Shown here piece after piece: positions 1-64,000 of a stretch of 64,000 nucleotides of DNA; within the stretch, counting starts at the first letter, position 1; each line of letters opens with the position of its first letter. This stretch comes from a virus. Under the pieces are notes generated by a model that made no database searches, was not told the DNA's origin, and was given only the letters and a program-made list of their open reading frames with translations. Location: IMG/VR virus record IMGVR_UViG_3300045988_119396; one strand, given 5' to 3'. The translations under genes and the position numbers were made by a program.

Positions 1-114
1 TAAATTTAACTTAATTATTATAACATATTACTTACTAAAAGTCAATAAATATTGGCAAAATATTTTCGGTAAATTATGTACAAAAAGCAAGGTAAAACCT
101 TACTTCTTCAATGT

Positions 115-570
115 TTATTCCTTATTGTTGTCCTTGTCATTATCTAACTTATCTTTTAATTCATCATTAGATTTATCTTCTAATTGAGCTAGATATTTAA
201 CTAATGATTTAGGGATGGTTACACCCAACTTACCAGCATTCTCTACAATAGAAATACCTTCGTTTGCTAGTAACGTCATTAATACTGGGAGTCTGGTTAT
301 GTCAGCTCCACCAAAGACTACCATATCAAGACCATGAGCTACGATAATCACGCACCACATACCAGCTTTTTTAAAGATACCTTTTGTAAATATCTTAGAC
401 TCTATTTCACCATTATTAGTGGCATTTGCAAGTCCTGTAAACAAATCAATTAGATTAAACACAAGGAAAAACACTGTTGCTGGGGTAAATCCTCCGATTA
501 AAAAGCTAACTGCTCCCATTATCATACCGACATAACCCCCGATATCATAAACCATGAGTTTTCCTTTCAT
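115..570 (-). CDS. phage holin (phiLC3/LL-H-type; N-terminal TM helices, charged C-terminal tail)
   Basis: 151 aa. Hydrophobic N-terminal helices (GGYVGMIMGAVSFLIGGF, VFFLVFNLIDLF) and a highly charged tail (DKSNDELKDKLDNDKDNNKE). Last gene of the late operon. Endolysin is expected just beyond the left edge. Confidence 0.7.
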   Translation of the reverse strand: MKGKLMVYDIGGYVGMIMGAVSFLIGGFTPATVFFLVFNLIDLFTGLANATNNGEIESKIFTKGIFKKAGMWCVIIVAHGLDMVVFGGADITRLPVLMTLLANEGISIVENAGKLGVTIPKSLVKYLAQLEDKSNDELKDKLDNDKDNNKE

Positions 571-579
571 AGTACGTCA

Positions 580-888
580 CTACTTCCCTACTGCTTCTGT
601 ACCAGATGTTGTAGCCTCTGTTTTTTCTGTACCAGATGTTGTAGCCTCTGTTTTTTCTGCAATTTCAGCTGCTACTCGGTCTTCATGTTCAAAAACATAA
701 TCTTGGAACTCGTTCATATCTTTACGTACTTGAGTACGGTTCTTATTGTACAATGCCAAGTCTTGCACTGATTGATTAATATAGTTTTGTGTTGGGTCTG
801 TTGAAACCTTAGCTGTTAATCTAACTGCCACTTGTCCATCTACCATTGCTTGACCTGTTAATGTAATTTCCTTTTGCTTTTCTAACAT
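580..888 (-). CDS. hypothetical protein with a perfect 10-aa tandem duplication (EKTEATTSGT x2)
   Basis: 102 aa. The 30-bp unit at 597-626 is repeated exactly at 627-656. Start ATG overlaps the upstream stop (TAATG). Confidence 0.5.
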   Translation of the reverse strand: MLEKQKEITLTGQAMVDGQVAVRLTAKVSTDPTQNYINQSVQDLALYNKNRTQVRKDMNEFQDYVFEHEDRVAAEIAEKTEATTSGTEKTEATTSGTEAVGK

Positions 889-1055
889 TAGTCGTCACCT
901 TTCTTTTCTTGTAATTGTTGTTTTAATGTTTCATTTTCTTGTTGTAACTTATCAACCTTAACTTGTAAGATTGCATTGTCTAAAAGCATTGTCTTTTGAT
1001 TTTCTAATAGTTTTTGCACTACTTCGTCATAGTTTACTTGCACTTGATTATCCAT
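888..1055 (-). CDS. small coiled-coil protein (~56 aa), below ORF-track size cutoff
   Basis: ATG at 1055..1053, heptad-like sequence MDNQVQVNYDEVVQKLLENQKTMLLDNAILQVKVDKLQQENETLKQQLQEKER. Stop overlaps the start of the 580..888 gene. XkdX-like position between fiber and holin. Confidence 0.35.
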   Translation of the reverse strand: MDNQVQVNYDEVVQKLLENQKTMLLDNAILQVKVDKLQQENETLKQQLQEKKGDD

Positions 1056-1365
1056 TGTTTCCTACGCCCTCCTTCTCTGCACCGAAATAATTAACTAAAC
1101 TAGGGTCAACCCCGTTTTCTACGCATAAGTTTTTTTGCTCTTTGATAGCTTCTGCCATCATTTTCTTTTGTTCAATTTCAATTAAGTTGTCAATGTTGTC
1201 ATCTAAGATAACTTCACCATTATCGGCATATCCTACAACGCCGCCCGTTCCGTTGGTTTGGATAATAGGAGTAGAACCATCACCGCTTAAATACGTAATC
1301 ATATTTGCAACTGTATTACCATTTCCATCTTTTACTTCATGTGTTAATATCGTTGTTTTTTCCAT
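1048..1365 (-). CDS. hypothetical virion-associated protein
   Basis: 105-aa ORF directly downstream of the tail fiber gene with tight spacing. Gly/Asn-rich. Confidence 0.45.
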   Translation of the reverse strand: MEKTTILTHEVKDGNGNTVANMITYLSGDGSTPIIQTNGTGGVVGYADNGEVILDDNIDNLIEIEQKKMMAEAIKEQKNLCVENGVDPSLVNYFGAEKEGVGNNG

Positions 1366-1378
1366 TCAGTTTTACCTC

Positions 1379-4300
1379 CTACATTCTGTGATTAATATCC
1401 CAACGCTTACCACCACCGAATAATATTACATTACCGTCATAACCGATAGCGATACCACCAGTGCCTTGAGTTCTTCCCCATTCAGTTCTGTACATTGATG
1501 GTAGTTTACCTGTCCAGTCAGACCAATTTGTCCAACCAAATCTTAGATTAGCTTGTGCATCAGCCATCCATATTCTTGCATCAGTCATGTCAACGCTTCC
1601 AAAAGGCTTTATAGAGTTCCAATAAAGCGTTACACCAGAGTCGCCAAAACTGTTTGCGTTATATCCCAACTGTACCGTAGGTTGAACATAGAAAGGTTGA
1701 GTACTTGTACTCCATTTTCTTCCAGTCCAAAATAATGAGTCACGTGCATTTTCTATATGAGTTAATGTACCTTTACCATGCTTATATTCTTCATCATACC
1801 AATGGAATCCAGTAGCTTTGTTAACACCTGTGGCATTGTAAATCATTCCATTTGCAATTGACATCTTTCCATTGTTAATACTCGTAGCTTTCCCGATTGC
1901 AAACTCGTCACCGCCATAAGGTTTTCCTAATGTTTGTTGCGGTGTTAAAACAACAGTTATACCATTGACATTGTTTTCTGCTGTGTTCGCAGCTGCACTA
2001 ATGCTGCCCAAACGCTCAATGGCGTTATTGGAATTCAAGTCAAACTCAAGAGAGTCTCCCGTTAATCTTGTAGCAAATGAATTGTCATTACTAAATATAC
2101 CCACACCACCATCACCGTTAAGTGCCATAGTAGAGCTTTTACCTTTTAGCACAACATCTTGTGCATTTAGCTCACCATTTATCGTAGTATTACCATTAAT
2201 TGTTACCCCACCAGAGTCCAATCTCATTTGCACATCTGTCATATTAGGCGACCAACTTGTTGGTGGGAGTGGTGATTTAACCAACATATATCCAGCTGTC
2301 CATATAGAACCACCTATATGATTAAATGGTTCAATTCTCCAGTTGTATCTAGTAGTACCATCGCCAGTTAGTTTGAATACATTCCATTTCCATACCTTAG
2401 TTCTACCACCAAAATGTTTATTATAATCAACACTTTCACTGAAGAAACTCTTATTGGGACTATCGCTGGTTTTATTCTTGTCTGTACTTGCATATATAGA
2501 CAAGTTTTCAAATGCCCCAGCGGTACTGTCTGTCATAAGATAAACACCAAACCAGTATGTTTCACCATTTTCTAGGTAAATACCGTCATTTTTGTTATAG
2601 GCACTCCCGTAATCATCCCATACATGCCCCATCATAGTAATGCTTGGTTGATTAGGAACTGCTGGTAATCCACTTCCTTCAATTTTTTGGAAATCGAAAT
2701 TGCTAGTATTATTTTCAGAATACCCATCAAATGTATCGCTATTAGTTAGTAAGTTATTTACTCCACCAGTTGCTGCACCAGCTTGTTGAACTCTTAATAA
2801 GAATTGGCTATTATCTTGTAAGAACTCGGTACGACTATTTAGCGGATTGATTTTGTTATCAACATCTGTCTTGGTATAAACCGTATTAAACTTGTCAGCA
2901 TTGGCTGTGATTTGACCTTGCAAAAGTCCTATTTTATTGTCTGTATCATCTGGGTTAGGTGTCCATGGAGTTGCTACGTTACCAAGTTCAATCTTGAACT
3001 CTTTCCAACCAAATGTAACACTACCACTATCATTTCGCCCTACTGGTATATTCCATGCAGAAAAACCTGTTGGTATAATACCACTGGCAGTACTATATCC
3101 ACTTTGTCCAGCTTTAATTACATTCCCACCAATAGTCTTTTTATCAGTCCATATCTGCACCCATGCGTCTTTACTTGGTTTTTCTATCCATACACGAACT
3201 GTCATATATTTACCTTGATAATCCTGCAAATTATTAAACGATGTTGAAGCAGAACTACCAACAAACAAGCATGGACTAGCAGTTATGTTGGTTAGTTTAT
3301 TACTTGTGTGTTTAGCTAAGTTAATTCCACCGCCATCAGAATTTACTACATCTTGTATACTTGTAAACTTAGTACTCCACTCTTTAGCAGTATTAGTCAT
3401 TTCTTGCCTGTACTGTCCAATGTTTGTTGTATTAGTTCTTACAGTACTTTCTAAGTCACCAATCTTGTTTGTCAATGTTTGTGTAGCAGATTGTAGCTTT
3501 TTATCACTATCTGTCTGTATTGCACTAATCTTTTCTTGTGTACCATTGGCTAATTCAGTAATCTTATGTTCATACTTCCCGATTTCGCCAGTACTATCGT
3601 TGTATTGTATCTGACTAATCATACGCTCAAACTTCGTATCAGTTTGCGTAGCCTTAGTAGTAGCTGTGTTAATTCCTTCTTGTAAATCCTCTGGCGCTGG
3701 CGACCAATCTGTTGCTACGTCGCCTTTCTCTAGCTTGAGTTCTTTCCAACTTAATGAAACAGATAGCCCATCACCAGCACCAATGACCAAGTTAGCACCA
3801 GTAATGTCGTTGTTAAGTGTTCCATGAACTTCACTATATCCACTTTGTCCAGCTTTAATTACATTGCCCTTGAATAGACCATTACCACCAACATATGCTT
3901 GTAGCCAACTATCCTTATTAGGCTTTTCTATCCAAACCTTTGCTGTGAAATTGTCTAATGGATATATGCTCCTAAAGAAATCAGTATCGTAAGGCAATCT
4001 CACCCAATCATTAGTAGTACTCTTTTGTTGTAAATCACGACTTGTACCTTTCAACAAATTAGTTCCACCAACCTTGATGTTATCTACTTTATCATTGACC
4101 CCATCAATTTTTTGGCTTACTTTACTAACTTCACTCTTAATTTTATCTGGGAATACTTTAATATCTGCCTCGTTCTTAGACACCCTATTGGTTAAATCAT
4201 TAACTATTGATTGCGAAGCTTTTAAATCAACTTCACCTTTTAATACTCCAATACTTGCGTTAGTAGCCTTTATATCATTACCTAACTTTTCTGTTTGTGT

Positions 4301-6511
4301 ATTAAGAAGATTAATCTTTTCAGAGTCTTGTTCGATTTTAGTTCTTTGCTTAATTAAACTAGCTTGTTGGTCTAATGGATTTACTTCATAAGTCCCATCA
4401 TTTACATCAGAAAACTTAGCAAAGAAATTAGTTAAATACATATCATATCCAGTAACTGTTTCTGGAACTACGATACATGTTTTTACCACATCGCTTCTAT
4501 CATTACTTGTTTTGTACACACCACGAGCACATCTAAAATTGCTACCAGATTTAGTAACTTGGTTTGTAGATAAACCTAAATTTTGTAATGTAACATCTAC
4601 GTAATTCACCCTATTATTTGAAACGTCATAATATTCAATGCGTAAAATGTAAGGTAAAATATCACCACTTCCATCTAATGCTATATCTACTCCAATAACT
4701 AATTTACCTTGTTTTACTGGGAAGTAATTCGTTCTAGCACCTAACAGCGTTCCAGTAGTTGAACGATTAGATTTAATCCATATTCCATCTAGTCCACTTG
4801 GTGTTGTTAAACCAACTTTAGCACTTACATCTTGCCAATTATCAAAACTAGGATTACCATTATCATCTGTAATAAGGAATGAACTGTTAAGAATTAGGTT
4901 CGTCCCACCGTCAGCCAAAGCCCCTATCTTAGCATTGGTTTGTTTCTCATATTCAGCACTCAATTCCTGTGATGTAGCCTTTAACTTACCACTAAATTCT
5001 TCTGCTAAACCAGTAGTCTTATCATCTGTATACTTTTTAGAATTAGCCTCAATTCCATCTGCCCTTTGTGTAAATGTAGAGCTTACGTTTTCTATCTTCT
5101 TATCTGTTTCAGTTTGCCTTTGTACAATTCCACTAATTTGGTTGTCATACACATCAAACTGTGCTTCTGTGTGTTCCACACGTTTGTATATGTCTTGTGC
5201 ATTATCTTCCCAAGCATAAACCTTGTCCCCTACTTCTAATTTAGGTCTATTGAGGTATAAGATAGTATCGCTTGTCACACCACTTCTATCAAAAACAAAC
5301 TTCATTGTAGTTGCACTAGCCACAATAGTTGCATAGTATCGTTGCCAGTTATTTGTAACCTTAGTATCGTGTGGAGTATACACAGTCTTCATAACACCCA
5401 AGAAAGATGTCCCATTATCAACCATAAGTTGTACACCACCAGAACCACTATTCGTATGGTCTACTTTTGCAAAGATAGAAACAGAATATATCTTACCGAC
5501 TTCTAAGCCATCTACCGTCATGCTTAGATTAGAACCATTGTGCAATTCAGCCACCTTAGAATGATTGTAAATATCATCGTTAACTCTACCTAAAGCATTA
5601 TTGCTAAATTGCCAACCCATAAATTCTCTTGTACCAGTAAAGATATTAGCTTTCTTGACTTGGAAATCATCAATATCATTAGCTAAAGTGTCCTTGGACA
5701 CCTTTTCTTCAATCTTGCCCGCTAACTGTGTAATATCACTTCCTTGTGTTGTAACAGTGCCAGTTAATATATCTAAGTCTTGTTTTGTAGCTTTTGATTG
5801 TAATTCATTTTTAGTTTGTGTAATTTCTGTTTCGTTACGTTCAATACGTTCTTTATATTCATCAAAGTCTGTATTAGACATCTTACTATCTAACTTGCCA
5901 TTGATATTAGTGATTTCTGTTCTAACCTTACCCCAGTCCATTTGTGCATTGGTTAGGTCATTTCTAACACTAGCTAATTGAGCTGATGTAGCAGTTAAAT
6001 CACTCTTAGTACTTTCAATAACCGCATTGATTTGTTTAATTTCAGTATTCTTTTGGTCTATGTCACCTTGAATATCGGTTTTAGCTTGTTCCAACTCTTT
6101 ATTGATAGCCTTTTGGTCTTCCATGAATTGAGCCATGCTATCGTCTAATTCTTTTTGAGCGTCTTTATAAGCCTGTAATGCCTCTGTCTGTGTTCTCTTA
6201 GCGTCTTCCACAGCTTGATTGATAAGCTTTTGTGCTTCTTCTTCACTTAACCCTACATTTTGAGCTACTTCATCAAGTTTTTGTTGAAGTTTATCTGCAG
6301 CTTGTTGTGCATTTTTAGCAGCTTGCGTACTCTCGTCTACCTTTTGTTGTAGGTCGCTAAAACCTTTGCCACCACCTAAAAAGATTTCGTTGATGGCTTC
6401 TACTAAATTATCCTTGCTTTCGGTTTTTAATTCCTCGATAGTACCAACGTCTTTTACGGTAGCGTCATGGTATTCTCCGTTTTCTAAATATTTAATAGTC
6501 TTCTTAGCCAT
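1379..6511 (-). CDS. tail fiber / receptor-binding protein (1710 aa) with coiled-coil N-terminus and repeated carbohydrate-binding-like domains
   Basis: Long N-terminal coiled coil (QQKLDEVAQ..., KELEQAKTDIQ...). Internally duplicated domain (VWIEKPNKDSWLQAYVGGNGLFKGNVIKAGQSGYSEVHG vs VRVWIEKPSKDAWVQIWTDKKTIGGNVIKAGQSGYSTASG). Galactose-binding-like segment (FMGWQFSNN...KVTNNWQRYYATIV). Largest gene of the late operon. Confidence 0.7.
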   Translation of the reverse strand: MAKKTIKYLENGEYHDATVKDVGTIEELKTESKDNLVEAINEIFLGGGKGFSDLQQKVDESTQAAKNAQQAADKLQQKLDEVAQNVGLSEEEAQKLINQAVEDAKRTQTEALQAYKDAQKELDDSMAQFMEDQKAINKELEQAKTDIQGDIDQKNTEIKQINAVIESTKSDLTATSAQLASVRNDLTNAQMDWGKVRTEITNINGKLDSKMSNTDFDEYKERIERNETEITQTKNELQSKATKQDLDILTGTVTTQGSDITQLAGKIEEKVSKDTLANDIDDFQVKKANIFTGTREFMGWQFSNNALGRVNDDIYNHSKVAELHNGSNLSMTVDGLEVGKIYSVSIFAKVDHTNSGSGGVQLMVDNGTSFLGVMKTVYTPHDTKVTNNWQRYYATIVASATTMKFVFDRSGVTSDTILYLNRPKLEVGDKVYAWEDNAQDIYKRVEHTEAQFDVYDNQISGIVQRQTETDKKIENVSSTFTQRADGIEANSKKYTDDKTTGLAEEFSGKLKATSQELSAEYEKQTNAKIGALADGGTNLILNSSFLITDDNGNPSFDNWQDVSAKVGLTTPSGLDGIWIKSNRSTTGTLLGARTNYFPVKQGKLVIGVDIALDGSGDILPYILRIEYYDVSNNRVNYVDVTLQNLGLSTNQVTKSGSNFRCARGVYKTSNDRSDVVKTCIVVPETVTGYDMYLTNFFAKFSDVNDGTYEVNPLDQQASLIKQRTKIEQDSEKINLLNTQTEKLGNDIKATNASIGVLKGEVDLKASQSIVNDLTNRVSKNEADIKVFPDKIKSEVSKVSQKIDGVNDKVDNIKVGGTNLLKGTSRDLQQKSTTNDWVRLPYDTDFFRSIYPLDNFTAKVWIEKPNKDSWLQAYVGGNGLFKGNVIKAGQSGYSEVHGTLNNDITGANLVIGAGDGLSVSLSWKELKLEKGDVATDWSPAPEDLQEGINTATTKATQTDTKFERMISQIQYNDSTGEIGKYEHKITELANGTQEKISAIQTDSDKKLQSATQTLTNKIGDLESTVRTNTTNIGQYRQEMTNTAKEWSTKFTSIQDVVNSDGGGINLAKHTSNKLTNITASPCLFVGSSASTSFNNLQDYQGKYMTVRVWIEKPSKDAWVQIWTDKKTIGGNVIKAGQSGYSTASGIIPTGFSAWNIPVGRNDSGSVTFGWKEFKIELGNVATPWTPNPDDTDNKIGLLQGQITANADKFNTVYTKTDVDNKINPLNSRTEFLQDNSQFLLRVQQAGAATGGVNNLLTNSDTFDGYSENNTSNFDFQKIEGSGLPAVPNQPSITMMGHVWDDYGSAYNKNDGIYLENGETYWFGVYLMTDSTAGAFENLSIYASTDKNKTSDSPNKSFFSESVDYNKHFGGRTKVWKWNVFKLTGDGTTRYNWRIEPFNHIGGSIWTAGYMLVKSPLPPTSWSPNMTDVQMRLDSGGVTINGNTTINGELNAQDVVLKGKSSTMALNGDGGVGIFSNDNSFATRLTGDSLEFDLNSNNAIERLGSISAAANTAENNVNGITVVLTPQQTLGKPYGGDEFAIGKATSINNGKMSIANGMIYNATGVNKATGFHWYDEEYKHGKGTLTHIENARDSLFWTGRKWSTSTQPFYVQPTVQLGYNANSFGDSGVTLYWNSIKPFGSVDMTDARIWMADAQANLRFGWTNWSDWTGKLPSMYRTEWGRTQGTGGIAIGYDGNVILFGGGKRWDINHRM

Positions 6512-6650
6512 TCAATGAAATCTTCCTCTCTATATTCTAAATCTCTCTATAATTTCTTGAATACTTTCTATTCAATTTTCTGATATGTACGATAGTTTCT
6601 ATTCCAATGATAGAAACTACTTATGATAACGCTTATATTTTATAGCTTAA

Positions 6651-7751
6651 TTAGTCAATAAATGTGTATTCAGCGATTGAGTTGTTTTCATCTGGGAACA
6701 AGTCAACCTTAATAGATAAGGAAGTTGGTTCTTTAGATGATTGGTTGAATGTGAAGTCAGATTGTGGACGTGCGTTCATGTAGTGAACTTGTGCAAAGTG
6801 GTCTTCACCAGTTTCAACTTGACGAATTTGTGCGTCTGCGTAGATTTCAAAACTCTTAGGGAACTTGTCAGCAGAAACAGTTAACTTGCTTGCACCTTGT
6901 ACTTTTGTTTCGTAGTATGCAACGAAGTCTGCATTTACTGGAGCTGCGTCTGATAATTGTACCAACCCGCCTTCTTTTAATTCGTATGTCAATGCTGTTT
7001 CTGTTGTAGCTGTTGCAGCTCTTTGTGCAGCTGTCTTAGCTTCTTCTGTTGCTTTAACTGTTGCACCAGCTTCTTGTGTACCTAAAGCTGTTGTTGTCAC
7101 TTCAACTTCTGCAGATAGAGCTGATTGTCCTTTTTCTGGACTTGCAGCACGAACTGTGTACTTGTATTTTGTTTGTGGTGCTAAGTCTGTATCGTTGTAG
7201 CTGTTTGTAGCAACGTCAGCAACTTTAGAACCATTGCGATATAGGATATAAGTAGCAGCACCATCAACTTTGTTCCATGTAATTGTAGCTGTCTTATCTT
7301 TTGCTGTAACAGCAACTTCTTGTGGCATAGCTAATGCTTGGTCACCACTTGCTACCTTTTCAAGAACTTCAGCTTTGTGTGAAATTCCGTCATTATCTAA
7401 TTGGAATACAGATAATGTACCTTTTTTAGGAACTAAGGATAGTTTTAATTGCTTAGAAACAGAACTTTGTAGACGTTCTTTCTTAAAGATGTCGCCTTCA
7501 CCTTCTTCAATATCACTACCCATAACCATAGCAAGTAACTTGTTGTCAAAGATTTCACTTTCGATTGTTAATGTACCTTGACGTCCAGAGTCAAATGCTA
7601 CCGCGTTGTTATTTTTCTTCTTTGCGTATACTCGGTCTGCCTTATATTCAGCGTTTGTTGCGTTTGCGTAATCTGCATAGAAGAAGATACGTCCTGTTGC
7701 TTTATCAATCACTGTAAAGTTAGCAGCGTCTTTCATAGCGTATGTTGCCAT
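6651..7751 (-). CDS. virion structural protein with C-terminal FN3/Ig-like domain (possible tail tube / major tail protein)
   Basis: 366 aa. N-terminus MATYAMKDAANFTVIDKATGRIFFYADYANATNAEYKADRVYA resembles tail-tube N-termini. FN3-like segment TATITWNKVDGAATYILYRNG...YKYTVRAA. Confidence 0.45.
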   Translation of the reverse strand: MATYAMKDAANFTVIDKATGRIFFYADYANATNAEYKADRVYAKKKNNNAVAFDSGRQGTLTIESEIFDNKLLAMVMGSDIEEGEGDIFKKERLQSSVSKQLKLSLVPKKGTLSVFQLDNDGISHKAEVLEKVASGDQALAMPQEVAVTAKDKTATITWNKVDGAATYILYRNGSKVADVATNSYNDTDLAPQTKYKYTVRAASPEKGQSALSAEVEVTTTALGTQEAGATVKATEEAKTAAQRAATATTETALTYELKEGGLVQLSDAAPVNADFVAYYETKVQGASKLTVSADKFPKSFEIYADAQIRQVETGEDHFAQVHYMNARPQSDFTFNQSSKEPTSLSIKVDLFPDENNSIAEYTFID

Positions 7752-7772
7752 AATTTGTAACCACCTTTGGTA

Positions 7773-8570
7773 TTAATTTTTATTATTTTTAATTAGCTTG
7801 ACTTTAGATTGCCAGCTAGTTAATTTCATATCTTTAGTATCGAACTTGCTTGATGTATAGAATGCTAATTCTTCCATATGTGCTTCACGTTCCATATAAC
7901 CGTTTAGCATGTTAACGAATTGGTAGTAAGTTAGGTTTTCAATCACATCTGCTGTCACAAACGACCCAGTTGCGATTTGTAAAATCAATATTTTATCTCC
8001 AAACTCCCCGCCATTATCATTCTGTTGTTTCTGTAAACGACCAGCGTAAACTTTCTTCCATATATCAAGTTTCCTGTCATTGCTTGCTACATTCTTAGGA
8101 GCAATTAAATCTGGGTTCTCTTGATAAAGGGTTATAACCTTGATGTAGTCACTGAACTTTTTATATTCTTCTACATCTATAATCCAATCTAGTTTCTCAC
8201 TAACTATCTTTTTACTAGCTGGCAAGAGTTGGAAATCTTCTGGGTCACATTCTACCCAATAAGCTAAGCTCTCAATTATATAATCACTAAGCAAAATCTT
8301 ATTACCAGTAAGCAATTCACCTACTTCATTATTTGCTTCTTCATCAAATGCCAGTAGTAATAGTGATGGGAATTGTTTCTCCATTTCATCTACGATTTCT
8401 GGCATACCAGAGAATATCTTTCGTACTGAGTCTGTGAAAGGTCTAGCCTTCATCATGAACTCACTTTCGCCATTCTCTATAATTTCCTTAATCTTTGGGA
8501 CGTGTATCTTGAACTTATCCTCGTACTCAACATCTCGACCTAAAATCAATTTTGTATAGTTAATTCCCAT
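7773..8570 (-). CDS. hypothetical virion/morphogenesis protein
   Basis: 265-aa ORF in the structural operon, no recognisable motif. Confidence 0.4.
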   Translation of the reverse strand: MGINYTKLILGRDVEYEDKFKIHVPKIKEIIENGESEFMMKARPFTDSVRKIFSGMPEIVDEMEKQFPSLLLLAFDEEANNEVGELLTGNKILLSDYIIESLAYWVECDPEDFQLLPASKKIVSEKLDWIIDVEEYKKFSDYIKVITLYQENPDLIAPKNVASNDRKLDIWKKVYAGRLQKQQNDNGGEFGDKILILQIATGSFVTADVIENLTYYQFVNMLNGYMEREAHMEELAFYTSSKFDTKDMKLTSWQSKVKLIKNNKN

Positions 8571-8575
8571 AGTTA

Positions 8576-9250
8576 TTACCTCATCAAGTCAATAACTTTC
8601 ATTTGTAATACATAACCACCAAATTTATTGTTTTGGTCGAATAGTTCTGTTAAGTTGCCCTCTTTGATATGTCCCATACCATAATCATCAGAGTCTTGGA
8701 ATAAGTCATATACACGCATTAGTAATAGGTCACGTCTATCACCATAATCGGTATTCATAATGGATATATCGTTCAAAATATAGAACCAAATGTACCCCAT
8801 TGTGAATTGTTGTGAGAATTGTCGCCATGACTCTTGTGGGATAAAACCAGATATACCCAAACTAATAAATGCCTTTTGAGTTTCTACCGTTTGTGGAATA
8901 TATCTATAACTAAAGATGTTTTGATTAATCAAATCGTAACTTTCATCTTCGGTTAAGTCTGGTCTATCCAAAGCGTCTGGTGTGCTATATTTCAACAACT
9001 TACCGATTTGCTTATCTAAACACAATGTTTCCATAATCTTTTGTCGCCAATCAACTATCTTCATAATTGAGTTTTGATGTTGAAATGGATAACGCCTATC
9101 CATTGTCATACCAGAATCACCAAGTTGTTTTACACGCTTTTCTTCTGGTACCGTGCTAGGGTCAACAATCATAGGATTATAGTTTTCTTCTGTCTTAGCA
9201 CGTACATCTCTTAACCTGTCTTCTCTAGTATCAATACCTATGTTTGTCAA
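8576..9250 (-). CDS. hypothetical virion/morphogenesis protein
   Basis: 224-aa ORF, tightly packed within the late operon. Confidence 0.4.
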   Translation of the reverse strand: MTNIGIDTREDRLRDVRAKTEENYNPMIVDPSTVPEEKRVKQLGDSGMTMDRRYPFQHQNSIMKIVDWRQKIMETLCLDKQIGKLLKYSTPDALDRPDLTEDESYDLINQNIFSYRYIPQTVETQKAFISLGISGFIPQESWRQFSQQFTMGYIWFYILNDISIMNTDYGDRRDLLLMRVYDLFQDSDDYGMGHIKEGNLTELFDQNNKFGGYVLQMKVIDLMR

Positions 9251-9261
9251 AAACTAACCCC

Positions 9262-10383
9262 CTAGAACATATTTACAATAGTTATTGCTAAATTCTTAAC
9301 TACACCATTAGCGTCTTTAGCCATGATATTTGATTTCTGACCTACCAATCTCCTATCTTTCTTAACCCTAATTGCTAAGGTATTTTCTGTTCTGTCTTGT
9401 ATAGTGAATGGTAAATCTTCAATATCAGCAGCCACCCATTCTGTTACGTTATAAGGTTGTTCCACACCTTGTTCATCAGTGTAAATACTCTTATATACAT
9501 AATTTCTACCTAGCTTAGCCCTATCTTCACCGACTATCTTCCAGTCAATTTGTGTTTGTCTAGGTTTTTCTGGTGTATCGCCTGTATTGCCATGATTTTC
9601 GTCATCTTTAGGCTTATCATCTGTATTTGGATTTGTAGGTGTCGCATCTTTTCCACCCTTATCTTTATCTTTATAATCATCTTTTTGCCAATAATCAGCT
9701 ATTCCCAGTTTATAATTGTCTATTTCTGGATTCTTAGTATCTTCATCAAGTAAGAAGTTAATCAACCCTACACGAGAGATATTGTCGGCAAATTCAATCT
9801 TATAAACGTTACTACCGATAAATAATCTAGTCCCGATACCTAATTTTCTTGTTTCTTCATTATCTTGTAGATATAACATCATCTTGGCATTAACCAATGA
9901 AGTATAGTTACCAGCAAAGCTAACACCCAATGTATATAATGTCTGGTTTTGTACGTAAGCTCCCCAGCCTTCACCGTTGTTACATACCTTATGACCGTCA
10001 TAATCTACAATCCATTTCAATCTTTGGTTTACTTGTTTAATCTTTAATTGTTGATGAGTTGGAATTGTTTTGTGTTCTTCTGTAAATACAAGCCATTCAG
10101 ACTCACCCCATTGTGGTACGTCCCATTGAAGATAACTACCAACGTTACATTCAACATCATTGTCTAAGATAAGATACTTATCATCTGACAAGTCTTTGTT
10201 ATTAGCTTGTGAATGGTCTTGGAATATAGCATATTCTTTATGACCATCAATGTAACAAGGAAATCTGTTCAATGTATTTTCTGAATAAACCTTGTATTCA
10301 TGTGCTTTACGCTTAAAGTTACGCTCATAAGTATTGTCACCTAGAGCTTTCATTCTTCTAAGATACATATCTGAATATCCCAT
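9262..10383 (-). CDS. hypothetical structural protein with a Lys/Asp/Pro-rich linker
   Basis: 373 aa. Low-complexity linker KDDYKDKDKGGKDATPTNPNTDDKPKDDENHG. Stop overlaps the upstream gene start at 10383. Confidence 0.4.
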   Translation of the reverse strand: MGYSDMYLRRMKALGDNTYERNFKRKAHEYKVYSENTLNRFPCYIDGHKEYAIFQDHSQANNKDLSDDKYLILDNDVECNVGSYLQWDVPQWGESEWLVFTEEHKTIPTHQQLKIKQVNQRLKWIVDYDGHKVCNNGEGWGAYVQNQTLYTLGVSFAGNYTSLVNAKMMLYLQDNEETRKLGIGTRLFIGSNVYKIEFADNISRVGLINFLLDEDTKNPEIDNYKLGIADYWQKDDYKDKDKGGKDATPTNPNTDDKPKDDENHGNTGDTPEKPRQTQIDWKIVGEDRAKLGRNYVYKSIYTDEQGVEQPYNVTEWVAADIEDLPFTIQDRTENTLAIRVKKDRRLVGQKSNIMAKDANGVVKNLAITIVNMF

Positions 10384-10922
10384 TAAGCCATATCCTCTAA
10401 CACATCTGGATTTCCAAACTCAACTCGTTGTATCATAATATCAATTTCTTTAACTAATTGTTTCTCCATAGATTGTAATTGCTCTAAATATTTATAACCT
10501 TGTACAGCTGCGTAATCTCTATCACCGATAGCCTTAACCATTAATTCTTCTGAATACTTCTTGTTACGCACCCATTCTAGTTTCATGGCTTTAGCTAACA
10601 TGATTTCTTCATATCTTGTAAGCCCAACATTGAATTGACCTTTCTTATAATCAACATCAAGTAAATCTTTGGCAATATAGTTTACAAAACCACCCAAAGC
10701 ATTGCTTAGGAAACCTTGTAATACTTCATCCAATTCACCATCAGCATTCTTAGCAATCGCAGCTATTTCATAACTGTCTATAGAATCTAGAAACAACTTA
10801 TATACTTTTTCAAAACTTGTATGTGGCTTTTCTCCCTCAACCACCGTTTCATTTTCATCAGTTGTTACTTCTTTATTTGCAATAGGTTGTTTCTCTACTA
10901 CTTTTTCTTCTTTATTATCCAA
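10383..10922 (-). CDS. hypothetical head-tail joining/structural protein
   Basis: 179-aa acidic ORF between the capsid and tail-associated genes. Confidence 0.35.
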   Translation of the reverse strand: MDNKEEKVVEKQPIANKEVTTDENETVVEGEKPHTSFEKVYKLFLDSIDSYEIAAIAKNADGELDEVLQGFLSNALGGFVNYIAKDLLDVDYKKGQFNVGLTRYEEIMLAKAMKLEWVRNKKYSEELMVKAIGDRDYAAVQGYKYLEQLQSMEKQLVKEIDIMIQRVEFGNPDVLEDMA

Positions 10923-10950
10923 TGACTAACACTCCCTTTCCAATGGAAGA

Positions 10951-11517
10951 TTAGCCTTTAACATATTCCAAGAATGTTTCATGCTCACTTTTAGGTCTTG
11001 TTGCCTTTAATGCTTGTAACTTGCTATAATCATTCAATTCATCGTTACGATATAAAACAACAGAACGTTCAATGATAGCTTTCTTGATACGACTTGATAG
11101 CTGTTCTTTATATTCTTCTAAAGAGCTATCTAAGATAAAATCATCAAGTTCTTCAAGGTCAATGTCGTATTCTTCTTCCATTTCTTCATCTGAAAGCCCA
11201 AGAATAGACTTAAAATATTCTTCATAACTGCGGTTCACACGTAAGCTACGTGCAATATCAATAACTGAATACTCGTCAGAATTTACGTCCACAATGACTA
11301 ATGAAAAGTCTTCTAAGTATCTCTTTAATTGACGTAAATCTTCAAAATTTACAAATTCTTCATCACCATGTTTTTCTAAATTTAGTGTTAATACTTTATT
11401 TGGTGATTGATATTCAAACATTCCATCTGTGTTATTTGCCACAGTAACTTCTAAATCTGCTGGAATTTGTTTTCTTACTCTCTTTTTTCTTTCATGATTT
11501 CTAGCCAACTCACTCAC
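10951..11517 (-). CDS. hypothetical structural protein
   Basis: 188-aa ORF downstream of the major capsid gene. Confidence 0.35.
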   Translation of the reverse strand: MSELARNHERKKRVRKQIPADLEVTVANNTDGMFEYQSPNKVLTLNLEKHGDEEFVNFEDLRQLKRYLEDFSLVIVDVNSDEYSVIDIARSLRVNRSYEEYFKSILGLSDEEMEEEYDIDLEELDDFILDSSLEEYKEQLSSRIKKAIIERSVVLYRNDELNDYSKLQALKATRPKSEHETFLEYVKG

Positions 11518-11593
11518 TCCAATCTCAATAGTTGCTAAAATCTTTACACATGATAAAGGAGTCGAACCTTTACCATGTAATCGCTTACAATAA

Positions 11594-12640
11594 TTAGCCT
11601 AATTTAGCCATACCGTAAACACGCATTTGCAATACTCCAACACCGAGTTTTCTACGTGTTGCAAATCCTAATTGCATAGATGTGTTAGATGTTTGGTCTG
11701 CTTCGTACACTTCTGTTGTACCTTCTGTAACAACACCAACAATCTTTTCGCCAGCTGGTAATACAATAACTTTGTCATCACCAATAGCAAATTCATCTGA
11801 GTTTGTCTTAAATGCTTGTGGAATTTCAATTAATTTCAAGCCACGAACCATACCTAAGTAACCTTTTTGGTTAAGTTCGTTCTTCATATCGCCACTGTAT
11901 AATTGAACATTGTCTAAAGCAGCAATCTTAGCTAATGCGGAAGCTGTACCATAAACAGCAACTTCTTTACCGCCAGACTTAATCTTGATACGTTGTGCTA
12001 ACTTAACAAGGCCATCAAGTGTTAGACTACCTTCAATTTTATCTGGTGTTCCTAACAATGTGTATGCTTGTTCTAAGCCTTCAGCAATACGTTCTTCAAT
12101 AAATGCTACAAAACCGTCAGCAACACGATTTACAAGGTCTGTCCAGTCAATATCACCAGCCATGAATTGTTCAAATTCAGCATATACAGCTGTTCCATAC
12201 CATTCTGTGTCGATTTTGAATGAACGACCTGTTACTGTTTGTCTACGCATATCGTTAGCGCCAGCAGCAATACGTCCTACACGTACGGCACGTGGGTCAT
12301 TGTATGTGAACAATGGTTTGTCGCCAAAGTTAGCTGTACGATAATCAGCAAATTGGTCTAATTGGTTCTTTAAACGTTCTGGGATAACAACATCTAATGC
12401 TGTTTGTAGAATACTAAATACTTCCCATTTGTTCTTTCCCCAAGATACTGAATTAAATACACCACCCATAGCGTCTTTAACAGCGTTACGTAATGCATCA
12501 GAAGCAGAAACGTTGTTAAATTCAAGGCTACGATTATGATAAGCGTCTTTAGCTAATTTTGCTAAATCATTCATTTGAACTGCCATACTTTTTAATCTCT
12601 CCCTTTCATTAACCGAATGCAATAACGAATACTTCGCCAT
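11594..12640 (-). CDS. major capsid protein (HK97-fold candidate)
   Basis: 348 aa, follows the protease-scaffold gene. Glycine/alanine-rich C-terminal half (GVVTEGTTEVYEADQ..LGFATRRKLGVGVLQMRVYGMAKLG) typical of HK97-like coat proteins. Confidence 0.55.
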   Translation of the reverse strand: MAKYSLLHSVNERERLKSMAVQMNDLAKLAKDAYHNRSLEFNNVSASDALRNAVKDAMGGVFNSVSWGKNKWEVFSILQTALDVVIPERLKNQLDQFADYRTANFGDKPLFTYNDPRAVRVGRIAAGANDMRRQTVTGRSFKIDTEWYGTAVYAEFEQFMAGDIDWTDLVNRVADGFVAFIEERIAEGLEQAYTLLGTPDKIEGSLTLDGLVKLAQRIKIKSGGKEVAVYGTASALAKIAALDNVQLYSGDMKNELNQKGYLGMVRGLKLIEIPQAFKTNSDEFAIGDDKVIVLPAGEKIVGVVTEGTTEVYEADQTSNTSMQLGFATRRKLGVGVLQMRVYGMAKLG

Positions 12641-13055
12641 CTACACCATGATTTTCTTTACCGATTACTAAGCCAACACCGTTGCCAGATGGAGCTTTCT
12701 TAAATCCTAAACCAGCGTCACCAACATCAACATGGTCGCCAACTACTGCACCAGATACTAAGTCTTTTGTTACAGAAATGATTGTACCTTCATCTTTGTG
12801 GTATGCACGTCCTGTATCTCCGTCTTTCAATGTAACGTTTGTTACGTCAAAGTGTGGGTCACCATAGCTAATTACTTCTGGTGCTAAGAATACATTTGCG
12901 TCTGCATTTCCTGTTGCTTTTTCTACCAAGCGGCGTTCTCCATCAGCGTCTAATACACCTAATTTGAAGAATTGTCCTGGCTTAACTTCTTCTTTGATTG
13001 CGATAGATTCTACGTGAGCTGTTGCAGCTACTCTATCTAAAAATACTTGTGCCAT
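12609..13055 (-). CDS. putative head decoration / minor capsid protein
   Basis: 148-aa Gly/Val/Asp-rich beta-type sequence located between the scaffold and capsid genes. 32-bp overlap with the capsid gene start. Confidence 0.3.
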   Translation of the reverse strand: MAQVFLDRVAATAHVESIAIKEEVKPGQFFKLGVLDADGERRLVEKATGNADANVFLAPEVISYGDPHFDVTNVTLKDGDTGRAYHKDEGTIISVTKDLVSGAVVGDHVDVGDAGLGFKKAPSGNGVGLVIGKENHGVDGEVFVIAFG

Positions 13056-13075
13056 ATTTAATAACTACGTCCTTT

Positions 13076-14644
13076 CTAATTATGGAATAAAGCGTTCGCA
13101 GCACCGTAACCAAAATCTTCACTAAAGTTATGGGCTTGTACTGCTACTTTTTTGTTGTTTTCTGTATTTGCACTAAAGTTTGCTCCAGACTTGTAAAGAG
13201 TAAGAGCAATTTCCTTTTGTACGTCTTCAAATGACATAGCAGAGAAGTTATTTTGAATACTTTCGTATGCTTCCTTGCTCATCAATGACTTGGATTTATC
13301 CAATTCTTTTTGTTTTTTATCTTTTTCATTGTCAGCTTGATATTGTTCAAGTTCTGCCAAGCGTGCTTGTAATTCTGCTACTTCTTGACGTTGAGCTTCT
13401 ACTTTTGCCACTTCGTCAAGTGTTAAGTAAGTTGGAACTACTTCTGTGTATTCACCCAATTTAACTGAACCGTCAGCATTCAATGAGTAGTTGTAGTCGT
13501 AGTATTTGTTTTTTTCTTCGCCCCATGTACGAACGATTACATGGTCATCAAAGACATCAACTACATACGCACTAGAATTTGTTGCATCATAAACAGCGTT
13601 CTCAACAGCATTAATTTTATTTCTAAGAGATAATTCAAATTCTGACTTACCTTTTTCTTTTTCATCATCTTCGCTACCCTCGTCTTCTGTGTCTTCTGGG
13701 TCTTTTTCATCATCTGCAAAGTCTTTCTTTTTCTTACTCTTTGAGCCACCACATGAAAAATCCTCATTACCTTCATTTGAAACACTTTCATCTTTGTCTT
13801 TATTATCACCTGATTTAGGTTCTTCTGTGGACATTTCAGTGTGGTCGTCACCAGAACTTTCTTTGCCATTATCTTTGGATTCTGATTCGGACTTGCCTTC
13901 AACAGTAGCCTTTGCTGGTTCTTTTTCAGTTGCTTTTTCTTCGTGCTTTTCTGTGTCTTCAACAACTTCTTTGTTGTTTTTCTTCTTGTTGCTTTCAGCC
14001 AAGACCATTTCTCCTTTCTGGGCTGCAAATTCAGCCATCATGGTTTTGATTGTTTCTTTAATTTCATTTCTTTCAAACTCTGTTGAGATTGTTGAACCTG
14101 TCATAGCTGGTGGAACATCGTCACCTAAGATACATAAGCCAGCAAACTTACCATCTTCAAAAACAATACGTCCTTGATTGTCTATATATCCGTCAGTGTC
14201 AATGATTTCCATAGATTGACCTTTAGAACCATTTGAGTTTTCAAACAATCCCATAACTTCATCAAATCTAGTCCATAGATAACCATCTGCTACTAACCAT
14301 TCCTTACCACCTGTTGTTTCAAAGTGAGCATTGTGGTCTTCACCAATAAAACCATAAGCATTGGTCTTAAAGTTAATTTCTATGTCATGACCGTTCCAAG
14401 TAATCTCTTTGCCATGCCCTCTAAAATCATCTTCATCATTACCGTTCTTACCGATAACACCTAAGATAGGAACATGGGCTAGAGTAGGACTCATCTTTTC
14501 TAATACTTCTTTTGAAAAGACTGAATTATTAAGGTTCTCCCCTGTATGAGCGATATAGATTTTAACCTTTTGAAATCTGGTATCGGGCTCAACCTCACCA
14601 ATTTCAAAGTGAGTGGGAAGGTTAATGTTTTTTAATCTAATCAT
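13076..14644 (-). CDS. prohead protease-scaffolding fusion protein
   Basis: 522 aa. The N-terminal ~200 aa resemble caudoviral prohead proteases (AHVPILGVIGKNG...ADGYLW). The middle is an acidic low-complexity linker. The C-terminal is coiled coil (VEAQRQEVAELQARLAELEQYQADNEKDKKQKELDK). Sits immediately after the portal gene. Confidence 0.5.
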   Translation of the reverse strand: MIRLKNINLPTHFEIGEVEPDTRFQKVKIYIAHTGENLNNSVFSKEVLEKMSPTLAHVPILGVIGKNGNDEDDFRGHGKEITWNGHDIEINFKTNAYGFIGEDHNAHFETTGGKEWLVADGYLWTRFDEVMGLFENSNGSKGQSMEIIDTDGYIDNQGRIVFEDGKFAGLCILGDDVPPAMTGSTISTEFERNEIKETIKTMMAEFAAQKGEMVLAESNKKKNNKEVVEDTEKHEEKATEKEPAKATVEGKSESESKDNGKESSGDDHTEMSTEEPKSGDNKDKDESVSNEGNEDFSCGGSKSKKKKDFADDEKDPEDTEDEGSEDDEKEKGKSEFELSLRNKINAVENAVYDATNSSAYVVDVFDDHVIVRTWGEEKNKYYDYNYSLNADGSVKLGEYTEVVPTYLTLDEVAKVEAQRQEVAELQARLAELEQYQADNEKDKKQKELDKSKSLMSKEAYESIQNNFSAMSFEDVQKEIALTLYKSGANFSANTENNKKVAVQAHNFSEDFGYGAANALFHN

Positions 14645-14665
14645 TTCTAACTTCCTTTTTCTCCG

Positions 14666-16174
14666 CTATTTCTCGCCATCTAACCTATCAGTATCATCAG
14701 TTGGGTTATCCGTTACTGGTCTGCCTCGACCCTGCTCACTCACTTCATTAGCCGAGATTGTGTTAGATGTTGGTTTTACAATCATCAAATCGTCAATACC
14801 TAATGCTTGTTGTTCAAAACTTAATTGGGAAACTATTTCAGAAGGTGAGAAACCATTAGCAGCTAGATAATTCAAGCGTGAACCGCCATAAGATAATTGG
14901 TCTTTTTGTAGTGCCACATCATCTTTTAAGGTAAATGTCGTTTGTCTTACGAACTTAATGGCCCACTTGACCTTATCCTTCGTTTTAACTTGTGCTATTT
15001 CACTGTTGTAATAGTTCTCTAATAATGGGAATAGGTTTGTATAAACCCAATTTGCGTCTTTTTGAATGGAAGTTTTGACAATGTTGGCACTTGTTGTATC
15101 GCCACCGAATAATGGGGCTGGTGTACCAACATCAAAGAATAGTTGCTCGGTTGATTTTTTAACTGTATCAAGAGCGTTTGTGTTACCAGAATTGGTTAAA
15201 GGAACGTTTTCCAATTTAGTAGGCGTTGTAACATTAACTACACCTTTTGGAAGTCTTGAACGAATTGCACTGTCATAAACTTTAGCTTCCTTAGCTGTCA
15301 TAAGAATACGACCATCATTATCGACTGGAATTTTAGAATGTAAAATACGAGTGGTGTCAATACCATCTTTGATATCGACATTGTTTTTAGCTTGTGCCAC
15401 AGACATAATATCCAGTAATACACCAGCAAACGGTGAAACTGCTAAGCCACCATAATCTAATACACTAGAGTCAAATGTAAATGCGACACCTTTTTCTGAT
15501 ACAAAGTAATATCTGTTGTTATACCAAGAGTTTTCATCAGTTGCATTACCGTTTTGATATTGCTCATAAGCTGTTTGTAATTCTTCTGGTAATGTTGTTA
15601 AAAAGTCTTGCTTGAATTTTGTGACGTCTATCATAAAGCGATAAACACCATTTTCAATACCACGAATTTTGCACCATTCAATAGGAAACTTCATAAATGA
15701 TATTCCGTCTGAGTCTTCTACCTTGTAGTAGAAAGTAACTCCTTCTATAAGTGTGTCCCTAAAAAATATGGGTGCGTAATACTTGATATTGTATTGTTCC
15801 AATGCGTATGCAATATCTATATAATCATTACGCATATTCACTGTGTCTATGTCATAGACTTTGTTACCTAAGATAGGTTTAATTGCGAAATTGTATGTGG
15901 GTAATGATTGATAGTAATCAATTACTTTGGCCAAAACACCATACTTATTAACACTATCTCGAATAGTCGCAGCTATCTGTGGTGCATTGTCATATGGTCG
16001 TTGCAGATAAGTAGCAACGTTACTCTTTTCAGTAGCTCCAGTAGTTGTAGGTTTTAACCCAGCTTTAGGGTCTGCTACAATATTTGCAAACTCTTCACGT
16101 TTTGCTTGGATAGCTCTAAAATTACGTCTTGGCTTTTTTCTTTGTCCTCTCACATCTTCACCTACCTTATACAA
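14666..16174 (-). CDS. portal protein
   Basis: 502 aa, directly downstream of and overlapping (8 bp) the terminase large subunit gene. Size and position are typical of a portal. Confidence 0.6.
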   Translation of the reverse strand: MYKVGEDVRGQRKKPRRNFRAIQAKREEFANIVADPKAGLKPTTTGATEKSNVATYLQRPYDNAPQIAATIRDSVNKYGVLAKVIDYYQSLPTYNFAIKPILGNKVYDIDTVNMRNDYIDIAYALEQYNIKYYAPIFFRDTLIEGVTFYYKVEDSDGISFMKFPIEWCKIRGIENGVYRFMIDVTKFKQDFLTTLPEELQTAYEQYQNGNATDENSWYNNRYYFVSEKGVAFTFDSSVLDYGGLAVSPFAGVLLDIMSVAQAKNNVDIKDGIDTTRILHSKIPVDNDGRILMTAKEAKVYDSAIRSRLPKGVVNVTTPTKLENVPLTNSGNTNALDTVKKSTEQLFFDVGTPAPLFGGDTTSANIVKTSIQKDANWVYTNLFPLLENYYNSEIAQVKTKDKVKWAIKFVRQTTFTLKDDVALQKDQLSYGGSRLNYLAANGFSPSEIVSQLSFEQQALGIDDLMIVKPTSNTISANEVSEQGRGRPVTDNPTDDTDRLDGEK

Positions 16175-17723
16175 ATATGAAATCTAATAAATTACGACTA
16201 GCTTCTTCTGCTCTTAAATCTTTTTCCAATTCATTAGCATAGAAGTTACCGTATGCGATAGAACTGTATCTATCTTTTGTTGTTGTACCTACTTCTCTGA
16301 TACGGATTTTACCTTCACGTACTTCGTATTCTAGGTTAACCAACTCATTAACTAGAGCTGTTGCTTGGTTAAATGAATACAATTCTCTTTGTTGTTCCTC
16401 TACTGATTTCTTCATAAAACCACCAGAGTTAACTAAATCTTCACGCTTTTCAATGTGGTTAATTGGTAATCTCAATTTTCCACTTTCAATAGCTGAATTT
16501 AGTGATTGAGCAATTTCGTTGTTAAATGCTGCGGAAGCCTTAACCGTATATACAATAGGTAAACCATGTGTTTTTGTACGTTCATTAGTTGCTTCATCAT
16601 TCATACTTGCCCAAGCTGGATAATCTTCATCACGTTCTTGGTCATGTAGAACTGTTGCACATGCGTCAAAAACACCTAAACCATTTCCGTTTGCGTCCAT
16701 TACTACATAATCGGCTTGGAAGTCGTTATATAGTTGTTTCAATCTAATAGCTAAATTCTGACTGGAGATACTATCGTTAATACTTTCAAGGTAAACGACC
16801 TCTCTACGATAACTATCACCATCTCTTATTAATCTGAAACATGTAAATGCGGAAGTATCGTTTTTAACGTTTTTATTACCACCCATAAGAGCAATATCCA
16901 GTGAGATAATTCTTATTTCATCAATATCCCTACGTTTAGGCATATTTGATAACTTTTTAGGTTGTGATAAGTTCTTATTCTCTAGATATTCTCGATTTGT
17001 AGGTGGAATAAATGTCTTATTTAATGTTCTAATCTTGTTTAATTTGTCTAATTTGAAGTAAGCCTTGTCATTTTCACCGACAAATATAGCTTCATATTCC
17101 ATATCAAAACCATTTTGGTCGAAACTATCACTGGTTCTTTCATCATTAACAATCTGTTTTGTTAACAAACCATGATGTATTGATAACTGATATGGTAAAT
17201 CTGCTACGAAATATTTGTCGCCTTTGAGCATTTTCTTTAAATATGCTTGAAATTCGTCCCAAGACCAATGTGATTTCCACCATGCAGATGAAATATAAAT
17301 CTGTTTATTTTCTTCTTTTGGATAATCTTTATATTCTGGCAAAGTTAAATATCTTGGTTGTCTAACTACGTTTAAGAATGGCTTTAAAACCTTATCTAAT
17401 ACTGTTTTGTTAACCATACGGAACTCATCAACAATTAAGATATTGGCACGAATACCACGTGAATTATCGTTAGAAGTTACAGCTTGTATCTTAGAACCGT
17501 TTTTAAACTTAACATAGGCTTCATTGTAACTTGTTTTGATATTATCTCGTCTATTTCCTATTTCAAATCGCAACGCTGCATTTTCATCATAGAATTTGTC
17601 AATCTTTTCAGATATGATTTTTGCAGCCTGTCCTTTTGTACCAGCGGCAAGTGCAATGTTCGTTCCTGGATATAAAACACAGCGAACAATGCAATACCAC
17701 GCAATCAAAAAGCTCTTACCTTG
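16167..17723 (-). CDS. terL: terminase large subunit, exon 2 (Walker A GKS onward, Walker B ILIVDEF, nuclease domain)
   Basis: The reading frame stays open upstream of the ORF-track TTG start and reads QGKSFLIAWYCIV (Walker A lysine/serine). Walker B ANILIVDEFRMV. The N-terminal part of the protein is encoded separately at 18003-18197. Confidence 0.75.
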   Translation of the reverse strand, partial: QGKSFLIAWYCIVRCVLYPGTNIALAAGTKGQAAKIISEKIDKFYDENAALRFEIGNRRDNIKTSYNEAYVKFKNGSKIQAVTSNDNSRGIRANILIVDEFRMVNKTVLDKVLKPFLNVVRQPRYLTLPEYKDYPKEENKQIYISSAWWKSHWSWDEFQAYLKKMLKGDKYFVADLPYQLSIHHGLLTKQIVNDERTSDSFDQNGFDMEYEAIFVGENDKAYFKLDKLNKIRTLNKTFIPPTNREYLENKNLSQPKKLSNMPKRRDIDEIRIISLDIALMGGNKNVKNDTSAFTCFRLIRDGDSYRREVVYLESINDSISSQNLAIRLKQLYNDFQADYVVMDANGNGLGVFDACATVLHDQERDEDYPAWASMNDEATNERTKTHGLPIVYTVKASAAFNNEIAQSLNSAIESGKLRLPINHIEKREDLVNSGGFMKKSVEEQQRELYSFNQATALVNELVNLEYEVREGKIRIREVGTTTKDRYSSIAYGNFYANELEKDLRAEEASRNLLDFIFV

Positions 17724-18002
17724 CTTTGCCCCTTATTAAGCGGGTTTGAGAGTTTTTTATCTCCCAACCCTAATCTTTCAACTAGGAATGGCATATCTTT
17801 TCACCCACAACGTTACTTGCTAGGGTGGTGCGACCTCGTGGCAACATTATATTCTCAGTGAGTTTCAGTTGCTATGCTCTGCCCCTGTCTAGTCTTTTAA
17901 AACTAGCCTTCGGTTCTGATTACCATATCTTTCGACTTAGGCTTCCAGCTTAATTTCGCACTAATAATCTAACCAATTACTTGACTAGACGACCAATTTA
18001 AG
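17724..18002 (-). ncRNA. group-I-like self-splicing intron interrupting terL (boundaries +/- a few nt)
   Basis: ~279 nt with no ORF, splitting the terminase Walker A motif. Exon 1 ends ..YIAARG with U at the splice site. The insert ends in G before CAAGGTAAGAGC. Joining gives YIAARGQGKSF. The insert contains paired elements resembling group I P7/R-S sequences (AGACUAGACAGG ... AAGAUAUGCCAUUCCUAGUUG). Confidence 0.55.
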
Positions 18003-18197
18003 ACCACGTGCTGCGATATACATGAATTTGTCGTCCTTATTCATCATATAGAACAAGAAACGTTGGAATGGATGCAGATGAGTACCAAAATAGTCTTCCA
18101 TGAAACGATGTGGGTTTTGTCTATAAAAACCTATCCATTCAGCAAAATTCTCGGCTTTCTTTTGGAGATAACTACTCTGTTCCCTCATACAATTCAT
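18003..18197 (-). CDS. terL: terminase large subunit, exon 1 (N-terminal region up to Walker A AARG)
   Basis: 70-aa ORF ending ..HPFQRFLFYMMNKDDKFMYIAARG, the classic terminase N-terminus preceding GKS/T. SD GAGGTG sits upstream. The in-frame stop lies within the intron. Confidence 0.7.
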
Positions 18198-18960
18198 TCA
18201 CCTCTTCTTCACTTGCCATACCAAAGTTGCGTTTGAGTGGGGTGATATACCACTTAGTTAAGTATTCGGCATATCCATCTACGTCTTCATACTCTTTACG
18301 AGTAGGAACAGGCTTTGTTGCTTCCCAGTGTCTAATGCTTTCGCCCACGCTTTCGATTTTATCTTCTTTGGTATTTAATACTGCTTCTAGTCCCAATGTC
18401 TTACAATCATCTTCGTACGCTTTACGTAACGCTGGGATAGCCTTCACATCATTTTCTTCAAACGCTCTATCTAAAGCAATCTTTAACTTGACATTGGAGA
18501 TGTATTTTTCAACCTCAAACTTGGTTGCTGGTTCTTTAATTGCATAAAGGTTTCGTAGTGACAATTCCAAAACTTCAATTTCGCTAGTTTCATAGCCCGT
18601 ACCCCAACGAGCTTTCATTTCATCGGTTATTACGAAGCCTTCTTGTTTATCTTGGTCTTCGTATTCAAAAACGGAACTGGCAAAGCCATCCATCCAAACC
18701 TTACTAATGCGTGATTTGTAAGTAGACCATGCTACATTCTTCTTTCCGCTTTCTACCGTATTTTCGTATTTGTCAATCAAGAAAGGCATGTTGAGTAGAA
18801 GACACATATCAATAAATGATTGTTTGTTTTCTAGTTCAACATTTCGATTTGAACAACTTCGACAAACTCCGAAACCATTTTCAGATAAAAGAGTATTGTT
18901 GCTATCAATCAAACTCTTTTTATTGTGGCAGAATACGCATATTCCTTCTTTATTCGCCAT
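18172..18960 (-). CDS. putative terminase small subunit (N-terminal Zn-ribbon CVFC...CRSC)
   Basis: 262 aa, immediately upstream of terL and overlapping it. Assigned by position and size. Cys4 motif at the N-terminus. Confidence 0.4.
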   Translation of the reverse strand: MANKEGICVFCHNKKSLIDSNNTLLSENGFGVCRSCSNRNVELENKQSFIDMCLLLNMPFLIDKYENTVESGKKNVAWSTYKSRISKVWMDGFASSVFEYEDQDKQEGFVITDEMKARWGTGYETSEIEVLELSLRNLYAIKEPATKFEVEKYISNVKLKIALDRAFEENDVKAIPALRKAYEDDCKTLGLEAVLNTKEDKIESVGESIRHWEATKPVPTRKEYEDVDGYAEYLTKWYITPLKRNFGMASEEEVNELYEGTE

Positions 18961-19138
18961 CTAAATCACTCTCTCTCAATTCTAATGTATGTAGTGCATT
19001 TACTAGGTTATTCAAAGTTTTTGCGTAACGTTCTAGGTCTGCCATATCATGAATATCTAAGTCAGCCTTATTTGCTAAAACTGATATTTTATTCATGATA
19101 TTCTTAATGTCGCAACGGAGCTGAATAATTTCTTTCAA
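18950..19138 (-). CDS. hypothetical small protein
   Basis: 62-aa ORF, first gene of the late operon. Overlaps the downstream gene start. Confidence 0.35.
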   Translation of the reverse strand: MKEIIQLRCDIKNIMNKISVLANKADLDIHDMADLERYAKTLNNLVNALHTLELRESDLDGE

Positions 19139-19380
19139 ATATTCTCTTCTCCTTTCTTCTACGATTTCAAAAACATAGAAGCCAGTTAATTGCTAAGCTG
19201 TTTTTATTTATAAAGGAGGTGTCTTCAACTACTGGTCTATGCTCATGAAATCGCAGAAGGACTGCGATATATTAAATATGGCTATGATTTGAACCCTAAA
19301 CCCTCTCACAGCTCTCACGTTGGTTTTCTTATCTCATGCTATGTTGTAGCCACAAGATAAAGGAGTGTTTCAAGTATTTC

Positions 19381-19659
19381 TTATTTCTTCAACTTTTCAG
19401 CTAACTTAACTTTATGACGATAACCAGCTGGTACTATAACAGTTTCACCTGTGAATCCTAACTTACGGTCATGTTCTTCTTGGTATACTGTTTCAAAAGT
19501 TGCAAAGCCTGTTAAACGTAATGTCTTGTTTTCTGCTAAGACATCTTTAACACCAGAAATAACGATTTCTAATGCTTCCGCTGCAACTTTCTTTGTAATT
19601 TGGTTATCTGCTGCGATTTTTGCTACAAAATCTGCTTTGTTTAATGTTTCTACTGCCAT
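19381..19659 (-). CDS. HU/IHF-family histone-like DNA-binding protein
   Basis: MAVETLNKADFVAKIAA...KKVAAEALE...GFATFETVYQEEHDRKLGFTGETVIVPAGYRHKVKLAEKL matches the HU fold signature (GFGxFE..R..RNP.TGE..I.A). SD AAGAAAGAGG precedes the ATG at 19659. The ORF track started further upstream. Confidence 0.75.
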   Translation of the reverse strand: MAVETLNKADFVAKIAADNQITKKVAAEALEIVISGVKDVLAENKTLRLTGFATFETVYQEEHDRKLGFTGETVIVPAGYRHKVKLAEKLKK

Positions 19660-20024
19660 AAAATGAACCTCTTTCTTGCCTCTCACTCTCTCATGAGGCA
19701 CTTTAATTATTATTGGAAACGCTTACATTATTAAACGTAAGCAAACCCTCCTTCTATATACTTTGCAAAGTTATGTGTAATATATACACTTTTTTAGGAC
19801 ATTTTTGCTAAATTTTTTTCAAAAAAAATAGAATAATCACGAAAAATCATGACTATTCTAAGGTTATTTCATATTAAAAAATACACATTCCGTAATTGTC
19901 CAAGAGCTTAATTACCGACATTCAAAAATCAGACTTAAATAGTTTTGAGTATAATTATACTTGGCGGATAGGTTACGTTATTTTCGCTCCAAACGTTTGG
20001 GCATTCTACAGAAATTACGACATT

Positions 20025-20342
20025 CTAACGTTTATTTCTTTTAAGATTTTCAGCCAACTTTTGTCTTTGCTTTTCAGTTAGTTTTCTCTTCTTACTTATT
20101 CCAACGTTACCATCAATAATATATCCTTCTACCATCACTAATTGCCCACTATTGACGCTGTAACCTTTTCTATATCTCTTACTTTCATCAATAAATTTCT
20201 CATACTTTCGAGCATGTTTTGGAACATCACTGTAGATATGCCATTGGTCGACCTCTTCTTCATAGGTCAAAATCGTTTCTCGTTCTTCCCTACTTGGGAC
20301 TTGCCAATCTTTGATGATTTGTTCTGTCATTTTATTGCTCAT
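20025..20342 (-). CDS. hypothetical basic protein
   Basis: 105-aa ORF with a basic tail, KKRKLTEKQRQKLAENLKRNKR. Confidence 0.4.
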   Translation of the reverse strand: MSNKMTEQIIKDWQVPSREERETILTYEEEVDQWHIYSDVPKHARKYEKFIDESKRYRKGYSVNSGQLVMVEGYIIDGNVGISKKRKLTEKQRQKLAENLKRNKR

Positions 20343-20354
20343 TAACTAACCTCT

Positions 20355-20933
20355 TTACTCTTTTTCTTGCAGATTTTTCTTAATTTTGTCGCATACTCTA
20401 GTCAGCTTATTACTTACTGCCTGTGATGATACATTTAATTCTTTTGAAATATCAGCGATTTTATCGTATTTTTTGAATAGGGAAACGAAATCTAAGTCTT
20501 TTTCACTAAGACTATCTTTCAACACATCTTCAAACCATTCAAATGCTGATAGTAGTTCTTTACTTGTAACCTTTTCAATTTTACCTATGTTCATTATGAT
20601 TTTTCTAATCTCCATTCTGTCAAGATTATCTGTGTTAAACAATCTATTCAGATAACCATTGATACTGGAATAATCATTCAATACGCTGTCCTCAATGGTT
20701 TGTTCATTCATCTTCCATTCAGTCAAGTCTGTATCAACAGCTGTGTTTTTACCCATTGCATATGAACTCTTATAATGTTTTTCATTGCGGTAAAATGTAT
20801 CTTCAATTTTTCTACCCGAGTCAATGTCTTTACTTTCCAAAAGGTAGTTGGCTACATCATCTAAGAAGTTCCCAAAACTTGTGTTAGATATATTTTCTCC
20901 ACCTTTAATTTTATTAGTTACCACTTTATTCAA
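20355..20933 (-). CDS. putative late-gene transcriptional regulator with sigma-70 region-4-like HTH (ArpU/RinA-like)
   Basis: C-terminal IADISKELNVSSQAVSNKLTRVCDKIKKNL resembles a sigma region 4 HTH. Located just upstream of the packaging genes, as ArpU-type activators are. Confidence 0.35.
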   Translation of the reverse strand: MNKVVTNKIKGGENISNTSFGNFLDDVANYLLESKDIDSGRKIEDTFYRNEKHYKSSYAMGKNTAVDTDLTEWKMNEQTIEDSVLNDYSSINGYLNRLFNTDNLDRMEIRKIIMNIGKIEKVTSKELLSAFEWFEDVLKDSLSEKDLDFVSLFKKYDKIADISKELNVSSQAVSNKLTRVCDKIKKNLQEKE

Positions 20934-21372
20934 TTTATTTACATCAAATGTATCTTCTATGTACTTAGCTTTATCAGCGTAAGACTTTAAATCATTATCA
21001 AACTTAAAAATACTAGGAACTACCCACCTTATTATTTATTCAGACCAACAAAAAAGGACACACTACCGCTATTAGTAATGTGTCCTTACTCATTTAATAT
21101 CATTATTATATCATTGTATCTGAATAAAGTCAATATATATTCATGATTTCGATATGAAGTTTTAGTGTTTTTGTTGAAATTTCACAAATAATTCCCAATA
21201 TAATATATAATAAATTATTTGTGAAATTCAAATCACCGTTTAATTTACGTTTTTATACACTTTAACATATTTGCTTGTAAATTATACTTGAAACTATTTA
21301 AAACGCCTTAGGAATGATTCTAGAGCCATTGTCGAATGTATTATATTGTTTATACCCTAGACTTTTAGATTG

Positions 21373-22371
21373 TCATCTTGGTTGCACACTATCTGACATT
21401 TTCTGACAATACTCGTTTGTTATGATATTCTTTGGATTTTTGTTGGGATAGAACCTTAAAGCGTCTACCTCATTTAGCTTTGCATATTGATTATATTCTG
21501 AATAGATATAAGACTCATAGAAGTGTTTAAGCCCATCTATATTCCTTAACGCTGTATAGAATACAACCTCCTCATACCTTTGTGTAGAAACATGCTGGTA
21601 GTCATAGATATGAATAGTGGCTATGAGTCTGTTCTCCTCGAGCCAAGCAAGAGCTTTATTTATCTTTTGATTTGAATATTCCGTAATATTCTTATCGTCA
21701 TCTGGTTTGTTTGGTGGGATTGATTTGATAGTTGTGATTGTGGCAGCTGATAATGAACGAATTGAACGTGGTGCAATAACAATACCGTTTGTACTGCCAT
21801 TGAATTTCTTAGTATTTTCAGAATAGTTGGTGGAAATCATTAACATGTAAGTGCCTAGAGCCTCAATATATTTATTGTGTCTAGTCTTTCTCATAATCAT
21901 TGTAGCTGTTATTCTTTCCATATCTATGTGAGCGATATAGGCATATCTTTCTTCAACAAATGGAATTTTAACCTTATTTGATATGAATTGGATTAGACCT
22001 TCTTTTTCCAAGTTGTCAATACTGTTATCTATTTTGGTGGATATTCTTAAATCAGAAGGTGATTTTCTAAATACATGCTTTAGTCGTGTTGCTAAATCTT
22101 TTTTAGTTGTTATATCAATCCAGTTAGTATTCATACTGGTTCTATTAACGATACTATTGATTAAGACATAAACCCCTAAGTCAAATAGGGTTATGTCATA
22201 ATCACTGTATTGTAATTTAGGTACTTTAAAGTAACTACCTTTACCTTCATAACTCTCTTCAAAATTTAAATTGTCGAAGAGAGTTTTATATTTATTCTCT
22301 ACTAACTGAGTAGAGTACTCCTTATACCATGGAGTATTAGGAGTAATAGTATTATATATATTATTATTCAT
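21373..22371 (-). CDS. RepA_N-like replication-initiator paralog
   Basis: YFKVPKLQYSDYDITLFDLGVYVLINS ... NLEKEGLIQF matches the RepA_N architecture (YFkvP.flf.d..Ls..akllY...l ... LeE.GLI). Own promoter TTGACT-17-TATAAT plus a conserved upstream element at 21127-21180. Confidence 0.4.
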   Translation of the reverse strand: MNNNIYNTITPNTPWYKEYSTQLVENKYKTLFDNLNFEESYEGKGSYFKVPKLQYSDYDITLFDLGVYVLINSIVNRTSMNTNWIDITTKKDLATRLKHVFRKSPSDLRISTKIDNSIDNLEKEGLIQFISNKVKIPFVEERYAYIAHIDMERITATMIMRKTRHNKYIEALGTYMLMISTNYSENTKKFNGSTNGIVIAPRSIRSLSAATITTIKSIPPNKPDDDKNITEYSNQKINKALAWLEENRLIATIHIYDYQHVSTQRYEEVVFYTALRNIDGLKHFYESYIYSEYNQYAKLNEVDALRFYPNKNPKNIITNEYCQKMSDSVQPR

Positions 22372-22628
22372 ATAGTGTAGCTACCCTCTCTCTTAATCTA
22401 ATAATAGTAACCTTTAGGTTCTTATATCTAATATTTATTCTATTACTTTATCTATCGGCTTTAAAAACCCAGTATTTTCAACGGTTCTAGCGATTTTACG
22501 CTATAAAGATGTGCAATTTTTCGGACATTTCACTATAACATAGCGAGTGAAATAAAATAAATGTATCTTTTATTTCCTACAAAATTTTCAAAAATTAAAA
22601 ACATGCCCCTATATTGAACCAAGCATTT

Positions 22629-23546
22629 TTAATACAAATGTCGGATTACAGTTTTGAGTTGTCCAAAATTTCTTGGGAAGGTATATATGACAAATTTAAT
22701 CCCATTCTCTCGAATTGATGTCGATACAATTACACCTAATTCCTCCAAGATGTCCATATATTCTTGAATGCCTTTCTTTCTAACACTACCTGTTAGTTTC
22801 AAACCAAATGTAAAGTCAATTCTGTTAGCATATCTTGTACTTGCCATCGTTGACACCGTAACAATACCGTTTTTTAGAGGAATTTCACTCTTATCGGTCT
22901 TTTCATTGTATTCTTTGTAAAAGGTTAGGCAAGCCACAGCATAAACCCCTAGCAACTCTAAGAACTCTTTAACACCGAATTTTCTGCCACCATTTTTGAT
23001 ATTAGTTAACAAAGTGTGCATATCAAAGTTGGGAAACCTAAAAAAGCCTTCTCTGCTATTGAGTTGGTCGTTTTTAAACGGGATAGTTATATCTTCATAA
23101 AACGTAGTTCTGGCAGTTTGTCTAATATTGCATTTAATTAAACCGAGTTTTTCAAGTCTATAAAATGACTCTTTGACACGATTTGAACTGCTAGAGTCAG
23201 TTCTAGTCTTGTTTAATAGCTCTTTAATTAACATTTTGATATGCTCACTGTTTAATATTGCAATCTTAGCACCATCTTTGGGTGAAATGTCTTCTGCCAT
23301 GAAGTTTAAGAGTAAATATAACCCAACATCAGCCATTTTTAGAATAACTCCATCTTCGCCTATTGGTGTTCTATCTGCGTCTAAGATAAAACGATACAAT
23401 CTAAAGAACGCATGCTTTGTGTATTTTGTACGCAAGCCACCCTCTTCACCAACACGATATTTACTTTCGAGAGCTTTGATTTTTTTATCTGCCCTAGACA
23501 AGTTTTTATTTTCCAAATACATACCTACTTTCAATAAAATTCTCAA
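22629..23546 (-). CDS. RepA_N-like replication-initiator paralog
   Basis: FFRLYRFILDADRTPIGEDGVILKMADVGLYLLLN ... FYRLEKLGLIKC parallels the neighbouring RepA_N genes. Promoter TTGACT-16-TACAAT plus the conserved upstream element at 23672-23720. Confidence 0.4.
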   Translation of the reverse strand: MRILLKVGMYLENKNLSRADKKIKALESKYRVGEEGGLRTKYTKHAFFRLYRFILDADRTPIGEDGVILKMADVGLYLLLNFMAEDISPKDGAKIAILNSEHIKMLIKELLNKTRTDSSSSNRVKESFYRLEKLGLIKCNIRQTARTTFYEDITIPFKNDQLNSREGFFRFPNFDMHTLLTNIKNGGRKFGVKEFLELLGVYAVACLTFYKEYNEKTDKSEIPLKNGIVTVSTMASTRYANRIDFTFGLKLTGSVRKKGIQEYMDILEELGVIVSTSIRENGIKFVIYTFPRNFGQLKTVIRHLY

Positions 23547-23723
23547 TATTTAGGTGTAAAACATCAATTTTAATGTATAAAAAATTGACACTTTTGAAAA
23601 TTTATGTAGGAAAAAAGTCCTACTTTTATTTTTACACGTAAACATTTATTATAACTAAATTGTATCAAATTTTAGAGCGAAGTCAATATATATTCATGTT
23701 TTTGGTATAAAGTTTTATGTTTT

Positions 23724-24755
23724 TTAAGCTACAAATGCTGCTGGCGTTCTAAAATTCATGAGCATATTCAATTCGATTTCGTCATCATCAACAAGTTCGT
23801 AATTGTCTTTGATATAGTTTTTTACAGCACTAGCCATGAAGTTACGAATGTAAACATAAATAAAGCTGCTGGCATTTCTGATAGTTTCTTTGCCACGATA
23901 TACATGTTCAGCGATTTGTAATAATGCAGATTCCAACCCTTTAGACAATAATTCGTTAGTTTCAAAACGTGTAGCCTCCTTGCTTGCTGGTGAATATAAC
24001 CATGTATCACTAGATAGTAACTTGCTTTCAACTTGACTCTTTGCTTTGAAGATAGTGTCTACAAACCACTTAGCTTTACTGTAACTACCTTGTGATAGTG
24101 TCTTAATACGTCCAAATGTAGACTTAGTTAGTACTGGAGCTACCTTATCTTCCAATGATTTAATTGCCATATCGTCTAAATCTTGTTCAGTGGGTTGAGA
24201 AACAGGGTTAACACCAGAATTTTGTGCGGGAGTGTCTGTTTCATTTGTTTCTCTTGTAATATTATTTGTATTTCTCTCTAGGTATTTCTCACTTGTAGGA
24301 ACATTTTTCACGCTCGTGCATGAAATATTTTCACTCACGATTGTATCAACGATTTCAGCCAATTCTTTTTGAGTATCATTTACTTCGACTATTTCTTTAT
24401 TAGCTGCCACTGTTGCTTGTGGTTCATGTACATAAATCTTGTAGTGTCGTAGACCATATCTCTTAACAGTAATTAGACCATACTTCACCAATTCTTTACG
24501 TAAGCTAGATACAGTTCTAGCAGTTGTACGAACTTTTTTAGCAGCCTCTTCATTTGTGAAGAAGATAAATGGTGTTCCATCTGGGTCAACAAACTTACTA
24601 TTTCCATTTTGTGCATTATTAATAGAGCAAGACAATCTTCTTGCATAGAATGAATATAGTAATATTGCTAAACCATTTAATTCCTTGTATCTTTCATCTT
24701 CAACTAATACATCTGATACCATTGAGAATGTATCTTTTCTTTTCAATTCCATCAT
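23724..24755 (-). CDS. plasmid-type replication initiator, RepA_N family
   Basis: N-terminal LAILLYSFYARRLSCSINNAQNGNSKFVDPDGTPFIFFTNEEAAKKVRTTARTVSSLRKELVKYGLITVKRYGLRHYKIYV is a close match to the RepA_N pattern (akilYsll.drl..S..n.w.DenG.vYi.ft.eel.e.l..s..tv.k..keLe..gLI...r.g....iYv). Divergent from parA across a repeat-rich AT-rich region. Confidence 0.6.
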   Translation of the reverse strand: MMELKRKDTFSMVSDVLVEDERYKELNGLAILLYSFYARRLSCSINNAQNGNSKFVDPDGTPFIFFTNEEAAKKVRTTARTVSSLRKELVKYGLITVKRYGLRHYKIYVHEPQATVAANKEIVEVNDTQKELAEIVDTIVSENISCTSVKNVPTSEKYLERNTNNITRETNETDTPAQNSGVNPVSQPTEQDLDDMAIKSLEDKVAPVLTKSTFGRIKTLSQGSYSKAKWFVDTIFKAKSQVESKLLSSDTWLYSPASKEATRFETNELLSKGLESALLQIAEHVYRGKETIRNASSFIYVYIRNFMASAVKNYIKDNYELVDDDEIELNMLMNFRTPAAFVA

Positions 24756-25840
24756 AATTATTTACCTCTTTCAATGAATATTTTTATGATGAAAATCAAA
24801 AAACAATGTGCTATAATGTAGATAACGTATTTAAAAAACACGTTTTCAACTAATATTGTTATTTTTGAAGTTCATCATTTTAATGACTTTTAGTAACGAT
24901 ATTTTTATTTAGCTTATCGTTCGCCAAAACGTAAGCTATTCAATTTAATAGATTTATTTAATTTGTTTACAAACCGTAGTTCGCCAAAACTGACGGTTAT
25001 TTTTTTGTCTAAATTTTATATCAATTTATTTTAATGTACACCCACGTAGTTATCTTAGAGGTACTTACGTGGGTTATTTTATTAGCATAATATATCTTAC
25101 CAGGAAAATGAAGATATGTTAAGTTTTTCCTGGTTTTAAATCGTTTTGAGCACTTTACATGAAGTCTGGCTAACTCACTCATGTACTTTCAAAGTTGCTC
25201 ACGTGTGACTATATGAAGCCTGGTAGAGTTATGTGGTGTGAGATATGTAACCGCCCTACCCTACTTCTATATGTTCAATATAGCACAAAAGAAAACGGAA
25301 TAAAAGAAGTTTCTTGTAATATGCTATTTAATCATAATGATGTTATTTATTATTATTAATATAATAGTATTAACATCATATAAATGCTATATAAGTTATA
25401 TATATAAAGATTATTATTAATATAATCATCATTAATGAATATTAACCATATTAATCTTTAATAAGGTATATATCTTAACATCAATATTATTAATAATACT
25501 AAAAAGATATATATGATATAACAATCAATATTGATTAGTTTTGTAAAGTGTAAATACCTATACAATAGCAATAATAAACACTTCAAGATAAATATACATT
25601 GTTATTAATTCTATTAAGTATACTAAAAAGATATATTTATTCTTATTATTCTTTTTAGTATACTTTCATATTTATTATATATAGTATATATAAATATTAC
25701 AACACAGCGTCAATAATTGGCTATATTAAAAAGATATATTTCACCTAAAGATTAATTTTATTAATAAGATAAACAAATGTTGACCTTAATTTATTTTGGT
25801 GGTACTCTTAACACATAAAGAAAAACTGGAAGTGATTTTA
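24756..25840. promoter_or_regulatory. origin/centromere-like intergenic region (hairpins, direct repeats, parS-like iterons)
   Basis: GTTCGCCAAAAC x2 (24906, 24972). Hairpins ACCCACGTA..TTACGTGGGT (25041-25076) and ACCAGGAAAA..TTTTTCCTGGT (25100-25140). Motif AAAAAGATATAT at 25500, 25625 and 25730, with a fourth copy at ~27165 after parB. 14-bp inverted repeat AGTATACTAAAAAG/CTTTTTAGTATACT at 25612-25665. Confidence 0.45.
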
Positions 25841-26731
25841 ATGAAGTACGATAAAAAGGTTTTCGACAAATTAAAAGAACATATTAGTAAAAAGGGTGAA
25901 GCTATATCAATAGTTATTGGTAATCAAAAAGGTGGTGTTGGTAAGACAGCTAATTCAACTTTAATTTCTTATATATTAGCTGAGAATGGTATCAAAACAC
26001 TTGTAATCGACTTAGACCCACAGGGTGACGCAAGTAAGACAATGACCTTGACTGGTGTTAGGGCTGCAAGAGAAAGGAAAGCTCCAGAGTCAGAATATCC
26101 TGTAATGAGAAAAACTATCTTATTAGGGATTAAAGAAGGGGACTTAACTACGTTACCAATGAAGATAAAGGACAACCTTTACTTACTTCCTAGCTATGTT
26201 GATTTTGAAGGTTTCCCAAAACTACTATATAGAGAAACAAATAACGATAGAGAAGAAACACATTTCTTGAAGAAACTGCTAGACCCATTAAAAGCAGACT
26301 ACGAAGTTATCATTATTGACACTCCACCTCAAGTTAAAGCTGTGACAGACAATGCTATTGTATTTGCTGATTATGTAACTATTTCTTTGCAGACACAAAA
26401 AGACTCTTTAGAAGGTGCTGAAAATTACATAGATACATTAGCAGACCTAAAAGGTGAGTATGATTTACCAATTCAATTATTGGGAATTATCGCAGTATTG
26501 AATGATAAGTATAGTAGTGTTGATGAAGCTATGCTAGAACGTGTACGTGATGAAATATCAGAAAACATCTTATTGGACACAATCGTACCAAATATGGCTA
26601 GGGTCAAACGTTTCCCACTTCAAGGTATTGGGGAGTCTGATAGATACGACAAGAGTGTATTAGACGTTTATAGAGAAGTTGCTACTGACTTCTGCAGCAG
26701 AATATTAGAATTTGAAGAAGATGAAGATTAG
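25841..26731 (+). CDS. parA: ParA/Soj-family partition ATPase
   Basis: Deviant Walker A KGGVGKT (IVIGNQKGGVGKTANS). Walker A' LVIDLDPQGD. Walker B VIIIDTPP. ATG at 25841 with SD GGAAGTGA. The ORF track began at an upstream GTG. Confidence 0.8.
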   Translation: MKYDKKVFDKLKEHISKKGEAISIVIGNQKGGVGKTANSTLISYILAENGIKTLVIDLDPQGDASKTMTLTGVRAARERKAPESEYPVMRKTILLGIKEGDLTTLPMKIKDNLYLLPSYVDFEGFPKLLYRETNNDREETHFLKKLLDPLKADYEVIIIDTPPQVKAVTDNAIVFADYVTISLQTQKDSLEGAENYIDTLADLKGEYDLPIQLLGIIAVLNDKYSSVDEAMLERVRDEISENILLDTIVPNMARVKRFPLQGIGESDRYDKSVLDVYREVATDFCSRILEFEEDED

Positions 26732-26742
26732 AAGGTGAAATA

Positions 26743-27156
26743 ATGGCAAAAGGTGTAGAGGATATTCTTGGTGCAAAGGTTTCTGAAAAGAAGAAGAATA
26801 AAGGTGTAGATAAATTAAGAAAAGAAATGGACGCAAATAAGGATAGAATTAAGCCAGAAACAACTTATGATGTAGACCAAGATTACAAAGATGGAAACAA
26901 TGATAAGACTAAAAAGAGCTTAAAGCGTGCCAAGAAAACTATGGCTAAGGGTATTGTAAATCAAAAAATCAATATCAAAGTTAGCGAAGATATTAAATTA
27001 GACCTAGAAGTCTTTAAAATGATGAATGGGATTAAGTTTGATTATGAAGCTATTGCAAGGCTGCTTGATAGCTGGGCTGTTAGCATAGAGCCAGACCAAA
27101 GAATGTTGTATGACACTATGCGTAAGAATAACAGAAGAAATAGCGATAATGATTAA
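26743..27156 (+). CDS. putative ParB-like/centromere-binding partner of ParA (small, basic)
   Basis: 137 aa, 12 nt after parA, Lys-rich N-terminus. Shares the C-terminal motif LLDSW with the next two genes. Confidence 0.4.
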   Translation: MAKGVEDILGAKVSEKKKNKGVDKLRKEMDANKDRIKPETTYDVDQDYKDGNNDKTKKSLKRAKKTMAKGIVNQKINIKVSEDIKLDLEVFKMMNGIKFDYEAIARLLDSWAVSIEPDQRMLYDTMRKNNRRNSDND

Positions 27157-27258
27157 TATTAATAAAAAGATATATTTGATATTATATCAATTTTATTAAT
27201 AAAGTATTATTAGTATAATTATCATAAAGAATATTTTAGCATAAAATGAGGTGTTTAC

Positions 27259-27648
27259 ATGACTTGTAAGAATTGCGGTAATTTAAATCCAGAAGGCTCT
27301 AATTATTGTAATAACTGTGGTGCATTCCTTTACAATATCGACATTAACGAACTTATGAAACGACACGAAGATGAAGTTAAGAATGCTAACATCAAGAAAA
27401 GAATGATTAATAAAATGCGTATGGATATTAGGGATATGCCAAAAGTAAGCGAAAAGAGATATTCATCAGCAAGATTGAAGACAGGTACAAGAAGAGAGTT
27501 TGATGTCTATAAAAGAATAAAACATATCAATTTTGATAATGATGGTCTAGCTTCATTATTGGATAATTGGATTTACAATCCTGACACTCCAGTAAGTGAA
27601 GTTGATATGTTTGACAGATTTAATAGATTAGATTGCGAAGTACAATAA
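27259..27648 (+). CDS. Zn-ribbon protein (CxxC-x9-CxxC), paralog family with LLDNW motif
   Basis: MTCKNCGNLNPEGSNYCNNCG zinc ribbon at the N-terminus. C-terminal LASLLDNWIYNPD motif. Confidence 0.45.
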   Translation: MTCKNCGNLNPEGSNYCNNCGAFLYNIDINELMKRHEDEVKNANIKKRMINKMRMDIRDMPKVSEKRYSSARLKTGTRREFDVYKRIKHINFDNDGLASLLDNWIYNPDTPVSEVDMFDRFNRLDCEVQ

Positions 27649-27669
27649 AAGAATAGGTGAGTGTTTAAT

Positions 27670-27933
27670 ATGAAAATTTGTTATAATTGTAAAAAAGAAG
27701 TACCCGAAGATAGTATCTATTGCATGTATTGTGCAGCACCACTTAATGGTGAAGAAGTAACTAAGCAAATAAAAGAACAATTAGATGGTTTTAAGCGTGT
27801 GACAGGCGATAAGACAGATAATGAAGCTGTAAAACATCTATTGAGTTACTGGTACGATAACTTAAACGATGAAAAGAAGGAAAAATACGACAAAATAGAA
27901 CGTGAAGACAAGCAACAAGAGCTATCTAACTAA
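27670..27933 (+). CDS. Zn-ribbon protein (CxxC-x10-CxxC), paralog family with LLSYW motif
   Basis: MKICYNCKKEVPEDSIYCMYCAAP. C-terminal VKHLLSYWYDNLN. ATG at 27670 after SD GGTGAG. Confidence 0.45.
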   Translation: MKICYNCKKEVPEDSIYCMYCAAPLNGEEVTKQIKEQLDGFKRVTGDKTDNEAVKHLLSYWYDNLNDEKKEKYDKIEREDKQQELSN

Positions 27934-28088
27934 TCTAAATAGTGTTATAATAAAAGACGATACAGAGGCTTTATCCTTTTGCCCATCTGTATCACCAATA
28001 TGATATTTTTCCGATTAACCCTTTTGCCTATAGGGGTGTCTTAAGATACTAGCAACATTCCATATAACTTGTTGCTAAATTGAGTTTT

Positions 28089-28124
28089 AGACCGTTGTAT
28101 CCTTCTGCAACGGTCTTTTTATTT
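28089..28124 (+). terminator. rho-independent terminator ending the par operon
   Basis: AGACCGTTG-tatccttctg-CAACGGTCT followed by TTTTTATTT. Confidence 0.6.
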
Positions 28125-28379
28125 AGGTAGACTTCTGTGATTTTTGTCATTTATATTTACATATTTTTATGATAGAATACTAGAAATAGAAAGCCTTTGA
28201 GTATTGAATACACAATGAATGGGAGTCTTGTGTGCGATATAGGGTTATTTTAGACCATTACATTAACTTGTAGTGGTCTTTTCTTTTGTCTTAATTAAGG
28301 ATGTATTATCATAGTCGTATCATAAACTACCCTATAATAAGCTACATTATAGATTTACATACGGTGTTTTAACGTATGA

Positions 28380-29330
28380 TAAGGTAGTATTTGTCATGTA
28401 GGTCTTAAAAACCATACAAATAAGGTTTATTTAGCATTTGTAGGTATTTTATTTTTAGAATTTCGTTTTGAAAACTCAATGTAAGCGTGATAATAAGGGG
28501 CTAATATGATAACTTCTGGAATGAGTGATTTTAGGGGTAAAAACATAAGGTTTACAACCTTGTAAAGCTAGATGTAGATGTGTCGCTTATTAAGGTTCAT
28601 TTTAGAGCTACGAATATAAAATCTGAATAAAAACTAGGTAATAAGTTAATAAAGATAGGATAAATTTATAGTAAAGTTTGGAGAAAAGAAAATTGGGGTG
28701 AGTGAAAAATTCACTGTTTACATGGGCATATTAAGGTAGGTTTTTTGGAAGAATGAAAGAACAATCGAAACTTTTCATTTTTGCACCAGTAGAATGGCTG
28801 CAAGTATATTGTTACAAGGGTGTGACTCACAGGAACTTTTGTCAATGATTTATAGACAAAACTTGATGTGTCTTAGTGCGTATTTTGAGTGGTTTTTGAG
28901 CATGTTTGGAGAGAGCTAAAAGGGGCAAAATCTGTGAAAATGCAAAATATGTGATAAAAGCAGTGGTGATTTGCAGCTGGGAATTGTGAAGATTTTGTGA
29001 AGATTATAATTGGAGTGATTGTGATAGGTGGAATTAATTTTGTGGAATTATAAGATTATTGTTATGTAGTGAGTTAGATTTAGTGTATGGGTATTATAGG
29101 AGTGTAGGGGAGAGAATGAGTGAATTGGAGCTTATTATGGTCGTTAGAGTAGGATATGGCAGTAGGGGAGGGTGAAATAGCGTAGAATAGGGCATAGCAA
29201 GGGGTATTTTGGGTGATATTAGGGTGGAATGGGGAGTGAAATTGGGGTGTGTGGGGTGAGCTACTGTTTCTGAAAGGTTTTGAAAAATTTAAAAGATTTG
29301 AGACAATGTAGGGGGCTTCCAGATGCAAAA
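28380..29330. other. C-depleted (G/T/A-only) noncoding segment with G-tract runs
   Basis: Almost no C on the plus strand, e.g. 28900-29290. Many G3-4 runs (TAGGGGAGGGTG, TGGGGAGTG, GGGGTGTGTGGGGTGAG). No credible ORF on either strand. Confidence 0.6.
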
Positions 29331-29399
29331 TAATTCTAGTTATTTTTTGAAATCTAAAAAAGTATATATTTTGTACCTTGAAAAAGATTAAAAATGAAA

Positions 29400-30300
29400 G
29401 CGTTTACAGAATTAATTCAAGTATTAATATAAATTAATATAAGAAGACGCGTATATAAGTAAAATTTATGGTATCTATAAGAATAACTTATATTTTGCAC
29501 TATTAATAAAATTTGATACACAAAACTTTTATTATACCACACTCCACACAATAACACAATACTATATTTAAAATAATATGTTTCACGTGAAACACGTCTA
29601 GTTTATAACAATTCTAAACCAATAAAAACTCTAACTTACTAAAATTTACTACTTTAAAATTATTCTAAACTAATACAAATTCTAACATTTAAAACATTCT
29701 AAACTGATAAAGATTATAAACTAATAATAAATACAGGTTAATATCATTTACAACATTATAAGAATTATCAATTTATAACTATTCTAAACTACTACTTTAC
29801 TTACTATTAGTTAGTAATAACTCTATATCTTTGATATAGTACATCTACTTGAGGCGGCTGCTACTAATTTACTTACAATAAGTAAGTAACATATACTTAT
29901 ATAACTAGATGTAACACCCTTAACACGTACATAATACTAAAATGTATATTATAGTAGAAACAACACAATAAGCACTAATAACGATAAGCACACGCTTATA
30001 TATGTATCTACACCTATACGCACGTTACTGTATACACTCAAGCCCTTGATGTATCAACGTTTATCACGCTTACATTATATATAATATACATACATAGTGC
30101 ATACATATACATATACTAGATACATCAAACACTAACTATATTTAACACGTTATAAAGCCTATTGCATCAACGATTATCGCACTTATCTAATAATAATCTA
30201 TAATAAAATACTTATAAGAATAAAATAAGCATAAATAAAAGCTCTTATAATTCTACCAATACAAAACACTAATGTGTCAAGTTTTCATAATGTTTTCATA
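29400..30300. other. G-depleted (A/C/T-only) noncoding segment with iteron-like repeats
   Basis: Plus strand nearly devoid of G. Four copies of ATTCTAAAC (29611, 29662, 29696, 29781). Palindrome CACGTGAAACACGTG (~29584). (CATA)n-like low complexity around 30060-30120. Confidence 0.6.
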
Positions 30301-30371
30301 AAGTAAATGAAAGCGGATAAAGCCTTATGAAATAAGGCTTTATAGCCAGTTGAATAATATCATCTTATAAT

Positions 30372-30731
30372 TTACTTACTGGAAGTCAACCCTTGTAAAA
30401 ACGCTTTAAGTGCTATTATATCAGTGTTTGAAAGGGCTTTACCATTGTATGTAACACCAGTTTTCAAAATGGTATCCAATTCATTATTATTGATAAGATT
30501 TTTATTATCTTTATTATCAGATAGACCGTATAAATAATCTAAACTTACATTATACAAGTTAGCTAATTTTAAAGCGTTTGTGCTGGTTAATATGTTTTTA
30601 CCGTGTTCAATATCTGAATAAGTACCGTGACTTTTTAAGTCAATTTTTTTAGCTATATCTTGCATTGTGTAACCTTTTTCAATTCTTAACTCTTTCAAAC
30701 GGGAAGCAGCCGTAAATCTATTGTACAACAT
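30372..30731 (-). CDS. XRE-family HTH transcriptional repressor (CI-like)
   Basis: ASRLKELRIEKGYTMQDIAKKIDLKSHGTYSDIEHGKNI matches the HTH_XRE pattern. Transcribed divergently from the tandem promoter-operator array. Confidence 0.7.
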   Translation of the reverse strand: MLYNRFTAASRLKELRIEKGYTMQDIAKKIDLKSHGTYSDIEHGKNILTSTNALKLANLYNVSLDYLYGLSDNKDNKNLINNNELDTILKTGVTYNGKALSNTDIIALKAFLQGLTSSK

Positions 30732-30883
30732 ATAAATTATTTTAACCTTTCATTTTTTAATATAATAGTAGAAACTATTTAATTGTTACTTTTTATTATA
30801 CCTTACAAACGTTATTATATCAAGGTTTTAACGGGTTTTTATAGTAGATGTTAGCAAACTTTTCAAAAAACATCAAAAAAGTG

Positions 30884-31348
30884 TTGACAAGCTACTAACA
30901 AGGGTTTATAGTGTTTATTGTCGATAAAGTCGACAACACAAAAACATATTTTTTAATTGTAAGCTTCCAATTTTTAAAAATTTTGAAAAAAGGAATTGAC
31001 AAGAAAAAACATATATGTTTTAATAACGTTGTCAATAAGGTCGACAAGTTGGAAGCCGTGAATTGACGGTATATAATATCAATTCATACTTAATTTAATA
31101 AATGCTTCCAGTAAAGGAAGCTACAAAATAAAGATTTTAAAAATCTTTAAAAAGTAGTTGACAAAATGGAAGTTATAAATTATATTAAGAGCGTCGATTA
31201 AATCGACAACTTATATAATAATTTTAGGAAGCTTCCACTTCCTAACCTTGAAAAATCAAGGGTAAAAAGATTTTTAAAATCTTTTTAAAAAGCTCTTGAC
31301 AAAATTCAAGGAAGCAATTATTATATAAATTGTCGATAAGGTCGACAA
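30884..31348 (+). promoter_or_regulatory. array of four tandem promoter + palindromic operator + hairpin modules (rightward)
   Basis: TTGACA at 30884, 30996, 31158 and 31296. Each is followed after 17 nt by a -10 (TATAGT, TTTAAT, TATATT, TTATAT). Each is then followed by the operator TTGTCGA-N5-TCGACAA at 30918-30936, 31029-31047, 31191-31209 and 31330-31348. GGAAGC/GCTTCC hairpins and A/T palindromes (AAAGATTTTTAAAATCTTT) lie between units. Confidence 0.6.
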
Positions 31349-31349
31349 A

Positions 31350-31800
31350 AAAATAAAGCCTCTGAGTTGGGGCTTCCGATAATACCAACTCAATAAGTCA
31401 AAATTTATTTTGTTTGGAAGTACGCCCCGTACGTGGGGCGGGGGTATAAATAGCGTACAAAACACCACTCTTCAGGTGGGGGTGGTGGGTAAAATAAACT
31501 ACTATCTAACCCCTGGGTAGCCCTGGGCGTTCTTTGGACAACTGAATAAAATTTCAAGGGTAGCTCCTTGAGAGTGGAAGCCGTCTTCACTATAAATAAT
31601 ACGGAAGAGCCACGGCAAGCATAGCCGTGACACTCGGCTCAAAGCGGGTTCAATAGGTGGAGTGCATCCTCCCTCGCTTTACTAGCAATGGTAAAGCGGT
31701 ACTATTGTACGTCAATAAAATGGAGAACCTGGCGGGGCTTGCTTAATAACCCGATACGGTAGGGGTTAGCCAGAACGGGCATGAAAACATTAATTCTACC
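31350..31800 (+). ncRNA. GC-rich, densely structured noncoding RNA candidate (~450 nt)
   Basis: No ORF. Sharply higher GC than the flanking sequence. At least ten local helices, including GAGTTGG/CCAACTC, GCCCC-GTACGT-GGGGC, CACCAC/GTGGTG, CTCAAGG/CCTTGAG, GAGCC..CACGGC/GCCGTG..GGCTC, AAAGCGGG/CCTCGCTTT and CTGGC/GCCAG. Downstream of the four tandem promoters and upstream of the first early gene. Confidence 0.45.
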
Positions 31801-31952
31801 AGACTATATATAAATATAGTTTAATGTTTGACAAAACTTGAGTAATCATACAACCTCTAATTTAACAAAATCAATAAATTGATTTTGTTATTAAGCACTA
31901 TGCAAGTAGTGTTTAATATAAAAATCAATAAAATTTAGAGGAGGTACTTATT

Positions 31953-32195
31953 ATGAGTACTAGATTACAAGAAACAACATACGTAAGAAGTGGTAAAGGT
32001 AAACGCTGGAGTTTGAAAGAAACAGAATACATTGATGATTACAGTATCAAGCTATTTGAAAAGCGTATCATTGGTACGGTAGGTTTCTTCAGAAATTTAG
32101 GTGGTACTGAAATTGTATCACGTACTGAATACATGGTGACGTCAATCAGTCCAGACAGTACCAAGAAAGTTGTAAGAAAATTATTATTGTATTAA
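31953..32195 (+). CDS. hypothetical early protein (first gene of early operon)
   Basis: 80 aa, SD AGAGGAGG 8 nt upstream of the ATG. Confidence 0.5.
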   Translation: MSTRLQETTYVRSGKGKRWSLKETEYIDDYSIKLFEKRIIGTVGFFRNLGGTEIVSRTEYMVTSISPDSTKKVVRKLLLY

Positions 32196-32213
32196 AAGTC
32201 TAGAGAAGAACTG

Positions 32214-32268
32214 AGGGTAGGTTAGTACATAGAAAAAATTCTATCAAGGTGCAAATCCTTGCTATCCT
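32214..32268 (+). ncRNA. miniature tRNA-like element (acceptor stem + T-arm, no anticodon loop)
   Basis: AGGGTAG...CAAGG-TGCAAAT-CCTTG-CTATCCT. 7-bp acceptor pairing with one G-U. T-arm with a 7-nt loop close to the TTCRANY consensus. Internal TAGAA-aaaa-TTCTA hairpin. 55 nt. Confidence 0.35.
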
Positions 32269-32319
32269 ATATCACTAGATTTTTCTAGTGAAAAAATAAA
32301 CATTGTGGAGGTAGTCAAA

Positions 32320-32565
32320 ATGATAGACTATATGGAATTATCACTAGATGAAAGAAGAAACTTATACAATGAATGGTGTAAAAATAAAAATAGATTGCTA
32401 TTCATGGATGAGTTCGCATACCGTGATTTTAAAAAAGAATTAGACAACGACAACGATGTGTGGGTTATATTTTGTGACGGTTTAGTGCTTGAAATAGTGC
32501 CAATGGATAAACTAGATGAAACACTAGAGGATTTAGTGGAATGTGGATATGAATTAGAGGACTAA
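32320..32565 (+). CDS. hypothetical acidic early protein
   Basis: ATG at 32320 after SD GTGGAGG. 81 aa. Confidence 0.5.
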   Translation: MIDYMELSLDERRNLYNEWCKNKNRLLFMDEFAYRDFKKELDNDNDVWVIFCDGLVLEIVPMDKLDETLEDLVECGYELED

Positions 32566-32591
32566 AAATAAATTTTAGGAGGTACATTACT

Positions 32592-32858
32592 ATGTACGAT
32601 AACAAAATAATTTTAGAGGCTACAATTTCATATACAGTTGATAGTGACCATCCAGACTGGCAATACATGAATGAAAAACAACAAAACGGTATAAATAAAT
32701 TTAGTGATGATTACTATTTTGACAAGAATTACTATTCAATCAGTGATAAAGATTACATGATTGAACATGCTAAACATGATTTACTGTTGGTTGCTGGTGG
32801 TGGATACAATTACGACCACGTACACAATGCAAAATTTAAATTCAAGTTTTATGATTAA
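32592..32858 (+). CDS. hypothetical early protein
   Basis: 88 aa, SD AGGAGG upstream. Confidence 0.5.
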   Translation: MYDNKIILEATISYTVDSDHPDWQYMNEKQQNGINKFSDDYYFDKNYYSISDKDYMIEHAKHDLLLVAGGGYNYDHVHNAKFKFKFYD

Positions 32859-32918
32859 AAGAATTTTTAGGTAGTAATTTCAGTCAAGAAAAGAATTTAA
32901 AGAATAGAGGTAATTAAA

Positions 32919-33302
32919 ATGAATGCACAAAAAGAAAAATTATATCTATCAAAGCCAGTATATGAAGTAAGAGTACGTTATAAAGGCGGTGGATGGTTTA
33001 GTGGTGATGAATTTAAAAGTGAAAGTTTAGATATAGCAAAAAAGACAGGGCTTGAAAATTATACACGTTGTGGAGCTTGTAACGGTGGATACCTTAAAAT
33101 AGAAAAAATTCAATATATCAACGGTTTAAAATCACTACCAATAAAAGAATTATTAGAATTTGTTGGTAGTGAAAAAGAATTTTTACTCAACAATAAAGTA
33201 ACTATTGAGGAGTATAAAGAAAAATTAGTAGATGACAATAGATTTAGCTACAGGGTAGCACCATCTTTTATAGAAATTGAAAAGAAACATACAAAAAAAT
33301 AA
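32919..33302 (+). CDS. hypothetical early protein
   Basis: 127 aa, SD AGAGGTAATTAAAATG. Confidence 0.5.
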   Translation: MNAQKEKLYLSKPVYEVRVRYKGGGWFSGDEFKSESLDIAKKTGLENYTRCGACNGGYLKIEKIQYINGLKSLPIKELLEFVGSEKEFLLNNKVTIEEYKEKLVDDNRFSYRVAPSFIEIEKKHTKK

Positions 33303-33321
33303 ATTTAGTGAGGTAAATATA

Positions 33322-33594
33322 ATGAATAAAAAGAATTTAGCAAAAAAATATTTAATGGATAACGTTGTAATTGACCTTGATTATATTGATGAAATTAAAT
33401 CACAACCTAGAGAACAAATTATATACATGGGTGGGGTCAAACACTGGTATATCAAAACAAAAACTAATTATGAAATTTTACAGAATGCAATCAACTATGC
33501 AAACTATAAAAATAAAATTAGTGATAGAAACTGGCGAACTGTAATTGCATTGTGGCAAGAAGTAGTTTATAGCAAATTAGAAAAGTTAGTGTAA
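33322..33594 (+). CDS. hypothetical early protein
   Basis: ATG at 33322 after SD AGTGAGG. The ORF track's upstream start overlaps the previous gene. Confidence 0.45.
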   Translation: MNKKNLAKKYLMDNVVIDLDYIDEIKSQPREQIIYMGGVKHWYIKTKTNYEILQNAINYANYKNKISDRNWRTVIALWQEVVYSKLEKLV

Positions 33595-33621
33595 AAAAGA
33601 ATTTTTTAGGAGGACTTTATC

Positions 33622-33828
33622 ATGAAAAATAAAATTGAATATGTAGGGTTTACTTATGATATAGATAACATTGATGTTGAATTTATCGTTAATGGTATAA
33701 AAAAGAATTTATACATTAGTGGTAAAGGTGTAGAAGAAATTTTAGACTTTATGGATTATCAAGAAAACGAAGATGTAGATATGATATTAGACAGTTATTT
33801 TGAAACATATAAGCAAGAAATATTTTAA
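33622..33828 (+). CDS. hypothetical acidic early protein
   Basis: 68 aa, SD AGGAGG. Confidence 0.5.
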   Translation: MKNKIEYVGFTYDIDNIDVEFIVNGIKKNLYISGKGVEEILDFMDYQENEDVDMILDSYFETYKQEIF

Positions 33829-33860
33829 CAAAAAAGAATTAATCAAGGGTGGTAATTGGG

Positions 33861-34073
33861 ATGAAAGTAACTTTAAAAAGAAATAATAGCTATGTAGCAA
33901 ACTATGAAGATATGTATTTTAGAGATTGCAAAGTGTTGGTATATAACACTTTATACGACAATATAGACAGTATGGAGGGTGCGAACGAAGAATTAAATTC
34001 AATTAGAAGTTGGGTTGACTTGGTAGACTTTGCAAACTCTCACGGTGGCAAAATGTTTATTGATGAAGATTAA
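33861..34073 (+). CDS. hypothetical early protein
   Basis: ATG at 33861 after GGGTGGTAATTGGG. 70 aa. Confidence 0.45.
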   Translation: MKVTLKRNNSYVANYEDMYFRDCKVLVYNTLYDNIDSMEGANEELNSIRSWVDLVDFANSHGGKMFIDED

Positions 34074-34107
34074 GCTAGAAAAGAATTTTTAAAGGTGGTA
34101 ATTAATC

Positions 34108-34494
34108 ATGAAAAAAATTAACGGTTTAAAAGTAGCTAATGTAATAACAATAATAGGTGTAGTTTGCTTAGGTGTATCTAATCATGAATACATTAAACAA
34201 AATAAGCAACTGAAAAAAGAAAATTTACACCAAGAAAAAGTAATTAAAAAGCAACGTCAAGAATTGACTTATAACGTCAAGAATTTAGACTTGCAAAGTG
34301 GCAGCATACTCAAAACAAGTAAATTTACGCTTGAATACTATGATGATAATAAAAAAGATTTTCACATGGTTATCTATCCTAACGATAAGAATTTAAGAGT
34401 AGTTAGTGAACAAGGTCAAGGTGCAAAGGGTGTAGAAATTGAAAGTGTACCTAGTGAATTTAAAGGCACTACTACAATAATTCAAGAAAAATAA
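34108..34494 (+). CDS. membrane-anchored early protein (N-terminal TM helix, coiled coil)
   Basis: VANVITIIGVVCLGV TM segment. SD AAAGGTGGTAATTAATCATG. Confidence 0.5.
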   Translation: MKKINGLKVANVITIIGVVCLGVSNHEYIKQNKQLKKENLHQEKVIKKQRQELTYNVKNLDLQSGSILKTSKFTLEYYDDNKKDFHMVIYPNDKNLRVVSEQGQGAKGVEIESVPSEFKGTTTIIQEK

Positions 34495-34605
34495 ATTTTA
34501 GTGTTGACAAGGAAAAATAAAGAAGTTATAATTCAGTTGTCAAGTTAAGAGTACAGAGAATAACTTGATAGCAAAAAATAAAATAATTTGAAAGAGGTAA
34601 TTATT

Positions 34606-35250
34606 ATGACAAACGAAGAAATTTTTGAAATTATGGGTGATGTGGTTAATGAATGGGGTTTATATATCGAAGATATAAATATATATACCAATGACCTAGA
34701 GGCTACTATTGTAGGTCAATATGATAGTAGAATTTACTACACTTACAACGATATAGATGAATTAGAAGGTAAGTCAGAAAAAGAAATTTTTGCAAGTTTA
34801 GAAAGTCAACTTATGGAAACACTAGAAGATTTTGATGCCGAAGAAGAGTTTGAAAACCTAGACATGAATGACGTAAGCATTTTAGAAAACATGAAACTTG
34901 ACGAAAAAGATTTTAAAGAAACCGTGTGGATGTATGAACAGAAACAGAAAGGTAAAGAAGTGTCAAGTTTTGAAATAGCTTTGACACATGAATTGCAAAA
35001 ACTAGGTCAATTAATGAATGATGAAGTTTATCCTGGTATGGTAGCTAGTTACGCTGTGGATATTTCAAGAGTTAGATGGTCAAATGAAATTTATGAGTAC
35101 ATGAAAGAAAAAAATATTGATATGACAAATGTAGATTATTATGACGTTAATTTCTTTAGCATTGTAAAAAGAGATAGTTTAATAACTGAGTTGTGGACTC
35201 AAGGCAAGAAAGATGAGGCAGTAAAACAATTTCAAAAACACGTATTTTAA
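34606..35250 (+). CDS. hypothetical highly acidic early protein
   Basis: ATG at 34606 after AAAGAGGTAATTATT. Asp/Glu-rich. Confidence 0.45.
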   Translation: MTNEEIFEIMGDVVNEWGLYIEDINIYTNDLEATIVGQYDSRIYYTYNDIDELEGKSEKEIFASLESQLMETLEDFDAEEEFENLDMNDVSILENMKLDEKDFKETVWMYEQKQKGKEVSSFEIALTHELQKLGQLMNDEVYPGMVASYAVDISRVRWSNEIYEYMKEKNIDMTNVDYYDVNFFSIVKRDSLITELWTQGKKDEAVKQFQKHVF

Positions 35251-35287
35251 AGAAATATATATATTTAGAGTCTAGAGAAGAAATAAA

Positions 35288-35344
35288 AAAGGTATCTAGT
35301 CGGTAGAAAGTTTACAACTTGTAAGGTTCGAATCCTTACTACCT
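35288..35344 (+). ncRNA. miniature tRNA-like element (acceptor stem, short D-like and stem-tetraloop arms, canonical T-arm)
   Basis: AAGGTAT-CTAGTCGGTAGA-AAGTTTACAACTTG-TAAGGTTCGAATCCTTA-CTACCTT. T-loop GGTTCGAATCC. D-loop-like AGTCGGTAG. 57 nt. Confidence 0.35.
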
Positions 35345-35395
35345 TATATATCCTAATTAGGATAGAAAAATAATTTTATATAGGAGGTATCTATC

Positions 35396-36022
35396 ATGAA
35401 AAAGTTTATAGATACAAACAAAAAAGAATTTTTAGTAAGTGAGAATTTATATCACGTTGACAACTACATTGATGAGTTGAAAAGCAATGGTATTCATGTA
35501 GTAAGTAATGTAGATATTCTTGATTATACAGAGGCTTTAGAAGATATTACTGAGGCTTTTCTTGATATAGTTGATGATTTAGAAGAAGGAAATAATTATT
35601 TCAGACTACCAACTCAAGAAGAATTAATACAAAAGTGGGTAGATAGTGGGTGGAAAGATTTAAACGAGCCATTCGACAAAGAGTTAGCAACTAGCTTTTA
35701 TTATAGTGATTGCATACGTGACGCTTTGAGTGAAGAGCCTTGCGAGTTTCTAAGTTGGTTAGATAGTGAAAGTAGATTTTTCACTTATGAAACAGTAAGT
35801 GAAGGTATGGATTTCTATGACTTAATAGAATATCATCCACTAACCAATGTAGAAAGCGATATGTTGCTAACTTATGATGATGAATTAAGAAAAAATTTAT
35901 TTGATGATTGGTTTTTTGTAGAAGATAAAGAAGGCAACCAAGAAGAATTTAGCTTAGAAAGTTTTCAATCATTAAACATGTATATGTTAAAAAACTACAA
36001 TGCGTTAGAAGTAACTAAGTAA
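35396..36022 (+). CDS. hypothetical highly acidic early protein
   Basis: 208 aa, SD AGGAGG, pervasive Asp/Glu. Confidence 0.5.
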   Translation: MKKFIDTNKKEFLVSENLYHVDNYIDELKSNGIHVVSNVDILDYTEALEDITEAFLDIVDDLEEGNNYFRLPTQEELIQKWVDSGWKDLNEPFDKELATSFYYSDCIRDALSEEPCEFLSWLDSESRFFTYETVSEGMDFYDLIEYHPLTNVESDMLLTYDDELRKNLFDDWFFVEDKEGNQEEFSLESFQSLNMYMLKNYNALEVTK

Positions 36023-36084
36023 AGAAAATTTTCTAAGAATTTCAGTAACAAAAAATAATTCAAATTAAAAGGGTGGTAATCAAT

Positions 36085-36282
36085 ATGTACGGACAAGAAT
36101 TTTACGGTGGTTTATTTATGATGAGTTTTGTTGCCTTGGTAATAATTTTGATGGGTAGCTATCATGCTGTTTGTTGGTTGTATAAAAGAAAAAGATTTAT
36201 TTTCAAGCTAATGTTATTCATACCATATACAATTTTGACTTTATTGTTGGTTGGTATCAAAGCATTAAACAATAGAATATAA
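36085..36282 (+). CDS. small membrane protein (2 TM)
   Basis: ATG at 36085 after AAAGGGTGGTAATCAAT. Hydrophobic. Confidence 0.45.
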   Translation: MYGQEFYGGLFMMSFVALVIILMGSYHAVCWLYKRKRFIFKLMLFIPYTILTLLLVGIKALNNRI

Positions 36283-36311
36283 AAAAATAATTATTAAAGG
36301 TGGTAATCAAA

Positions 36312-37139
36312 ATGACAAAAGAATTAGTAGAAACAGTAGTAGTAAAAGTAAATGCAAAAGATTTAGTTAGAAGTTATAAAGAAATTTTAGTACATGTTCA
36401 AAAGAAAGACTTTAGACCAATACTAGCAACAGTTAATCATGTAGTAGAAAACAATAAATTAACTTTAGTTGCTACTGATACACATTCACTAGGCAAGTTC
36501 ACTTTAGATTGTGAAAGTGACAGTGATGTTGAGTTTGCAGTACCTAGAAAAGTAATTCAAGCATTATCTAAGCTAAAAAATAAAGAATTAGTTAATGAAG
36601 AAATTATCCTTGAATTTTCTGATGACAAAATCAATTACATTGTGAATGGTAAGGAATTTATTAGCTCAATGACAGAAAGTAATTATCCAAGTGTTGAAAG
36701 AATTTTACCAGTAGTAAACGAAGATAGAAATATTACGTTCAATATTCGTGAATTAAAAGAATTTATCAAACATATTAAAGAAACTGGCTACCACAGAAAA
36801 GAGTGGAGCAATAAAACAATTCAATCAAATATTAAATTCATCAAAGGTCAATTCGTATTTAGTTATGAATACGAAGATGAAGAAGGTAAGGTATTCTACA
36901 AAAAAGAAAATATTAATTGCAATGTAACTAAGGGGTTCACTGATGATTATGATATTAATCTCAATATCTATGAATTAGAAAGACATGTAAATAAATTCTT
37001 AGTTGGTAACAAAACAATTACATTAGCTTTTGTTGAAAAAGAATTTATGAATAGTCAAAACGTAAGACCAATTCAAGTAACATACAACGGTATGAATAAT
37101 TACATTGGTGTGTTAGCACCAATGCGAGCATTTAAATAG
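36312..37139 (+). CDS. DnaN-like sliding clamp (beta-clamp homolog, 2-3 domain)
   Basis: LATVNHVVENNKLTLVATDTHSLGKF and MTESNYPSVERILPV match the DnaN signatures (l.atDg.rla ; EGNYPDY..viP). Confidence 0.55.
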   Translation: MTKELVETVVVKVNAKDLVRSYKEILVHVQKKDFRPILATVNHVVENNKLTLVATDTHSLGKFTLDCESDSDVEFAVPRKVIQALSKLKNKELVNEEIILEFSDDKINYIVNGKEFISSMTESNYPSVERILPVVNEDRNITFNIRELKEFIKHIKETGYHRKEWSNKTIQSNIKFIKGQFVFSYEYEDEEGKVFYKKENINCNVTKGFTDDYDINLNIYELERHVNKFLVGNKTITLAFVEKEFMNSQNVRPIQVTYNGMNNYIGVLAPMRAFK

Positions 37140-37211
37140 TAGAAAAATAAAAGAAAAATTAGTTAGAAAATCAATAACAAAAATAATTTAAAAATTAAAG
37201 GGTGGTTAATT

Positions 37212-37601
37212 ATGATGGAAAATAACTTATTTGTAGCACCAATGTTAGGCTGTGGCACTTTAGACTTAAATATCTTTTTTGAAAAATTAGACAATTACGA
37301 AGATACAGTGTTTTTGCATGATGAAGAATTTTCATATCAAAAATTAATAGAAGAAACAAAATTTAGGGCTGGTGATGACTGGAGTTTTAATGACCTAATG
37401 GAAACTTTAGACTACATGGCTGTTGATAGTGCATTAGGTCAAGTAACAAAATCAGAAAAATTTAATGAGTTTGATGACCTAGTACGTGAAAGTATAAACG
37501 GTTGGTATAACTACGCAGATAATAATTTATATTTTGACAATGAAGAAGAATTAGAAAAATTTGATGAATGGAAAGAATTTTCAGAATTATTAGATTTATA
37601 A
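37212..37601 (+). CDS. hypothetical acidic early protein
   Basis: 129 aa, SD AAAGGGTGGTTAATT. Confidence 0.45.
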   Translation: MMENNLFVAPMLGCGTLDLNIFFEKLDNYEDTVFLHDEEFSYQKLIEETKFRAGDDWSFNDLMETLDYMAVDSALGQVTKSEKFNEFDDLVRESINGWYNYADNNLYFDNEEELEKFDEWKEFSELLDL

Positions 37602-37614
37602 AGGGTGGTTAATT

Positions 37615-37854
37615 ATGAAAGTAAGAAATTTTAAAGAATTAAATAATGAATATCCAATGGTTGAGGAATTGGTAGTGTATAAACCAACTTTTAGGAAACG
37701 TGTTGATATTGTTGTAAATCAAGAAATAACTTTAGCTTTAGCAAGTAATATTGTTGCTTATGTAATACCAAGAAGTCTAAACAATAGAGTGAGAAAAGTT
37801 TGGGATATGGATTATATAGACAATCAGACAATCATTACAGTTGATTATGAATAA
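37615..37854 (+). CDS. hypothetical early protein
   Basis: 79 aa, SD AAGGGTGGTTAATT. Confidence 0.45.
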   Translation: MKVRNFKELNNEYPMVEELVVYKPTFRKRVDIVVNQEITLALASNIVAYVIPRSLNNRVRKVWDMDYIDNQTIITVDYE

Positions 37855-37883
37855 AGATTAAGAATTAAAAGGTGGTAATTGAA

Positions 37884-38123
37884 ATGAAAGAAAGAAAATT
37901 TAATGTGTACGTGAAAAATAGATTAGTGGGTCAAATAACATATGACAACTGGGTTTACTTTGATGATTATCGTACCAATGAATATGAAATTGATCTAGAT
38001 ATAAAAGATTTAGATGAGGCAATGGAAACTTTAATAGACTACTACATTAAAGATATACCTTGCAATTATGAAGATGTTGGTTTTGTTGAGTTAGTTAATA
38101 AAGAAAATTTAGTTGAAATTTAG
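37884..38123 (+). CDS. hypothetical early protein
   Basis: ATG at 37884 after AAAGGTGGTAATTGAA. Confidence 0.45.
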   Translation: MKERKFNVYVKNRLVGQITYDNWVYFDDYRTNEYEIDLDIKDLDEAMETLIDYYIKDIPCNYEDVGFVELVNKENLVEI

Positions 38124-38171
38124 TGTTCGGATAAAATAACGATTTTATAAACGTTATAAACGTTGTTATGT

Positions 38172-38236
38172 AGGGTAATTGGTATAATACAATAAAATAA
38201 TTTATTGCATTTTAAGGTTCGATTCCTTTTTATCCT
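38172..38236 (+). ncRNA. miniature tRNA-like element
   Basis: AGGGTAA ... AAGGTTCGATTCCTT-T-TTATCCT. Acceptor pairing with one G-U. T-loop GGTTCGATTCC. ~65 nt. Confidence 0.3.
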
Positions 38237-38287
38237 ATCAGTTTGAAACACAATTCAAACTAGAAAAATAATTTTAGGAGTGATTAT

Positions 38288-38884
38288 ATGCAAGCTATAC
38301 GATATGGTGAAGCCTTGAATTATCTGTTTGAGTTTTGCTTGTCTACTGGTAAAGAATTTCCGAAAGACTGGCGAAGGATAGACAATAGATTTTTCAATGG
38401 CATAAAGGATAACAAATTGAAAGATGAAGTGAAGATGTGTGTTGAGGTTATAAGCAACCATTCAATTAATAAGAATGGAAAAATTATACCTAAATCAAAA
38501 CGTGAAAGAAAAATTAATAGAGTGTTTAGACTGCAAAAAATAATCGAGCATGATATTAACTTTCATTACGGTAGACATACAAAAAGTATTTTAGAAAGAG
38601 AAGGATTACGTTTGAGCAACATGTACTCGGCATTAGGTAATCATGATGATTATATATCACAAAGAGAAAACGGTAAAAGAATTTTCTTGATTGATAGAGA
38701 AATGATTATCCACAAAACATATGATGATGTACACGTTGCTAGTAAAGAATACGGTGTCCAACCTTACAATGTTTACGATTGGTGCAATCGAGGTGCTTAT
38801 CGTTTTGATGGAAAAAGAATGATTAAAGCACATGTGTACAGTAATCTAGTTTGCAAAAATAAAGAATTTCATTATCAATTTTAG
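38288..38884 (+). CDS. homing-endonuclease-like protein with NUMOD1-type C-terminal DNA-binding helix
   Basis: KTYDDVHVASKEYGVQPYNVYDWCNRGAYRFDGKRM resembles the NUMOD1/IENR-type HTH of free-standing HEGs (tYdsi.eAak.lgi....i...c.gk...agGy.w). No GIY-YIG or HNH catalytic motif was recognised. Confidence 0.35.
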   Translation: MQAIRYGEALNYLFEFCLSTGKEFPKDWRRIDNRFFNGIKDNKLKDEVKMCVEVISNHSINKNGKIIPKSKRERKINRVFRLQKIIEHDINFHYGRHTKSILEREGLRLSNMYSALGNHDDYISQRENGKRIFLIDREMIIHKTYDDVHVASKEYGVQPYNVYDWCNRGAYRFDGKRMIKAHVYSNLVCKNKEFHYQF

Positions 38885-38923
38885 GAAACAAAAACAACTT
38901 GAATTTGAAAGGGTGTCTTAATT

Positions 38924-39202
38924 ATGGAAAACAGAGAAGAATTAGCAACAAAATTATTAAACGTATCACTAAAAGCAATCAACGACAAAGATTTAAACCT
39001 AGAAGAAAAGAGTGTTGTATACATTCTGGTAAACAAAATCTTAACTATTGGATATGAAAATGCAATGGGTGAACTACTACATGAAGAAAAATTTTATGAA
39101 GGCTTCGGCTTTACATACAACTATCTAACGTTAGTAACTAAGTTTTTGATGAGTAAATACTTTAATGAAATTCGTGAAATTTTAGATGGTGGTGAAAAAT
39201 AA
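38924..39202 (+). CDS. hypothetical early protein
   Basis: 92 aa, SD AAAGGGTG. Confidence 0.45.
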   Translation: MENREELATKLLNVSLKAINDKDLNLEEKSVVYILVNKILTIGYENAMGELLHEEKFYEGFGFTYNYLTLVTKFLMSKYFNEIREILDGGEK

Positions 39203-39894
39203 TGGAAAAAGAAAAAATTTTGGTAGAAGTCAAACAATTTGAACGTGAGCTACAAATGCAAAACAGGGTGCTTGCAGCTTTAAATACAGTAGATGATGTT
39301 AAGTTAGTTGTTATTGAAAATGAATTATTAGATATGTTCAAAAAGAAATTAAACGTAAAATTAAGGGCTTGGGGTGCAAAAGAAGGTTTGGCAGACAACT
39401 ACATCAATACTGAATGGAAAGATAGACTTTTGGTAATGTCGCTAGACCAGAAAAAAATAAAAGACAGATTAGGTATTGGCAAGAAGAAACGTTTTGACTT
39501 TGACGCTTATAGTTTGGACGAAGTGATGATGATTGTTAAAAAAGAAATTATCCGTCAAGGTATCGAAGATAATCCATCACAAAGTCTGTATTACAAGAAT
39601 TTGAAAGTAGGTTCAGCACCAACTCCACCAGCAATTCAACGTAAATACGGTATGAATTGGAATGATGTACTGGATTACATTGGAATTGAACCAACACCAT
39701 TAAAAACATATGAAGATACAGAAGAAATATTACGTGAATTGAAAGCAGAAATTGAAAGATTGAATATGAAATATCCCTTTAGAAAAAATGAATATGAAGA
39801 AAAAAGAGATAAAGAAAACAGTCCTTCATCAACAACAGCAATAGTTCGTACTGGTAAGGGGTGGAGAGAAATTATTAATGAAATTATGGACTAG
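39202..39894 (+). CDS. hypothetical protein, shares a ~50-aa domain with 41044..41790
   Basis: VKKEIIRQGIEDNPSQ...GSAPTPPAIQRKYGMNWNDVLDYIGI parallels VRNEIIRLGIQDNPKV...GKAPSPSFIFSKSKMTWIEFIEEIGF. Confidence 0.45.
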   Translation: MEKEKILVEVKQFERELQMQNRVLAALNTVDDVKLVVIENELLDMFKKKLNVKLRAWGAKEGLADNYINTEWKDRLLVMSLDQKKIKDRLGIGKKKRFDFDAYSLDEVMMIVKKEIIRQGIEDNPSQSLYYKNLKVGSAPTPPAIQRKYGMNWNDVLDYIGIEPTPLKTYEDTEEILRELKAEIERLNMKYPFRKNEYEEKRDKENSPSSTTAIVRTGKGWREIINEIMD

Positions 39895-40065
39895 AAAATA
39901 AATCGAATTTAAAAGGATGTCATCACTTTAAGGAGGTGGTTAAATTGATTGATTTTGCTGTGTAGTTGTAACTACGGAGCTAAAACTATAAACATTTAAA
40001 TATAGTATTCATAATTAATTAATTATAAATAAAAATAAATTTTAAATATACAGGAGGGCATATAT

Positions 40066-40779
40066 ATGTCAAATGAGTTACAAAAATTTAATTTTGAAGG
40101 TCAAGATTTAGCAGTTAAGGAAATTGATGGACAAGTTTATTTTAATGCAGAACAAGCTGCCATTGGGTTAGGCATTACCTCAACTTCAAATGGCTATACC
40201 AACGTAAGATGGTCTAGAATCAACAATTATTTAAATTCTGCCACAAGTGGCAGAAAAATTTCAAAGGGTGATTTCATCACAGAACCACAATTTTATAAGC
40301 TCGCAATCAAGGCGAATAATCCAGTTGCAGAAAAATTTCAAGATTGGGTAACTGGTGAAGTTTTACCATCAATTCGTAAACATGGTGCTTACATGACAGA
40401 AGAAACTGTGGAAGAAATTTTAACTAATCCAGATACAATTATTAAATTAGCTACACAGTTAAAAGAAGAAAGATTAGCACATCAAAAGACAAAAGAAGAA
40501 AAATTAATTGTTGAACAACAACTAAGTGAAGCCAAACCAAAAGTTAGTTACTACGACATTATTTTACAAAATCCATCGCTTGTATCAATCACACAAATTG
40601 CTAAGGATTATGGTATGAGTGGTAAAGGTATGAACCAGAAGTTAAAAGAATTAAAAATCCAATACAAGCAAAGCGGAACATGGTTCTTATATTCTAAATA
40701 CCAAGATAAAGGTTGGACTTCATCAGAAACAAAAATTATTCCAACTAGCTATGGTGACAAGGTAACAATGTCCACTTAG
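40066..40779 (+). CDS. phage antirepressor (Bro-N/KilA-N domain + ANT C-terminal domain)
   Basis: N-terminal FNFEGQDLAVKEIDGQVYFNAEQAAIGLG matches Bro-N. C-terminal ITQIAKDYGMSGKGMNQKLKELKIQYKQSGTWFLYSKYQDKGW matches the P22 Ant/ORF6C C-terminus. Confidence 0.6.
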   Translation: MSNELQKFNFEGQDLAVKEIDGQVYFNAEQAAIGLGITSTSNGYTNVRWSRINNYLNSATSGRKISKGDFITEPQFYKLAIKANNPVAEKFQDWVTGEVLPSIRKHGAYMTEETVEEILTNPDTIIKLATQLKEERLAHQKTKEEKLIVEQQLSEAKPKVSYYDIILQNPSLVSITQIAKDYGMSGKGMNQKLKELKIQYKQSGTWFLYSKYQDKGWTSSETKIIPTSYGDKVTMST

Positions 40780-41043
40780 TGGACACAAAAAGGTCGTTTG
40801 GCGTTGTATGACATTTTAAAAGAAAAAGGTATCTTACCTATGATTGAAAGAAACAATCAAGATTAAGATACCAAAATAAAAATAATTTTGAAAAATTATC
40901 TTTAGACCAACACCTAAAGATTAACACAAAAAATTATTTTTTCCCAGTGTTCTGGGTTTTTAAATATTCCCTAGAAATAGGGGGTATCTAAAAGTTCAGA
41001 ACAATGAGCTTTAAAAATAAACAAAAGAAAGTAGGAATTAATC

Positions 41044-41790
41044 ATGGAAAAATTTGAATACAAGGATTTAGAACATATGAAAGAAGTTGTTAGAAACGAA
41101 ATTATACGATTGGGCATTCAAGATAACCCAAAGGTGCAATCTTACAACGATGGGTACATTCGTGGCAAAGCACCGAGTCCAAGTTTTATCTTTTCAAAAT
41201 CTAAGATGACATGGATTGAATTTATAGAAGAAATCGGTTTTAAGTCAATCTCACGAAAAGAAAGTAGTGAAACAGGTAAACGTAATTTAGGTAAGAAGTA
41301 TGCAAAAGTAGGTAAACAAGCATGGAAAAGTGATAGCTTTAGAAAAAGAATTATGGACGAAGCGGTAACAGCTATGCACGAAGGTGGGTACGGTATGCAA
41401 AATGAATTGCACAAAAAATTTAAGAATGATATTGGCATTGGTTTTGGAACATTCTTAAATCATGATTTTAATTACGGTGATTTCATTCATGCTTACGTGG
41501 AAAAATATGGTGAACTACCACATGGTGTGAGAAGTGTTTGGAAATACGCTACAGATAAAGAATTAATTGATGGCATGGAAAACTTATTTAAGAAATATGA
41601 ATGTACTAGCTTCTGGGACTACATCAGAAAAAATCACGACTCACTTGCACCAGACCCAAAGTTATTGATTAGAAGATTGGGTAAAAAGAATGTTTATGTA
41701 TTAGCAAATGGCTTTGCAGAACAATATGGAAAATTTAGCAAAACTAAAAGTATTAATAAAAATAAAAATATGGGTAAGAGATGGGCATAA
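41044..41790 (+). CDS. hypothetical protein, paralogous N-terminal domain with 39202..39894
   Basis: See above. 248 aa. Confidence 0.45.
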   Translation: MEKFEYKDLEHMKEVVRNEIIRLGIQDNPKVQSYNDGYIRGKAPSPSFIFSKSKMTWIEFIEEIGFKSISRKESSETGKRNLGKKYAKVGKQAWKSDSFRKRIMDEAVTAMHEGGYGMQNELHKKFKNDIGIGFGTFLNHDFNYGDFIHAYVEKYGELPHGVRSVWKYATDKELIDGMENLFKKYECTSFWDYIRKNHDSLAPDPKLLIRRLGKKNVYVLANGFAEQYGKFSKTKSINKNKNMGKRWA

Positions 41791-41805
41791 CAAGGAGGAA
41801 TTAAC

Positions 41806-42102
41806 ATGGAATTAACATTCGCAGATAAAAACACAGAAATGATTTATAAGAAAAAGTTTTCTAAGAAGATACCACATCAGATACAGAAAACAGCATACAA
41901 GAAGTTGGCATTATTAGATGAGGCAGATAGCGTAGGTGATTTAAAAGTAATACCTTCTAATCGCTTAGAATTTCTAAAAGGCAGCATGAAGGGTGGTAAG
42001 AAAAATAAATATAGTATTAGGGTAAATAAGCAATACAGAATTTTATTTGAATACATCGCAGATATGTTTTGTAATGTTGAGTTGGTAGACTACCACATCT
42101 AA
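41806..42102 (+). CDS. higB: HigB-like (RelE/ParE superfamily) mRNA-interferase toxin, no adjacent HigA
   Basis: 98 aa with the HigB pattern KKFSKKIPHQIQKTAYKKLALLDEA..DLKVIPSNRLEFLKGSMKGGKKNKYSIRVNKQYRILFEY...VELVDYH. No HTH ORF immediately downstream. Confidence 0.55.
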   Translation: MELTFADKNTEMIYKKKFSKKIPHQIQKTAYKKLALLDEADSVGDLKVIPSNRLEFLKGSMKGGKKNKYSIRVNKQYRILFEYIADMFCNVELVDYHI

Positions 42103-42349
42103 CAGTTACAAAAAGAAAAGAATTTTTACCAAAAAATACAAATGAAAATATTTTTTAAATTAAAAGGGTGTCAGCGTGTTACTTGGGTAAGTTGGCATAT
42201 AAAATAGCTCAGACAACGAAGTTATCATAACATAGATAGTAAAGTAAAAATAACTCGAATAGCGTTATTTTTATTATTGACAGTAGTTAAAAATGTGGTA
42301 GAATTACGTTATAAAGTTAAAAGTTAAAAGAATAAAGGGGTGATACAGT

Positions 42350-42601
42350 ATGAAAAAGAATTTAATCACAGTGATATCCAGTCAAGGCGAAAACAATGAA
42401 GTGAGATTGCATATCAATTATGAAAACAATGTGTACTATAAAGGTACTCCAGCAACAGATGATGATATTTATGTTAACTTTCATGAATATCCAGCTGTTA
42501 ATGTAATGAATGAAGATGAGTTAAATAATCAAGTTTCAGAATTAAATGCTAATGGTTTTAGAAGTGTTAGCAAGTCGGACTATCAAAGATTAATGAACTA
42601 A
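42350..42601 (+). CDS. hypothetical protein
   Basis: 83 aa. Promoter TTGACA-N17-TAGAAT at ~42282. Not HTH-like. Confidence 0.4.
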   Translation: MKKNLITVISSQGENNEVRLHINYENNVYYKGTPATDDDIYVNFHEYPAVNVMNEDELNNQVSELNANGFRSVSKSDYQRLMN

Positions 42602-42654
42602 AAGATAAAAACAAAACAACAATAAAGATTAAGAATTAAAGGGTGGTAATTATT

Positions 42655-43671
42655 ATGGAAATTAGAGATGTATACACAAGTTGGTTGGAAAGTAAATCAG
42701 AAAACACAAGAACAAAATATCAAGCAAAGGTAGATAACTTTTCTGAAATGGTATTTGGGAAAGAGGCTTGGGAACTAACAGAAGAAGATTTGGTTAACTT
42801 AACATATCATGATGTTTATGGTAAATATATCAAAACATTCTTAACAGGTAGTAAACCAACTAAAGAAACAACTATTGTTAACTACCTACGTTCAATCAAA
42901 TCATATTTTGGTGCTATCAGACGTGCGGGTATTTATCCTAACGTTAATTTCGACCATCTGGTTAACGATGTATTATATACGAAAGATTTATCTGCTAAAG
43001 ATGGTGGACATAACGAACAAATTTCCAAATCAGAAGTTAAGGAAATGGAAAGTTGGTTGATTGATAACAAGCCAAATGGATATAAGTATGCTACATTGAT
43101 TGATTTCATGTTTCATACAGCAGTTCGTGTTTCAGCTGCATTCACTATCCGTTGGAGTGGCTTTACAGTTTATGAAAGTCCTTATGGTGGTACTTTTGCT
43201 AAGTTAAAAGTAATTGATAAGGGACGTAAATTGAACGATAAGGATATTCCAGTAAAACACTTTAACAACCTAAAGGAAACTATGGGGTATGATGGAAATG
43301 ATGATGAGTTAGTGTTTAAGGGTATGAAACAAACAACCTTGCGTAATTACATGAAGGAATTTAGTGACCTTCGTGGACGTAACTGGACTCCACATTCATT
43401 AAAGGTTGGTGCTGCTACTACATTTTATAGCATTACTAAAGACATTGTTGCTACATCAAGACTATTAGACCATGAAAGTTTAGATACAACAATGACTTAT
43501 ATTAGAAACAATCCTAACCCAAATGATAGTGGTACAACAATCTTATATAGTTCAGATACACACGTTGACTTCAGCAAATTAAAGAAGGAACAACTATTGA
43601 TGTTGATTAATAATAGACCAGAAGTTGCCGATATGTTATCACGTGACGCAGAACGTATGGGAGTGAATTAA
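42655..43671 (+). CDS. tyrosine recombinase/integrase-like protein with Arg-II replaced by Lys
   Basis: Box I HTAVRVSAAFTIRW. HSLKVGAATTFY, with K where HxxR is expected. LLDHESLDTTMTYIRN carries the catalytic Tyr. Confidence 0.55.
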   Translation: MEIRDVYTSWLESKSENTRTKYQAKVDNFSEMVFGKEAWELTEEDLVNLTYHDVYGKYIKTFLTGSKPTKETTIVNYLRSIKSYFGAIRRAGIYPNVNFDHLVNDVLYTKDLSAKDGGHNEQISKSEVKEMESWLIDNKPNGYKYATLIDFMFHTAVRVSAAFTIRWSGFTVYESPYGGTFAKLKVIDKGRKLNDKDIPVKHFNNLKETMGYDGNDDELVFKGMKQTTLRNYMKEFSDLRGRNWTPHSLKVGAATTFYSITKDIVATSRLLDHESLDTTMTYIRNNPNPNDSGTTILYSSDTHVDFSKLKKEQLLMLINNRPEVADMLSRDAERMGVN

Positions 43672-43750
43672 TTTATTCATTAGACTCCTAATTAGTGCCA
43701 GCACCTAGACCTGTAATACAAGTCTTTGGTATAATTGATGGGGACAGGTG

Positions 43751-45091
43751 ATGAAAATGAAGAGAACTTTTAATGAAATTCACATAAGAATGGTGACGCA
43801 TGAAGAGTATGAAAAAATCATGCGTCTTTGTCATAATCTGACTTATGAAGCAAAGAAAAAAGATGATATTGAATACCTAAATGAAATGCTAGATGAATAT
43901 TACGTTATTCGTGATTACTTTTATAGTCTACATTCTGACGAATATTGGTATAAAAGATTGGATGGAATGTCAGATGAGGAGTTTTTAAAAGAGAAAATTA
44001 AGATTGTTCATTTCCCTAATTACCAAAATATTTCTAATGAAATGGTACTTAGGAGGGCTGTGCGTAATATAAAAATCATAGACTATACAGTATATGCGGG
44101 CTACAATCTAGCGTTTAAAAATTCGTATGTTTTAAGAGCTAATGACCGAGATGTAAAAAAGAAGAAGATAGCTAATAAAATGACTTGGATAGGGGAGGTA
44201 GAAGAAAAAGAAGGTAAGCCTTTATCCAAAATACCAGTAGAAGATTTTTGTAAATATTTTTATTCAGAAAAAATAGCAACAGCTGGTTTTGAAAGAAGCG
44301 AGTTTTTGTGGTGTGTTAAAGGGTTATTGAAACTCGGTGGCATGACAGAAACAGAAATAGAAGAATACGCAGATACTTATATAAAGCATGTTGTAAAAGA
44401 AGTGGCAGAACGTTCTAATGCAGAACTTGAAAGCAGTCAAACTTTATATGGTGAAATAGATAAAGTATTAAGGACAGTATATAACAGGGGCAAAAGTTTT
44501 AAATATAGGTTTACTAATGCACGTGACCAAGTTATTATCTGCCTTATATTGTTAGGTGTAACAATAGATGAGTTCCAATACTTAGACGAGAAAGATTTCA
44601 ATTCAAAGGGCTTTAGTGATAACGGTGTCCTAACAATCAGAAATCTCAAGATGGGAACTAGAACTATAGAAATACCATTAGGTTTAAAGTTGAAAATAAA
44701 CGAATACTTAGGTATGGTGCATACAAAATCTTCTGATGGTTCTTTAATAGTCGGTGCAAGAGCTGTAAATAATGAGTATGTACGAATTACAGAAAGACAA
44801 GTGCGTGTTGTTGCGTTGAAATATGATGATAAGATAAAAAAAGCTACTGACCTAACACAAATAGGTAGAATGTTAAACTTTATGGACGTAGTTCGTGAGT
44901 ACGAAGAGGAACATGGTGAAAAACCAAAAGGTGATTATTTTGAAGATAAAGAGAATTTAGATTTAATAGCAAATAACATGAGAAGGTATGGCATGCTCCA
45001 TGCAGATGATTTTATTACTGTTGACGACATGAAATTTATAAAATTACAGTACCATAAGCTTTATTCAAATTATCTTGGGACTAGGGTCTAG
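43751..45091 (+). CDS. second tyrosine-recombinase-like protein (degenerate catalytic motifs)
   Basis: TNARDQVIICLILLGVTIDEFQYL resembles box I. No canonical HxxR/HxxxY was recognised. Confidence 0.35.
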   Translation: MKMKRTFNEIHIRMVTHEEYEKIMRLCHNLTYEAKKKDDIEYLNEMLDEYYVIRDYFYSLHSDEYWYKRLDGMSDEEFLKEKIKIVHFPNYQNISNEMVLRRAVRNIKIIDYTVYAGYNLAFKNSYVLRANDRDVKKKKIANKMTWIGEVEEKEGKPLSKIPVEDFCKYFYSEKIATAGFERSEFLWCVKGLLKLGGMTETEIEEYADTYIKHVVKEVAERSNAELESSQTLYGEIDKVLRTVYNRGKSFKYRFTNARDQVIICLILLGVTIDEFQYLDEKDFNSKGFSDNGVLTIRNLKMGTRTIEIPLGLKLKINEYLGMVHTKSSDGSLIVGARAVNNEYVRITERQVRVVALKYDDKIKKATDLTQIGRMLNFMDVVREYEEEHGEKPKGDYFEDKENLDLIANNMRRYGMLHADDFITVDDMKFIKLQYHKLYSNYLGTRV

Positions 45092-45135
45092 TAAACGTGT
45101 GAGAAATTGCACGTTTATTTTTTTGTTTATAATTA

Positions 45136-45195
45136 TTGACTTATAATTATTGTATGTTATAATATAATAGTTGAGTTAAGAGTTTAGAGAATAAA
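45136..45195 (+). promoter_or_regulatory. promoter (TTGACT-16-TATAAT) + conserved leader motif GTTAAGAGTTTAGAGAATAAA (copy 1)
   Basis: -35 at 45136-45141, -10 at 45158-45163. Motif at 45175-45195. Near-identical ~60-bp block at 52806-52865. Confidence 0.55.
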
Positions 45196-45878
45196 TGATT
45201 AACTTGCAAGAATTTGATAAAGGAGGTTTGTTTATCAATTTCGGAATTATGGCTTCCAGTGGTGGAAGTGGTAAAGATACAGTAGCAGATATGTTGTTGG
45301 CTTACCTAGCAAGCTATGATAGACATTCTAAAAAATACGCTTTAGCAGATGGTATTTATGATGTTTGTTATTCAATTCTAGGTAATGAAGATGACATTAA
45401 GCGTAGTCATCTACAAGGTGTAGGTGAGTCATTAAGACTTGTTTTTGGCAAAGATGTTTGGATTAACGATACAGACAAGAGAATTAAATCAGACCAACAA
45501 TTCCTTGATGATGTTATCGTAACAGACATTCGTAAGCTAAGAGAGTTCTCACATTACTTTGTAGATAAAGGTTTTGTTCCACTATATATCAAGGTTGATA
45601 AGGATATTGCCTTAGCACGTTTAAAAGAACGTGATGGTTATGTTCAAACAGAAAACTTTGGTAACAAAATCGAAAAGGAACTTAACTTTATTGAAAGTTT
45701 ACCTATTATCAAGACTAATATTCCAAATGTTAGCAAGGTAAATGTTCCAAACAATTCAGTGCTTAACAGCATTTATATCATTGACAATAACAGTGATGTA
45801 GATGAGTTGAGAGTTACAATCTCAATGTTGGTTGATAATTTAGCTCAGGAAGAAGGGTGGAATAAATTACAATGGTAG
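45195..45878 (+). CDS. dNMP kinase (T4 gp1-like P-loop kinase)
   Basis: MASSGGSGKDTVADMLLAYL parallels T4 gp1 GVKRSGKDTTADF. The start codon is uncertain (TTG 45235 or ATG 45249). Confidence 0.55.
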   Translation: MINLQEFDKGGLFINFGIMASSGGSGKDTVADMLLAYLASYDRHSKKYALADGIYDVCYSILGNEDDIKRSHLQGVGESLRLVFGKDVWINDTDKRIKSDQQFLDDVIVTDIRKLREFSHYFVDKGFVPLYIKVDKDIALARLKERDGYVQTENFGNKIEKELNFIESLPIIKTNIPNVSKVNVPNNSVLNSIYIIDNNSDVDELRVTISMLVDNLAQEEGWNKLQW

Positions 45879-46564
45879 AAGGTAAAAACTACACACATAT
45901 TCTCAATATCAAAGTTGGTATGAATATTGACGAAGCTATCAGTCCAGAAAATATTCATGGTGTAATGTATATGCTTGGTGTTAATAACCCAGATGATGTT
46001 GAGAAAGTATTTCTACAACGCAAGTATGATGAAATACAAACTACATTAGGTGCATTACATTTTGATGTGTTGCAAGGCGAAGTAGAACCTTTAAATCAAG
46101 GTCAAGCTGTTGATACTAAACCAGAAACAATACAAGAAATGAAACCAGTTGAACCAGAAGTGGAAAAATTACCAGAAGAAAATGGTGAAATTGCTGGTGC
46201 AACAGCCACACATATCGAACCTAATGAAAACATGGAAGATGACGGAATGTTCATGACAGAACCACCAGAAAATTTACATGATGACGACAAAATCGTACAG
46301 GATATGACAGATGAAGAACAAGAGTTAATCGGTGATTACTTTGGTTACTTACAAAACCACGAAGCAGATGATGTGTTAGCTTTTGTCGTCAATAAATCTT
46401 ACAAAGATAAGATTAACGAAGATGTTGTCAAAGCATTTGTCAGTGGCTTAACTGTAGTACCTTTTATGTACAAAGATTTAGGCGAACATGTATTAGCTGG
46501 CATTAAATACCTAAATAAAGAAACAAATAAGGTTGAAACAATTAAGTACGACACAACATTGTAA
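45872..46564 (+). CDS. hypothetical acidic protein
   Basis: 230 aa, Asp/Glu-rich centre. Confidence 0.45.
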   Translation: MVEGKNYTHILNIKVGMNIDEAISPENIHGVMYMLGVNNPDDVEKVFLQRKYDEIQTTLGALHFDVLQGEVEPLNQGQAVDTKPETIQEMKPVEPEVEKLPEENGEIAGATATHIEPNENMEDDGMFMTEPPENLHDDDKIVQDMTDEEQELIGDYFGYLQNHEADDVLAFVVNKSYKDKINEDVVKAFVSGLTVVPFMYKDLGEHVLAGIKYLNKETNKVETIKYDTTL

Positions 46565-46590
46565 AAAGTAATAAGGAGGGATAGCCTTAG

Positions 46591-47745
46591 TTGGCAGAAT
46601 TAGAAAAAGAATTGAAAAGTGGTCAAGCACGTTTTGAAGTGTTTGGCGAATTAAGAGTAAATGAAGACTCATGGGGTGAAGTTAGACAATCAACTTCATC
46701 AACATATAAATATCGTAGAGCTGCTTTGTCCGTAGACTTAGGAGAAGGACGCTCAACTTTCGTAGAATTGATGGGTGGGTATGACCCCAACCGTCCTATC
46801 TTACGTAGACTTTCTAAAACACAAGGCGAAGGCTTAATGGATATTCCCTGGGCTAACCGCCTTAACGAAAACATTGTAGCTAATGTTTCACCACAAAGTT
46901 TATTTTCAGTAGGTAAATTAGACGAAAATGGTAACATCGCTCGTAAAGTTTTTGTATCTGAATTAGACGCTATCGAAGAAATGGAAAAGACCTTTAAGAA
47001 TGGTGACTCAGTTCACATTTGGGGTGATGTTGAATATCATCGCTACAACGGTCAAATCCAAAGACGTCTAAGTATTCGTGGTATCTCTCAAATCGTACCA
47101 GATAGTTCATCAGCTGGTCGCCACGAAGCAACACTTAGACAATCATTCTTATTTTCTAAGAACTCAATTTCCCCAGATTATGAAGATGAATTAGAAGAAA
47201 AAGGTAAGACAACAATTACAGTACACGTACCACAATATGTTGGTAAAGAAGAAGGTGTAGAAGTACGTAAAGTCTTACCATTCCCACAAACATTAGTATA
47301 TAAAGCTAATAATGAAGATGAAATCAAACGTGCAAAATTTGTTATTGAAAAATTCATGACAGTTGAAGATGACGATTTAGTACGTGAAGTTATCTTAGTC
47401 GTTGATATGTATGACGGTGTTGAAACATCTACTGGCGACTTTGAATTAACAGATGATTTGAAAGACTTATTAGATTTAGGTGTGGTTACAGAAGATGAAT
47501 TGAAACGCACATCAACTGTAAGTGGCAAGCGTATTCGTGAAAATATTGTATTAAAACCATACGTATACAAAGACCCACGCACACAACAAATCACAGTAAT
47601 GTCTAAAGACCGTTACGATATTTCAGTCTTAGATACATCTGTTAAGGAAGAAGAACCAGAAGAGGCTTCAATCGCAGATATGTTTGGTGAAAGTGATGTT
47701 GACACACCAAGCGAAAGTGAATTAGATGAATTAGATTTATTCTAA
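46591..47745 (+). CDS. putative ssDNA-binding/annealing protein with SSB-like acidic C-terminal tip (..DELDLF)
   Basis: 384 aa. Adjacent to the Sak4-like ATPase. The C-terminus ESDVDTPSESELDELDLF mimics the SSB DDDIPF tail. Confidence 0.35.
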   Translation: MAELEKELKSGQARFEVFGELRVNEDSWGEVRQSTSSTYKYRRAALSVDLGEGRSTFVELMGGYDPNRPILRRLSKTQGEGLMDIPWANRLNENIVANVSPQSLFSVGKLDENGNIARKVFVSELDAIEEMEKTFKNGDSVHIWGDVEYHRYNGQIQRRLSIRGISQIVPDSSSAGRHEATLRQSFLFSKNSISPDYEDELEEKGKTTITVHVPQYVGKEEGVEVRKVLPFPQTLVYKANNEDEIKRAKFVIEKFMTVEDDDLVREVILVVDMYDGVETSTGDFELTDDLKDLLDLGVVTEDELKRTSTVSGKRIRENIVLKPYVYKDPRTQQITVMSKDRYDISVLDTSVKEEEPEEASIADMFGESDVDTPSESELDELDLF

Positions 47746-47768
47746 ATTAAATTGCGTAACACAAATAA

Positions 47769-48770
47769 ATAATAAGGTGGGATTTAGGAAAAATAGCATT
47801 AAAATTTAGAAAACCAGAAAAGAAGAAAAAAGGTGCAACATTCTTAGTTTACGGAGAAAGTGGTTCTGGCAAGACATTGTTTGCTTTAGGTTTCCCTAAG
47901 TCAGCATACATTGACGCAGAAAATGGTACTACTTTCTATGAAGGTACTGATAAAGCAGAACAAGTAGTAGGTTTCTTGGAAACACAATCATTCAAAGATA
48001 TTACACAACAAACAAAAGAGTTGGTTAAGTTAATGAAGAAAGGTGATAAGACCTTTGAAACATTAGTAATTGACTCTGAAACAAAAATCTACGAAAACTT
48101 ACAAGAAGCATTGTTAACAGTTGATGAAAAGCGTGCTAGAGAAAAAGGTCAAGACGTATTAGACGCAAATATTTCTATGCGTTCTTGGGGTAAGATTAAA
48201 CAAAAGGCACGTTCAATGCAAAACTTGAAGTTACAATTAGCTTCTACTGGTATGAACGTTGTTTCTATTGCACAACCTAAAGACACAATGGAAGATTTAG
48301 GTAATGGCAAGCGTATCAAGGTTGGTATTGAACCAGATATGAAGAAACAAGCTAAATTTGATTATGATGTAGTGTTACGTTTCTATACGGAAGATGGCAA
48401 GTATTATGCACAAGTTGAAAAAGACCGTACAGAAGCACATTTACGAGATGAAATCATTGAAAACCCTAGCTTTGAAGATTGGGCAGAAGTAATTGCAGAC
48501 CGTAAAGATTTAAAGGCGGTTGACGTTGATTACAATGTTGATACAGAAAAAGCTAAGGAAAGTTATGAAAAAGAATTAGATAACGAAGACTTGGATAGTT
48601 TACCAAAGACAGAACAAATCAAGGTTATGTTGGGTAAGTTATCACAAGATGATAAGAAAGAGTTCGCTGGACGAATTAAAACAGAAATTGGTATTACAGG
48701 CACATTAAGTAAAGCTAGTGACGACCAATTAACACAAGCATTAGAACTCCTAAAGACTGATTTTGCTTAA
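47769..48770 (+). CDS. Sak4-like RecA-fold ATPase (AAA_24); 5' end lacks a canonical start codon
   Basis: The Walker A LVYGESGSGKTLFALGFPKSAYIDAENG is encoded upstream of the first ATG/GTG/TTG. The open frame from the stop at 47766 has SD AAGGTGG (47773-47779) but only ATA/TTA-type codons before the P-loop. Confidence 0.5.
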   Translation: MIRWDLGKIALKFRKPEKKKKGATFLVYGESGSGKTLFALGFPKSAYIDAENGTTFYEGTDKAEQVVGFLETQSFKDITQQTKELVKLMKKGDKTFETLVIDSETKIYENLQEALLTVDEKRAREKGQDVLDANISMRSWGKIKQKARSMQNLKLQLASTGMNVVSIAQPKDTMEDLGNGKRIKVGIEPDMKKQAKFDYDVVLRFYTEDGKYYAQVEKDRTEAHLRDEIIENPSFEDWAEVIADRKDLKAVDVDYNVDTEKAKESYEKELDNEDLDSLPKTEQIKVMLGKLSQDDKKEFAGRIKTEIGITGTLSKASDDQLTQALELLKTDFA

Positions 48771-48828
48771 TAAAAAGGGACTCACTTCGATAGTGGGTTC
48801 TTTTCATATTAATAGATAAGGTGGTTTT

Positions 48829-49002
48829 ATGAAAGATTTCAAGAAGATATAAGAATAGCAAAGGCAAAACGGTTGCTGTAAGTGACGAACATCTCGCTGC
48901 TGCGATTAAAATCAAAGAAGAACTACAAAAAGCCAGTCCTGGTAGACGTACAAACTGGAAAGAACACAAAAAGTTGATGATAAAATCAGGATTTTATGAT
49001 AG
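48829..49002 (+). CDS. small ORF (57 aa) overlapping the start of the phosphoesterase gene
   Basis: ATG at 48829 with SD AAGGTGG 5 nt upstream. MKDFRRYKNSKGKTVAVSDEHLAAAIKIKEELQKASPGRRTNWKRTQKVDDKIRIL. Confidence 0.35.
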
Positions 49003-50080
49003 CGACTCAAACGAAAGTTATCGCTGTTTAATCAAAGCTGTACAAAAAGAACGTGGTAGTTTACCAAGTGTAGAGAAACACGCTGATATGTTGTCTAGCA
49101 ACAAGCTACAGGGCTTAAAAGAGAAAATAGGCGAACTACATTACGCTAAGTTTGCTGAGCAACAGGAACGTAGAGAACTAAACAAGGTTAAACGTGATAT
49201 GTCTAAGGGTGCTTTAGTGGCAGATAGTATCAGTAATTTAGTTGCTGATATGAATTTTGCTGAATTACCCAAGAGTAAGATTTACAAAAATCAAGTTAAA
49301 TCGCCTAGTTCATTAATCATCTGCTTATCTGATATTCATTATGGGGCTGATTTCTCAATTCCACAAAACGAATACAACCCAGAAATGTCTGCTAGATTAC
49401 TAGATGAATATGCTGGGAAATTAATTAGTTTCATCAAAATGCGTAAGGATATTATCCACGTACATGTAGTTAATTTAGGTGACTCCATTGAACATGCTCA
49501 AATGCGTCAACAAAATACATTTGAGGTACGTAAGACTGTATCAGAACAAGTCACAGAAATTGCTAGATTGATTTGGAAATTCTTAGCACGATTAAGTGAA
49601 GTAGCGTATGTAACCTATGAAGGTATTGCTGGTAATCATGACAGATTAAATGGTAACTACAAAAATGCTTTAACTGGTGATACAGCCTCCACATTGATTA
49701 ATCAAATCATTCGTAGCTTGGCAGAAGTTACTGATGGACGTGTAGAATATGTCGAGGCTAAAGATTACTACTTTACTGATATTGACTTAATGGGACATAG
49801 CTTTGCTTTTGTGCATGGGGACAAACATAGAGTAGATAGCAATAACAGTGTGTTATCTAAGTTAGGTGACATTCATAATAAGCATTATGACGCTGTAATT
49901 GCGGGACATATTCACCATTACAAGATGACAGAAGTTGGAGAAAATCGTTTCCAAGTTAACTTTGGCTCATTTAAAGGTATTGACCCTTATGCAGTGCAAC
50001 AAGGTTTTGCATCCAGTCGGTCACAAGGAATAATTGTAGTAAACAAAAAAGGCTACGAAATCAGACGTGTAACTCTTTAG
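48977..50080 (+). CDS. calcineurin-like metallophosphoesterase (Mre11/SbcD-like nuclease)
   Basis: Motifs LSDIHYGAD, NLGDSIEH, GNHD, GHIHH. Confidence 0.6.
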   Translation: MIKSGFYDSDSNESYRCLIKAVQKERGSLPSVEKHADMLSSNKLQGLKEKIGELHYAKFAEQQERRELNKVKRDMSKGALVADSISNLVADMNFAELPKSKIYKNQVKSPSSLIICLSDIHYGADFSIPQNEYNPEMSARLLDEYAGKLISFIKMRKDIIHVHVVNLGDSIEHAQMRQQNTFEVRKTVSEQVTEIARLIWKFLARLSEVAYVTYEGIAGNHDRLNGNYKNALTGDTASTLINQIIRSLAEVTDGRVEYVEAKDYYFTDIDLMGHSFAFVHGDKHRVDSNNSVLSKLGDIHNKHYDAVIAGHIHHYKMTEVGENRFQVNFGSFKGIDPYAVQQGFASSRSQGIIVVNKKGYEIRRVTL

Positions 50081-50091
50081 GTAGGTGGAAT

Positions 50092-50943
50092 ATGGCAAAG
50101 AGAGCTAAAACGTGTTTCTACTGTGGTGGAACTTTTGAAGATGAAATGGATATTGTGGAGTTTAGAGTTCCTTATACAAGTGGGAAATCAGCTCACAGAA
50201 GATTTCATGAGAAATGTTTGCCAGAATTTAAGAAGGTATTAGAGGAACAAGGCGGGGAAATCGAATCGGCTTCATATCGTAAGAAGTTGAACGAAAGAAG
50301 AACCGCACAGAAAAAGCCTAATTGTACGTATTGTGGAAGATTGTTCGTTGATACAGACGAGTCATTGGTGTTGTATAACCAGTTTGGTAATAGTTATGGC
50401 AAGTATCACCCTAATTGTTATATCAAGTACATTAACAATATGCAAAATGCAGACTTGAGAAAGCAAGAAAACAAGGAATGGGAAGAAGTGTACGACTACT
50501 TTGCTTATGAAATTCTAAATATGCGACCATCACAAGCAAGAGAGAATAAAGCTATTGTTTATAGGCTTGCAGCATTACGAATTGGTAAGAAAAGACTTAA
50601 CCGAGGTGACGTTATTATGGGTGTTGAGGCTGGTTATTCTTATAAGACTATCCTTTACACTATGAAATATGTTAGAACACAAATCACCGAAGAATTTGCA
50701 AGTCGTAGATTTCATGATATGAACCACAAGATTAACTATGCGATGGTTATCATCTGGAACAACATTGACTTTATTAACGGTAGAGTTAAAGCGATGGAAC
50801 GTCAAAAGGAATTGACTGAAATTGAAACCAAGAAACGCTTGGCAGAAAAAGAGAGATTGAGCAACGTTGAGAAACTACCATATCAACGCAAGTCTAAAAC
50901 AAGTGGTAAAGCTAGATGGGTTTGGCTTGAAGATGAGGAATAA
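50092..50943 (+). CDS. replication-associated protein with two CCHC zinc fingers
   Basis: CFYCGG..(27)..HEKC and CTYCGR..(27)..HPNC. Precedes the helicase gene. Confidence 0.4.
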   Translation: MAKRAKTCFYCGGTFEDEMDIVEFRVPYTSGKSAHRRFHEKCLPEFKKVLEEQGGEIESASYRKKLNERRTAQKKPNCTYCGRLFVDTDESLVLYNQFGNSYGKYHPNCYIKYINNMQNADLRKQENKEWEEVYDYFAYEILNMRPSQARENKAIVYRLAALRIGKKRLNRGDVIMGVEAGYSYKTILYTMKYVRTQITEEFASRRFHDMNHKINYAMVIIWNNIDFINGRVKAMERQKELTEIETKKRLAEKERLSNVEKLPYQRKSKTSGKARWVWLEDEE

Positions 50944-50960
50944 GGAGGCTATGTTTGTAG

Positions 50961-51275
50961 TTGGATAGAACTAGCGAATTAGAGTATGTAAAGCACGAGC
51001 TTGAACGTAACAAGATGTTGTTGCTATCAAGTTTTGGATTAGAAGGTATTGTTAAATCAGAAAACAAGGAACGTATTTTCATGAAGGTTATAGACAATAC
51101 ACATAAATATTTTAATATTTCTAATGGGGAAGTGTTAAACATGTTGTTTAATGCTTTGGAAATTATGTATCGAAGTGATAAAACACTTAAATCATTATAC
51201 GACCCAGAAACATTAAGTAAATTTGCAGCCGAAGAAAAGGCTTATATAACCAATAATTTAATGAAAGTGGGATAG
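50961..51275 (+). CDS. hypothetical protein (possible helicase loader/accessory)
   Basis: 104 aa, immediately upstream of the dnaB-like gene. Confidence 0.35.
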   Translation: MDRTSELEYVKHELERNKMLLLSSFGLEGIVKSENKERIFMKVIDNTHKYFNISNGEVLNMLFNALEIMYRSDKTLKSLYDPETLSKFAAEEKAYITNNLMKVG

Positions 51276-51279
51276 AAAC

Positions 51280-52761
51280 TTGCCAAAAAAAATAGAAGAG
51301 TTGTCAGATTTTGAAAAGAACTTAGTATACGACCAACAACGTGAAGAAGGTCTGTATGTATTATCCATATACAAGGACACAGAATTGTATTATGAATACA
51401 AACTAAAACCAACAATGTTCGCTAGTAAAGGTTGGAAAATGTTCTATGGAATTGCACAAGACTTAATAGATAACGGTGGTGTGCATAAATTAGACGCTGT
51501 TACGGTAGGTACTTATGTATCTGGACAAAGTGATAAATTACAAGAGCTATATAATGCCTTTGGTGGATTTCAAGAAATTGCTGATGGTATGGAATTGGTT
51601 GAAGAAAGCAATATCGAAACATACTACAACAATATTCAAAAATACCAAGTGTTGAGAATTTTGTACAAGAAAGGTTTTCCTATCGAAAGTCAATGGAAGA
51701 ACCTTAAAAGTATGCCTTTGGAAGAACTCAACGACTATTTTACTAATGTAATCAACAATGCTTTTATTGATACAGATAGTCAAAATGAAAAGGTTGGGGA
51801 TATTTTTAGAGGTATGGACGAAATGATAGAGTCCGCTAATCTCGGCAAGGAAGCTGGTTTGCCACTAAAGTCAAAGCTAATGGAAGATATACAACATGGC
51901 TTACGTTTAGGTAATATCACTATGCTGGCAGCTCATTCTGGTGTTGGTAAAAGTTTCTTAACAACATTAATTCATGTTCAATCATGTATTGAAAACAAAG
52001 AACCTGTATTAATTATTGCCAACGAAGAAGACAGAAGTAAATGGCAACAGGAATTGTTGGTTAGATTTATTAATACAAAACATAAGAATGCTTATTTCAA
52101 TAAGAACCGTTTCTTTGATGGTAATTTTTCAGACAAGGAAATGGAATACCTTAAAGAAGCAAGCGATTGGTATAAAGCTAATATCGAAGAAAATACTATA
52201 CGATTTGTAAGCATGGAAAGTTTTAGCATGGCTAAGACAATCAGATTAATTAAGAAGTACGCAACAATGTATGGTGTTAAATACTTTGTGTTAGATACAT
52301 TAAAGTTAGATAATGATACAGGCTCACATGTTAGTGATAAAAGTTGGTTGGTTATGCAACAAAACATGGTTAGATTGTATAACGTTATCAAGGAATCCAG
52401 TTTGAATGTTCATGTCTGGGTTACAGCTCAATTATCTAAAGGTGGACGCAATTCAAGATATTTAGACCAATCACAATTAGGGGTTTCTAAAAATATCATT
52501 GACGTTGCCTCATCTGTTATGTTAGTTCGTGATGTAACTCAAAGTGAAAAAGACCCAGAGGCTAAGGCTTCTGAAAGATTAACAGTGCATAATGCAGCTG
52601 GATATGAAGTTGAATTGCAACCAGAAGAAGATTATGTAATCATATTCTGGGACAAGAACCGTCAAGGAACAACTAATGAACAAGTTGTATTAAAGGTAAA
52701 TCGAGGGTTAAATACCTTTACAGATGTAGGGACTTGTCGTTTAGATAGAGCATTGGTATAA
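51280..52761 (+). CDS. DnaB-family replicative helicase
   Basis: Walker A LAAHSGVGKSFLTT. Walker B FVLDTLK. RecA-like C-terminal domain. TTG start. Confidence 0.65.
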   Translation: MPKKIEELSDFEKNLVYDQQREEGLYVLSIYKDTELYYEYKLKPTMFASKGWKMFYGIAQDLIDNGGVHKLDAVTVGTYVSGQSDKLQELYNAFGGFQEIADGMELVEESNIETYYNNIQKYQVLRILYKKGFPIESQWKNLKSMPLEELNDYFTNVINNAFIDTDSQNEKVGDIFRGMDEMIESANLGKEAGLPLKSKLMEDIQHGLRLGNITMLAAHSGVGKSFLTTLIHVQSCIENKEPVLIIANEEDRSKWQQELLVRFINTKHKNAYFNKNRFFDGNFSDKEMEYLKEASDWYKANIEENTIRFVSMESFSMAKTIRLIKKYATMYGVKYFVLDTLKLDNDTGSHVSDKSWLVMQQNMVRLYNVIKESSLNVHVWVTAQLSKGGRNSRYLDQSQLGVSKNIIDVASSVMLVRDVTQSEKDPEAKASERLTVHNAAGYEVELQPEEDYVIIFWDKNRQGTTNEQVVLKVNRGLNTFTDVGTCRLDRALV

Positions 52762-52768
52762 GAAAAGT

Positions 52769-52794
52769 AGCACTCAAAAACGAGTGCTTTTTTC
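52769..52794 (+). terminator. rho-independent terminator
   Basis: TAGCACTC-aaaaac-GAGTGCT followed by TTTTTTC. Confidence 0.6.
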
Positions 52795-52805
52795 ATTTTT
52801 AATCA

Positions 52806-52865
52806 TTGACTTAATATGTATATATGTTATAATATAATAGTTAAGTTAAGAGTTTAGAGAATAAA
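52806..52865 (+). promoter_or_regulatory. promoter (TTGACT-N17-TATAAT) + conserved leader motif (copy 2)
   Basis: Motif at 52845-52865. Near-identical to 45136-45195. Confidence 0.55.
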
Positions 52866-53062
52866 CAATTAGCTTACAAGCACACAATAAGGAAGGTGAT
52901 TTTCTGCTTAGTAACTCTTTCTACGAGCATTTAAAAAACGCAGAGTATAAGAATGGTTTAGATGTTGAATGGACATTAGATGATAATGACCCAGACCTAG
53001 TATGGTGCAGAGAATATCTAAGCAATCGTTATTTCTATCAAAGATATTTCGCATTTGCAAAT

Positions 53063-53398
53063 ATGGTGATGGAGAACTTAACTCTACGTACAAAACCAAC
53101 TCTCAAGCAAGTCCTTTCTAAATTTGCTGGTAAAAAGACGGACAAGCCATTCATAAAGAAGTTGAAAACAGATAAACACTTCAAAGAATATGCAAGTCTT
53201 GTCAAGAAACACCAAAATCATTACGTATTATCTAGTTCACTCGGCATAGATGATACTACTATCTTTTCTAGTAAGGCAAAAGCCCTTAAATATATCCGTA
53301 CAAATAATTTACAAGGCTATGTTCCTTACCCTTATACCAAGTTACTTTGTAAGAAATACTTGAGAGGGAGGAGGGACATTGATGGAAATTGTAACTGA
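53063..53398 (+). CDS. hypothetical basic protein
   Basis: 111 aa, Lys-rich. Confidence 0.4.
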   Translation: MVMENLTLRTKPTLKQVLSKFAGKKTDKPFIKKLKTDKHFKEYASLVKKHQNHYVLSSSLGIDDTTIFSSKAKALKYIRTNNLQGYVPYPYTKLLCKKYLRGRRDIDGNCN

Positions 53399-53684
53399 TG
53401 AAGGTCGTGGAACTTTTAAGTTAAGACGTGATTTTAACATGGCAAAGTTCAAGTCGATTATTCATTACGAGATGTTCACAACTCTTGACCTTAAAGAGTA
53501 TCACCGTTCCAAAGGTGCTATATCAGCTGTTTTAAGTAAAGATGATGTGGACAGGGCTATTGAGTCTGGTAGACCTATTTTGGTTTATCACGAAACAAGT
53601 AATCATGTAGCAGATATGCTAGATTATTACAACGTTGATGACGCTCAAGCGATGCAAATAGTAAAGGCTGTGAAAAGCTCATGA
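53382..53684 (+). CDS. hypothetical protein
   Basis: ATG at 53382 after SD GGAGG. 100 aa. Confidence 0.45.
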   Translation: MEIVTDEGRGTFKLRRDFNMAKFKSIIHYEMFTTLDLKEYHRSKGAISAVLSKDDVDRAIESGRPILVYHETSNHVADMLDYYNVDDAQAMQIVKAVKSS

Positions 53685-56002
53685 GAGATGGAATTAAATT
53701 TGTAGGAACACTTAATAACTATATTTTTTCTTCCAAAACAAGTGATTTTAAAATTGCTAGTATTAACGTTCTTGATGAGCTAGAAGGCTTATTCAGATAC
53801 AACAATTATGGCAATATCACTCTTAAAGGTGGTATGGAGCTACTACCAAAAACAGAGTATGAAATTGTTGCCTCGTATATTGTTGATAAGAAATATGGTG
53901 AGCAATATAATATCGAGTCATATAAGCGTACACGTGCTATTGAAGATATGAGTACAGAAGACTTTAACGAGTTTATGGCTAGTCTAGGTAATAGTGCTGA
54001 TAAGGTCGCTGAATACTTTGGTGAAAAGACTAAAGATGTTATGAATAAGGCCCTTGAACAAAACGATACCAGTGAACTTGAAAAGGTAAACGGTATTGGT
54101 AAGGTTAAGGCTACAAAGATATTAGATAAGTATGGCAGTCAACGTGATTATAGTATGGCTATTGCAGTGTTTGGTAAGTGGGGTTTTACTCATTCTAAGA
54201 TTAAAACTATCGTTAACAAGTATCGTAACCAAGATTTAGCTATCAAAAAGCTGAATGAAAATCCATACAATCTATATCTTGACCGTATTTCTGGCATAGG
54301 GTTTAAGACTATTGATAACAAAGCGTTAGAAAATGGTATTGCTCCCAATGACAGAAGACGTGTTGAGGCTTATATCTATAATTTCTTTGATGATTTAAGC
54401 ATGTCTGGTGACTCATATATTCCTATTGAAAAGCTACGTAATCATCTACGTACAGAAGTCTACAATGCTGATTTAGATAGTGCTACTAACTTTATCTTAG
54501 ACAATGAAGACTTTAAGATATTCAAAAAAGATGGTGTTAATTGCGTAGCTTTAAGGGAAATATATGAACTTGAGAAGAAAACAGCTTATGAATTATTAAG
54601 GGTTCAAAATGCTTGGGATAACAAAAAGAGTATTGATGATATTGATACCTACATATCAGAAGTCGAAAAGGAACAAGGATGGAAGTATGGTAAGCAACAA
54701 TTAGAAGCTATCCATACCATCGCCACAAACAACGTCTTCTTATTACAAGGTTATTCTGGTACAGGTAAATCATCTTTGCTTAAAGCAGTAGTAAGAGCTA
54801 TGCAAGCTAACAACTTTACAATAGCTCAATGTGCTTTGTCTGGTAAGGCAGCGGATAACTTAACCAAAGTTACAGGGTTGCAAGGTATGACTATTCATAG
54901 ATTATTACAATACAATCCTAGCTCAGACTCCATGTTTAATTATTGGAAGAAGAACCCATTGCCTTATGATGTAATTATTTTAGATGAAGTTTCAATGGTT
55001 AGTTTAGACCTGTTTTATAGTTTGGTTAGTGCAATCAAAGATGGGGCTAAGTTAATCATGGTAGGTGACTCGGGTCAGCTTGACTCAATCGGTATCGGTG
55101 TCATGTCTGGTATTTTGGACTCGCAAGTTATTCCTACAATCACCTTGACTGAAATCCATAGACAAGCAGAAGAAAGTGCCATTATATCTCATTCTATTAC
55201 GTATCGTAAAGGTGCTATGCCAAAGGAAGTAAATAAAGAAGGCTTGTTCCTATGTGGTACTAAAAAGGACTTAGTATATAAGTTACTTGAGAATGAGAAG
55301 GAACATGATGGGCAAGGTAAAGTGGTAGATAATCTAACTCCTAACGCTTTAGTCTTTTTCAAGAAAGCCTTGAGTAAGTATGAAGTAAAGGATATACAGA
55401 TTATCACACAAACTACAAAGAATTGTAATGCGTTAAATGCACTTTGCCAACAGATTGCTAACCCTAAGAATAGGGAAAAGGAAGAGTATGTCGTTTCATT
55501 CCAAAACAAAGATGATGATTATGTTTTACGTGTAGGTGATAAGGTTATCAATACAGTAAACAATAGACGTACTGTTTCTGCTGAAAAAGGCAATCCTATT
55601 ACACCTATCTATAATGGCAACACTGGAATAATCGAGTCTATTACAAAGCAAGTTGACGAAGATGGCGATGAATATATCGAGTCTGTAATCAACTTTGACG
55701 GTATCGGTAGGGTTCTTTTGAGCAGTGCCGATTTGAGAAGTATTAGACTTGGTTATGCAATTACAGTACATAAGTCACAGGGTTCAACTATCCCATGTGT
55801 GATTGTAGTATTACCATTCCAATTCATGTTAAACAGTCGTGAGTTGGTTTATACAGCTATTACACGTACAAGTGAATTATGTTTTGTAATTTCCAGTTAT
55901 GCTACTTTGGCTAAGGCTATTAAGAAGTCTACAAACAAGGTGCATAAAACAAATCTATCTGCATTCATGTCTTTGGAAGCTAGAAAGAGAGGTGAAATTT
56001 AG
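53681..56002 (+). CDS. RecD/TraA-family (SF1) DNA helicase
   Basis: Walker A LLQGYSGTGKSSL. Walker B VIILDEVSMV. GDSGQLDSIG. TVHKSQGST. HhH-like N-terminal region. Confidence 0.7.
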   Translation: MRDGIKFVGTLNNYIFSSKTSDFKIASINVLDELEGLFRYNNYGNITLKGGMELLPKTEYEIVASYIVDKKYGEQYNIESYKRTRAIEDMSTEDFNEFMASLGNSADKVAEYFGEKTKDVMNKALEQNDTSELEKVNGIGKVKATKILDKYGSQRDYSMAIAVFGKWGFTHSKIKTIVNKYRNQDLAIKKLNENPYNLYLDRISGIGFKTIDNKALENGIAPNDRRRVEAYIYNFFDDLSMSGDSYIPIEKLRNHLRTEVYNADLDSATNFILDNEDFKIFKKDGVNCVALREIYELEKKTAYELLRVQNAWDNKKSIDDIDTYISEVEKEQGWKYGKQQLEAIHTIATNNVFLLQGYSGTGKSSLLKAVVRAMQANNFTIAQCALSGKAADNLTKVTGLQGMTIHRLLQYNPSSDSMFNYWKKNPLPYDVIILDEVSMVSLDLFYSLVSAIKDGAKLIMVGDSGQLDSIGIGVMSGILDSQVIPTITLTEIHRQAEESAIISHSITYRKGAMPKEVNKEGLFLCGTKKDLVYKLLENEKEHDGQGKVVDNLTPNALVFFKKALSKYEVKDIQIITQTTKNCNALNALCQQIANPKNREKEEYVVSFQNKDDDYVLRVGDKVINTVNNRRTVSAEKGNPITPIYNGNTGIIESITKQVDEDGDEYIESVINFDGIGRVLLSSADLRSIRLGYAITVHKSQGSTIPCVIVVLPFQFMLNSRELVYTAITRTSELCFVISSYATLAKAIKKSTNKVHKTNLSAFMSLEARKRGEI

Positions 56003-56385
56003 TGACAAAACCATATCGTTGGTATAAAGGTGAACCTGTTATCATGAAAAAAGTCTATTACATAGGCAATCAAATGTTTACTAGATTGGAACACTTCTAT
56101 ACTAAGGAGGTAATTCCAGCAGTTGATGTTCATGATGTTAAAGATACTTGTGAAGAAAGCCTAGAAATTGCTAGTGATTTACAGGAAGAACCGAAGCAAG
56201 AAGAACAAACACAAGTCAATAAGATTAAGTTTACTGATGTAAATGGTAATGAAAATGCGTTTGAAGAAAACAGCAAAGAATACCAAAAGTTTGTTGATGA
56301 TAACAAGCTAAAAGATGAGTTTATTGGACGTGTCTTAGATGGCAAAATCAATAAACATAAAGGTTTTAATATCGAACGTGTATAG
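56002..56385 (+). CDS. hypothetical acidic protein
   Basis: 127 aa, translationally coupled to the helicase gene. Confidence 0.4.
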   Translation: MTKPYRWYKGEPVIMKKVYYIGNQMFTRLEHFYTKEVIPAVDVHDVKDTCEESLEIASDLQEEPKQEEQTQVNKIKFTDVNGNENAFEENSKEYQKFVDDNKLKDEFIGRVLDGKINKHKGFNIERV

Positions 56386-56860
56386 CCTTAACATTCGGGA
56401 AGTGTGCAAGGTTGTGAGATGTTTGATGATTATGAAACGTCTGAATTATTAGATGTACTCAATTACATTTTACGTTCTGGGAGATGGAAAGAGTTAGAGT
56501 ATGTCTATTCAGAGTTAGTTTTAGAGCTACGGAAGCGTAGTGAGTTGTTGGGTATGATTTATTAAAAGGTATAAAAATAGGATAGCCTTATCAGAAATCA
56601 GCTATCCTAGAACATCGTGAGTGTACCGACCCTTTTTAATTCCGAACATTTGATTAAATTACAGATGGAAATAGAAAGGTGTTTTTGACATTTTTCGTTT
56701 CAGTTTCAGTATGTTAAATCAATTAGAAGTACACTCGGTTCATGCCTATTATACCTTACATTCATTACGTTTTCTATACAAAATTAAGAAGCGATGTTAA
56801 TCGTGGATAAGCAAGTCGTAAGACTGAAAGCTAAAGAGAAGAAAGAAGAGGTAATTCATT

Positions 56861-57625
56861 TTGGAAAACAATACAGTAGATAAGTTTGATAACACAGGTG
56901 CATGGTATAACGTGTTGAAACCAACATGGTATCTAGAACAAATGAAAGGCTGGTCTTTCCCTAGCTACATGTTATTGATGTTTGGCTTAGGTGCAATTAT
57001 TGGTATGACAGCTGCTAGTGGTATCAATGGTATCTCAATTTTAACTTTATTGGCTGGTACATTAGGCTTTACATGTACTATTTCTATTACAAATGCTAAA
57101 CCATTAAACGGTATTTTTGGTTTGGTTAGTGCTTTGATTTACATTACAGTAGCTATTCATGCCAAAAACTTTAATGATGTTCTATTGCAAACTGTTTATA
57201 TCTTGTTATTGGACTTACCAGTATTGCTTATGCCATCTTGGGCAAAGAACGTTGAAGAAAAGGTGCGTTTCTTACATGAAGGTGGTAAAGGTAAGCGTAA
57301 TTGGTTATTAACATTAGTATTCTTCGTAGTAGTTGCTTTAGTATTGTACTACTCAGATACACATTGGTTCATTAGCCCACGTCCAGTTGTAGATAGTGTG
57401 GCAGCAGCTATCGGTATTACAGGTGCTATGTTAACTACATTACGTTTTTCAGAAAGCTACTATTTTTGGATTGCACAAGGTCTTTCTTCTGTTATCTTAT
57501 GGGGAATTACCGCAGCAAGTGGAGCAGTTAACTGGGTATTATTCGTAACATACCTATTGTACTTATCTAATGACGCAGTTGCATTATTTGATGAGAAGAT
57601 TAGCTGGTTCCATCATAATAAATAG
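56861..57625 (+). CDS. PnuC-like nicotinamide riboside transporter (multi-TM membrane protein)
   Basis: 254 aa, ~7 TM helices. Trp-rich termini resembling PnuC (..ESYYFWIAQGLSSVILWGI..NWVLFVTYLLY). TTG start after SD GAGGT. Confidence 0.4.
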   Translation: MENNTVDKFDNTGAWYNVLKPTWYLEQMKGWSFPSYMLLMFGLGAIIGMTAASGINGISILTLLAGTLGFTCTISITNAKPLNGIFGLVSALIYITVAIHAKNFNDVLLQTVYILLLDLPVLLMPSWAKNVEEKVRFLHEGGKGKRNWLLTLVFFVVVALVLYYSDTHWFISPRPVVDSVAAAIGITGAMLTTLRFSESYYFWIAQGLSSVILWGITAASGAVNWVLFVTYLLYLSNDAVALFDEKISWFHHNK

Positions 57626-57755
57626 GGCTCCCTAATGCTAAAAGTTAGTTAAGTGGTTGTTACTAACGGTTATTAAAGTATGGTTGTTAGACTGGGTTTT
57701 CCAGTCTTTTAGAAGCGGTAGATATAAGCTACTGTTTCTAAAAGGAGGGAAAGTA

Positions 57756-57989
57756 ATGGAAGATTGGAATTGGAAACAAATTAGAAGGCAATCCATTATT
57801 GGTTTGATTATTGGTTTCATTGTCATCAATATTTATGCTGTGTTATATGTGATGTTTCATGGAACAAGTAAAATGGCAGATACTCTGTTGGACGTAAATA
57901 TGTTTATGATTATTGCACCTTGTAGTGTAGTATTCATGATGAGTTTTCTGGGGTTAATAGTGTCGATGGGAGTTGAAGATGATGAATGA
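57756..57989 (+). CDS. small membrane protein
   Basis: ATG at 57756 after AAAGGAGGG. 2 TM. Confidence 0.45.
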   Translation: MEDWNWKQIRRQSIIGLIIGFIVINIYAVLYVMFHGTSKMADTLLDVNMFMIIAPCSVVFMMSFLGLIVSMGVEDDE

Positions 57990-58008
57990 TAAAAAGGAAG
58001 TGATATAA

Positions 58009-58188
58009 ATGGAAGTTTTGAAACTATTCGTAGGAACTTGTGCCTTCACATTAGCTTTCCTTTTCTTGTACATATCGAGTAGAGCATTTATGGTAGGTAT
58101 GTTTATGCTTGGTTTCATGTCTGCATTGATTGGAATAGGCATGGGTCATCTATCATATTCAATGTTTATAGATTTGTTTGAAGATTAA
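58009..58188 (+). CDS. small membrane protein (59 aa), below ORF-track cutoff
   Basis: ATG at 58009 after AAGGAAGTGA. MEVLKLFVGTCAFTLAFLFLYISSRAFMVGMFMLGFMSALIGIGMGHLSYSMFIDLFED. Confidence 0.4.
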   Translation: MEVLKLFVGTCAFTLAFLFLYISSRAFMVGMFMLGFMSALIGIGMGHLSYSMFIDLFED

Positions 58189-58414
58189 AGGAGTGGTATT
58201 CATAGTAGGAAAGATAATTGATGGAATATTATTGGGGCTATTAACACTTGTATATTTAGCTCTATTAGCTTGTGTAATATATTTCTTTCCACATGTAATT
58301 CATGTATATTTTGGATTGGGTTGGTTAATACTATATTGGTTGTTCTTTGGAATACAAACTATATTAGGTTTAGTTGTAGTGCTGCTAATTATTATAGGTA
58401 GCTTAGGTGATTAG
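58178..58414 (+). CDS. small membrane protein (2 TM); start uncertain
   Basis: Hydrophobic 78-aa ORF. Confidence 0.35.
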   Translation: MKIKGVVFIVGKIIDGILLGLLTLVYLALLACVIYFFPHVIHVYFGLGWLILYWLFFGIQTILGLVVVLLIIIGSLGD

Positions 58415-58472
58415 TCCAATGCAACTATAATAAATTGAGATAAATAAATGTGTTAACAGAGGAGGTGTAGGT

Positions 58473-58886
58473 ATGACATTACATTTGGGAAAATTTGACG
58501 ATTTGACGTTAGATACCAAGTATGAGTACAAATATTGTATGCTTGTCTATATTAAAAGTAGCTTGTATGATACACACGTTGTTCAGTTCACATATTTCAA
58601 TAGTCTTTTTGAATTAGAAAAGGGATATAAAACACTTGTTGACGCATTAGAAGGTCGTAGTAAATGGGTTAATACCGAGGCTGGCGTTTTTCGTGTAGAA
58701 GATATTGAACATATTGCTCCAGTGGTTGCCTATAATGTCCCATCTGACGAATTTGACGAGGGGACATACAAAAGATGTTTGGACTTTGACATAAGCAAAG
58801 GTGACGTTTTTGACGGTCGATACAATCATATTAAACACGTTCCTATTGATTTGATACGTGCTAGTGAAAGATGGGTGCGTGAATAA
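58473..58886 (+). CDS. hypothetical protein
   Basis: 137 aa, SD GAGGAGGTG. Confidence 0.45.
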   Translation: MTLHLGKFDDLTLDTKYEYKYCMLVYIKSSLYDTHVVQFTYFNSLFELEKGYKTLVDALEGRSKWVNTEAGVFRVEDIEHIAPVVAYNVPSDEFDEGTYKRCLDFDISKGDVFDGRYNHIKHVPIDLIRASERWVRE

Positions 58887-58912
58887 AATGGATATTTTAT
58901 AAGGAGATTTTT

Positions 58913-59182
58913 ATGGAAATAATAGACAATCGCAACATAATTGTTGATGAAAATATCAAAACTGGTGACGTCTTAGAGGTCATTGACCCAGAAGACCATA
59001 GACATGAGTATTGGATTGTTGGTTGTCATGGTGATATTGACGAAGAAAAAGCTGGATACTCACTTATTAACTTGGAAACTGGTGTGGCATTATTAGCAAC
59101 AGACCTTGACTCAGCACTTAAATACTATTGCTTAGGCTGTGATATTAGAGTAGTAGATACGGAATTGCATATAGTTGAATAG
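58913..59182 (+). CDS. small paralog family member 1
   Basis: Shares the pattern GDV..VID.....EYWIV......YSLINLETG with the next three genes. Confidence 0.45.
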   Translation: MEIIDNRNIIVDENIKTGDVLEVIDPEDHRHEYWIVGCHGDIDEEKAGYSLINLETGVALLATDLDSALKYYCLGCDIRVVDTELHIVE

Positions 59183-59192
59183 GGGTGTGTTC

Positions 59193-59450
59193 ATGGAAAT
59201 TGTACAAGGATTAAAACGTAATTTAATAGTTGGTGACGTAATCAAAATTTATCGCACCAAATACGCAGATGAATATGTAGATTATATAATGGTAGCACAT
59301 CACGAAAACATAAAAACATACTATTTGGTTGACTTAGAGTCTGGGACTTTTATATATACAACTCGTGATTTTGAGAGTATTCGTGAGTTTTTAGATACAG
59401 ATGTTAACGATTGGGAAATTGTAGACGCTAAGTTAATTGTATCTAAGTAG
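59193..59450 (+). CDS. small paralog family member 2
   Basis: GDVIKIYRTKYADEYVDYIMVAHHENIKTYYLVDLESG. Confidence 0.45.
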   Translation: MEIVQGLKRNLIVGDVIKIYRTKYADEYVDYIMVAHHENIKTYYLVDLESGTFIYTTRDFESIREFLDTDVNDWEIVDAKLIVSK

Positions 59451-59460
59451 AGGTGTAAGT

Positions 59461-59718
59461 ATGTCATTACGTAGAAATGTGAATGTGATAAAAAGTCTTA
59501 GAAGTGGAGATATAATTGACCTCGGCTTGAATGGGCATAGCGAATACTACATAGTAGCGTACCAAGCGGTTGGTGGAAGGTATTGTTTAGTCAACCTACA
59601 AGATGGCTACACAAGTGTATATGGGGATAGCCTAGCGTATATTGAAGACTTCTTGCGTGGCTTAGGTTATGAAATTATAGAAGATACAGAAGTACGTGTT
59701 AGTGATTTTAGCTTTTAG
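59461..59718 (+). CDS. small paralog family member 3
   Basis: GDIIDLGLNGHSEYYIVAYQAVGGRYCLVNLQDG. Confidence 0.45.
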   Translation: MSLRRNVNVIKSLRSGDIIDLGLNGHSEYYIVAYQAVGGRYCLVNLQDGYTSVYGDSLAYIEDFLRGLGYEIIEDTEVRVSDFSF

Positions 59719-59730
59719 GAGGTGTACATA

Positions 59731-60009
59731 TTGGATATTAAAGAGATATTGGATAGAGAAGACTTGCGTTTGGGTGATGTAATCTACGATAAAACTCTTG
59801 ACAAACACTTCATGTTGGCGGTGAATTGGGCTGAATTTGACACTTTCGCATGTGTTATTGATTTGGAATATGGTGCAGTTATTAAAGACTATACGGTAGG
59901 TAATTCCATTGGGTTTTGGGAAGACTTCTTTGGTGATGATGATGTGGAACTTGTAGATGAGCTTACAGCTGTTAGAGAAACGGAGGAAGAAGACGATAAT
60001 GAAGATTGA
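59731..60009 (+). CDS. small paralog family member 4 (acidic tail)
   Basis: GDVIYDKTLDKHFMLAVNWAEFDTFACVIDLEYG. TTG start 9 nt after AGGAGG. Confidence 0.4.
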   Translation: MDIKEILDREDLRLGDVIYDKTLDKHFMLAVNWAEFDTFACVIDLEYGAVIKDYTVGNSIGFWEDFFGDDDVELVDELTAVRETEEEDDNED

Positions 60010-60157
60010 GCTAGAGAAAATCCTAACAACAATAGTCTTTTTGATAATTGTAGTTGGTTTAATTTTTTTACAGATAGATACAGTCATGAAATTTTCAGCT
60101 GCAATGTTGGTTTTAATTTATTGGGAACTTGAAGATATTTTGAGAAAACTTGATTAG
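59999..60157 (+). CDS. small membrane protein (52 aa)
   Basis: ATG at 59999 after GGAGGAAG. One TM. Confidence 0.35.
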   Translation: MKIELEKILTTIVFLIIVVGLIFLQIDTVMKFSAAMLVLIYWELEDILRKLD

Positions 60158-60169
60158 GAGGAATAGCTC

Positions 60170-60580
60170 ATGGATAGACCATTACAGAACATAAACGATA
60201 TAGATACATCTAAAATTGTTGAAGTCTATGATAATCTAGTGTGGTACAAATTATCATTAGATAATGGTTGGACATCTTATACGCTGCGTGCACATGATTG
60301 TATGCACGACAACGTGGAAATCTACAACAAGGATAATATCTATTCTGATGATGGATATACCCTCGGTGTTAATTTCTCTCATATTCCATCTGAACGCTAT
60401 GATGAACTACGTCCCATTGTTAAGTGGTATGGCTGTAAGATTGAAGATGATGGGGAAGTTGTATTGCATACTAATAAGATGAGATTTGGGAATCCGTTAT
60501 TAAATATGACGTTAGCCCTTAGTACAATCGAAAACTACTTCGAGTTTAGTGGCAAGAAGGGAGATTATCCATACGAATGA
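60170..60580 (+). CDS. hypothetical protein
   Basis: 136 aa, SD AGGAGG. Confidence 0.45.
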   Translation: MDRPLQNINDIDTSKIVEVYDNLVWYKLSLDNGWTSYTLRAHDCMHDNVEIYNKDNIYSDDGYTLGVNFSHIPSERYDELRPIVKWYGCKIEDDGEVVLHTNKMRFGNPLLNMTLALSTIENYFEFSGKKGDYPYE

Positions 60581-60951
60581 CAAGTGCTGAAAGAGAGTTT
60601 AATAAGTCAGTGCGTAATCTATCTACATACCTTGAGAGTGATGACATGATTTCTGCTGATAACGAACTAAAAGTTATGCGTAAAGTATATGACGAGATGA
60701 AAAAGATAGAAAGCCATAGCATTACATTATGGCTATTTGTTACAGCGGCTTTGGTTGTGTATATTGGTATGGGATGGGGTAAGTACGAAATACTAACCAT
60801 GCTAATGACAGGACTAGAGGCATTTTCATTTGCTCTAATGACTTATACTTCTAATATAGTAGATAATTTTATTGACAATATCGAATATTGGGAAGACAAG
60901 TATAATTTACATAAGGGGGTGAACAGACGAGTTGACAACAGTATCAACTAA
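60577..60951 (+). CDS. membrane protein (2 TM)
   Basis: LWLFVTAALVVYIGMGWGKYEILTMLMTGLEAFSFALMTYT. Confidence 0.4.
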   Translation: MTSAEREFNKSVRNLSTYLESDDMISADNELKVMRKVYDEMKKIESHSITLWLFVTAALVVYIGMGWGKYEILTMLMTGLEAFSFALMTYTSNIVDNFIDNIEYWEDKYNLHKGVNRRVDNSIN

Positions 60952-61180
60952 TAATGTAGTAACAGTATATACTAAGAATAATTGTCCGCAATGCAAGATA
61001 ACAAAACGTAAGTTGCATATTTTGGGTATTAACTATCATGAACACAATGTAGATGAAGACCCTAAAGCATTAGAATATCTAATAGAAAGAGGCTTGCGTA
61101 GTTTACCTGTTGTAGTTACAGAAGATGATACATGGACTGGGCTACGAATGGATAAGTTAAACAATCTTCAAAAAAGATGA
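60932..61180 (+). CDS. nrdH: NrdH-like glutaredoxin (CPQC active site)
   Basis: VTVYTKNNCPQCKITKRKL..INYHEHNVDEDP..LPVVVTEDDTWTG. Confidence 0.7.
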   Translation: MTTVSTNNVVTVYTKNNCPQCKITKRKLHILGINYHEHNVDEDPKALEYLIERGLRSLPVVVTEDDTWTGLRMDKLNNLQKR

Positions 61181-61199
61181 ATATTTCTTAGTTTTTCTG

Positions 61200-61258
61200 T
61201 TGACTTTTATTTTCTATGTGGTATCATAATATATGTAGTTAAGAGTTAAGAGAATAAA
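61200..61258 (+). promoter_or_regulatory. promoter (TTGACT...) + leader motif variant GTTAAGAGTTAAGAGAATAAA (copy 3)
   Basis: Motif at 61238-61258. Left flank of the tRNA-like/TnpB island. Confidence 0.5.
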
Positions 61259-61346
61259 CGAGCAACTCAAAGCTACAACAAAACAATTAAATAAATCTAT
61301 TATATGCGTTGAGCTTACAAAATGTGTCCTGTTAAGTAAGTCAACA

Positions 61347-61424
61347 ATCGGATAGCTTAATGGCAGAGCGTACGAGTATGATAACGATACTTGTAAGGTT
61401 TGATGTTCAATTCATCAATCCGAT
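61347..61424 (+). ncRNA. tRNA-like cloverleaf (78 nt) with non-canonical extended anticodon arm
   Basis: Acceptor ATCGGAT/ATCCGAT (7 bp). D-arm GCT-taatggcag-AGC. 9-bp stem TACGAGTAT/ATACTTGTA with loop GATAACG. T-arm TGATG-TTCAATT-CATCA. No encoded CCA. Confidence 0.35.
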
Positions 61425-61970
61425 ATTTGTCACAGTGATTATTTGACAATAATGTTTATTTTGTACTCATGATGAGTACCTCCTTTTATTTAAACTTATT
61501 TTTCTGAATTATGTAGTACGTATACCTAATCACTGTGGCACACCTCCAAGTTAGATTGGTAGGTGGGTAAGATAACGGTATTGCCCATCTACAAAAGAGT
61601 TGGCACTTCTCCTACATAAAATTAGAATTAATGTTTCATTCCAGTCAGCTCTTTTGTAGGTGAACAAAACTTAGTTTGCCTAAACAATTTTCGCAAGTCT
61701 GAAAGGATTTGTACTTTCCAAATTGATGGTGTTCTATGGTTAGTATTTCTCTAGTCTATTTTGTTAATTATTTTAATACTAATTTTAATATCATCTCTTT
61801 AACACTTTTTATTTTTATATTATTTTGTTTTTATCTGAATGTCAGCCCATTAGGGTTGATATATCAGCGAGTAGACGGTTGACTTTTTGATATATTTTTT
61901 ACGACCTCCGATTTTATGCTTGTTTTTTAAGCTACTCGTTGATATATCCATCTTAGTCGGAGGTGTAAGC

Positions 61971-62186
61971 GTGGATAAATTAAGCAATATAATTGATAAG
62001 TTTCTCTTAACAAGAACATGGTATGTAATACAATGGCTGTTTATCATAGTTATTGCATTTGACCTAATCTTTTACAGCTACGGTTTCTGGACTAAGTTAT
62101 TCTATTTAACTGGTTTGACAGCTGGGTTTAGCAATATTAAGGAATGGCACAAGAAGCGTACCTATTCTGTTAAGAGAAAACATTAA
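61971..62186 (+). CDS. small membrane protein (72 aa, 2 TM)
   Basis: GTG at 61971, 7 nt after GGAGGTG. Sits between a large hairpin (61855-61945) and tnpB. Confidence 0.35.
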   Translation: MDKLSNIIDKFLLTRTWYVIQWLFIIVIAFDLIFYSYGFWTKLFYLTGLTAGFSNIKEWHKKRTYSVKRKH

Positions 62187-62311
62187 TATACATACAACTC
62201 TAAAGCTATAACATATCTTAATTTTTTGCGTGATATGTATCGGCTTACTTTATAAAGTTAGTACAGTATAGAATATAAAATCATTACATCAATTTAGTGA
62301 AGTGAAGCGAG

Positions 62312-63481
62312 GTGAGTAAGATGTTAAAAGGTATTAAATTACGTATATACCCAAATAAGAGACAACGTGAACAGTTGGATATTATGTTTGGTAATAGTCG
62401 TTTTATTTGGAATAATATGTTAGCTACGATGAACGAGCGTTACAAGAATAACAAAGATTTACCTATGTTAACCGAGTATAAATTACATGTTCTACTAAAA
62501 CCTTTGAAAGTTGAATATCCATTCTTGAAAGAGAGTGATAGCACTGCTTTACAAGTAGATTGTCAAAATCTGTATCGAGCGTGGAAGAACTTCTTTAAAT
62601 CTGGTTTTGGTAAGCCTAGATTCAAGTCTAGGAAATTCTACAAGCAATCTTATACAGGTAAGTCGGCACCTAATGTTCATGTAGTAGCTAAAAGATATAT
62701 GAAACTACCTAAGCTAGGCTATATCAAAACTAGCAAAACATTTCAACTCACCGATTGCAAGATTAAACGTTATACGTTAAGTCATGGCACGACTGGTCGT
62801 TATTATTTATCTTTACAGGTAGAATGTGAAAATCAAGCATTGTTACCTAAGACAAATAAATCAGTTGGGTTAGATTTAGGTGTAGCAGATTTAGCTATTT
62901 CTTCTGATGGAATTAAATATGATACATTCCATGTGGGAGATTTAGAACATAAAGCTAACTTGTGGCAACGTAAGTTTTCTAAGCGTAGACATCAAGCTAA
63001 GGTTTGTATCGAAAGTGATAAATACTCAAAAGTATTAGTGCCTAGAGATTTTGATGATTTTAAAAATCTACAAAAGGCTCGAAAGCGCAAAGCGAGATTG
63101 CAAGCTAAGATAGCTAACAAACGTAAAGATTACTTGCATAAATTAACCACTACGTTAGTAAAGCAATACGATACTATCGTTATTGAAGATTTAAAGGCTA
63201 AGAATATGATGAAAAATCATAAACTAGCAAAAGCAATAGCTAACGGTTCATGGTATTTATTCCGTTCTATGTTGGAATATAAGTGTAATTGGTATGGGAA
63301 GCAACTAATAGTAGTTAGTCCTAAATACACTTCACAAGTCTGTTCTAACTGTGGTGTAAATACAGGCAAGAAATCGTTAGATGTTCGTGAGTGGACTTGT
63401 GATAATTGTGGTACACATCACGATAGAGATATTAACGCTGCTAGAAATATCTTGGCTAAAGGATTGAAAGAAGTAGCTTAA
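62312..63481 (+). CDS. tnpB: IS200/IS605-family TnpB (OrfB) RNA-guided nuclease; no TnpA
   Basis: Ruv[18 protein letters not shown]. Ruv[13 protein letters not shown]. Zinc finger CSNCG..CDNCG. Ruv[15 protein letters not shown]. Confidence 0.8.
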
Positions 63482-63700
63482 ATAAGCGCAAAAGGTACGG
63501 GACGTGCCTCGGTAATATATCTAGGTTCTGTAAGTTAGGCTTAGTCCTAAATACTACCTAGAGTTCCCAGAAACCACCGTTTTTAATAGGTGTGTAGTCC
63601 ATATAAGGCAGCTTGATGGTTGCTAAAGGGAACGGGTTGGTTTTTCACATCCTTTCAATGAATACAGATAATTAACCCCTAATACAACTTACAATACTGA
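63440..63700 (+). mobile_element. putative IS right-end / omega-RNA scaffold region downstream of tnpB
   Basis: Structured noncoding sequence overlapping and following the tnpB 3' end. Inferred from the known tnpB/omega-RNA arrangement. Confidence 0.35.
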
Positions 63701-63764
63701 CACAGTTTTTGTCCCGTTCTCTCTAGGAGCTATCAAAAGCTCTCCCAAAACAAGTCTACTACAT

Positions 63765-63785
63765 GTTAAGAGTTTAGAGAATAAA
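63765..63785 (+). repeat. leader motif GTTAAGAGTTTAGAGAATAAA (copy 4), right flank of TnpB island
   Basis: Exact match to copies 1 and 2. No obvious -35 immediately upstream. Confidence 0.5.
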
Positions 63786-64000
63786 TGGTAGACATTTGGT
63801 ATGTAAGGCAGTAGAAAAATGCTAACACACCACAGCATTTACACTAATCAGACGTCCTTGCATACCACGCTCACAGACTTTGGCGCAACGAGGAATGTGG
63901 GAGCGGATAGCTGAGTCACAGGTGGTGTTGTGACAGAGAGCTATGCGTAATTATTTATCTTAGTTGGTAGTCATGTGGTGTATATGTGTAGCACACTCGT

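Follow-up and report, generated by a model that had tools for sequence, protein, structure and literature searches.

The DNA analyzed here, referred to below as the window, is a 64,000-nt viral sequence (IMG/VR record IMGVR_UViG_3300045988_119396). All genes between approximately positions 100 and 24,700 lie on its minus strand, including terL, the gene for the large terminase subunit. This gene is interrupted, and its parts are arranged as follows.

18003 to 18197, minus strand: terL exon 1, codons 1 to 65, ending ...YIAARG with U as its last base (open reading frame and translation)
17724 to 18002, minus strand: putative group I intron in terL, 279 nt, without an ORF, with the terminal guanosine (omega-G) at 17724
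17985 to 17987, minus strand: UAG, the first in-frame stop of the intron, at its sixth codon and inside P1/P2
16167 to 17723, minus strand: terL exon 2, codons 66 to 583 plus stop, starting QGKSFLIAWYC

Read directly, the N-terminal ORF (18197 to 17985) has 70 codons (MNCMREQ...HPFQRFLFYMMNKDDKFMYIAARG, through ...FMYIAARG and then LKLVV and a stop), while the C-terminal frame is open from 17732 down to 16167 (GAK-QGKSFLIAWYCIVRC, that is, GAK-QGKSFLIAWYC...). Excision of 18002 to 17724 (279 nt, or 93 x 3) fuses CGU GGU to CAA GGU AAG AGC, and the coding sequence spliced in silico encodes 583 aa containing IAARGQGKSF, with the P-loop AARG/QGKS restored. The insert lies in phase 0 between codon 65 (GGU, G65) and codon 66 (CAA, Q66), inside the Walker A loop; it is preceded by U (18003), ends in G (17724), and is closed by stops in each of the three sense frames. 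The initial annotation had described terL as split within Walker A by an insert of about 280 nt closed in every frame, and the positions it gave coincide exactly with the intron. It had also called the insert GC-balanced, in keeping with a G+C content of 41% compared to 33% for the window.

Pfam TerL_ATPase and Terminase_6N matches on the joined protein cover residues 56 to 195 and thus span the junction at 65/66. Across 95% of its length, joined TerL shares 44% identity with YonF of SPbeta, annotated in RefSeq as a terminase-family protein, and it is similarly close to large terminases from other SPbeta-like phages that infect Bacillus, Clostridioides, and Staphylococcus. The gene is uninterrupted in nearly all of these phages, ~130 phage records encode the homologue as a single piece, and the R-G-x-[GS]-K-[ST] loop has a constant length in ~80 intron-less homologues. 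By homology, the product is a predicted SPbeta YonF-type terminase of 583 aa after exon joining. A megablast search with the terL region returned zero matches among phage records, and the spliced protein had no sequence match in the PDB.

The boundaries of the insert are set by natural alleles that lack it. Two IMG/VR loci (L006 and L007) carry terL at 97 to 98% nucleotide identity to that of the window (98% for exon 1 against L007), minus exactly these 279 nt, and read CGTGGA/CAAGGAAAGAGC where the window reads CGTGGT[279 nt]CAAGGTAAGAGC. The boundaries set in this way agree with the earlier proposal that the 5' exon ends in U, that the insert ends in G, and that joining restores AARGQGKS. 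A one-base slide remains at the boundary, with C on both sides of the insert; the parse with U at -1 and a terminal G was chosen because it is the sole one fitting group I rules. In the alleles compared, codon 65 is GGT wherever the window's intron is present and GGA wherever it is absent, which is what a requirement for U in the wobble pair at the cleavage site would produce.

There is next to no chance that the insert is an artefact of mis-assembly or an insertion of another kind, be it an IS element or MITE, an intein, a group II intron, or a region bypassed in translation like that of T4 gene 60. Nothing specific favors any of these, beyond the presence of a TnpB gene elsewhere in the window. 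The insert occurs in 7 of 8 metagenome or isolate contigs with an identical gene upstream of terL and also in L011. Its recurrence in identical form in many independent assemblies excludes the assembly artefact that the initial annotation had named as a possible refutation. Terminal repeats and a target duplication are absent from the junction, and an intein is excluded by the stops in all frames (the first at the sixth codon), since a continuous in-frame ORF would have to run through the insert. No group II or other Rfam family matched the insert, and for a bypass, 279 nt would have to be skipped without matching take-off and landing codons.

The check proposed at the outset, cmscan with RF00028, was borne out in part: in a scan of 751 nt this model was the best Rfam match and aligned over its full length (model positions 1 to 253, E = 1.9e-4), but the 25.9 bits obtained fall below its gathering score of 50. 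The threshold of this single model is a curated convenience and not a structural definition. Across the whole window, an Rfam scan at gathering thresholds gave no match, and a scan in E-value mode missed RF00028 and returned a tRNA-like match alone. A hidden Markov model of the intron family scored 279 bits on the terL intron, its sole match within the window. Helices P1, P2, P3, P4, P5, P5a, P6, P6a, P7, P7.1, P8, P9, and P9.1 were drawn by hand, with percentages below referring to the 17-sequence alignment.

17989 to 18007, minus strand: P1, exon GUGGU plus intron C (18007 to 18002) with guide GGUCGU (17994 to 17989, intron positions 9 to 14)
17994 to 17996, minus strand: UUG able to pair with CAA at the start of exon 2 (P10, manual pairing)
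17969 to 17988, minus strand: P2 hairpin, CUAGUCAA-GUAA-UUGGUUAG, with a GNRA loop
17791 to 17961, minus strand: catalytic core, P3 to P8
17961 to 17956 with 17833 to 17828, minus strand: P3, 94% paired, 6 of 6 pairs covarying
17948 to 17916, minus strand: region of P4, P5, and P5a, with P4/P5 96% paired
17913 to 17884, minus strand: region of P6 and P6a, with P6 100% paired
17877 to 17873 with 17795 to 17791, minus strand: P7 pseudoknot, GCAUA/UAUGC, invariant in all 17 homologues
17872 to 17868 with 17845 to 17841, minus strand: P7.1, GCAAC/GUUGC, enclosing a small hairpin
17827 to 17823 with 17806 to 17802, minus strand: P8, 97.5% paired
17786 to 17769, minus strand: P9, CCUAGUU-GAAA-GAUUAGG
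17768 to 17744, minus strand: P9.1, double changes in 6 of 8 pairs (12-sequence alignment), outer three pairs tentative

The structure was evaluated by direct pair counts on alignments, with 3' partners slid out of register and 500 shuffles as controls. Among 12 terL-family introns, 89.7% of cells were paired compared to 32 to 43% after sliding, with double changes in 40 of 75 pairs, and none of the 500 shuffles equalled the observed pairing. Adding homologues from gyrA, a recD-like gene, an RNA polymerase gene, and a Listeria phage terL region gave 17 sequences in five different host genes, in which 82.7% of cells were paired (33 to 42% when slid) and 50 of 75 pairs showed double changes. Covariation was seen in P3, P6, P6a, P7.1, and P8. 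Near-identical copies of the intron carry zero substitutions in P3, P4, P6, P7, and P8, and 6 of their 8 variable pairs are still paired; P2 pairing is likewise kept in population variants (e.g., U.G to U-A, C-G to U.G). Minimum free energy folding of the single sequence scored no better than that of shuffles (z = -1.1) and did not reproduce the group I fold.

The insert thus combines a P3 to P8 core knotted through P7 and P3, a U before the 5' splice site that forms a U.G wobble with the internal guide (U18003.G17993, manual pairing), an omega-G at a boundary fixed by intron-less alleles, and precise excision that restores the reading frame. P7 is the guanosine-binding helix of group I introns, and subgroup IA, to which phage introns usually belong, is marked by an extra helix P7.1 located between P7 and the 3' strand of P3. 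P7.1 is present here with 5 of 5 pairs covarying and 96.5 to 100% of cells paired, and judged by this helix the subgroup appears IA-like. The least secure element is P1, which comprises one G-C, one C-G, and four wobble pairs and is predicted at ~0 kcal/mol in isolation. Its register is identical in L008_i1 and in the diverged L014_iA, where two of the G.U pairs are G-C. Taken together, the 279 nt at 18002 to 17724 are very likely a phage IA-like group I intron with an extra P7.1 that would splice; the earlier suggestion of a group-I-like intron with P7 pairings has gained a complete covarying structure and a family HMM in its support.

A second possible guide pairing was noticed. Exon CGUGGU (18008 to 18003) could pair along its full length, ending in U.G, with intron GCCACG (17841 to 17836) within a conserved CCACGAG. 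It was set aside because homologues inserted in other genes also conserve CCACGAG, which makes the complementarity probably a coincidence, although the GCCACG segment could act as a competing partner for the exon.

Over the whole coding sequence, the window differs from intron-less L007 by 47 synonymous and 4 non-synonymous codons spread along the gene, with no frameshift and no stop in 1.7 kb of exons, and five other alleles gave a similar pattern. These counts indicate that the exons are under purifying selection. As a P-loop interrupted at this point would be inactive, selection on the exons implies that terL is expressed through removal of the insert, and the RNA is almost certainly spliced. 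We consider it quite improbable that the insert is instead a decayed group I intron that no longer splices, with terL reduced to a pseudogene and the element surviving as a plasmid. The weak P1 and the Rfam score below the gathering threshold speak for decay, and the closest public record, plasmid pMP1046B, has no CDS over the terL body. The element also has plasmid replication and partition genes (RepA_N, ParA), so that terL might in principle be dispensable, and relatives of the Limosilactobacillus type have non-canonical inferred splice sites, so not every copy in the family need be active. Against decay stand the 47 synonymous to 4 non-synonymous changes in exons free of frameshifts and stops, the strict linkage of U(-1) to intron presence, polymorphisms that preserve pairing and leave the core helices untouched, and P7 invariant in 17 of 17 homologues.

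A terminase assembled without RNA splicing from two polypeptides, the N-terminal ORF of 70 aa and a product of 513 aa initiated at UUG 17708, is scarcely credible. Gene callers do predict 67-aa and 513-aa ORFs, and UUG 17708 has an AAGG 9 nt upstream. The break, however, falls inside the P-loop, and the 513-aa product lacks AARGQGKSF, that is, the whole Walker A motif, which is uninterrupted and of fixed length (RGx[GS]K[ST]) in all ~80 intron-less homologues; furthermore, the insert has a conserved ribozyme fold rather than the character of a spacer.

Under the preferred reading of a splicing group I intron, we propose the following sequence of events. In the transcript, P1 would form between the internal guide GGUCGU and the exon end GUGGU, placing a U.G wobble at the cleavage site, and exogenous guanosine bound in P7 would attack after U18003. 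The terminal G17724 would then take the place of the guanosine in the G-site while the guide UUG holds CAA of exon 2 (P10), and ligation of the exons would yield ...AARGQGKS.... Active packaging ATPase would be made from spliced mRNA only, and the UAG six codons into the intron would halt ribosomes ahead of the ribozyme core. One could speculate further that the intron acts as a gate on packaging, with splicing coupling terminase production to cell state or induction. We regard this as unlikely. If it were true, active TerL would require guanosine-dependent splicing inside the P-loop codons, and in sister alleles with two introns, the order of splicing or exon skipping (loss of Gln-Gly) would set the balance of active and dead ATPase.

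Such sister alleles occur among IMG/VR elements whose terL is 97 to 99% identical to that of the window, and the intron is polymorphic at one site among these close relatives, as a mobile intron would be. Neither intron is present in L006 and L007; the window's intron alone is found in the window, L011, L018 to L023, and L025; a neighboring intron alone is found in L024 (3965 to 4233); and both are found in L008 to L010. The neighbor is a different group I intron of 269 to 270 nt, its insertion point after codon 67 (GGT) lies two codons further downstream, and its guide is clean (GAUUU-GCCU complementary to AGGU/AAAUC). Where both introns are present, an exon of 6 nt, CAAGGT, lies between the two ribozymes. 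Each intron is accompanied by synonymous changes in the exons (GGT in place of GGA for one, AAGAGCTTT to AAATCGTTC for the other). The neighboring intron was noted in L008 (3196 to 3744) and likewise in L009, L010, L032, and L033. Both exon skipping and small exons flanked by phage introns are already on record (PMC11878797), and the twin introns are for that reason a striking example and not a new principle. Nonetheless, four occupancy states, two sites six bases apart, and strict linkage to an exon U make a compact natural system, useful for studying what lets introns without a homing endonuclease gene (HEG) persist and how a single guide-sequence neighborhood is shared by two ribozymes.

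Further introns were found in terL genes of the same family. A third site lies at codon 93/94 (..ASG/T(K/R)GQA..), occupied in L014 (3536 to 3798) by an intron without an ORF and in L040 (1377 to 2500) by one with a 301-aa LAGLIDADG ORF. P-loop introns of the Limosilactobacillus type occur in L005 (3184 to 3430), L039 (~2690 to 2957), L040 (~1020 to 1290), L053 (~2684 to 2933), and L038 (352 to 1452), all with an intact P7. None of the splice-site parses tried for these copies gave both U(-1) and a terminal G while preserving the invariant 8-residue loop. The sites that fit best have A as the final base or come after a C-G or G-C pair: L053 and L038 are best parsed as AGGU/UUGUAAUA...CUA/CAGGG, with A as the last base, and L005 as GGGC/GAAC...CCCG/AGGGG, with C-G at the cleavage site. 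These copies may be decayed or may use non-canonical splice sites; if spliced, they would represent natural group I introns that lack the canonical omega-G or U.G.

The terL intron of the window holds no HEG (its only ORFs are antisense, of 42 and 46 aa), as the initial annotation had observed, and therefore cannot home by itself. No free-standing endonuclease gene that might act in trans adjoins terL, which is flanked by a YonG-like gene and by a 502-aa ORF that has no Pfam match and lies where SPbeta has its portal gene yonE. Six-frame ORFs of the window contained no GIY-YIG or LAGLIDADG motif and no phmmer homologue of six intron-encoded endonucleases. The gene at 38288 to 38884 (plus strand, 198 aa), earlier taken as HEG-like, did not live up to that description, with no Pfam match, no PHROG match, and no similarity to the six endonucleases; the Pfam survey of the window covers the best 25 of 51 families, which leaves some room for a weak HNH-type match.

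Endonucleases are found in relatives of the intron. At the same codon boundary, L038 has a 1,101-nt intron with a 279-aa LAGLIDADG ORF in its P1 loop. In Mammaliicoccus phage phi127 (L002, PV389080.1, 1378 to 4352), a single terL is interrupted after ASRGLG, two codons downstream of the window's site, by a 1,172-nt group I intron with a 294-aa LAGLIDADG ORF (Pfam LAGLIDADG_3, 1.8e-15). The LAGLIDADG proteins of L038, phi127, and L040 are homologous, with that of L038 37% identical to phi127 and 28% to L040. The window intron was probably seeded by, or is probably a deletion derivative of, such LAGLIDADG-carrying relatives targeting the same P-loop codons, and we infer that it is a HEG-less member of this guild of introns. 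It may spread or persist by recombination between co-resident elements or through an endonuclease supplied in trans.

The element that carries the intron most resembles pMP1046B of Ligilactobacillus salivarius JCM1046 (NZ_CP007648.1; 93% identity over 84% of a 14-kb query). That replicon was published as a putative chromid of mostly cryptic genes with no phage region called (PMC4165912), and its PLSDB/RefSeq table leaves the terL body without a CDS. Three genes of the window were noted in this connection.

23724 to 24755, minus strand: RepA_N
25796 to 26731, plus strand: ParA-like
42643 to 43671, plus strand: integrase family

Together with the SPbeta-type terminase, the window has YonG-type genes and a holin. 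Because SPbeta-like phage genes occur here with plasmid replication and partition genes, the element is best read, from its gene content, as an SPbeta-like phage-plasmid of L. salivarius. Two further features were noted in the same DNA. A TnpB-type protein of 389 aa (62312 to 63481, plus strand) with HTH_OrfB_IS605, OrfB_IS605, and Cas12f1-like TNB domains is, by these domains, an IS605-family element or a solo TnpB. A tRNA match at 61347 to 61425 (plus strand; 35.5 bits compared to a gathering score of 29) came from the E-value-mode Rfam scan only; the gathering-mode scan missed it and ARAGORN calls no tRNA. Plasmid pMP1046B was reported with two tRNA genes.

Recognition of the intron matters for annotation. 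Gene callers and pipelines relying on Rfam thresholds split terL into a 67- to 70-aa fragment and a 513-aa "hypothetical protein" or drop the gene altogether. Mis-annotation of this kind is seen in the pMP1046B record and in that of phi127, where terL appears as separate hypothetical proteins and an "endonuclease." Restoring the complete terminase helps to re-read "chromids" of the pMP1046B type as SPbeta-like phage-plasmids.

Within the Lactobacillaceae, Mikkonen and Alatossava are said to have described, in 1995, a group I intron in terL of Lactobacillus delbrueckii phage LL-H, which would resemble the present case in element, gene, and host family. Lactobacillus phages were absent from the blastn matches to the window intron, and on that account the LL-H intron is probably a different one. 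SPbeta itself (NC_001884) offers another parallel within the same phage lineage, with group I introns in the conserved DNA-metabolism genes bnrdE and bnrdF, one of them with an HNH ORF. The SPbeta introns are in other genes, its own terL (yonF) being uninterrupted, and they belong to a different subfamily, since the family HMM matched neither.

More distant homologues of the intron were found by blastn and the family HMM in unannotated gaps of split genes, with full-length HMM matches at E = 1e-18 to 1e-29. They sit in split gyrA of Bacillus phages BpSp and Goe21, in a split recD-like helicase gene of PJN02 (adjoining a "mobile intron protein" and an endonuclease), in a split RNA polymerase gene of Aeromonas phage AhC3_1, and in the terL/intein region of Listeria phage LIS04; their own records annotate none of them as introns. 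All share with the window the same P3 to P8 core with compensatory changes and a 3' region of the form ...GAUAAAAA...AACA..G, but they differ in host gene and in P1 and guide sequences, and several have endonuclease ORFs.

Insertion into the Walker A codons is also known for elements that splice at the protein level. Mycobacteriophage TerL carries P-loop inteins at two sites one residue apart (PMC5050341), much as two intron sites lie two codons apart here, and in both cases a selfish self-splicing element occupies Walker A codons; the inteins, unlike the intron, splice as protein and not as RNA, and are unrelated to it.

The nearest precedents are the terL introns of Firmicute phages, which the initial annotation had mentioned in accordance with the literature. 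Group I introns are present in terL of Bacillus cereus-group prophages (term-IVS1 and term-IVS2), with early in-frame stops noted in introns of these phages (PMC2504315), and the TerL intron of the Bastillevirinae phage SIOphi splices in vitro and in vivo (PMC11878797). A review that also covers terL introns explains the bias of such elements to conserved motifs of polymerases, reductases, and terminases (PMC3984707). Like these, the intron of the window is a group I element in a Firmicute phage or prophage, inserted in frame with an early stop in P1/P2. Some B. cereus-group and Bastillevirinae terL genes hold two or three introns, and relatives occur with and without endonuclease ORFs, as here. 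In contrast, terL of the window belongs to the SPbeta YonF lineage in a Lactobacillaceae host, and its splicing is predicted. Group I introns in terL are already well documented, and the present one is a real but ordinary case of a known mobile element that leaves the understanding of group I introns unchanged, while adding SPbeta-like elements of the Lactobacillaceae to the hosts of terL introns.

Follow-up and report, generated by a model that had tools for sequence, protein, structure and literature searches.

A block of about 2.4 kb without ORFs (27934–30371), lying in the 64-kb stretch of DNA analysed here (the window), carries a conserved switch in strand composition and is most likely, as far as its sequence tells, a phage replication origin or control region. 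More specifically, we give a probability of roughly 0.35 to the reading that a core of 17-bp iterons and AT-rich DNA, common to all lineages of the family, is the origin of the phage's lytic replication, with help from transcription or an R-loop.

Composition and conservation of the ORF-free block

By its sequence, the window represents a phage-plasmid of the pMP1046B family, of about 129 kb, and the phage-plasmid context assigned to it in the original prediction is correct: it is related to pMP1046B, a 129-kb phage-plasmid of Ligilactobacillus salivarius. This element, the sole sequenced isolate of the family, is circular, was called a 'chromid' in 2014, and had its origin placed at repA/parA (PMC4165912). 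The skewed region, whose counterpart in pMP1046B lies at about 3.9–6.4 kb, is absent from the text of that paper, the only one on pMP1046B (PMC4165912).

The block is bordered by a partition (par) operon on one side and by a CI-like repressor gene on the other, and the two operons converge on it. An ORF-free region of 4 kb had been proposed, which is inaccurate, since a genuine HTH repressor gene (30372–30731) separates the block from a second stretch without ORFs (30732–31952). The features of the block and its edges are the following.

27941–28122, plus strand: small-RNA-like unit on the left margin of the block, from terminator scan, MFE and alifold
28252–28279, plus strand: second intrinsic terminator, paralogue of the first
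28340–29070, no strand: conserved part of the C-poor left arm, GC skew +0.35 to +0.85
28478–28493, plus strand: 16-nt motif AATGTAAGCGTGATAA, left copy of an exact inverted pair (partner at 30061–30076)
29070–29330, no strand: core of G-runs in the left arm; 50-nt bins reach 48% G and hold about 0–3% C
29327–29346, no strand: 7-6-7 inverted repeat AAAATAA-TTCTAG-TTATTTT, unique in the window and nearly invariant
29331–29520, no strand: AT-rich hinge, candidate DNA-unwinding element (DUE), GC about 16–23%
29531–29559, minus strand: best promoter candidate, TTGTGT (29559–29554), 17-nt spacer, TGgTATAAT (29539–29531)
29579–29594, no strand: perfect palindrome of 16 bp, TGTTTCACGTGAAACA, conserved and found nowhere else in the window
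29605–29790, plus strand: iteron array, 7.5 copies of the 17-bp unit ATAAAAATTCTAAACTA, core of the segment first described as G-free
29800–30300, no strand: A/C-rich, G-poor spacer, fast-evolving, with 22–54% invariant columns and many indels
30281–30342, minus strand: conserved direct repeat GTTTTCATAAT in two copies (30281–30301), then the repressor terminator hairpin (30319–30342)

Nucleotide counts gave 314 A, 70 C, 257 G and 310 T in the left arm (28380–29330) and 382 A, 148 C, 70 G and 301 T in the right arm (29400–30300), corresponding to 7.4% C on the left (15.6% in the window) and 7.8% G on the right (17.6% in the window). The plus strand had been described as almost devoid of C and then of G; the switch is real, but at these overall values near-exclusion of a base is limited to two cores, 28880–29260 and 29500–29800. 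Specifically, of the 451 nt of 28880–29330 only 22 are C, several 50-nt bins having none, and of the 301 nt of 29500–29800 only 11 are G. The GC skew over 300 nt reaches a maximum of +0.85 (28950–29250) and a minimum of −0.63 (29500–29800), both the most extreme in the window (mean 0.07, sd 0.23), with binomial p values of 9e-22 (left arm) and 6e-10 (right arm). The asymmetry between the strands exists, is extreme by statistical standards and is conserved, yet it had been overstated.

The description of the arms as mirror images holds for their composition and not for their elements: the left arm is G-enriched (27%, locally 40–48%) and conserved in sequence, the right arm A-rich, repeat-built and fast-evolving. 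The skew has its source in these two non-equivalent elements lying side by side. The plus strand passes from G-rich to C-rich, a sign of the terminus or convergent-transcription type. Since mutational skew around a bidirectional origin would not give this pattern, the skew is unusable as a footprint of replication. The suggestion that the region was engineered to avoid a host activity found no support.

Block length, sequence and skew profile are kept in 11 lineages, at 78–94% nucleotide identity, and the skew therefore passed the comparison of homologues that the original prediction had set as its own test. The flanking par and repressor genes are far more diverged across the same lineages: the repressor falls to 61% amino acid identity, parA to 66% nucleotide identity, and the genes of the par operon are laid out in one of two ways. 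Within the left arm, 70–94% of the columns of 28340–29070 are invariant (five lineages); this part is non-coding and without conserved secondary structure on either strand, and the arm is under purifying selection and as conserved as core coding genes. In the G-run core the sequence is poorly conserved, with indels, and the G-richness is kept; of the 10 lineages readable here, 9 have GGGGTGTGTGGGG (29244–29256), and TAGGGGGC is nearly invariant. The spacer of the right arm holds one conserved island (30032–30082), which contains the right copy of the 16-nt motif. Exact copies of this motif occur in the window only at 28478–28493 and 30061–30076, both in conserved islands and each facing the centre.

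An invertible segment between the two copies is unsupported, all 11 lineages being collinear, and an internal duplication of the left arm was rejected (score 41 against 39 ± 6 in shuffles). An apparent natural deletion of the G-run core in lineage L019 is an artefact, as a scaffold gap of Ns falls on 29070–29330.

The conserved phage backbone of the family (90–94% identical), which encodes a DnaB-like helicase, a Dda-like helicase and a sliding clamp, goes together with the universal 17-bp array. Outside the family, nothing informative was found with DNA searches of the phage collection, with ParA and the clamp in IMG/VR, with clamp homologues at 50% identity, or in GTDB genomes with a RepA profile and a 21-mer; with no relatives found beyond this one phage-plasmid family, the generality of the origin reading is without a comparison, which counts against it. 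A comparable skew was absent from all distant loci that were checked, among them a locus of chromosomal or megaplasmid type with HTH paralogues.

It is unlikely that the skew is mainly a mutational by-product without function of its own, with R-loops, strand displacement or intense convergent transcription leaving one strand per arm repeatedly unpaired and its cytosines deaminated. Substitution spectra are indeed strongly strand-asymmetric and mirrored between the arms (left arm, 101 A/G against 45 C/T columns and 34 G/T against 8 A/C; right arm, 70 C/T against 35 A/G and 41 A/C against 5 G/T). Moreover, the right arm stays G-poor through sequence turnover, and its minus strand, with G>C and T>A, has the classic signature of deamination. 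However, deamination removes C and cannot lift G to 27–48% in the left arm, where there is no T excess (AT skew about 0) and purifying selection acts. A skew of 0.85 also lies far above the transcription- or replication-linked skews known to us.

Iterons, AT-rich hinge and candidate internal promoter

The iteron copies are all in direct orientation, with an extra ATTCTAAAC at 29781 beyond the 7.5 copies. In all 11 lineages the ATTCTAAAC copies fall mostly on a 17/34/51/68-bp lattice, the copy number differing between lineages by whole units, and no other sizeable non-coding tandem array exists in the 64 kb. The region has the tandem direct repeats (at least three, of about 17–22 bp, with a conserved core) and the adjacent A+T-rich region by which iteron-type origins are recognised. 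The GC content is 16–23% over 29331–29800, among the lowest in the profiled 26–33 kb stretch, and the segment of lowest GC (17–23%) adjoins the iterons. An AT-rich hinge of about 70 bp had been predicted; it is present, with 16% GC at 29340–29400, but is longer than supposed, as low GC persists to about 29800. The hinge contains AAATGAAAGCG (29392–29402), of which a second copy lies at 30305–30315. At its left boundary, the 7-6-7 inverted repeat is followed by T-rich sequence and could therefore act as a weak terminator made of A/U only, or else bind a protein.

The candidate minus-strand promoter is directed leftwards into the hinge. Its extended −10 is invariant in 11 of 11 lineages and its −35 in 10 of 11; the promoter scan missed it because the −35 matches at only 3 of 6 positions. 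The palindrome TGTTTCACGTGAAACA is located about 45–60 bp upstream of it. On the G-rich side, the left arm has 19 G3+ tracts and zero C3+ tracts, and the G-runs are concentrated in the last 250 bp of the G-rich block 28340–29330. Eleven G3+ runs at 29089–29315 qualify as an R-loop G-cluster for rightward transcription only. G3-4 tracts with quadruplex potential had been anticipated: the tracts are there, but the left arm has no canonical G4 motif (G3+N1-7 four times, loops of at most 7), only a single relaxed one with loops of up to 12 (29190–29224).

Could the array instead serve the plasmid mode of replication, as a partition centromere or as copy-control (incA-like) iterons? Its direct repeats lie downstream of a ParA operon, as do sopC in F and parS in P1, and in RepA_N plasmids of the pAD1 type iterons lie on both sides of repBC. 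On the other hand, the array begins 1.7 kb past the last par gene, and the same motif is kept despite differing ParA, putative centromere-binding proteins and RepA N-terminal domains. The array does not co-vary with the par operon, as a partition centromere of the parS/sopC type would with its binding protein; the 17-bp motif is identical across both operon types. Furthermore, arrays that fit a centromere or incompatibility role are found upstream of parA and differ in each of three lineages examined: the window has ATACTAAAAAGATATAT three times, pMP1046B has arrays of the 8-bp GTACACAT, and lineage L008 has 8-bp arrays of the TTTCAA type. A plasmid-mode role for the 17-bp array is thus quite improbable. 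RepA is only 66–68% identical to that of the window in 4 of 6 lineages, and the variable columns of RepA_N are mostly in its first 165 residues, the DNA-binding N-terminal half. As both the parA-upstream arrays and this half vary by lineage, the plasmid origin and centromere can be assigned elsewhere, and we therefore read the universal core as a candidate phage origin.

Very improbable is a dimer-resolution or termination point, with the 7-6-7 inverted repeat as recombinase core and converging polar G-rich motifs on its flanks that would steer a translocase or stop an exonuclease, in the way that KOPS/SRS orient FtsK-type translocases and Chi sites halt exonucleases of the RecBCD/AddAB type. 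The switch has a terminus-like sign, both 16-mer copies face the centre, GGGGAGGG or GGGAAGGG at 29165 matches GGGNAGGG, and AAAATAA-N6-TTATTTT contains the inner ATAA-N6-TTAT of dif sites. Nevertheless, a comparison by hand matched the outer arms to Firmicute dif at 5 of 11 positions only, the minus strand of the right arm is nearly without G-runs (two C3+ tracts on the plus strand), and the nearest recombinase gene is about 12 kb away, with none adjacent; chance matches to G-rich motifs are moreover expected inside a G-rich block.

The role of origin that had been listed among the possibilities is thus supported by the iterons, the AT-rich stretch, the unique palindromes and the conserved promoter, and not by the skew as a replication footprint. 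In the mechanism we infer, an initiator from the conserved phage backbone would bind the iterons and the AT-rich hinge would melt. Opening or priming would be aided by transcription across the hinge, whose source could be the minus-strand promoter, a rightward transcript coming out of the G-rich block, or the two together. The rightward transcript would be a G-rich RNA on a C-rich template, which would favour a persistent RNA–DNA hybrid, and the depletion of one base would keep displaced strands or transcripts free of G–C hairpins. Terminators on both sides would shield the block from par and repressor read-through.

Several observations do not sit easily with this phage-origin reading. No cognate initiator gene is adjacent to the iterons or co-varies with them, no ORF lying within 570 bp, and DnaA boxes (TTATCCACA, with up to 1 mismatch) are absent from 27934–30371; both points count against an origin. 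RepA_N is 4.8 kb from the iterons, and its N-terminal half varies whereas they do not. A simple origin leaves 750 bp of 90%-conserved G-rich sequence unexplained. As to the R-loop, a convincing rightward promoter is missing: the candidate is weak, with no −35 and with a −10, at 28334, that reads CATAAT in 4 of 11 lineages. The best promoter candidate points leftwards, and its left-arm transcript would be C-rich, which is unfavourable for R-loops. Beyond the G-clusters the sequence is AT-rich instead of forming a G-rich extension zone, and canonical G4 motifs are absent.

Coding capacity, RNA structure and possible transcription through the block

No plausible ORF was found in the block. Stops fill all frames, and variable sites show no 3-nt periodicity, with 61/64/61 across the three phases; protein coding, including hidden or recoded frames, was rejected, and the earlier statement that neither half encodes a plausible protein holds. 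The 82-aa ORF at 29080–29328 (minus strand) lies in the least conserved, indel-rich part. A known RNA family was likewise discarded: Rfam gave zero matches at gathering thresholds and, at E<5 over 24.7–32.1 kb, chance matches only (E of about 2–4). Conserved RNA structure in the arms was not found by MFE z-scores, RNAalifold or pair counts. Specifically, sliding MFE z-scores are about 0; RNAalifold z-scores from column shuffles are weak in the left arm and stronger, yet unconfirmed, in the right arm; and double-sided covariation, counted in three sub-regions, is sporadic at most and mixed with broken pairs.

The arms are, as had been stated, not reverse complements. Their best local alignment is the 16-mer alone (score 32 against 27.5 ± 2.4 in shuffles), and the inter-arm duplex energy is at shuffle level (−276 against −272 ± 10), so that their complementarity is no greater than composition gives. 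A giant hairpin, a hairpin telomere, a large palindrome or cruciform and a diverged inverted duplication were dismissed on the same data, and pMP1046B is circular.

These results bear on the main rival of the phage origin, which we consider possible but do not favour: one or more long, unstructured non-coding RNAs acting through primary sequence and composition. Either two convergent C-depleted transcripts would be made (left arm rightwards, right arm leftwards), or one G-depleted RNA of about 1.2 kb, running leftwards from the minus-strand promoter over the hinge and left arm. A pair of non-coding transcripts, divergent or convergent, had been among the roles first suggested, and it may still apply. 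Such RNA could be a sponge or antisense for G-rich Shine–Dalgarno regions or C-rich sRNAs, or a Rho-loading RNA, with the iterons as a regulatory array for the minus-strand promoter. The left arm, conserved like core coding genes yet non-coding and unstructured, fits the expectation for an RNA whose action depends on base-pairing or on bound protein. The G-poor strand of each arm has a predicted MFE of about 0 to −8 kcal/mol per 150 nt. In addition, the minus-strand promoter candidate is invariant, terminators at both flanks insulate the block, the 16-mer occurs in both arms in 'convergent sense' orientation, and the skew is oriented like the G>C bias on the sense strand of this genome's genes. 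In an alignment checked by hand, hairpin 28362–28385 keeps its pairing, via G–U wobbles, only as minus-strand RNA; pMP1046B, L012 and L024 are consistent with this and L008 has one mismatch, and it is a single case.

However, complementarity to the rest of the window is not significant (best E-value 0.12, no antisense targets), a convincing terminator is missing for both versions, and known RNA families give no match. The right arm has A>T on the plus strand, opposite to the minus-strand genes. It is also fast-evolving and changes by whole 17-bp units, which is the behaviour of a DNA repeat. The block resembles GOLLD and ROOL as a long, conserved, ORF-free segment in a mobile element of Lactobacillales; unlike these large structured ncRNAs, it has no Rfam match at E<5 and no thermodynamic or covariation signal in its arms.

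The edges of the block carry RNA signals of their own. In the small-RNA-like unit, a conserved extended −10 TGTTATAAT is accompanied by three hairpins and, at 28089–28116, by a strong intrinsic terminator; its plus-strand z-scores run from −3 to −16 by MFE and alifold, and L014/L005 show a compensatory change (TAGCAAC/GTTGCTA to TAGTAAC/GTTACTA). Between this terminator and its paralogue, an insert (28130–28250) with an extended −10 promoter is found in the window, in L012/L013 and probably in L017, and is missing from pMP1046B-type lineages. On the right, the repressor terminator hairpin is upheld by compensatory changes (GCC/GGC to CCC/GGG in L008).

Could the block be a transcriptional insulator between the convergent par and repressor operons? 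Read-through RNA would be G-poor, C-rich and unstructured in the distal arm, that is, rut-like, and Rho would therefore stop it before it entered the opposite operon in antisense. The ratio of C to G reaches 3.7 in the left arm (minus strand) and 2.1 in the right arm (plus strand), these C-rich strands are nearly without predicted structure, and the two flanking operons converge on the block. One strand per arm thus has the C>G, G-poor and unstructured character of rut regions, but over a kilobase instead of tens of nucleotides, and its placement relative to the operons is unfavourable, each rut-like stretch lying in the far arm and not the near one. Both operons are already ended by efficient intrinsic terminators, and the iterons, the palindromes, the internal promoter and the sequence conservation of the left arm are left unexplained. 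We regard the insulator as improbable.

Relation to known replication systems and significance

A phage origin at the iterons would have parallels in iteron-type theta origins such as RK2 oriV and lambda ori. RK2 oriV consists of 17-bp iterons, an A+T-rich region and then a G+C-rich region. Likewise, tandem direct repeats of 17 bp here adjoin an AT-rich stretch with a G-rich block beyond, and the repeat number varies while the motif is conserved. The likeness, seen at the sequence level, comes without an adjacent rep gene or DnaA boxes, and in contrast to those origins the G-rich block extends over about 1 kb, with a strand asymmetry (G without C) and a conserved sequence.

Among R-loop-dependent origins, T4 oriF and oriG have been described as promoter-plus-DUE origins and the mitochondrial origin as promoter-plus-G-cluster, ColE1 having been reviewed along with them; positive GC skew is a known determinant linked to R-loops (PMC4412123). 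As in T4 oriF/oriG, ColE1 RNA II and mitochondrial LSP-CSBII, a conserved candidate promoter points into an easily melted AT-rich stretch, and G-clusters on one strand lie directly beside it. Unlike in these systems, no convincing promoter serves the direction in which the RNA would be G-rich, the one convincing candidate would yield an RNA that is A/U-rich and then C-rich, and iterons are present as well.

The pAD1 order is repA, iterons, repB/repC, iterons and then the convergent par RNA I and RNA II. With pAD1-type RepA_N regions the family has in common the order of a RepA_N initiator and divergent ParA-type genes, separated in pMP1046B and L008 by 8-bp arrays, as well as small RNA-like units that end in a terminator and follow the par operon immediately. 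Neither the 17-bp array nor the 2-kb skewed block has a counterpart there, and neither co-varies with the Rep/Par modules.

A further reading, unlikely in our estimate, takes the kilobase-scale exclusion of one nucleotide as itself the selected trait, one strand per arm, as RNA or displaced DNA, being unable to fold. In one version, a hybrid of a G-rich, C-free transcript with DNA would form beside the iteron/DUE core, giving an origin like herpesvirus oriLyt or the mitochondrial one; in the other, a G-depleted unstructured RNA of about 1.2 kb would titrate Rho, the ribosomal anti-SD/SD partners or C-rich sRNAs. We know of neither design in bacterial viruses.

Phage-plasmids of Gram-positive gut bacteria are barely characterised, and how lytic replication starts and is kept separate from the plasmid replicon is a gap in knowledge. 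The skewed block offers a concrete, conserved candidate origin in a family with a culturable host, L. salivarius JCM1046. With plasmid-mode repeats that are lineage-specific and a skewed block that is universal, the family provides a clean test case for a two-origin organisation. If the block is only an origin with auxiliary sequences, this would be a useful and unsurprising annotation; if the composition itself is selected, it would be a rare natural case of nucleotide exclusion controlling nucleic-acid structure or R-loops in a bacterial virus.

Composition, gene order and coding status

Direct counts gave A314 C70 G257 T310 for the left arm of the block (28380-29330) and A382 C148 G70 T301 for the right arm (29400-30300). 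C thus accounts for 7.4% of the former, against 15.6% in the whole window, and G for 7.8% of the latter, against 17.6% (binomial p = 9e-22 and 6e-10, respectively). GC skew computed over 300 nt peaks at +0.85 and -0.63, and no position in the 64 kb is more extreme (window-wide mean 0.07, sd 0.23), so that the composition is clearly not ordinary. The original prediction described the arms as almost devoid of C and then of G. This is accurate for the cores, with 22 C in 451 nt at 28880-29330 (zero in several 50-nt bins) and 11 G in 301 nt at 29500-29800, but not elsewhere. Specifically, at 29800-30300 the skew is only moderate (-0.25 to -0.45), and the plus strand shows A>T, opposite to the minus-strand genes of this genome. 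In the left arm, with a G content of 27% overall and 40-48% locally, G3+ runs number 19 and C3+ runs are absent; as to G-quadruplex potential, this arm has no canonical motif and a single relaxed one, at 29190-29224.

The block lies in the following local order.

23724-24755, minus strand: repA (RepA_N), first in the order
Between repA and parA: AT-rich intergenic region of 1 kb
Ending at 27933, plus strand: parA and three small genes
27934-30371: ORF-free block, 2.44 kb
30372-30731, minus strand: HTH_3 repressor gene, a genuine gene
Beyond the repressor gene: second ORF-free stretch, 1.2 kb
After the block, in order: repressor gene (minus), promoter/operator cluster, early genes (plus)

What had been taken for one 4-kb ORF-free region is therefore two ORF-free stretches separated by a gene. 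The ORF first noted there (82 aa, minus strand) falls in the least conserved, indel-rich part of the block, and variable alignment columns split evenly by codon phase (61/64/61). On these grounds we consider the block non-coding, as anticipated for both halves.

Several elements were observed on either side. At 27941-28122 (plus), right after the par operon, lies a small-RNA-like unit. Its extended -10 is conserved, and a strong terminator accompanies three hairpins, of which one shows a compensatory change in the related lineages L014/L005; the unit includes a 21-aa hydrophobic ORF (27979-28044) without a Shine-Dalgarno sequence. Plasmids of the pAD1 type carry the par RNA I/RNA II toxin-antitoxin at the matching position. 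An insertion of ~120 bp at 28130-28285 (plus), with its own predicted extended -10 promoter (TTTATA-17-TAGAAT) running into a second terminator, would yield a ~100-nt RNA; the window, L012/L013 and probably L017 have this insertion, which is missing from pMP1046B-type lineages. Beyond the repressor, a dense switch region (30795-31350) contains three rightward TTGACA promoters (30884, 31158, 31296), three leftward promoters, repeated TTGTCGATAAAGTCGACAA-type operators and AAAGATTTTAAAAATCTTT palindromes, the next ORF starting only at 31953. Downstream of the three tandem TTGACA promoters, a GC-rich island at 31420-31790 (plus; 45-50% GC versus 33%) is a ~400-nt candidate for a new structured ncRNA of phages. 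Its consensus fold has 13 compensatory pairs in just four sequences (for example, helix CACGGC/GCCGTG to GTATGC/GCATAC); it has no Rfam match and is confined to the window, pMP1046B, L016, L019 and part of L024.

Conservation within a phage-plasmid family

A 2.5-kb query matched one plasmid record, with 80% identity across 96% of the query: pMP1046B, a circular replicon of 129 kb from Ligilactobacillus salivarius JCM1046. The remainder of the window is collinear with it: tail/structural and replication genes are 90-94% identical, repA 80% and parA 66%, while the small genes 3' of parA have almost no nucleotide similarity. pMP1046B encodes a tape-measure protein, holin, tail proteins, antirepressors, a DnaB-like helicase and a sliding clamp together with RepA_N and ParA; this phage gene content, its own helicases included, and the 126-129 kb relatives in IMG/VR identify it as a phage-plasmid. 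Its description in 2014 as a candidate chromid placed the replication region at repA/parA, on a genome-wide GC-skew switch, and does not discuss the skewed block (PMC4165912). The INPHARED phage collection yielded no relative. DNA, protein and pattern searches returned no relatives beyond this one L. salivarius phage-plasmid family, and comparable skew was absent from all distant loci fetched.

Eleven lineages of the block were obtained from contigs fetched through repressor homologues and from IMG/VR hits. The ORF-free gap measures 2.25-2.47 kb in all eleven, L019 appearing shorter because of a scaffold gap of Ns that also masks its positive skew peak. All complete lineages share the same profile, with a maximum of +0.6 to +0.85 followed by a minimum of -0.5 to -0.8. 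Pairwise identity of the block is 78-94%; in these lineages the neighbouring repressor is down to 61-62% identity at the amino-acid level, and the par operon has two gene layouts, between which the small genes have almost no nucleotide similarity. Such retention of length, skew profile and sequence argues against a fast-evolving junk spacer lacking a conserved skew. The N run of L019 (an ENA scaffold; ~window 28790-29325), which begins in the conserved left arm and spans the entire G-rich core, is the only break in the block across the contigs fetched; together with the L023 contig, which stops within the left arm, it suggests that sequencing or assembly of the G-rich stretch is difficult.

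Invariant columns amount to 70-94% at 28320-29070, 16-62%, with indels, in the G-run core (29070-29230), 60-82% in the centre (29225-29610) and just 22-54% at 29610-30030, followed by a conserved island at 30032-30082. The left half is a unique, G-enriched block of conserved sequence, under purifying selection; a test for internal duplication was negative. In its final 250 bp the sequence varies and G-richness is kept, with conserved end motifs GGGGTGTGTGGGG and TAGGGGGC. A site for dimer resolution or for termination, marked by polar G-rich motifs, is based on weak motif resemblances only and is extremely unlikely. Near-identical 19-mers in direct orientation lie right after the G-core (AGCTACTGTTTCTGAAAGG, 29259-29277) and downstream of pnuC (...TCTAAAAGG, 57727-57745); with E 0.12, chance is possible. 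A purely mutational origin of the skew would fit the substitution spectra, which are strand-asymmetric and mirror each other between the arms; it is nevertheless improbable, as G at 27-48% exceeds what deamination can produce and the left arm is under selection. That nucleotide exclusion itself is the selected trait, as conservation of composition alone would suggest, seems rather doubtful.

Motifs of the block and probable plasmid-mode elements

The centre and right half carry discrete DNA motifs.

29327-29346: unique 7-6-7 inverted repeat AAAATAA-TTCTAG-TTATTTT
29331-29520: AT-rich hinge
29559-29531, minus strand: predicted promoter TTGTGT-17-TGgTATAAT, directed leftwards into the hinge
29579-29594: unique, perfect 16-bp palindrome TGTTTCACGTGAAACA
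29605-29732, plus a copy at 29781: tandem array, 7.5 copies of a 17-bp unit

The extended -10 of the promoter is invariant in 11/11 lineages. Across lineages, the array core ATTCTAAAC occurs in direct orientation only, at spacings of mostly 17, 34, 51 or 68 bp, and copy number varies by whole units; this is the only sizeable non-coding tandem array of the window. The 'G-free' core of the right arm therefore largely reflects the make-up of the 17-bp repeat with its A-rich spacers. Each arm has one exact copy of a 16-mer, AATGTAAGCGTGATAA, the two being inverted (28478 and 30061) and both lying in conserved islands; beyond it the arms have nothing in common except composition, which agrees with the earlier view that they are not reverse complements. 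They are mirror images in their opposite skew, but differ in kind, a unique conserved G-rich block facing DNA motifs and repeats.

One or more long, unstructured non-coding RNAs represent the main rival explanation, possible if rather doubtful. Such transcripts would best account for the primary-sequence conservation of the left arm, and are compatible with the invariant promoter and with the hairpin at 28362-28385, whose variants remain paired on the minus strand only. Against them, no target was found anywhere in the window. In the left half we found no Rfam match, no thermodynamic folding signal and no conserved structure on either strand.

Each of the three lineages compared has its own repeat arrays between repA and parA. 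The repeats upstream of parA are ATACTAAAAAGATATAT (three copies) in the window, 8-bp GTACACAT-type in pMP1046B and 8-bp TTTCAA-type in L008; the arrays lie at window 25250-25800, L006 700-1040 and L008 14040-14380. They resemble pAD1-style iterons or centromeres and are probable incompatibility determinants. Just upstream of repA (24900-24990), two adjacent hairpins have unlike stems and identical loops, GTTCGCCAAAAC, and a third lies at 25040-25075 in the same intergenic region. RepA_N residues ~165-343 are almost invariant across seven lineages, most of the variable columns falling in the N-terminal DNA-binding half, where differences follow lineage groups; four lineages have an overall identity of only 66-68% to the RepA of the window. 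This suggests that origin specificity may have been exchanged or diversified on a fixed C-terminal domain. In RepA_N, pAD1-like replicons, lineage-variable repeats and a variable RepA N-terminus are expected of the plasmid origin, centromere and incompatibility determinants.

Neither the 17-bp array nor the remainder of the block changes with the type of Rep, Par or repressor alongside, and both thus go with the conserved backbone of the phage. For the array, an identity as plasmid centromere or as copy-control iterons is accordingly very unlikely: its independence of Rep/Par type argues against a par centromere or RepA iteron set, and lineage-specific arrays occur upstream of parA.

A putative lytic-mode origin

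Iterons, palindrome, promoter, AT-rich stretch and G-rich block follow one another in this order, and terminators insulate the block from the par and repressor operons. A Rho-dependent insulator would match the C>G, unstructured strands; it would be superfluous given the intrinsic terminators, leaves the motifs unexplained, and is unlikely. The anatomy comes nearest to a replication origin, and we tentatively propose (probability about 0.35) that the block may be one, serving the lytic mode since it is tied to the phage backbone and not to Rep/Par. An initiator would bind the iterons and the hinge would melt; transcription across the hinge would aid opening or priming, and one-base depletion would keep the displaced strand or transcript unstructured. 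The predicted MFE of the G-poor strands is near zero. This scheme draws on the anatomy and on promoter-plus-DUE (DNA-unwinding element) origins (T4 oriF and oriG), promoter-plus-G-cluster origins (mitochondrial OH, ColE1) and the link of positive GC skew to R-loop formation (PMC4412123).

Real objections to the origin reading exist. Conserved sequence amounting to 750 bp is left unexplained by a simple origin; the sole convincing predicted promoter would yield C-rich, not G-rich, RNA across the left arm; and the sign of the skew switch is of the terminus or convergent transcription type, which rules out a mutational footprint left by bidirectional initiation at the centre. The 17-bp array has no initiator gene beside it and the block contains no DnaA boxes, both of which count against an origin. 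The locus, known from sequence alone, is most like iteron/DUE origins with transcriptional assistance and is not filed among them, as it lacks two features common there: DnaA boxes and an initiator that is either adjacent or co-varying.

The block belongs to no known RNA family, is not a telomere or palindrome, and is neither a canonical G4 nor a coding region. In conclusion, it is a real, conserved non-coding control region of unusual composition, in an element that has received little study, and its constancy whatever the flanking modules points to a function that would be served by conserved phage or host factors.

Follow-up and report, generated by a model that had tools for sequence, protein, structure and literature searches.

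In the immunity regions of lambda, 434 and P22, a helix-turn-helix (HTH) repressor is encoded divergently from the early operon, with dyad operators placed at the early promoter. Lambdoid heteroimmunity involves the joint exchange of recognition surface and operators between otherwise similar phages. In P1, the C1 repressor has no cleavable domain, keeps the plasmid prophage and works in a circuit that includes an antirepressor; its operators are many and dispersed over the genome. The early region of T7 is headed by three strong promoters for the host polymerase, A1, A2 and A3, arranged in tandem about 110-160 bp apart. T7 is virulent, and these promoters carry no repressor operators.

Among Firmicute phages, the plasmid-type prophage GIL01 has tandem P1-P2 lytic promoters under a repressor, which in that case is host LexA acting with the phage co-repressor gp7 (PMC4551915). 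The AimC/aimL systems of phi106 and BMBtp14 (structures 9sf2 and 9iaq) use a short, RecA-insensitive repressor of a divergent lytic promoter. In AimC, a linker joins a five-helix HTH to an alpha6/beta-hairpin/alpha7 domain that gives dimers and tetramers, and the repressor is inactivated through this C-terminal domain by the small antirepressor protein AimX (bioRxiv 10.1101/2025.11.23.689978). No tandem promoter array has been described in AimC systems. Outside phages, rRNA operons combine tandem P1-P2 promoters, A/T UP tracts, a Bacilli rrn boxA sequence and a long, structured, untranslated RNA (PMC8632103).

The locus analysed here resembles each of these systems in part. It follows the lambdoid plan of a divergent HTH repressor and dyad operators, and recognition surface and operators change together between relatives. 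Unlike in the lambdoid phages, the operators lie downstream of the -10 element, and each has its own complete promoter, with 2-4 such units in tandem. The operators are confined to one locus, in contrast to those of P1, and the operator logic and the number of promoters differ from those of GIL01. Compared with rRNA operons, the array is phage-borne, would be gated by a repressor, and is followed by protein-coding early genes after the RNA.

The window, by which we mean the whole 64,000-nucleotide stretch of viral DNA analysed, is probably a pMP1046B-like phage-plasmid of Ligilactobacillus, with positions 30884-31348 as its lysis/lysogeny control region. Genes for a RepA_N initiator (23724-24755, - strand) and for ParA (25796-26731, + strand; ~4 kb from the array) adjoin this region. 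Portal, tail and virion protein genes occupy 1-18 kb on the - strand, and a long + strand series begins at 31953, with a sliding-clamp-like protein, an integrase, helicases and a Bro-N/ANT antirepressor (40066-40779, + strand) among its members. The first early ORF (31953..32195, + strand, 80 aa) has no family match and is not kept in pMP1046B, although the operator type is identical. Pfam and PHROG searches of the first four early ORFs gave no match and no recognisable Cro. No tRNA or tmRNA gene was found in the 64-kb window, and LexA (Cheo) boxes occur there at chance level only.

The closest named relative, pMP1046B, is a circular element of 129,218 bp from L. salivarius JCM1046. It was described as a putative chromid (PMC4165912) and was afterwards remarked to resemble a P1-style plasmid prophage (PMC5501583). 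Gut metagenomes from pigs, poultry and humans commonly contain relatives of pMP1046B.

The four predicted promoters that an earlier note on this DNA had placed at 30884-31348, of the form TTGACA-N17-(-10) on the + strand and facing the early operon, were recovered at those positions. Module 1 (30859..30936) opens with UP-like A/T tracts (30859-30883), followed by P1 (-35 TTGACA, 30884-30889; -10 TATAGT, 30907-30912) and the operator O1 (TTGTCGATAAAGTCGACAA, 30918-30936). Module 2 (30971..31047) comprises UP-like tracts (30971-30995), P2 (-35 TTGACA, 30996-31001; -10 TTTAAT, 31019-31024) and O2 (TTGTCAATAAGGTCGACAA, 31029-31047). Module 3 (31130..31209) has UP-like tracts that include an A/T palindrome (31130-31148), P3 (-35, 31158-31163; -10 TATATT, 31181-31186) and O3 (GCGTCGATTAAATCGACAA, 31191-31209). 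In module 4 (31266..31348), the UP-like tracts again include an A/T palindrome (31266-31284), and P4 (-35, 31296-31301; -10 TATTAT, 31319-31324) precedes O4 (TTGTCGATAAGGTCGACAA, 31330-31348). All these elements are on the + strand.

The -35 hexamer is perfect and the spacer 17 bp long in all four promoters, with 4-5/6 matches at the -10. P1, P3 and P4 scored 11/12 matches in a promoter scan. The -10 of P2 falls short of the form given in the earlier note: its TTTAAT, with T for A at position 2, is the weakest of the four; TGt stands upstream of it. The 19-bp dyad TTGTCGA-N5-TCGACAA follows each promoter as the note reported, but in two perfect copies (O1 and O4) and two variant ones rather than with a single variant. 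The left arm of O2 reads TTGTCAA (one mismatch) and that of O3 GCGTCGA, giving 1-2 mismatches in the variant dyads. Each dyad begins 4-5 nt past its -10; with the start set at 7 nt past the hexamer, the operator would therefore span approximately -2 to +18 of the predicted start.

This arrangement is specific to the array. A search of the 64 kb for the core TGTCGA-N5-TCGACA with at most 2 mismatches returned the four array sites and one 2-mismatch, chance-level site at 40769, and in the complete 129,218-bp pMP1046B the dyad occurs at its four array sites only. Composites of a promoter with any adjacent 6-N5-6 palindrome were observed 4 times, against 0.14 expected per 64 kb (both strands, 300 Markov simulations). 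For the pattern TTGACA-N17-T[AT]NNNT on the + strand of the window, 4/6 matches fall within the 465-bp array. Candidate leftward promoters on the - strand of the array (31348..31320 and 31035..31008) were set aside because they are not kept in pMP1046B. There is also a promoter-like TTGGAA-17-TATAAT without an operator at 31049-31077, inside an invariant block; if active, it would escape repression.

The repressor gene (30372..30731, - strand) encodes a 119-aa XRE/HTH_3 protein (Pfam PF01381 HTH_3, E 5.5e-15) whose PHROG matches are transcriptional repressor and regulator families. It is flanked by a 2.4-kb ORF-poor region on one side and by the promoter array on the other. Its own promoter-like site, TTGATA-17-TATAAT (30795..30823, - strand), is overlapped by no operator dyad, and the dyad nearest to its -35 is O1, ~95 bp away. 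This promoter region is kept in all immunity types and is also found upstream of orphan repressor copies on host megaplasmids.

In an AlphaFold2 (AF2) model of the repressor (pLDDT 83), helix 2 comprises residues 23-29 and the recognition helix residues 35-42. The C-terminal part folds as helix/beta-hairpin/helix (H82-92, beta-hairpin, H102-116), and no other part of the repressor family is as well conserved as this domain. The best solved relatives in a phmmer search were 7t8i, the ImmR DNA-binding domain, and, over the full length, 9iaq (E 5e-5, residues 9-116). Foldseek returned 9iaq and 9sf2, the AimC repressors of arbitrium phages, as top full-length matches (probability 1.0), so that AimC is the best match in both sequence and fold. 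Identity to AimC is ~27 %, the host belongs to the Lactobacillales and not to Bacillus, and aimR, aimP, aimX and a cro-like aimL are absent from the repressor neighbourhood. On the model, the repressor is AimC-like in fold and is not part of an arbitrium module.

The earlier note had called this protein CI-like, which suits it in function only. Pfam detected HTH families alone in the 119 aa, with no S24 (LexA-like) autocleavage domain; unlike lambda CI/Cro, the locus has no operator common to the repressor promoter and no recognisable Cro; and the fold is that of AimC. An AimC-type C-terminal domain in a protein without S24 suggests that inactivation would most likely be brought about by a small antirepressor acting on that domain. 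A search beside the repressor for an antirepressor partner or an aimX-like ORF gave no convincing small ORF over the 3' end of the gene.

A search gave 154 repressor homologues (E <= 1e-5), most of them on 120-130-kb contigs. We compared the divergent upstream regions of 14 distinct loci, window included. Phage-type loci share a common plan, consisting of the conserved repressor promoter, 2-4 modules of TTGACA-17-(-10) plus dyad, and a long leader. The dyad sequence is uniform within a genome and differs between genomes. Type A1 (TTGTCGA-N5-TCGACAA; window, L001 and L003), type A2 (TGTTCGA-N5-TCGGACA; L014 and L053), type D1 (ATGTAC-N8-GTACAT; L008 and L045) and type D2 (TGTAC-N5-7-GTACA; L044) have 4 modules each. 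Type C (TTTGTCGTT-N7-AACGACAAA; L007, L039, L042 and L046) has 3 and type B (GTACCG-N6-CGGTAC; L006 and L036) has 2, with L039 and L036 ending at a contig edge, where the full module count is not visible. Module number thus varies among related phages (2, 3 or 4), as the earlier note had proposed to look for, and types B and C indicate that four modules are not required.

With a repressor alignment as query, the matches listed for genome contigs were distant XRE genes (34-47 % identity) that did not help the comparison. A scan of metagenome contigs gave six loci only. In the phage collection, the only match was phiCD211 of C. difficile, whose RepR gene is 79 % identical over 75 nt to the window repressor gene; phiCD211 was rejected as a carrier of the tandem array, as it has a single promoter and a different palindrome.

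The six repressor/operator types match a 26-residue block of the repressor, covering the turn and the recognition helix, with 0 exceptions among the 14 distinct loci. Relative to the window protein, repressors of types B, C and D are 33-46 % identical over residues 28-55 and 78-97 % identical over residues 56-119; the repressor proteins of relatives are mosaics. As the recognition helix lies at residues 35-42 of the AF2 model, the variable block would be the DNA-reading surface. The A1 and A2 blocks differ essentially in His35/Arg35 and Thr51/Ile51, and pMP1046B rules out position 51 as the determinant. For P0008, a repressor with R35, we had predicted A2 dyads beforehand, and the locus fetched afterwards, L053, confirmed this. 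Together, the six matched types and the successful prediction support the pairing of repressor and operator, and the adjacent XRE protein, already named in the earlier note as the operator-binding candidate, gains in standing from this covariation.

These comparisons also bear on whether the palindromes are operators at all. They could instead be RNA 5' stem-loops that stabilize the transcripts, or sites for some other protein such as a partition protein: each dyad would fold as a hairpin at the extreme 5' end of its transcript, and the ParA gene is close to the array. However, it is the half-site sequence itself, beyond mere complementarity, that is common to all copies in a genome; a change of dyad goes hand in hand with a change in the recognition-helix block of the repressor next to it; and its position past a -10 is constant at 4-5 nt. 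We therefore regard a purely non-operator role as highly improbable. The dyads may serve as operators and, in addition, as 5' hairpins.

With respect to the promoters, 0/48 hexamer positions vary among the three A1 genomes, whereas 15 % of the remaining positions and 30 % of those in operator spacers do; by this comparison of sequences, the promoter hexamers are under purifying selection. Across the types, 30 modules were aligned: A is found at -42, -41 and -40 in 30/30 and at -43 in 28/30; positions -44 and -43 are A almost without exception, and farther upstream come phased T and A tracts. According to Estrem et al., UP elements reportedly are A/T-rich, extend from -60 to -38, and have a proximal A-tract with the consensus AAAAAARNR. 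The A/T tracts upstream of the modules match this consensus and are predicted UP elements, an assignment of function that we hold less firmly than the promoter/operator/repressor core. The A/T palindromes seen in the earlier note are indeed present, but they are not inter-unit spacers: they occupy -63 to -45 of P3 and P4, matching UP-element positions. The Listeria rrn promoter, retrieved for comparison, also has A/T-rich sequence directly upstream of its -35.

It is conceivable that one or two of the promoters are active and that the other modules are a repressor sink, a cooperative anchor or decaying duplicates. The -10 of P2 and the imperfect O2 and O3 would fit such a division, as would the relatives that manage with 2 or 3 modules and the ability of AimC-type repressors to form dimers of dimers (bioRxiv 10.1101/2025.11.23.689978). 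Against it, no module of any type has lost its -35, its -10, its 17-bp spacing or its UP-like tracts, and the hexamers are invariant among close relatives. Retention of promoter elements in all modules is more than binding sites alone would need, and we consider this explanation unlikely. Operator centre-to-centre distances are about 96-112, 138-146 and 150-166 bp, and their helical phase is not conserved, so that obligatory looping finds no support in them. Going by the precedent of AimC, a dimer of dimers could plausibly bridge pairs of operators cooperatively, although conserved spacing does not speak for it.

The GCTTCC/GGAAGC hairpins described in the earlier note were also found. One, GCTTCC-AGTAAA-GGAAGC, lies between modules 2 and 3 (31104-31121, + strand) and has no U-tract after it on that strand; the other lies between modules 3 and 4 (31224-31245) and is followed by a CCTTGA/TCAAGG hairpin (31246-31261). 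An inverted repeat, 31193-31223 / 31316-31346 (84 %), makes the right flank of O3 a mirror of the P4 -10 region, and the other immunity types show the same relation between O3 flank and P4 -10 in different sequences. In the window, this mirror relic of the P4 promoter extends over 31210..31261 (+ strand), with the inverted -10 at 31210-31223 and then the two hairpins, the GGAAGC hairpin interrupting the mirrored promoter. Both the GGAAGC and the CCTTGA hairpin thus consist in part of leftovers of an inverted P4 promoter copy beside O3.

The earlier note had offered four independent sRNAs, each running from one promoter to the next inter-unit hairpin, as one account of the array. Hairpins do occur between modules 2/3 and 3/4 in every immunity type, with differing sequences (unrelated ones between modules 2 and 3), and three genomes have an identical 44-nt block past O2 (31060-31103). 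The terminator scan, however, detected no + strand hairpin with a U-tract between modules or ahead of the first ORF, and no + strand terminator-like site from 30884 to 31511; the terminator-like signals at 31121, 31245 and 31348 belong to the - strand only. Without a + strand terminator between modules, four separate sRNAs are unlikely. Moreover, module 1 has no hairpin downstream of it, part of the hairpins is accounted for by the promoter relic, and in type B the leader directly follows the second of only two modules. Taken together, these observations make the sRNA account very unlikely, and this part of the earlier note was abandoned. The 442-nt array folds with z of about -10 on either strand, which we do not count as evidence of RNA structure and attribute to repeated palindromic DNA elements.

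Downstream of P1-P4 lies an untranslated leader of ~600 nt (31349..31952, + strand). Its layout comprises a G-rich part with hairpins, the boxA-like element at 31529-31547, a structured core that extends to about 31830, conserved hairpins at 31863-31890 and 31893-31914, and a ribosome-binding site (RBS) at 31937-31944. The leader folds with z -11.9, and 13-17 compensatory pairs were counted among 3-4 relatives of the same type; one stem reads CACGGC/GCCGTG, GTATGC/GCATAC or CTAGAC/GTCTAG in different relatives. Rfam searches of the window (gathering thresholds), of 27800-32000 (E up to 5) and of seven related loci (E up to 0.1) gave no leader or module family, nor did six other leader variants match any family. 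Among relatives, the leader slot is filled by at least three unrelated sequence types. Leader type is independent of immunity type, as illustrated by L053, which combines A2 operators with the leader of the window.

One short element is common to all leader types, and from its location and from boxA consensus sequences we take it to be a boxA. In the window it reads GTTCTTTGGACAACTGAAT (31529-31547, + strand), which departs from the Bacilli rrn boxA GTTCTTTGAAAACT by a 1-nt insertion. The exact sequence GYTCTTTGAAAACTNNATA is present in the leaders of five related loci (L005, L006, L007, L014 and L041) and, elsewhere among all loci compared, in a Listeria 16S-23S spacer only. The window, pMP1046B, L003 and L053 have GTTCTTTGGACAACT, with one base more than the consensus (G in the window); a 2-mismatch search for boxA misses the window's copy, and the extra base makes the match suggestive rather than exact. 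In the rrn leaders and spacers of Listeria and S. aureus, this same motif occurs as CTTTGAAAACT or CATTGAAAACT. The same motif is found in a conserved mycoplasma 16S-23S spacer primer, GTTCTTTGAAAACTGAAT (PMC4312986), and nut-like boxA elements of rrn operons occur in both leaders and spacers (PMC8632103). The putative boxA, and the role in processivity that we propose for it, are held with less confidence than the promoter/operator/repressor core.

The leader also invites comparison with transcription-activated lytic origins. In such a scheme, transcription from the promoters would yield a G-rich RNA able to prime replication as an R-loop, in the manner of ColE1 RNA II or the T7/T4 origins. 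G-runs are present at 31440-31500 on the RNA-like strand, the leader is highly structured, and the presence of a separate RepA_N/ParA plasmid replicon implies that a distinct lytic origin should be expected somewhere. On the other hand, the G-rich part is missing from several leader types, and the boxA and the RBS-proximal hairpins indicate a transcript that goes on into genes. As an explanation of the array, an origin appears quite unlikely; it is compatible with the main explanation and not exclusive of it.

The main explanation is that repressor-gated tandem promoters feed a structured leader and then the early genes. Working from sequence and its comparison among relatives, which provide the anatomy, conservation, covariation, absence of terminators, boxA match and repressor fold, we infer promoter activity, repressor binding, read-through, a dependence on Nus factors and the way in which the switch is induced. 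We judge the explanation as a whole to be probable and have good, though not full, confidence in its promoter/operator/repressor core. P1-P4 would be sigma-A promoters with UP-like tracts, aimed at one long early transcription unit. The 119-aa repressor would be made constitutively from its own operator-free divergent promoter, and a repressor dimer on each dyad, bound through the recognition helix, would block RNA polymerase at every promoter. Once the repressor is inactivated, most likely by a small antirepressor on its C-terminal domain, all four promoters would fire. As there is no terminator between modules, transcripts from upstream promoters would run through the downstream modules into the ~600-nt leader, where the rrn-type boxA would load NusB/NusE and give a termination-resistant polymerase ahead of the early genes.

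Beyond this, the region may mimic an rRNA operon. In that case, the gated, UP-boosted promoters and the boxA would recruit the host's rrn antitermination and RNA-chaperone machinery, and an abundant structured RNA would be the first lytic product; we put this forward tentatively and think it rather unlikely. Equally tentative is the suggestion that goes with it, that the leader RNA is itself functional, for example by acting as a decoy, priming replication or counteracting defence.

Taken singly, repressor/operator immunity, tandem early promoters, UP elements and boxA are familiar. Their combination was not described in the literature searched: as read from sequence, it brings together 2-4 promoter-operator cassettes, an operator-free repressor promoter, a non-arbitrium AimC-type repressor and a leader with a putative rrn-type boxA. 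It is set in a Lactobacillales phage-plasmid and, in its predicted layout, amounts to the classic phage switch in multiple copies. Cassette repetition and the operator-free repressor promoter are unlike lambda and have testable consequences for tightness and burst strength.

The six matched repressor/operator pairs, on a near-constant scaffold, offer a test bed for rules of HTH recognition and for orthogonal repressors in lactobacilli. This applies in particular to the A1/A2 pair, in which little differs beyond the residue that opens the recognition helix (His35/Arg35) and the outer half-site bases. For pMP1046B, published as a 'chromid', the assignment changes to phage-plasmid, and knowledge of the immunity determinants helps interpret host megaplasmid loci with orphan repressor copies. 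An rrn-type boxA behind a Firmicute phage early promoter, if true, would extend Nus-dependent phage antitermination beyond the lambdoid paradigm.

Between O4, the last of the four tandem operators, and the first ORF of the early series lies an untranslated, structured RNA that is richer in G+C (31349-31830). It folds with a z-score of -11.9, compensatory changes are seen between relatives, and an Rfam search with this leader returned no match. Relatives fill this position with leaders of three or more unrelated sequence types, and these are not tied to the immunity type, that is, to the pairing of repressor and operator. A motif resembling the rrn-type boxA is found in the leaders of every immunity type, at 31529-31547 in the window, at 2422-2440 (-) in the type B locus L006 and at 2344-2362 (-) in the type C locus L007; several relatives have it exactly, and the window holds a variant with a 1-nt insertion. 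Immediately 5' of the first ORF's RBS, a pair of hairpins (31863-31914) is likewise present across all immunity types, with compensatory changes such as ATCAAT/ATTGAT versus ATCTA/TAGAT.

Additional promoter-like sites were observed within and beyond the operator array. The block that follows the second operator (31049-31103) shows no variation in three genomes of the same type; it includes a promoter-like TTGGAA-17-TATAAT without an operator and an imperfect repeat, GAATTGA-N12-TCAATTC. Within the early gene series, at 34504-34570, a perfect consensus promoter, TTGACA-17-TATAAT, is followed by the dyad TCAAGTTA-N13-TAACTTGA, which is unlike O1-O4 and lies 5' of a 220-aa ORF at 34588. This combination of promoter and distinct dyad suggests a second regulator.

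Downstream of the repressor gene, 2.4 kb (27934-30371) contain no credible ORFs and share 88% identity with pMP1046B. Two strong terminator hairpins are located here on the plus strand (28089-28116 and 28252-28279), together with 17-bp repeats containing ATTCTAAAC (29605-29732 and beyond), which resemble iterons or a partition site.

The element in the window (1-64000) carries both a RepA_N/ParA plasmid replicon and genes for portal, tail and holin proteins. Its relative pMP1046B (NZ_CP007648.1), described in print as a 'chromid' (PMC4165912), is a phage-plasmid; its early region also carries IS607/TnpB insertions.

The gene for this repressor also occurs as an orphan on repA-type megaplasmids of L. 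salivarius, in one to three tandem copies with a period of 486 bp (3029-4360 in L012, 3515-4360 in L010 and L011, and further copies in L054, NZ_CP017108.1, and L055, NZ_CP114510.1). They are flanked by rpiA/rpe on one side and a DUF805 gene on the other. Each copy retains the promoter and leader of the phage repressor and lacks the promoter-operator array. The HTH block (residues 28-55) varies among the copies and matches different phage immunity types, namely C, A and A' in L012 and B and A' in L010. The megaplasmid locus may provide host-borne immunity of several types against phage-plasmids of this family.

Follow-up and report, generated by a model that had tools for sequence, protein, structure and literature searches.

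A putative large structured RNA at the head of the early region in a Ligilactobacillus salivarius phage-plasmid family

The window, meaning the whole 64,000-nt stretch of DNA that was analysed, comes from a ~127-kb Ligilactobacillus salivarius phage-plasmid of the pMP1046B family. The element encodes portal and tail proteins and, on the same molecule, plasmid functions (RepA/DnaD-like, ParA). It is a phage-plasmid and not an integrated prophage, the context which the initial annotation had invoked. In NZ_CP007648.1 the RNA region carries no annotation. The features of the early module are as follows.

30372-30731, - strand: XRE-family HTH repressor gene (119-aa ORF), divergent from the early promoters
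30884-31348, + strand: array of four early promoters with an operator after each (promoter scan, operator repeats)
30884-30912 and 30918-30936, + strand: promoter P1 (promoter scan, 11 of 12 consensus positions) and operator O1
30996-31024 and 31029-31047, + strand: promoter P2 (by eye: TTGACA, 17 nt, TTTAAT) and operator O2
31158-31186 and 31193-31207, + strand: promoter P3 (promoter scan, 11 of 12 consensus positions) and operator O3
31296-31324 and 31330-31348, + strand: promoter P4 (promoter scan, 11 of 12 consensus positions) and operator O4
31350-31804, + strand: predicted structured RNA of the window type, ~455 nt, conserved from AAAUAAAGC to CUACCAGAC, with a conserved core of ~345 nt from 31459
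31803-31829, + strand: weak terminator-like 3' boundary, made of the AU-rich hairpin ACUAUAU-AUAA-AUAUAGU and then UUAAUGUUU
31828-31856, + strand: degenerate copy of the promoter unit (repeat D5; TTGACA..., 76% identical to promoter P4, poor -10), which fails the promoter scan
31864-31914, + strand: leader hairpins A (31864-31889) and B (31893-31914), which immediately precede the ribosome-binding site (-21.5 kcal/mol, z = -6.9)
31953-32195, + strand: first early ORF (ORF1, 80 aa), replaced in relatives by other small ORFs

The repressor has homologues (Pfam HTH_3/HTH_19, 58-99% identity) in L. salivarius elements, and repressor clade and operator type change together. Operators O1-O4, which serve the divergent XRE repressor, are copies or variants of the inverted repeat TTGTCGAT-AAG-GTCGACAA (repeat family D2); loci L001 and L002 keep the -35 and -10 hexamers as well as the operators. 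Transcription from promoter P4 probably starts near 31331, and the RNA begins at most ~20 nt from this presumed start, ahead of all early genes. Between the RNA and ORF1 no promoter passes the scan. The placement of the block between four tandem sigma70-type promoters and the first early gene, as originally described, is thus correct, with P1, P3 and P4 recovered by the scan and P2 by eye. The 80-aa product of ORF1 has no Pfam or PHROG match and no relative in IMG/VR, and Pfam and PHROG searches of the early proteins gave no function and no clue to an RNA partner. A tRNA-like minihelix is present in the early operon (32214-32270). On the other side, ~1.6 kb from the RNA block, lies an iteron-like array with a strongly skewed non-coding region (27930-30370).

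The GC content of 31350-31804 is 45-50% against 25-30% in the rest of the element; over 31300-31800 it is 0.40-0.50, against 0.25-0.30 on either flank. The longest ORF in the block is at most 64 aa, stops number 4-11 in every frame, and of the 39 indel runs scored in the homologue comparison 33 have a length that is not divisible by 3 (1, 2, 8, 10, 19 nt). A protein-coding reading was rejected on these three grounds, and the earlier description of a sharply GC-elevated block of ~450 nt without a usable ORF was accurate.

The homologue search and alignment which the initial annotation had proposed yielded nine distinct homologues, 79-98% identical and all of the pMP1046B family, with compensatory changes. 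Among plasmids (PLSDB) blastn found pMP1046B only, and among INPHARED phages it found no match. An IMG/VR match, L004, lies in a high-GC contig and was put down to chance. In GTDB the pattern GGGNNNCCCTGGGCGTTCTTTGG hit only a repeat in an Angelakisella MAG that is otherwise dissimilar, where ~1 chance match was expected. Of two patterns run against metagenomes the first found nothing and the second found one further family member, L067. The occurrence among these searches is one phage-plasmid family in one species.

The homologues support a fold of at least 17 helices, including two pseudoknots and two long-range helices. In the curated fold (8 sequences, 103 pairs) pairing holds in 98.1% of cells, and both partners have changed in 26 of the pairs; slid controls gave 1-2 double-changed pairs, and none of 500 shuffles reached the observed value. 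RNAalifold independently found 24 double-compensated pairs. The strand is specified by 130 G-U cells (98.1% paired on +, 81.6% on -), and the GCAA and GAAA loops (GNRA) are also found on the + strand. Single-sequence folding energy is modestly unusual (z = -2.6 on +, -2.8 on -), and it is because of the covariation, not the visible hairpins, that the evidence goes beyond chance. Diversity is low, with 2-4 haplotypes per helix and alleles shuffled by recombination (Infernal effective sequence number 1.17 for the 3' domain), and therefore no formal covariation significance is claimed for single helices. Taken as a whole, the comparative evidence identifies the + strand of 31350-31804 as a predicted non-coding RNA, highly structured and previously undescribed. 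Its elements are listed below.

31358-62/31762-66, + strand: closing helix P1, invariant or with one-sided changes, weakly supported
31363-31458, + strand: optional 5' domain of ~100 nt with helices P2 and P3 and pseudoknot PK1
31363-70/31385-92, + strand: helix P2, four pairs changed on both sides (GAGUUGG/CCAACUC vs CAAGUGA/UCACUUG)
31423-28/31435-40, + strand: helix P3, a GCCCC/GGGGC hairpin
31429-33/31454-58, + strand: pseudoknot PK1, GUACG/CGUAC vs GCACG/CGUGC in L002 (by eye from the alignment)
31463-70/31480-87, + strand: helix P4, CACCAC/GTGGTG, its loop engaged in PK2
31474-79/31502-07, + strand: pseudoknot PK2, AGGUGG/CUAUCU vs GGGUGU/ACACUC, 6 of 6 pairs kept, 5 variable positions
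31512-17/31522-27, + strand: helix P5 with loop UAGC, CCUGGG/CCUGGG vs CCUGGG/CUCAGG and CUCAGG/CCUGGG, all pairs kept
31529-35/31604-10, + strand: long-range helix P6, invariant, enclosing P6a and P6b (central domain 31529-31629)
31553-59/31566-72, + strand: helix P6a, three pairs changed on both sides
31573-78/31586-91, + strand: helix P6b, two pairs changed on both sides
31611-16/31624-29, + strand: helix P7 with invariant loop AAGCAUA, CACGGC/GCCGUG vs GUAUGC/GCAUAC, 4 of 6 pairs changed on both sides
31636-31739, + strand: 3' domain, closed by P8 and P9 and enclosing P10, P11 and an optional hairpin
31636-40/31735-39, + strand: long-range helix P8, three haplotypes (GGCUC/GGGCU, GGUCA/UGAUU, GGCAC/GUGUU), all pairing, three double changes
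31645-51/31725-31, + strand: long-range helix P9, four haplotypes, all pairing, three double changes
31641-48/31673-80, + strand: alternative helix AAAGCGGG/CUCGCUUU, mutually exclusive with P9 and outer P11
31656-62/31669-74, + strand: helix P10, inside the 3' domain
31675-84/31689-98, + strand: helix P11 with a GCAA tetraloop
near 31699-31712, + strand: optional hairpin, deleted in L035 and L033
31758-61/31797-800, + strand: helix P14, invariant or with one-sided changes, weakly supported
31780-83/31788-91, + strand: helix P13 with loop GAAA or AAAA, CGUG/CACG, UAUG/CAUA and (C)AUG/CAU(U), two double changes
31792-31796, + strand: variable palindromic tail, alleles AAUU, GCAUGC and GUAC, within the 3' end region 31756-31804

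Four helices named in the initial annotation, GCCCC/GGGGC (P3), CACCAC/GTGGTG (P4), CTCAAGG/CCTTGAG (P6a) and CACGGC/GCCGTG (P7), are backed by homologues. Two outer helices were discarded. Relatives break the pairing GTACGC/GCGTAC, and the hairpin-loop GUACG instead pairs with CGUAC as pseudoknot PK1; GAGCC/GGCTC is likewise broken in relatives, its strands belonging to the separate long-range helices P6 and P8. The pairing AAAGCGGG/CCTCGCTTT is possible in every sequence, yet it clashes with the better-supported P9 and P11. In the curated scoring PK1 is 82% paired with no double change, L002 being misaligned there. L033, L034 and L067 have a small GCUUCC-N5-GGAAGU hairpin in place of the whole 5' domain. 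Invariant loops on covarying stems (AAGCAUA on P7, UAGC on P5) suggest tertiary or partner contacts. The unpaired 3' tail has three alleles, each with its own 4-6-nt palindrome, and this is the only hint of an oligomer-type RNA-only assembly.

Rfam 15 gave no match in the block when the whole window was searched at gathering thresholds. The check proposed for 31300-31850 was run on both strands of the wider 31100-32000 (901 nt) and gave no gathering-threshold match and no relevant match at E<=10, and the relatives L003, L011, L012 and L013 gave none at E<=0.1. Group I and II introns, RNase P, tmRNA, 6S, OLE, HEARO and raiA were rejected for want of an Rfam or ARAGORN match. For a riboswitch or other Rfam cis leader, no aptamer model matches in the window or in 31100-32000. 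ROOL (RF03087) and GOLLD (RF01998) were rejected as well: neither covariance model matches, and the RNA is ~455 nt long against at least 800 nt for GOLLD. ARAGORN found no tRNA or tmRNA in the window. The phage setting typical of ROOL is present (portal and tail proteins). The sole tRNA-model match (61347-61425) lies ~30 kb from the RNA, so the ROOL/GOLLD-type tRNA neighbourhood which the initial annotation had pointed to is missing. Of the two identities it had offered, the ROOL/GOLLD branch fails and the branch of a new large structured RNA is upheld by covariation and the lack of an Rfam match.

The RNA resembles ROOL in being a large, pseudoknotted, GC-enriched RNA of a Lactobacillales mobile element, in the same host species and in a very strong promoter context. 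ROOL also shares its niche with the unrelated GOLLD, as three cassettes share one slot here (see below). The differences are the lack of a model match even at E<=10, the length (~455 nt with a core of 345, vs ~520-660 nt), a position not beside tRNA genes, and repressor/operator control at the head of an early operon. Like GOLLD, the RNA is a large phage- or prophage-borne Lactobacillales RNA in which the 3' part is conserved while the 5' part is variable or can be dispensed with; unlike it, the RNA matches no GOLLD model, GOLLD being at least 800 nt long and usually beside tRNAs, and the secondary structures are unrelated. It is extremely unlikely that the block belongs to an already described family or is a GC-rich remnant without function, for instance a captured fragment. 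In AT-rich genomes some GC-rich islands are fragments of foreign origin, and the host species does carry a ROOL on its megaplasmid (PMC5643018, PMC12286853), a hugely abundant stable RNA in L. salivarius (520-nt lncRNA in UCC118; PMC5643018). However, neither Rfam 15 nor ARAGORN matched it (window, 901 nt, four relatives), and a remnant would not hold 98% pairing through 26 double substitutions, nor invariant loops. The idea that the ROOL locus of L. salivarius megaplasmids is the same repressor-promoter-RNA module was also rejected: on the megaplasmids the repressor homologues are neighbours of rpiA/rpe, and no Rfam RNA is found close to them.

Downstream of the RNA, the hairpin at 31803-31829 (-6.2 kcal/mol, z = -3.0) is not listed by a stricter terminator scan. 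It is kept in all window-type loci, and a change in L034 is G-U-compatible. Leader hairpins A and B are common to loci of all three RNA types, including those downstream of the L012-type and L013-type RNAs, and hairpin A shows a compensatory change (AAUCAAU/AUUGAUU vs AAUCUA/UAGAUU). Within the 3' domain, the alternative helix 31641-48/31673-80 pairs in every sequence, and a U-to-C change in L035/L033 is compensated both there and in P11. Segment 31673-80 can thus pair with 31641-48 or with 31690-98, and neither state is tied to a convincing terminator or ribosome-binding site. We infer that the alternative helix may be a switch or a folding intermediate.

These features bear on the main rival reading, somewhat unlikely in our judgement, in which the RNA would be a cis-acting leader of the early operon, either an element that modifies RNA polymerase for processive antitermination like HK022 put or a sensor whose alternative folds decide on transcription into the early genes. 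The RNA has a nut/put-type position, between an operator-controlled early promoter and the first gene and beside the immunity region, and early transcription runs through it as no scan-passing promoter lies downstream before ORF1. In lambdoid phages the antitermination module beside immunity is swapped between relatives, and here too the module differs in heteroimmune relatives, as with put and nut-N. The two pairings of 31673-80, with one substitution compensated in both, follow the 1:2 vs 2:3 arrangement typical of attenuators, and a weak terminator-like hairpin followed by two conserved leader hairpins would fit. However, only one evolutionary event speaks for the alternative pairing. Compared with put (~70 nt, two stem-loops, acting strictly in cis on RNA polymerase) or EAR (~120 nt), the RNA with its ~455 nt and 17 helices has 5-6 times the size and is far more complex, and it matched no riboswitch or leader in Rfam. 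Downstream terminators give no sign of needing suppression: terminator-like sites in the next 19 kb are not enriched (6 vs 5.1 expected), and the region that follows has strong promoters of its own, for example a 12/12 match at 34504. It is also hard to see why the one host polymerase of a single species would need three unrelated RNAs.

These three RNAs occupy the same position. L012 and L013 carry other GC-rich, ORF-free inserts there, of ~430-450 nt, and the slot sequences, of at least three predicted structured types, are ~430-460 nt long. No homology between the types was found by blastn, nhmmer or a 3'-domain covariance model with filters off, which gave only insignificant hairpin-sized matches, and on the same three methods the idea that they are distant homologues was rejected. 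The L012-type is also present in L056-L061 at 80% identity (8 of 95 pairs double-compensated, z = -5.75); L012-type and L013-type RNAs are absent from the PLSDB, INPHARED and IMG/VR searches. At least three predicted structured sequences without detectable homology therefore share one slot in close relatives, a position that appears to be kept for a large RNA, and RNA type, repressor/operator type and ORF1 reassort independently.

The free reassortment of RNA type with repressor/operator type argues against an RNA of the P4 CI or P1/P7 c4 kind, an immunity or antisense regulator that would be processed from the leader of its own target operon and pair with sites in the same or in other phage transcripts. 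Such a regulator is also encoded in the leader of an early/immunity operon of a plasmid-prophage, beside the immunity region, varies between heteroimmune relatives and would be released by processing, which the tRNA-like minihelix at 32214-32270 could direct in an RNase P-type manner. However, the known examples are simple RNAs (69-77 nt, or 70-80 nt in round terms) that use short antisense pairing with conserved targets, not 455-nt pseudoknotted folds, and here no conserved target was seen and RNA type is uncoupled from immunity type. The best complementarity in the 64-kb window is 14 nt (61623-61636, E ~0.09), and the segment is not kept in pMP1046B, whose RNA has a different tail allele. 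This reading is very unlikely.

Equally slim are the prospects, fractionally below those of an immunity RNA, of a replication-level constraint, that is, a primer or origin-activating RNA like ColE1 RNA II, or a lytic origin DNA block. The element is also a plasmid (RepA/DnaD-like, ParA), the RNA lies ~1.6 kb from the iteron-like array and skewed region 27930-30370, and ColE1 RNA II is likewise a structured transcript, of ~550 nt, from a strong promoter. Against this, strand-specific compensatory changes with many G-U pairs point to selection on a single-stranded + molecule, not on duplex DNA, neither iterons nor DnaA boxes nor an AT-rich unwinding element lie beside the RNA, and three unrelated sequences fill the slot. 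For pMP1046B, plasmid replication was assigned to repA/repB, at a distance of several kb (PMC4165912).

The preferred reading, to which we give somewhat less than an even chance, is that of an abundant early RNA acting in trans as a folded particle, with a role like that of ROOL and GOLLD. Upon derepression (infection or induction) early transcription would open with the RNA, which would be made first and in large amounts because all early transcription passes through it. It would fold co-transcriptionally, possibly by way of the conserved transient hairpin 31641-80, and be freed from the early transcript through the weak terminator (31803-31829), through processing, or through both. The released RNA would then form a stable folded particle and, acting in trans, bind a macromolecule of the host or the phage, in take-over or counter-defence, the niche of ROOL and GOLLD. 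A trans role is suggested because unrelated RNAs substitute for each other, as ROOL and GOLLD do in the genomic contexts they share (PMC12286853), and because the loops are invariant, a conserved weak terminator follows and the host has an abundant ROOL. GOLLD expression is tied to the lytic cycle (PMC12286853). Against it, the terminator is weak (AU stem) and the early genes appear dependent on read-through, so that the RNA is physically a leader; it is also away from tRNA genes, unlike ROOL and GOLLD, and was found only in one phage-plasmid family of one species. A bolder proposal, unlikely as it stands, is that the early leader is a swappable slot for large RNA-only machines: the unrelated RNAs, at least three, would be functional analogues, each a host-targeting self-assembling particle or ribozyme at lytic onset, for example in counter-defence.

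Large, intricately folded RNAs of bacteria and phages are rare, and those known are ribozymes, ribonucleoprotein cores or, recently, RNA-only cages. To our knowledge, no function has been established for the phage-borne large RNAs ROOL and GOLLD. The predicted RNA described here represents a new family with good comparative support that lies under a defined repressor/operator switch. It would be the first product of the early programme and appears interchangeable with two non-homologous sequences of similar size. The setting permits cassette swap and deletion tests in pMP1046B, which ROOL and GOLLD lacked, and it indicates that phage-plasmid immunity and early regions can hold RNA modules that gene-based annotation overlooks. 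If true, the swappable-slot reading would provide the first genetically tractable, repressor-switchable system for ROOL/GOLLD-like phage RNAs.

GC content is 40-50% in window 31300-31800 against 25-30% in the 2 kb on each side. The initial annotation had described a GC-rich, ORF-free block downstream of a promoter array and upstream of the first early ORF, and this account of its place holds. The block (31350-31804, + strand) is overlapped by no ORF longer than 64 aa. A protein-coding reading was rejected because there are 4-11 stops in every frame and, among homologues, 33 of 39 scored indel runs are not multiples of three.

Features around the block
30372-30731, - strand: XRE/HTH repressor gene (119 aa), upstream of the block
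30884-30912, facing the block: promoter P1, sigma70-type, 11/12 consensus positions (promoter scan)
30996-31024, facing the block: promoter P2 (TTGACA, 17 nt, TTTAAT), read from the sequence
31158-31186, facing the block: promoter P3, sigma70-type, 11/12 consensus positions (promoter scan)
31296-31324, facing the block: promoter P4, sigma70-type, 11/12 consensus positions (promoter scan)
30918, 31029, 31193 and 31330: inverted repeats following the promoters
31803-31829: conserved weak hairpin with U-rich tract, -6.2 kcal/mol
31864-31914: two strong conserved leader hairpins, -21.5 kcal/mol
31953: start of the first early ORF

Each inverted repeat (15-19 bp; TTGTCGAT-AAG-GTCGACAA or a variant) lies within a few bases 3' of its promoter. 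From the block to the first early ORF the promoter scan found no passing promoter. The word GGAAG/CTTCC occurs 13 times in 30900-31650, the window maximum (mean 1.1 per 750 nt), spread over the promoter spacers, the hairpins between promoters and the RNA; the immunity type of the related locus L013 has GGATC/GATCC at equivalent places. A second regulator may have its site at these words. The early region itself contains a sigma70 promoter that matches the consensus at 12/12 positions (34504-34532, +; TTGACA, 17 nt, TATAAT), and other strong promoters lie at 42277 and 45136.

The window derives from a phage-plasmid of the pMP1046B family, as it combines minus-strand structural genes (portal protein, tail proteins) with plasmid functions, and as its repressor and the block both lead to such elements.

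Plasmid functions
23724-24755: DnaD/RepA-like initiator
25796-26731: ParA

The repressor has dozens of homologues (58-99% identity), many of them on 120-129-kb contigs; every one is from Ligilactobacillus salivarius or from an assembly of pig/chicken gut. A PLSDB search with the block returned a single record: pMP1046B of L. salivarius JCM1046, a circular plasmid of 129 kb (NZ_CP007648.1, 7310-7768), with nothing annotated at the match. This plasmid was published as a cryptic 'candidate chromid', and the RNA was not mentioned (PMC4165912). Between the ParA/zinc-ribbon genes and the repressor lies a stretch of ~2.4 kb without convincing ORFs (27930-30370), nearly C-free at 28900-29300 (GC skew +0.8) and nearly G-free at 29500-30250 (skew -0.7). 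It contains a 17-bp iteron-like array at 29605-29732 (7.5 copies of ATAAAAATTCTAAACTA), conserved in pMP1046B and without an Rfam match; the region is probably a partition or replication site. L. salivarius megaplasmids (loci L014-L016, L023-L032, L038-L047, L066) carry 1-3 tandem genes for repressor homologues (43-83% identity), adjoining DUF805/zinc-ribbon genes and rpiA/rpe, without early promoters or the RNA. These may provide immunity against the phage-plasmids or be remnants.

Homologues of the RNA were collected by searches via the repressor protein and with exact DNA patterns (L017, L002/L011, L003, L035/36, L048-55, L034, L033, L067). Nine distinct copies, 79-98% identical, were found, all at the same position in the pMP1046B-type family. 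One 23-nt pattern also matched a repeat at many contig ends of one high-GC Angelakisella sp. MAG (JAAWEO01; L005-L010); there was no further similarity, and the match was put down to chance, the repeat being a multi-copy element in that MAG.

RNAalifold predicted 93 pairs, 24 of which still pair after changes on both sides. All column pairs were then screened for stacked, always-paired, covarying runs, and a curated fold of 17 helices and 103 pairs was drawn up and scored on eight sequences. In it 98.1% of cells form a standard pair, against 42-51% when the 3' partners are slid by 1-3 columns, and 26 pairs changed on both sides, against 1-2 in the slid controls; 0/500 shuffles reached the observed values.

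Best-supported elements of the curated fold
Helix P2: GAGUUGG/CCAACUC vs CAAGUGA/UCACUUG
Pseudoknot PK2: P4 loop 31474-79 with 31502-07, AGGUGG/CUAUCU vs GGGUGU/ACACUC
Hairpin P5: CCUGGG/CCUGGG becomes CCUGGG/CUCAGG or CUCAGG/CCUGGG, pairing kept
Helix P7: CACGGC/GCCGUG vs GUAUGC/GCAUAC, loop AAGCAUA invariant
Long-range helix P8: 31636-40/31735-39, three haplotypes
Long-range helix P9: 31645-51/31725-31, four haplotypes
P11: cap GCAA
P13: cap GAAA or AAAA

On these comparative grounds the fold as a whole is well supported, but not every helix: P1, P6, P10 and P14 are invariant or changed on one side only. Pseudoknot PK1 (P3 loop with 31454-58) was drawn from one compensated change in L002, read by eye; by pair count it is 82% paired with zero double changes, L002 being misaligned in that stretch. 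Only 2-4 alleles exist per helix, shuffled by recombination, and independent covariation events are therefore few. L067, which has a single A-A mismatch in P4, is visibly recombinant. Folded as a single sequence, the RNA has an energy only slightly out of the ordinary (z about -2.6).

The G-U asymmetry (G-U pairs make up 16.5% of cells, and the same fold on the minus strand is only 81.6% paired), the GNRA loops and the promoter orientation together place the RNA on the + strand. A DNA-level or primer-RNA origin is unlikely, since the covariation is strand-specific and rich in G-U; the published location of the replication region (PMC4165912) also argues against it.

The 5' domain (~100 nt, 31363-31458), which a 17-nt GCUUCC/GGAAGU hairpin replaces in L033, L034 and L067, is dispensable. 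A hairpin near 31699-31712 is missing from L035 and L033. The unpaired tail between P13 and P14 is a short palindrome whose sequence differs among all three alleles (AAUU, GCAUGC, GUAC); this would suit self-association of the RNA but could be chance. In L017 (~1530-1545, window 31682-31691), a 98%-identical copy, the tip of P11 is inverted in the DNA (CTAGCAATGG to CCATTGCTAG); the stem is kept and the + strand GCAA tetraloop lost.

Some helices of the initial annotation were revised. Its CACGGC..GCCGTG helix is P7. The proposed GTACGC/GCGTAC pairing is not a helix, being broken in relatives; the partner of the P3 loop is CGUAC. The two sides of GAGCC/GGCTC belong to different helices, GAGC to P6 and GGCUC to P8, the latter covarying with a partner 100 nt away. 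The pairing AAAGCGGG/CCTCGCTTT (31641-48/31673-80) is possible in every sequence, but it excludes P9 and outer P11. In L035/L033 a U-to-C substitution is matched by compensation in both possible partners; this single event may reflect a conserved fold that is transient or alternative.

Against Rfam 15, the whole 64-kb window had no hit at gathering thresholds, the two strands of 31100-32000 had no relevant hit at E<=10, and four related loci had no hit at E<=0.1; ARAGORN called no tRNA or tmRNA. A literature search found no description of this RNA. The suggestion that it is a large structured RNA of a new class is well supported by these results and the covariation. The alternative first offered, ROOL or GOLLD, was not borne out. 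ROOL was the obvious candidate: a 520-nt RNA more numerous than 16S rRNA in L. salivarius UCC118 (PMC5643018) was identified as ROOL (PMC12286853). Its own covariance model ruled it out. The RNA is a member of neither family, and the finds so far are confined to a single phage-plasmid family within one species.

Two tRNA-like elements lie elsewhere in the window. The intergenic element at 32214-32270 (+), in the early operon, has a 7-bp stem (AGGGUAG/CUAUCCU) stacked directly on a T-arm-like hairpin (CAAGG-UGCAAAU-CCUUG). It has copies in L002 (two), L003 and L067, its variable hairpin covaries, and it is conserved although the flanking ORFs differ. ARAGORN does not call it, and a role as an RNase P-type processing signal is possible. 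At 61347-61425 (+), in the ORF-poor stretch 61180-61890, lies an atypical tRNA-like gene whose anticodon arm is extended. It scored 35.5 bits against the Rfam tRNA model (gathering score 29) in sensitive mode only, and was missed by ARAGORN and the fast whole-window scan. Upstream is an extended -10 promoter (TTGACT..TGGTATCAT, about 61202-61230); the surrounding 700 nt, 89% conserved in pMP1046B, also hold a long hairpin (61577-61671).

The last operator and the two conserved leader hairpins define the two ends of the slot occupied by the RNA. In L012 and L013, both on 127-kb contigs with repressor and operator types that differ from the window's, wholly different ORF-free, GC-rich sequences (~450 and ~430 nt) stand at the same position.

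Other sequences of the slot, all ORF-free and GC-rich
L012:1950-2400, - strand: L012-type
L056:1530-1924, - strand: L012-type copy
L013:2010-2440, - strand: L013-type

Neither matched the window RNA (blastn, nhmmer, unfiltered covariance model of the 3' domain) or anything in Rfam, PLSDB, INPHARED or IMG/VR. The L012-type recurs in L056-L061 (80% identity) beside yet another repressor type; in two copies compared, 8/95 pairs are double-compensated and none broken (z = -5.75). The single L013-type sequence has UUCG and GNRA loops (z = -2.4). At least two operator types and several distinct first ORFs accompany window-type RNAs, and the L012-type is found with two operator types. Because no homology was detected between the inserts and RNA types are mixed across operators and first ORFs, the slot hosts no fewer than two distinct families of structured RNA, and probably three, which assort as independent modules. 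An immunity or antisense RNA like P4 CI or P1 c4 is unlikely, as the type of RNA is independent of immunity and the one complementarity, of 14 nt, is not conserved.

With the repressor off its operators, every early transcript would start with the window-type RNA, which would be made first and probably in the largest amount. Partial termination or processing would release it as a stable, compact, trans-acting particle that binds a host or phage factor. This trans-acting model is tentatively favoured because the structural complexity and invariant loops exceed a leader's needs, because unrelated RNAs replace one another, like ROOL and GOLLD in shared contexts, and because in phages the positions expressed first, when hypervariable, usually have a part in take-over or counter-defence. 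The main rival, a cis-acting leader (put-like processive antitermination or a sensor), is somewhat less likely: its position is exactly that of nut/put and the alternative pairing fits an attenuator, but the RNA's size, the strong internal promoters downstream and the lack of excess downstream terminators (6 vs 5.1 expected) weigh against it. As a trans-acting particle, the RNA may fill a niche similar to that of ROOL and GOLLD. With its interchangeable slot and its repressor switch, this unusually informative regulatory setting opens the function of such RNAs to experiment.
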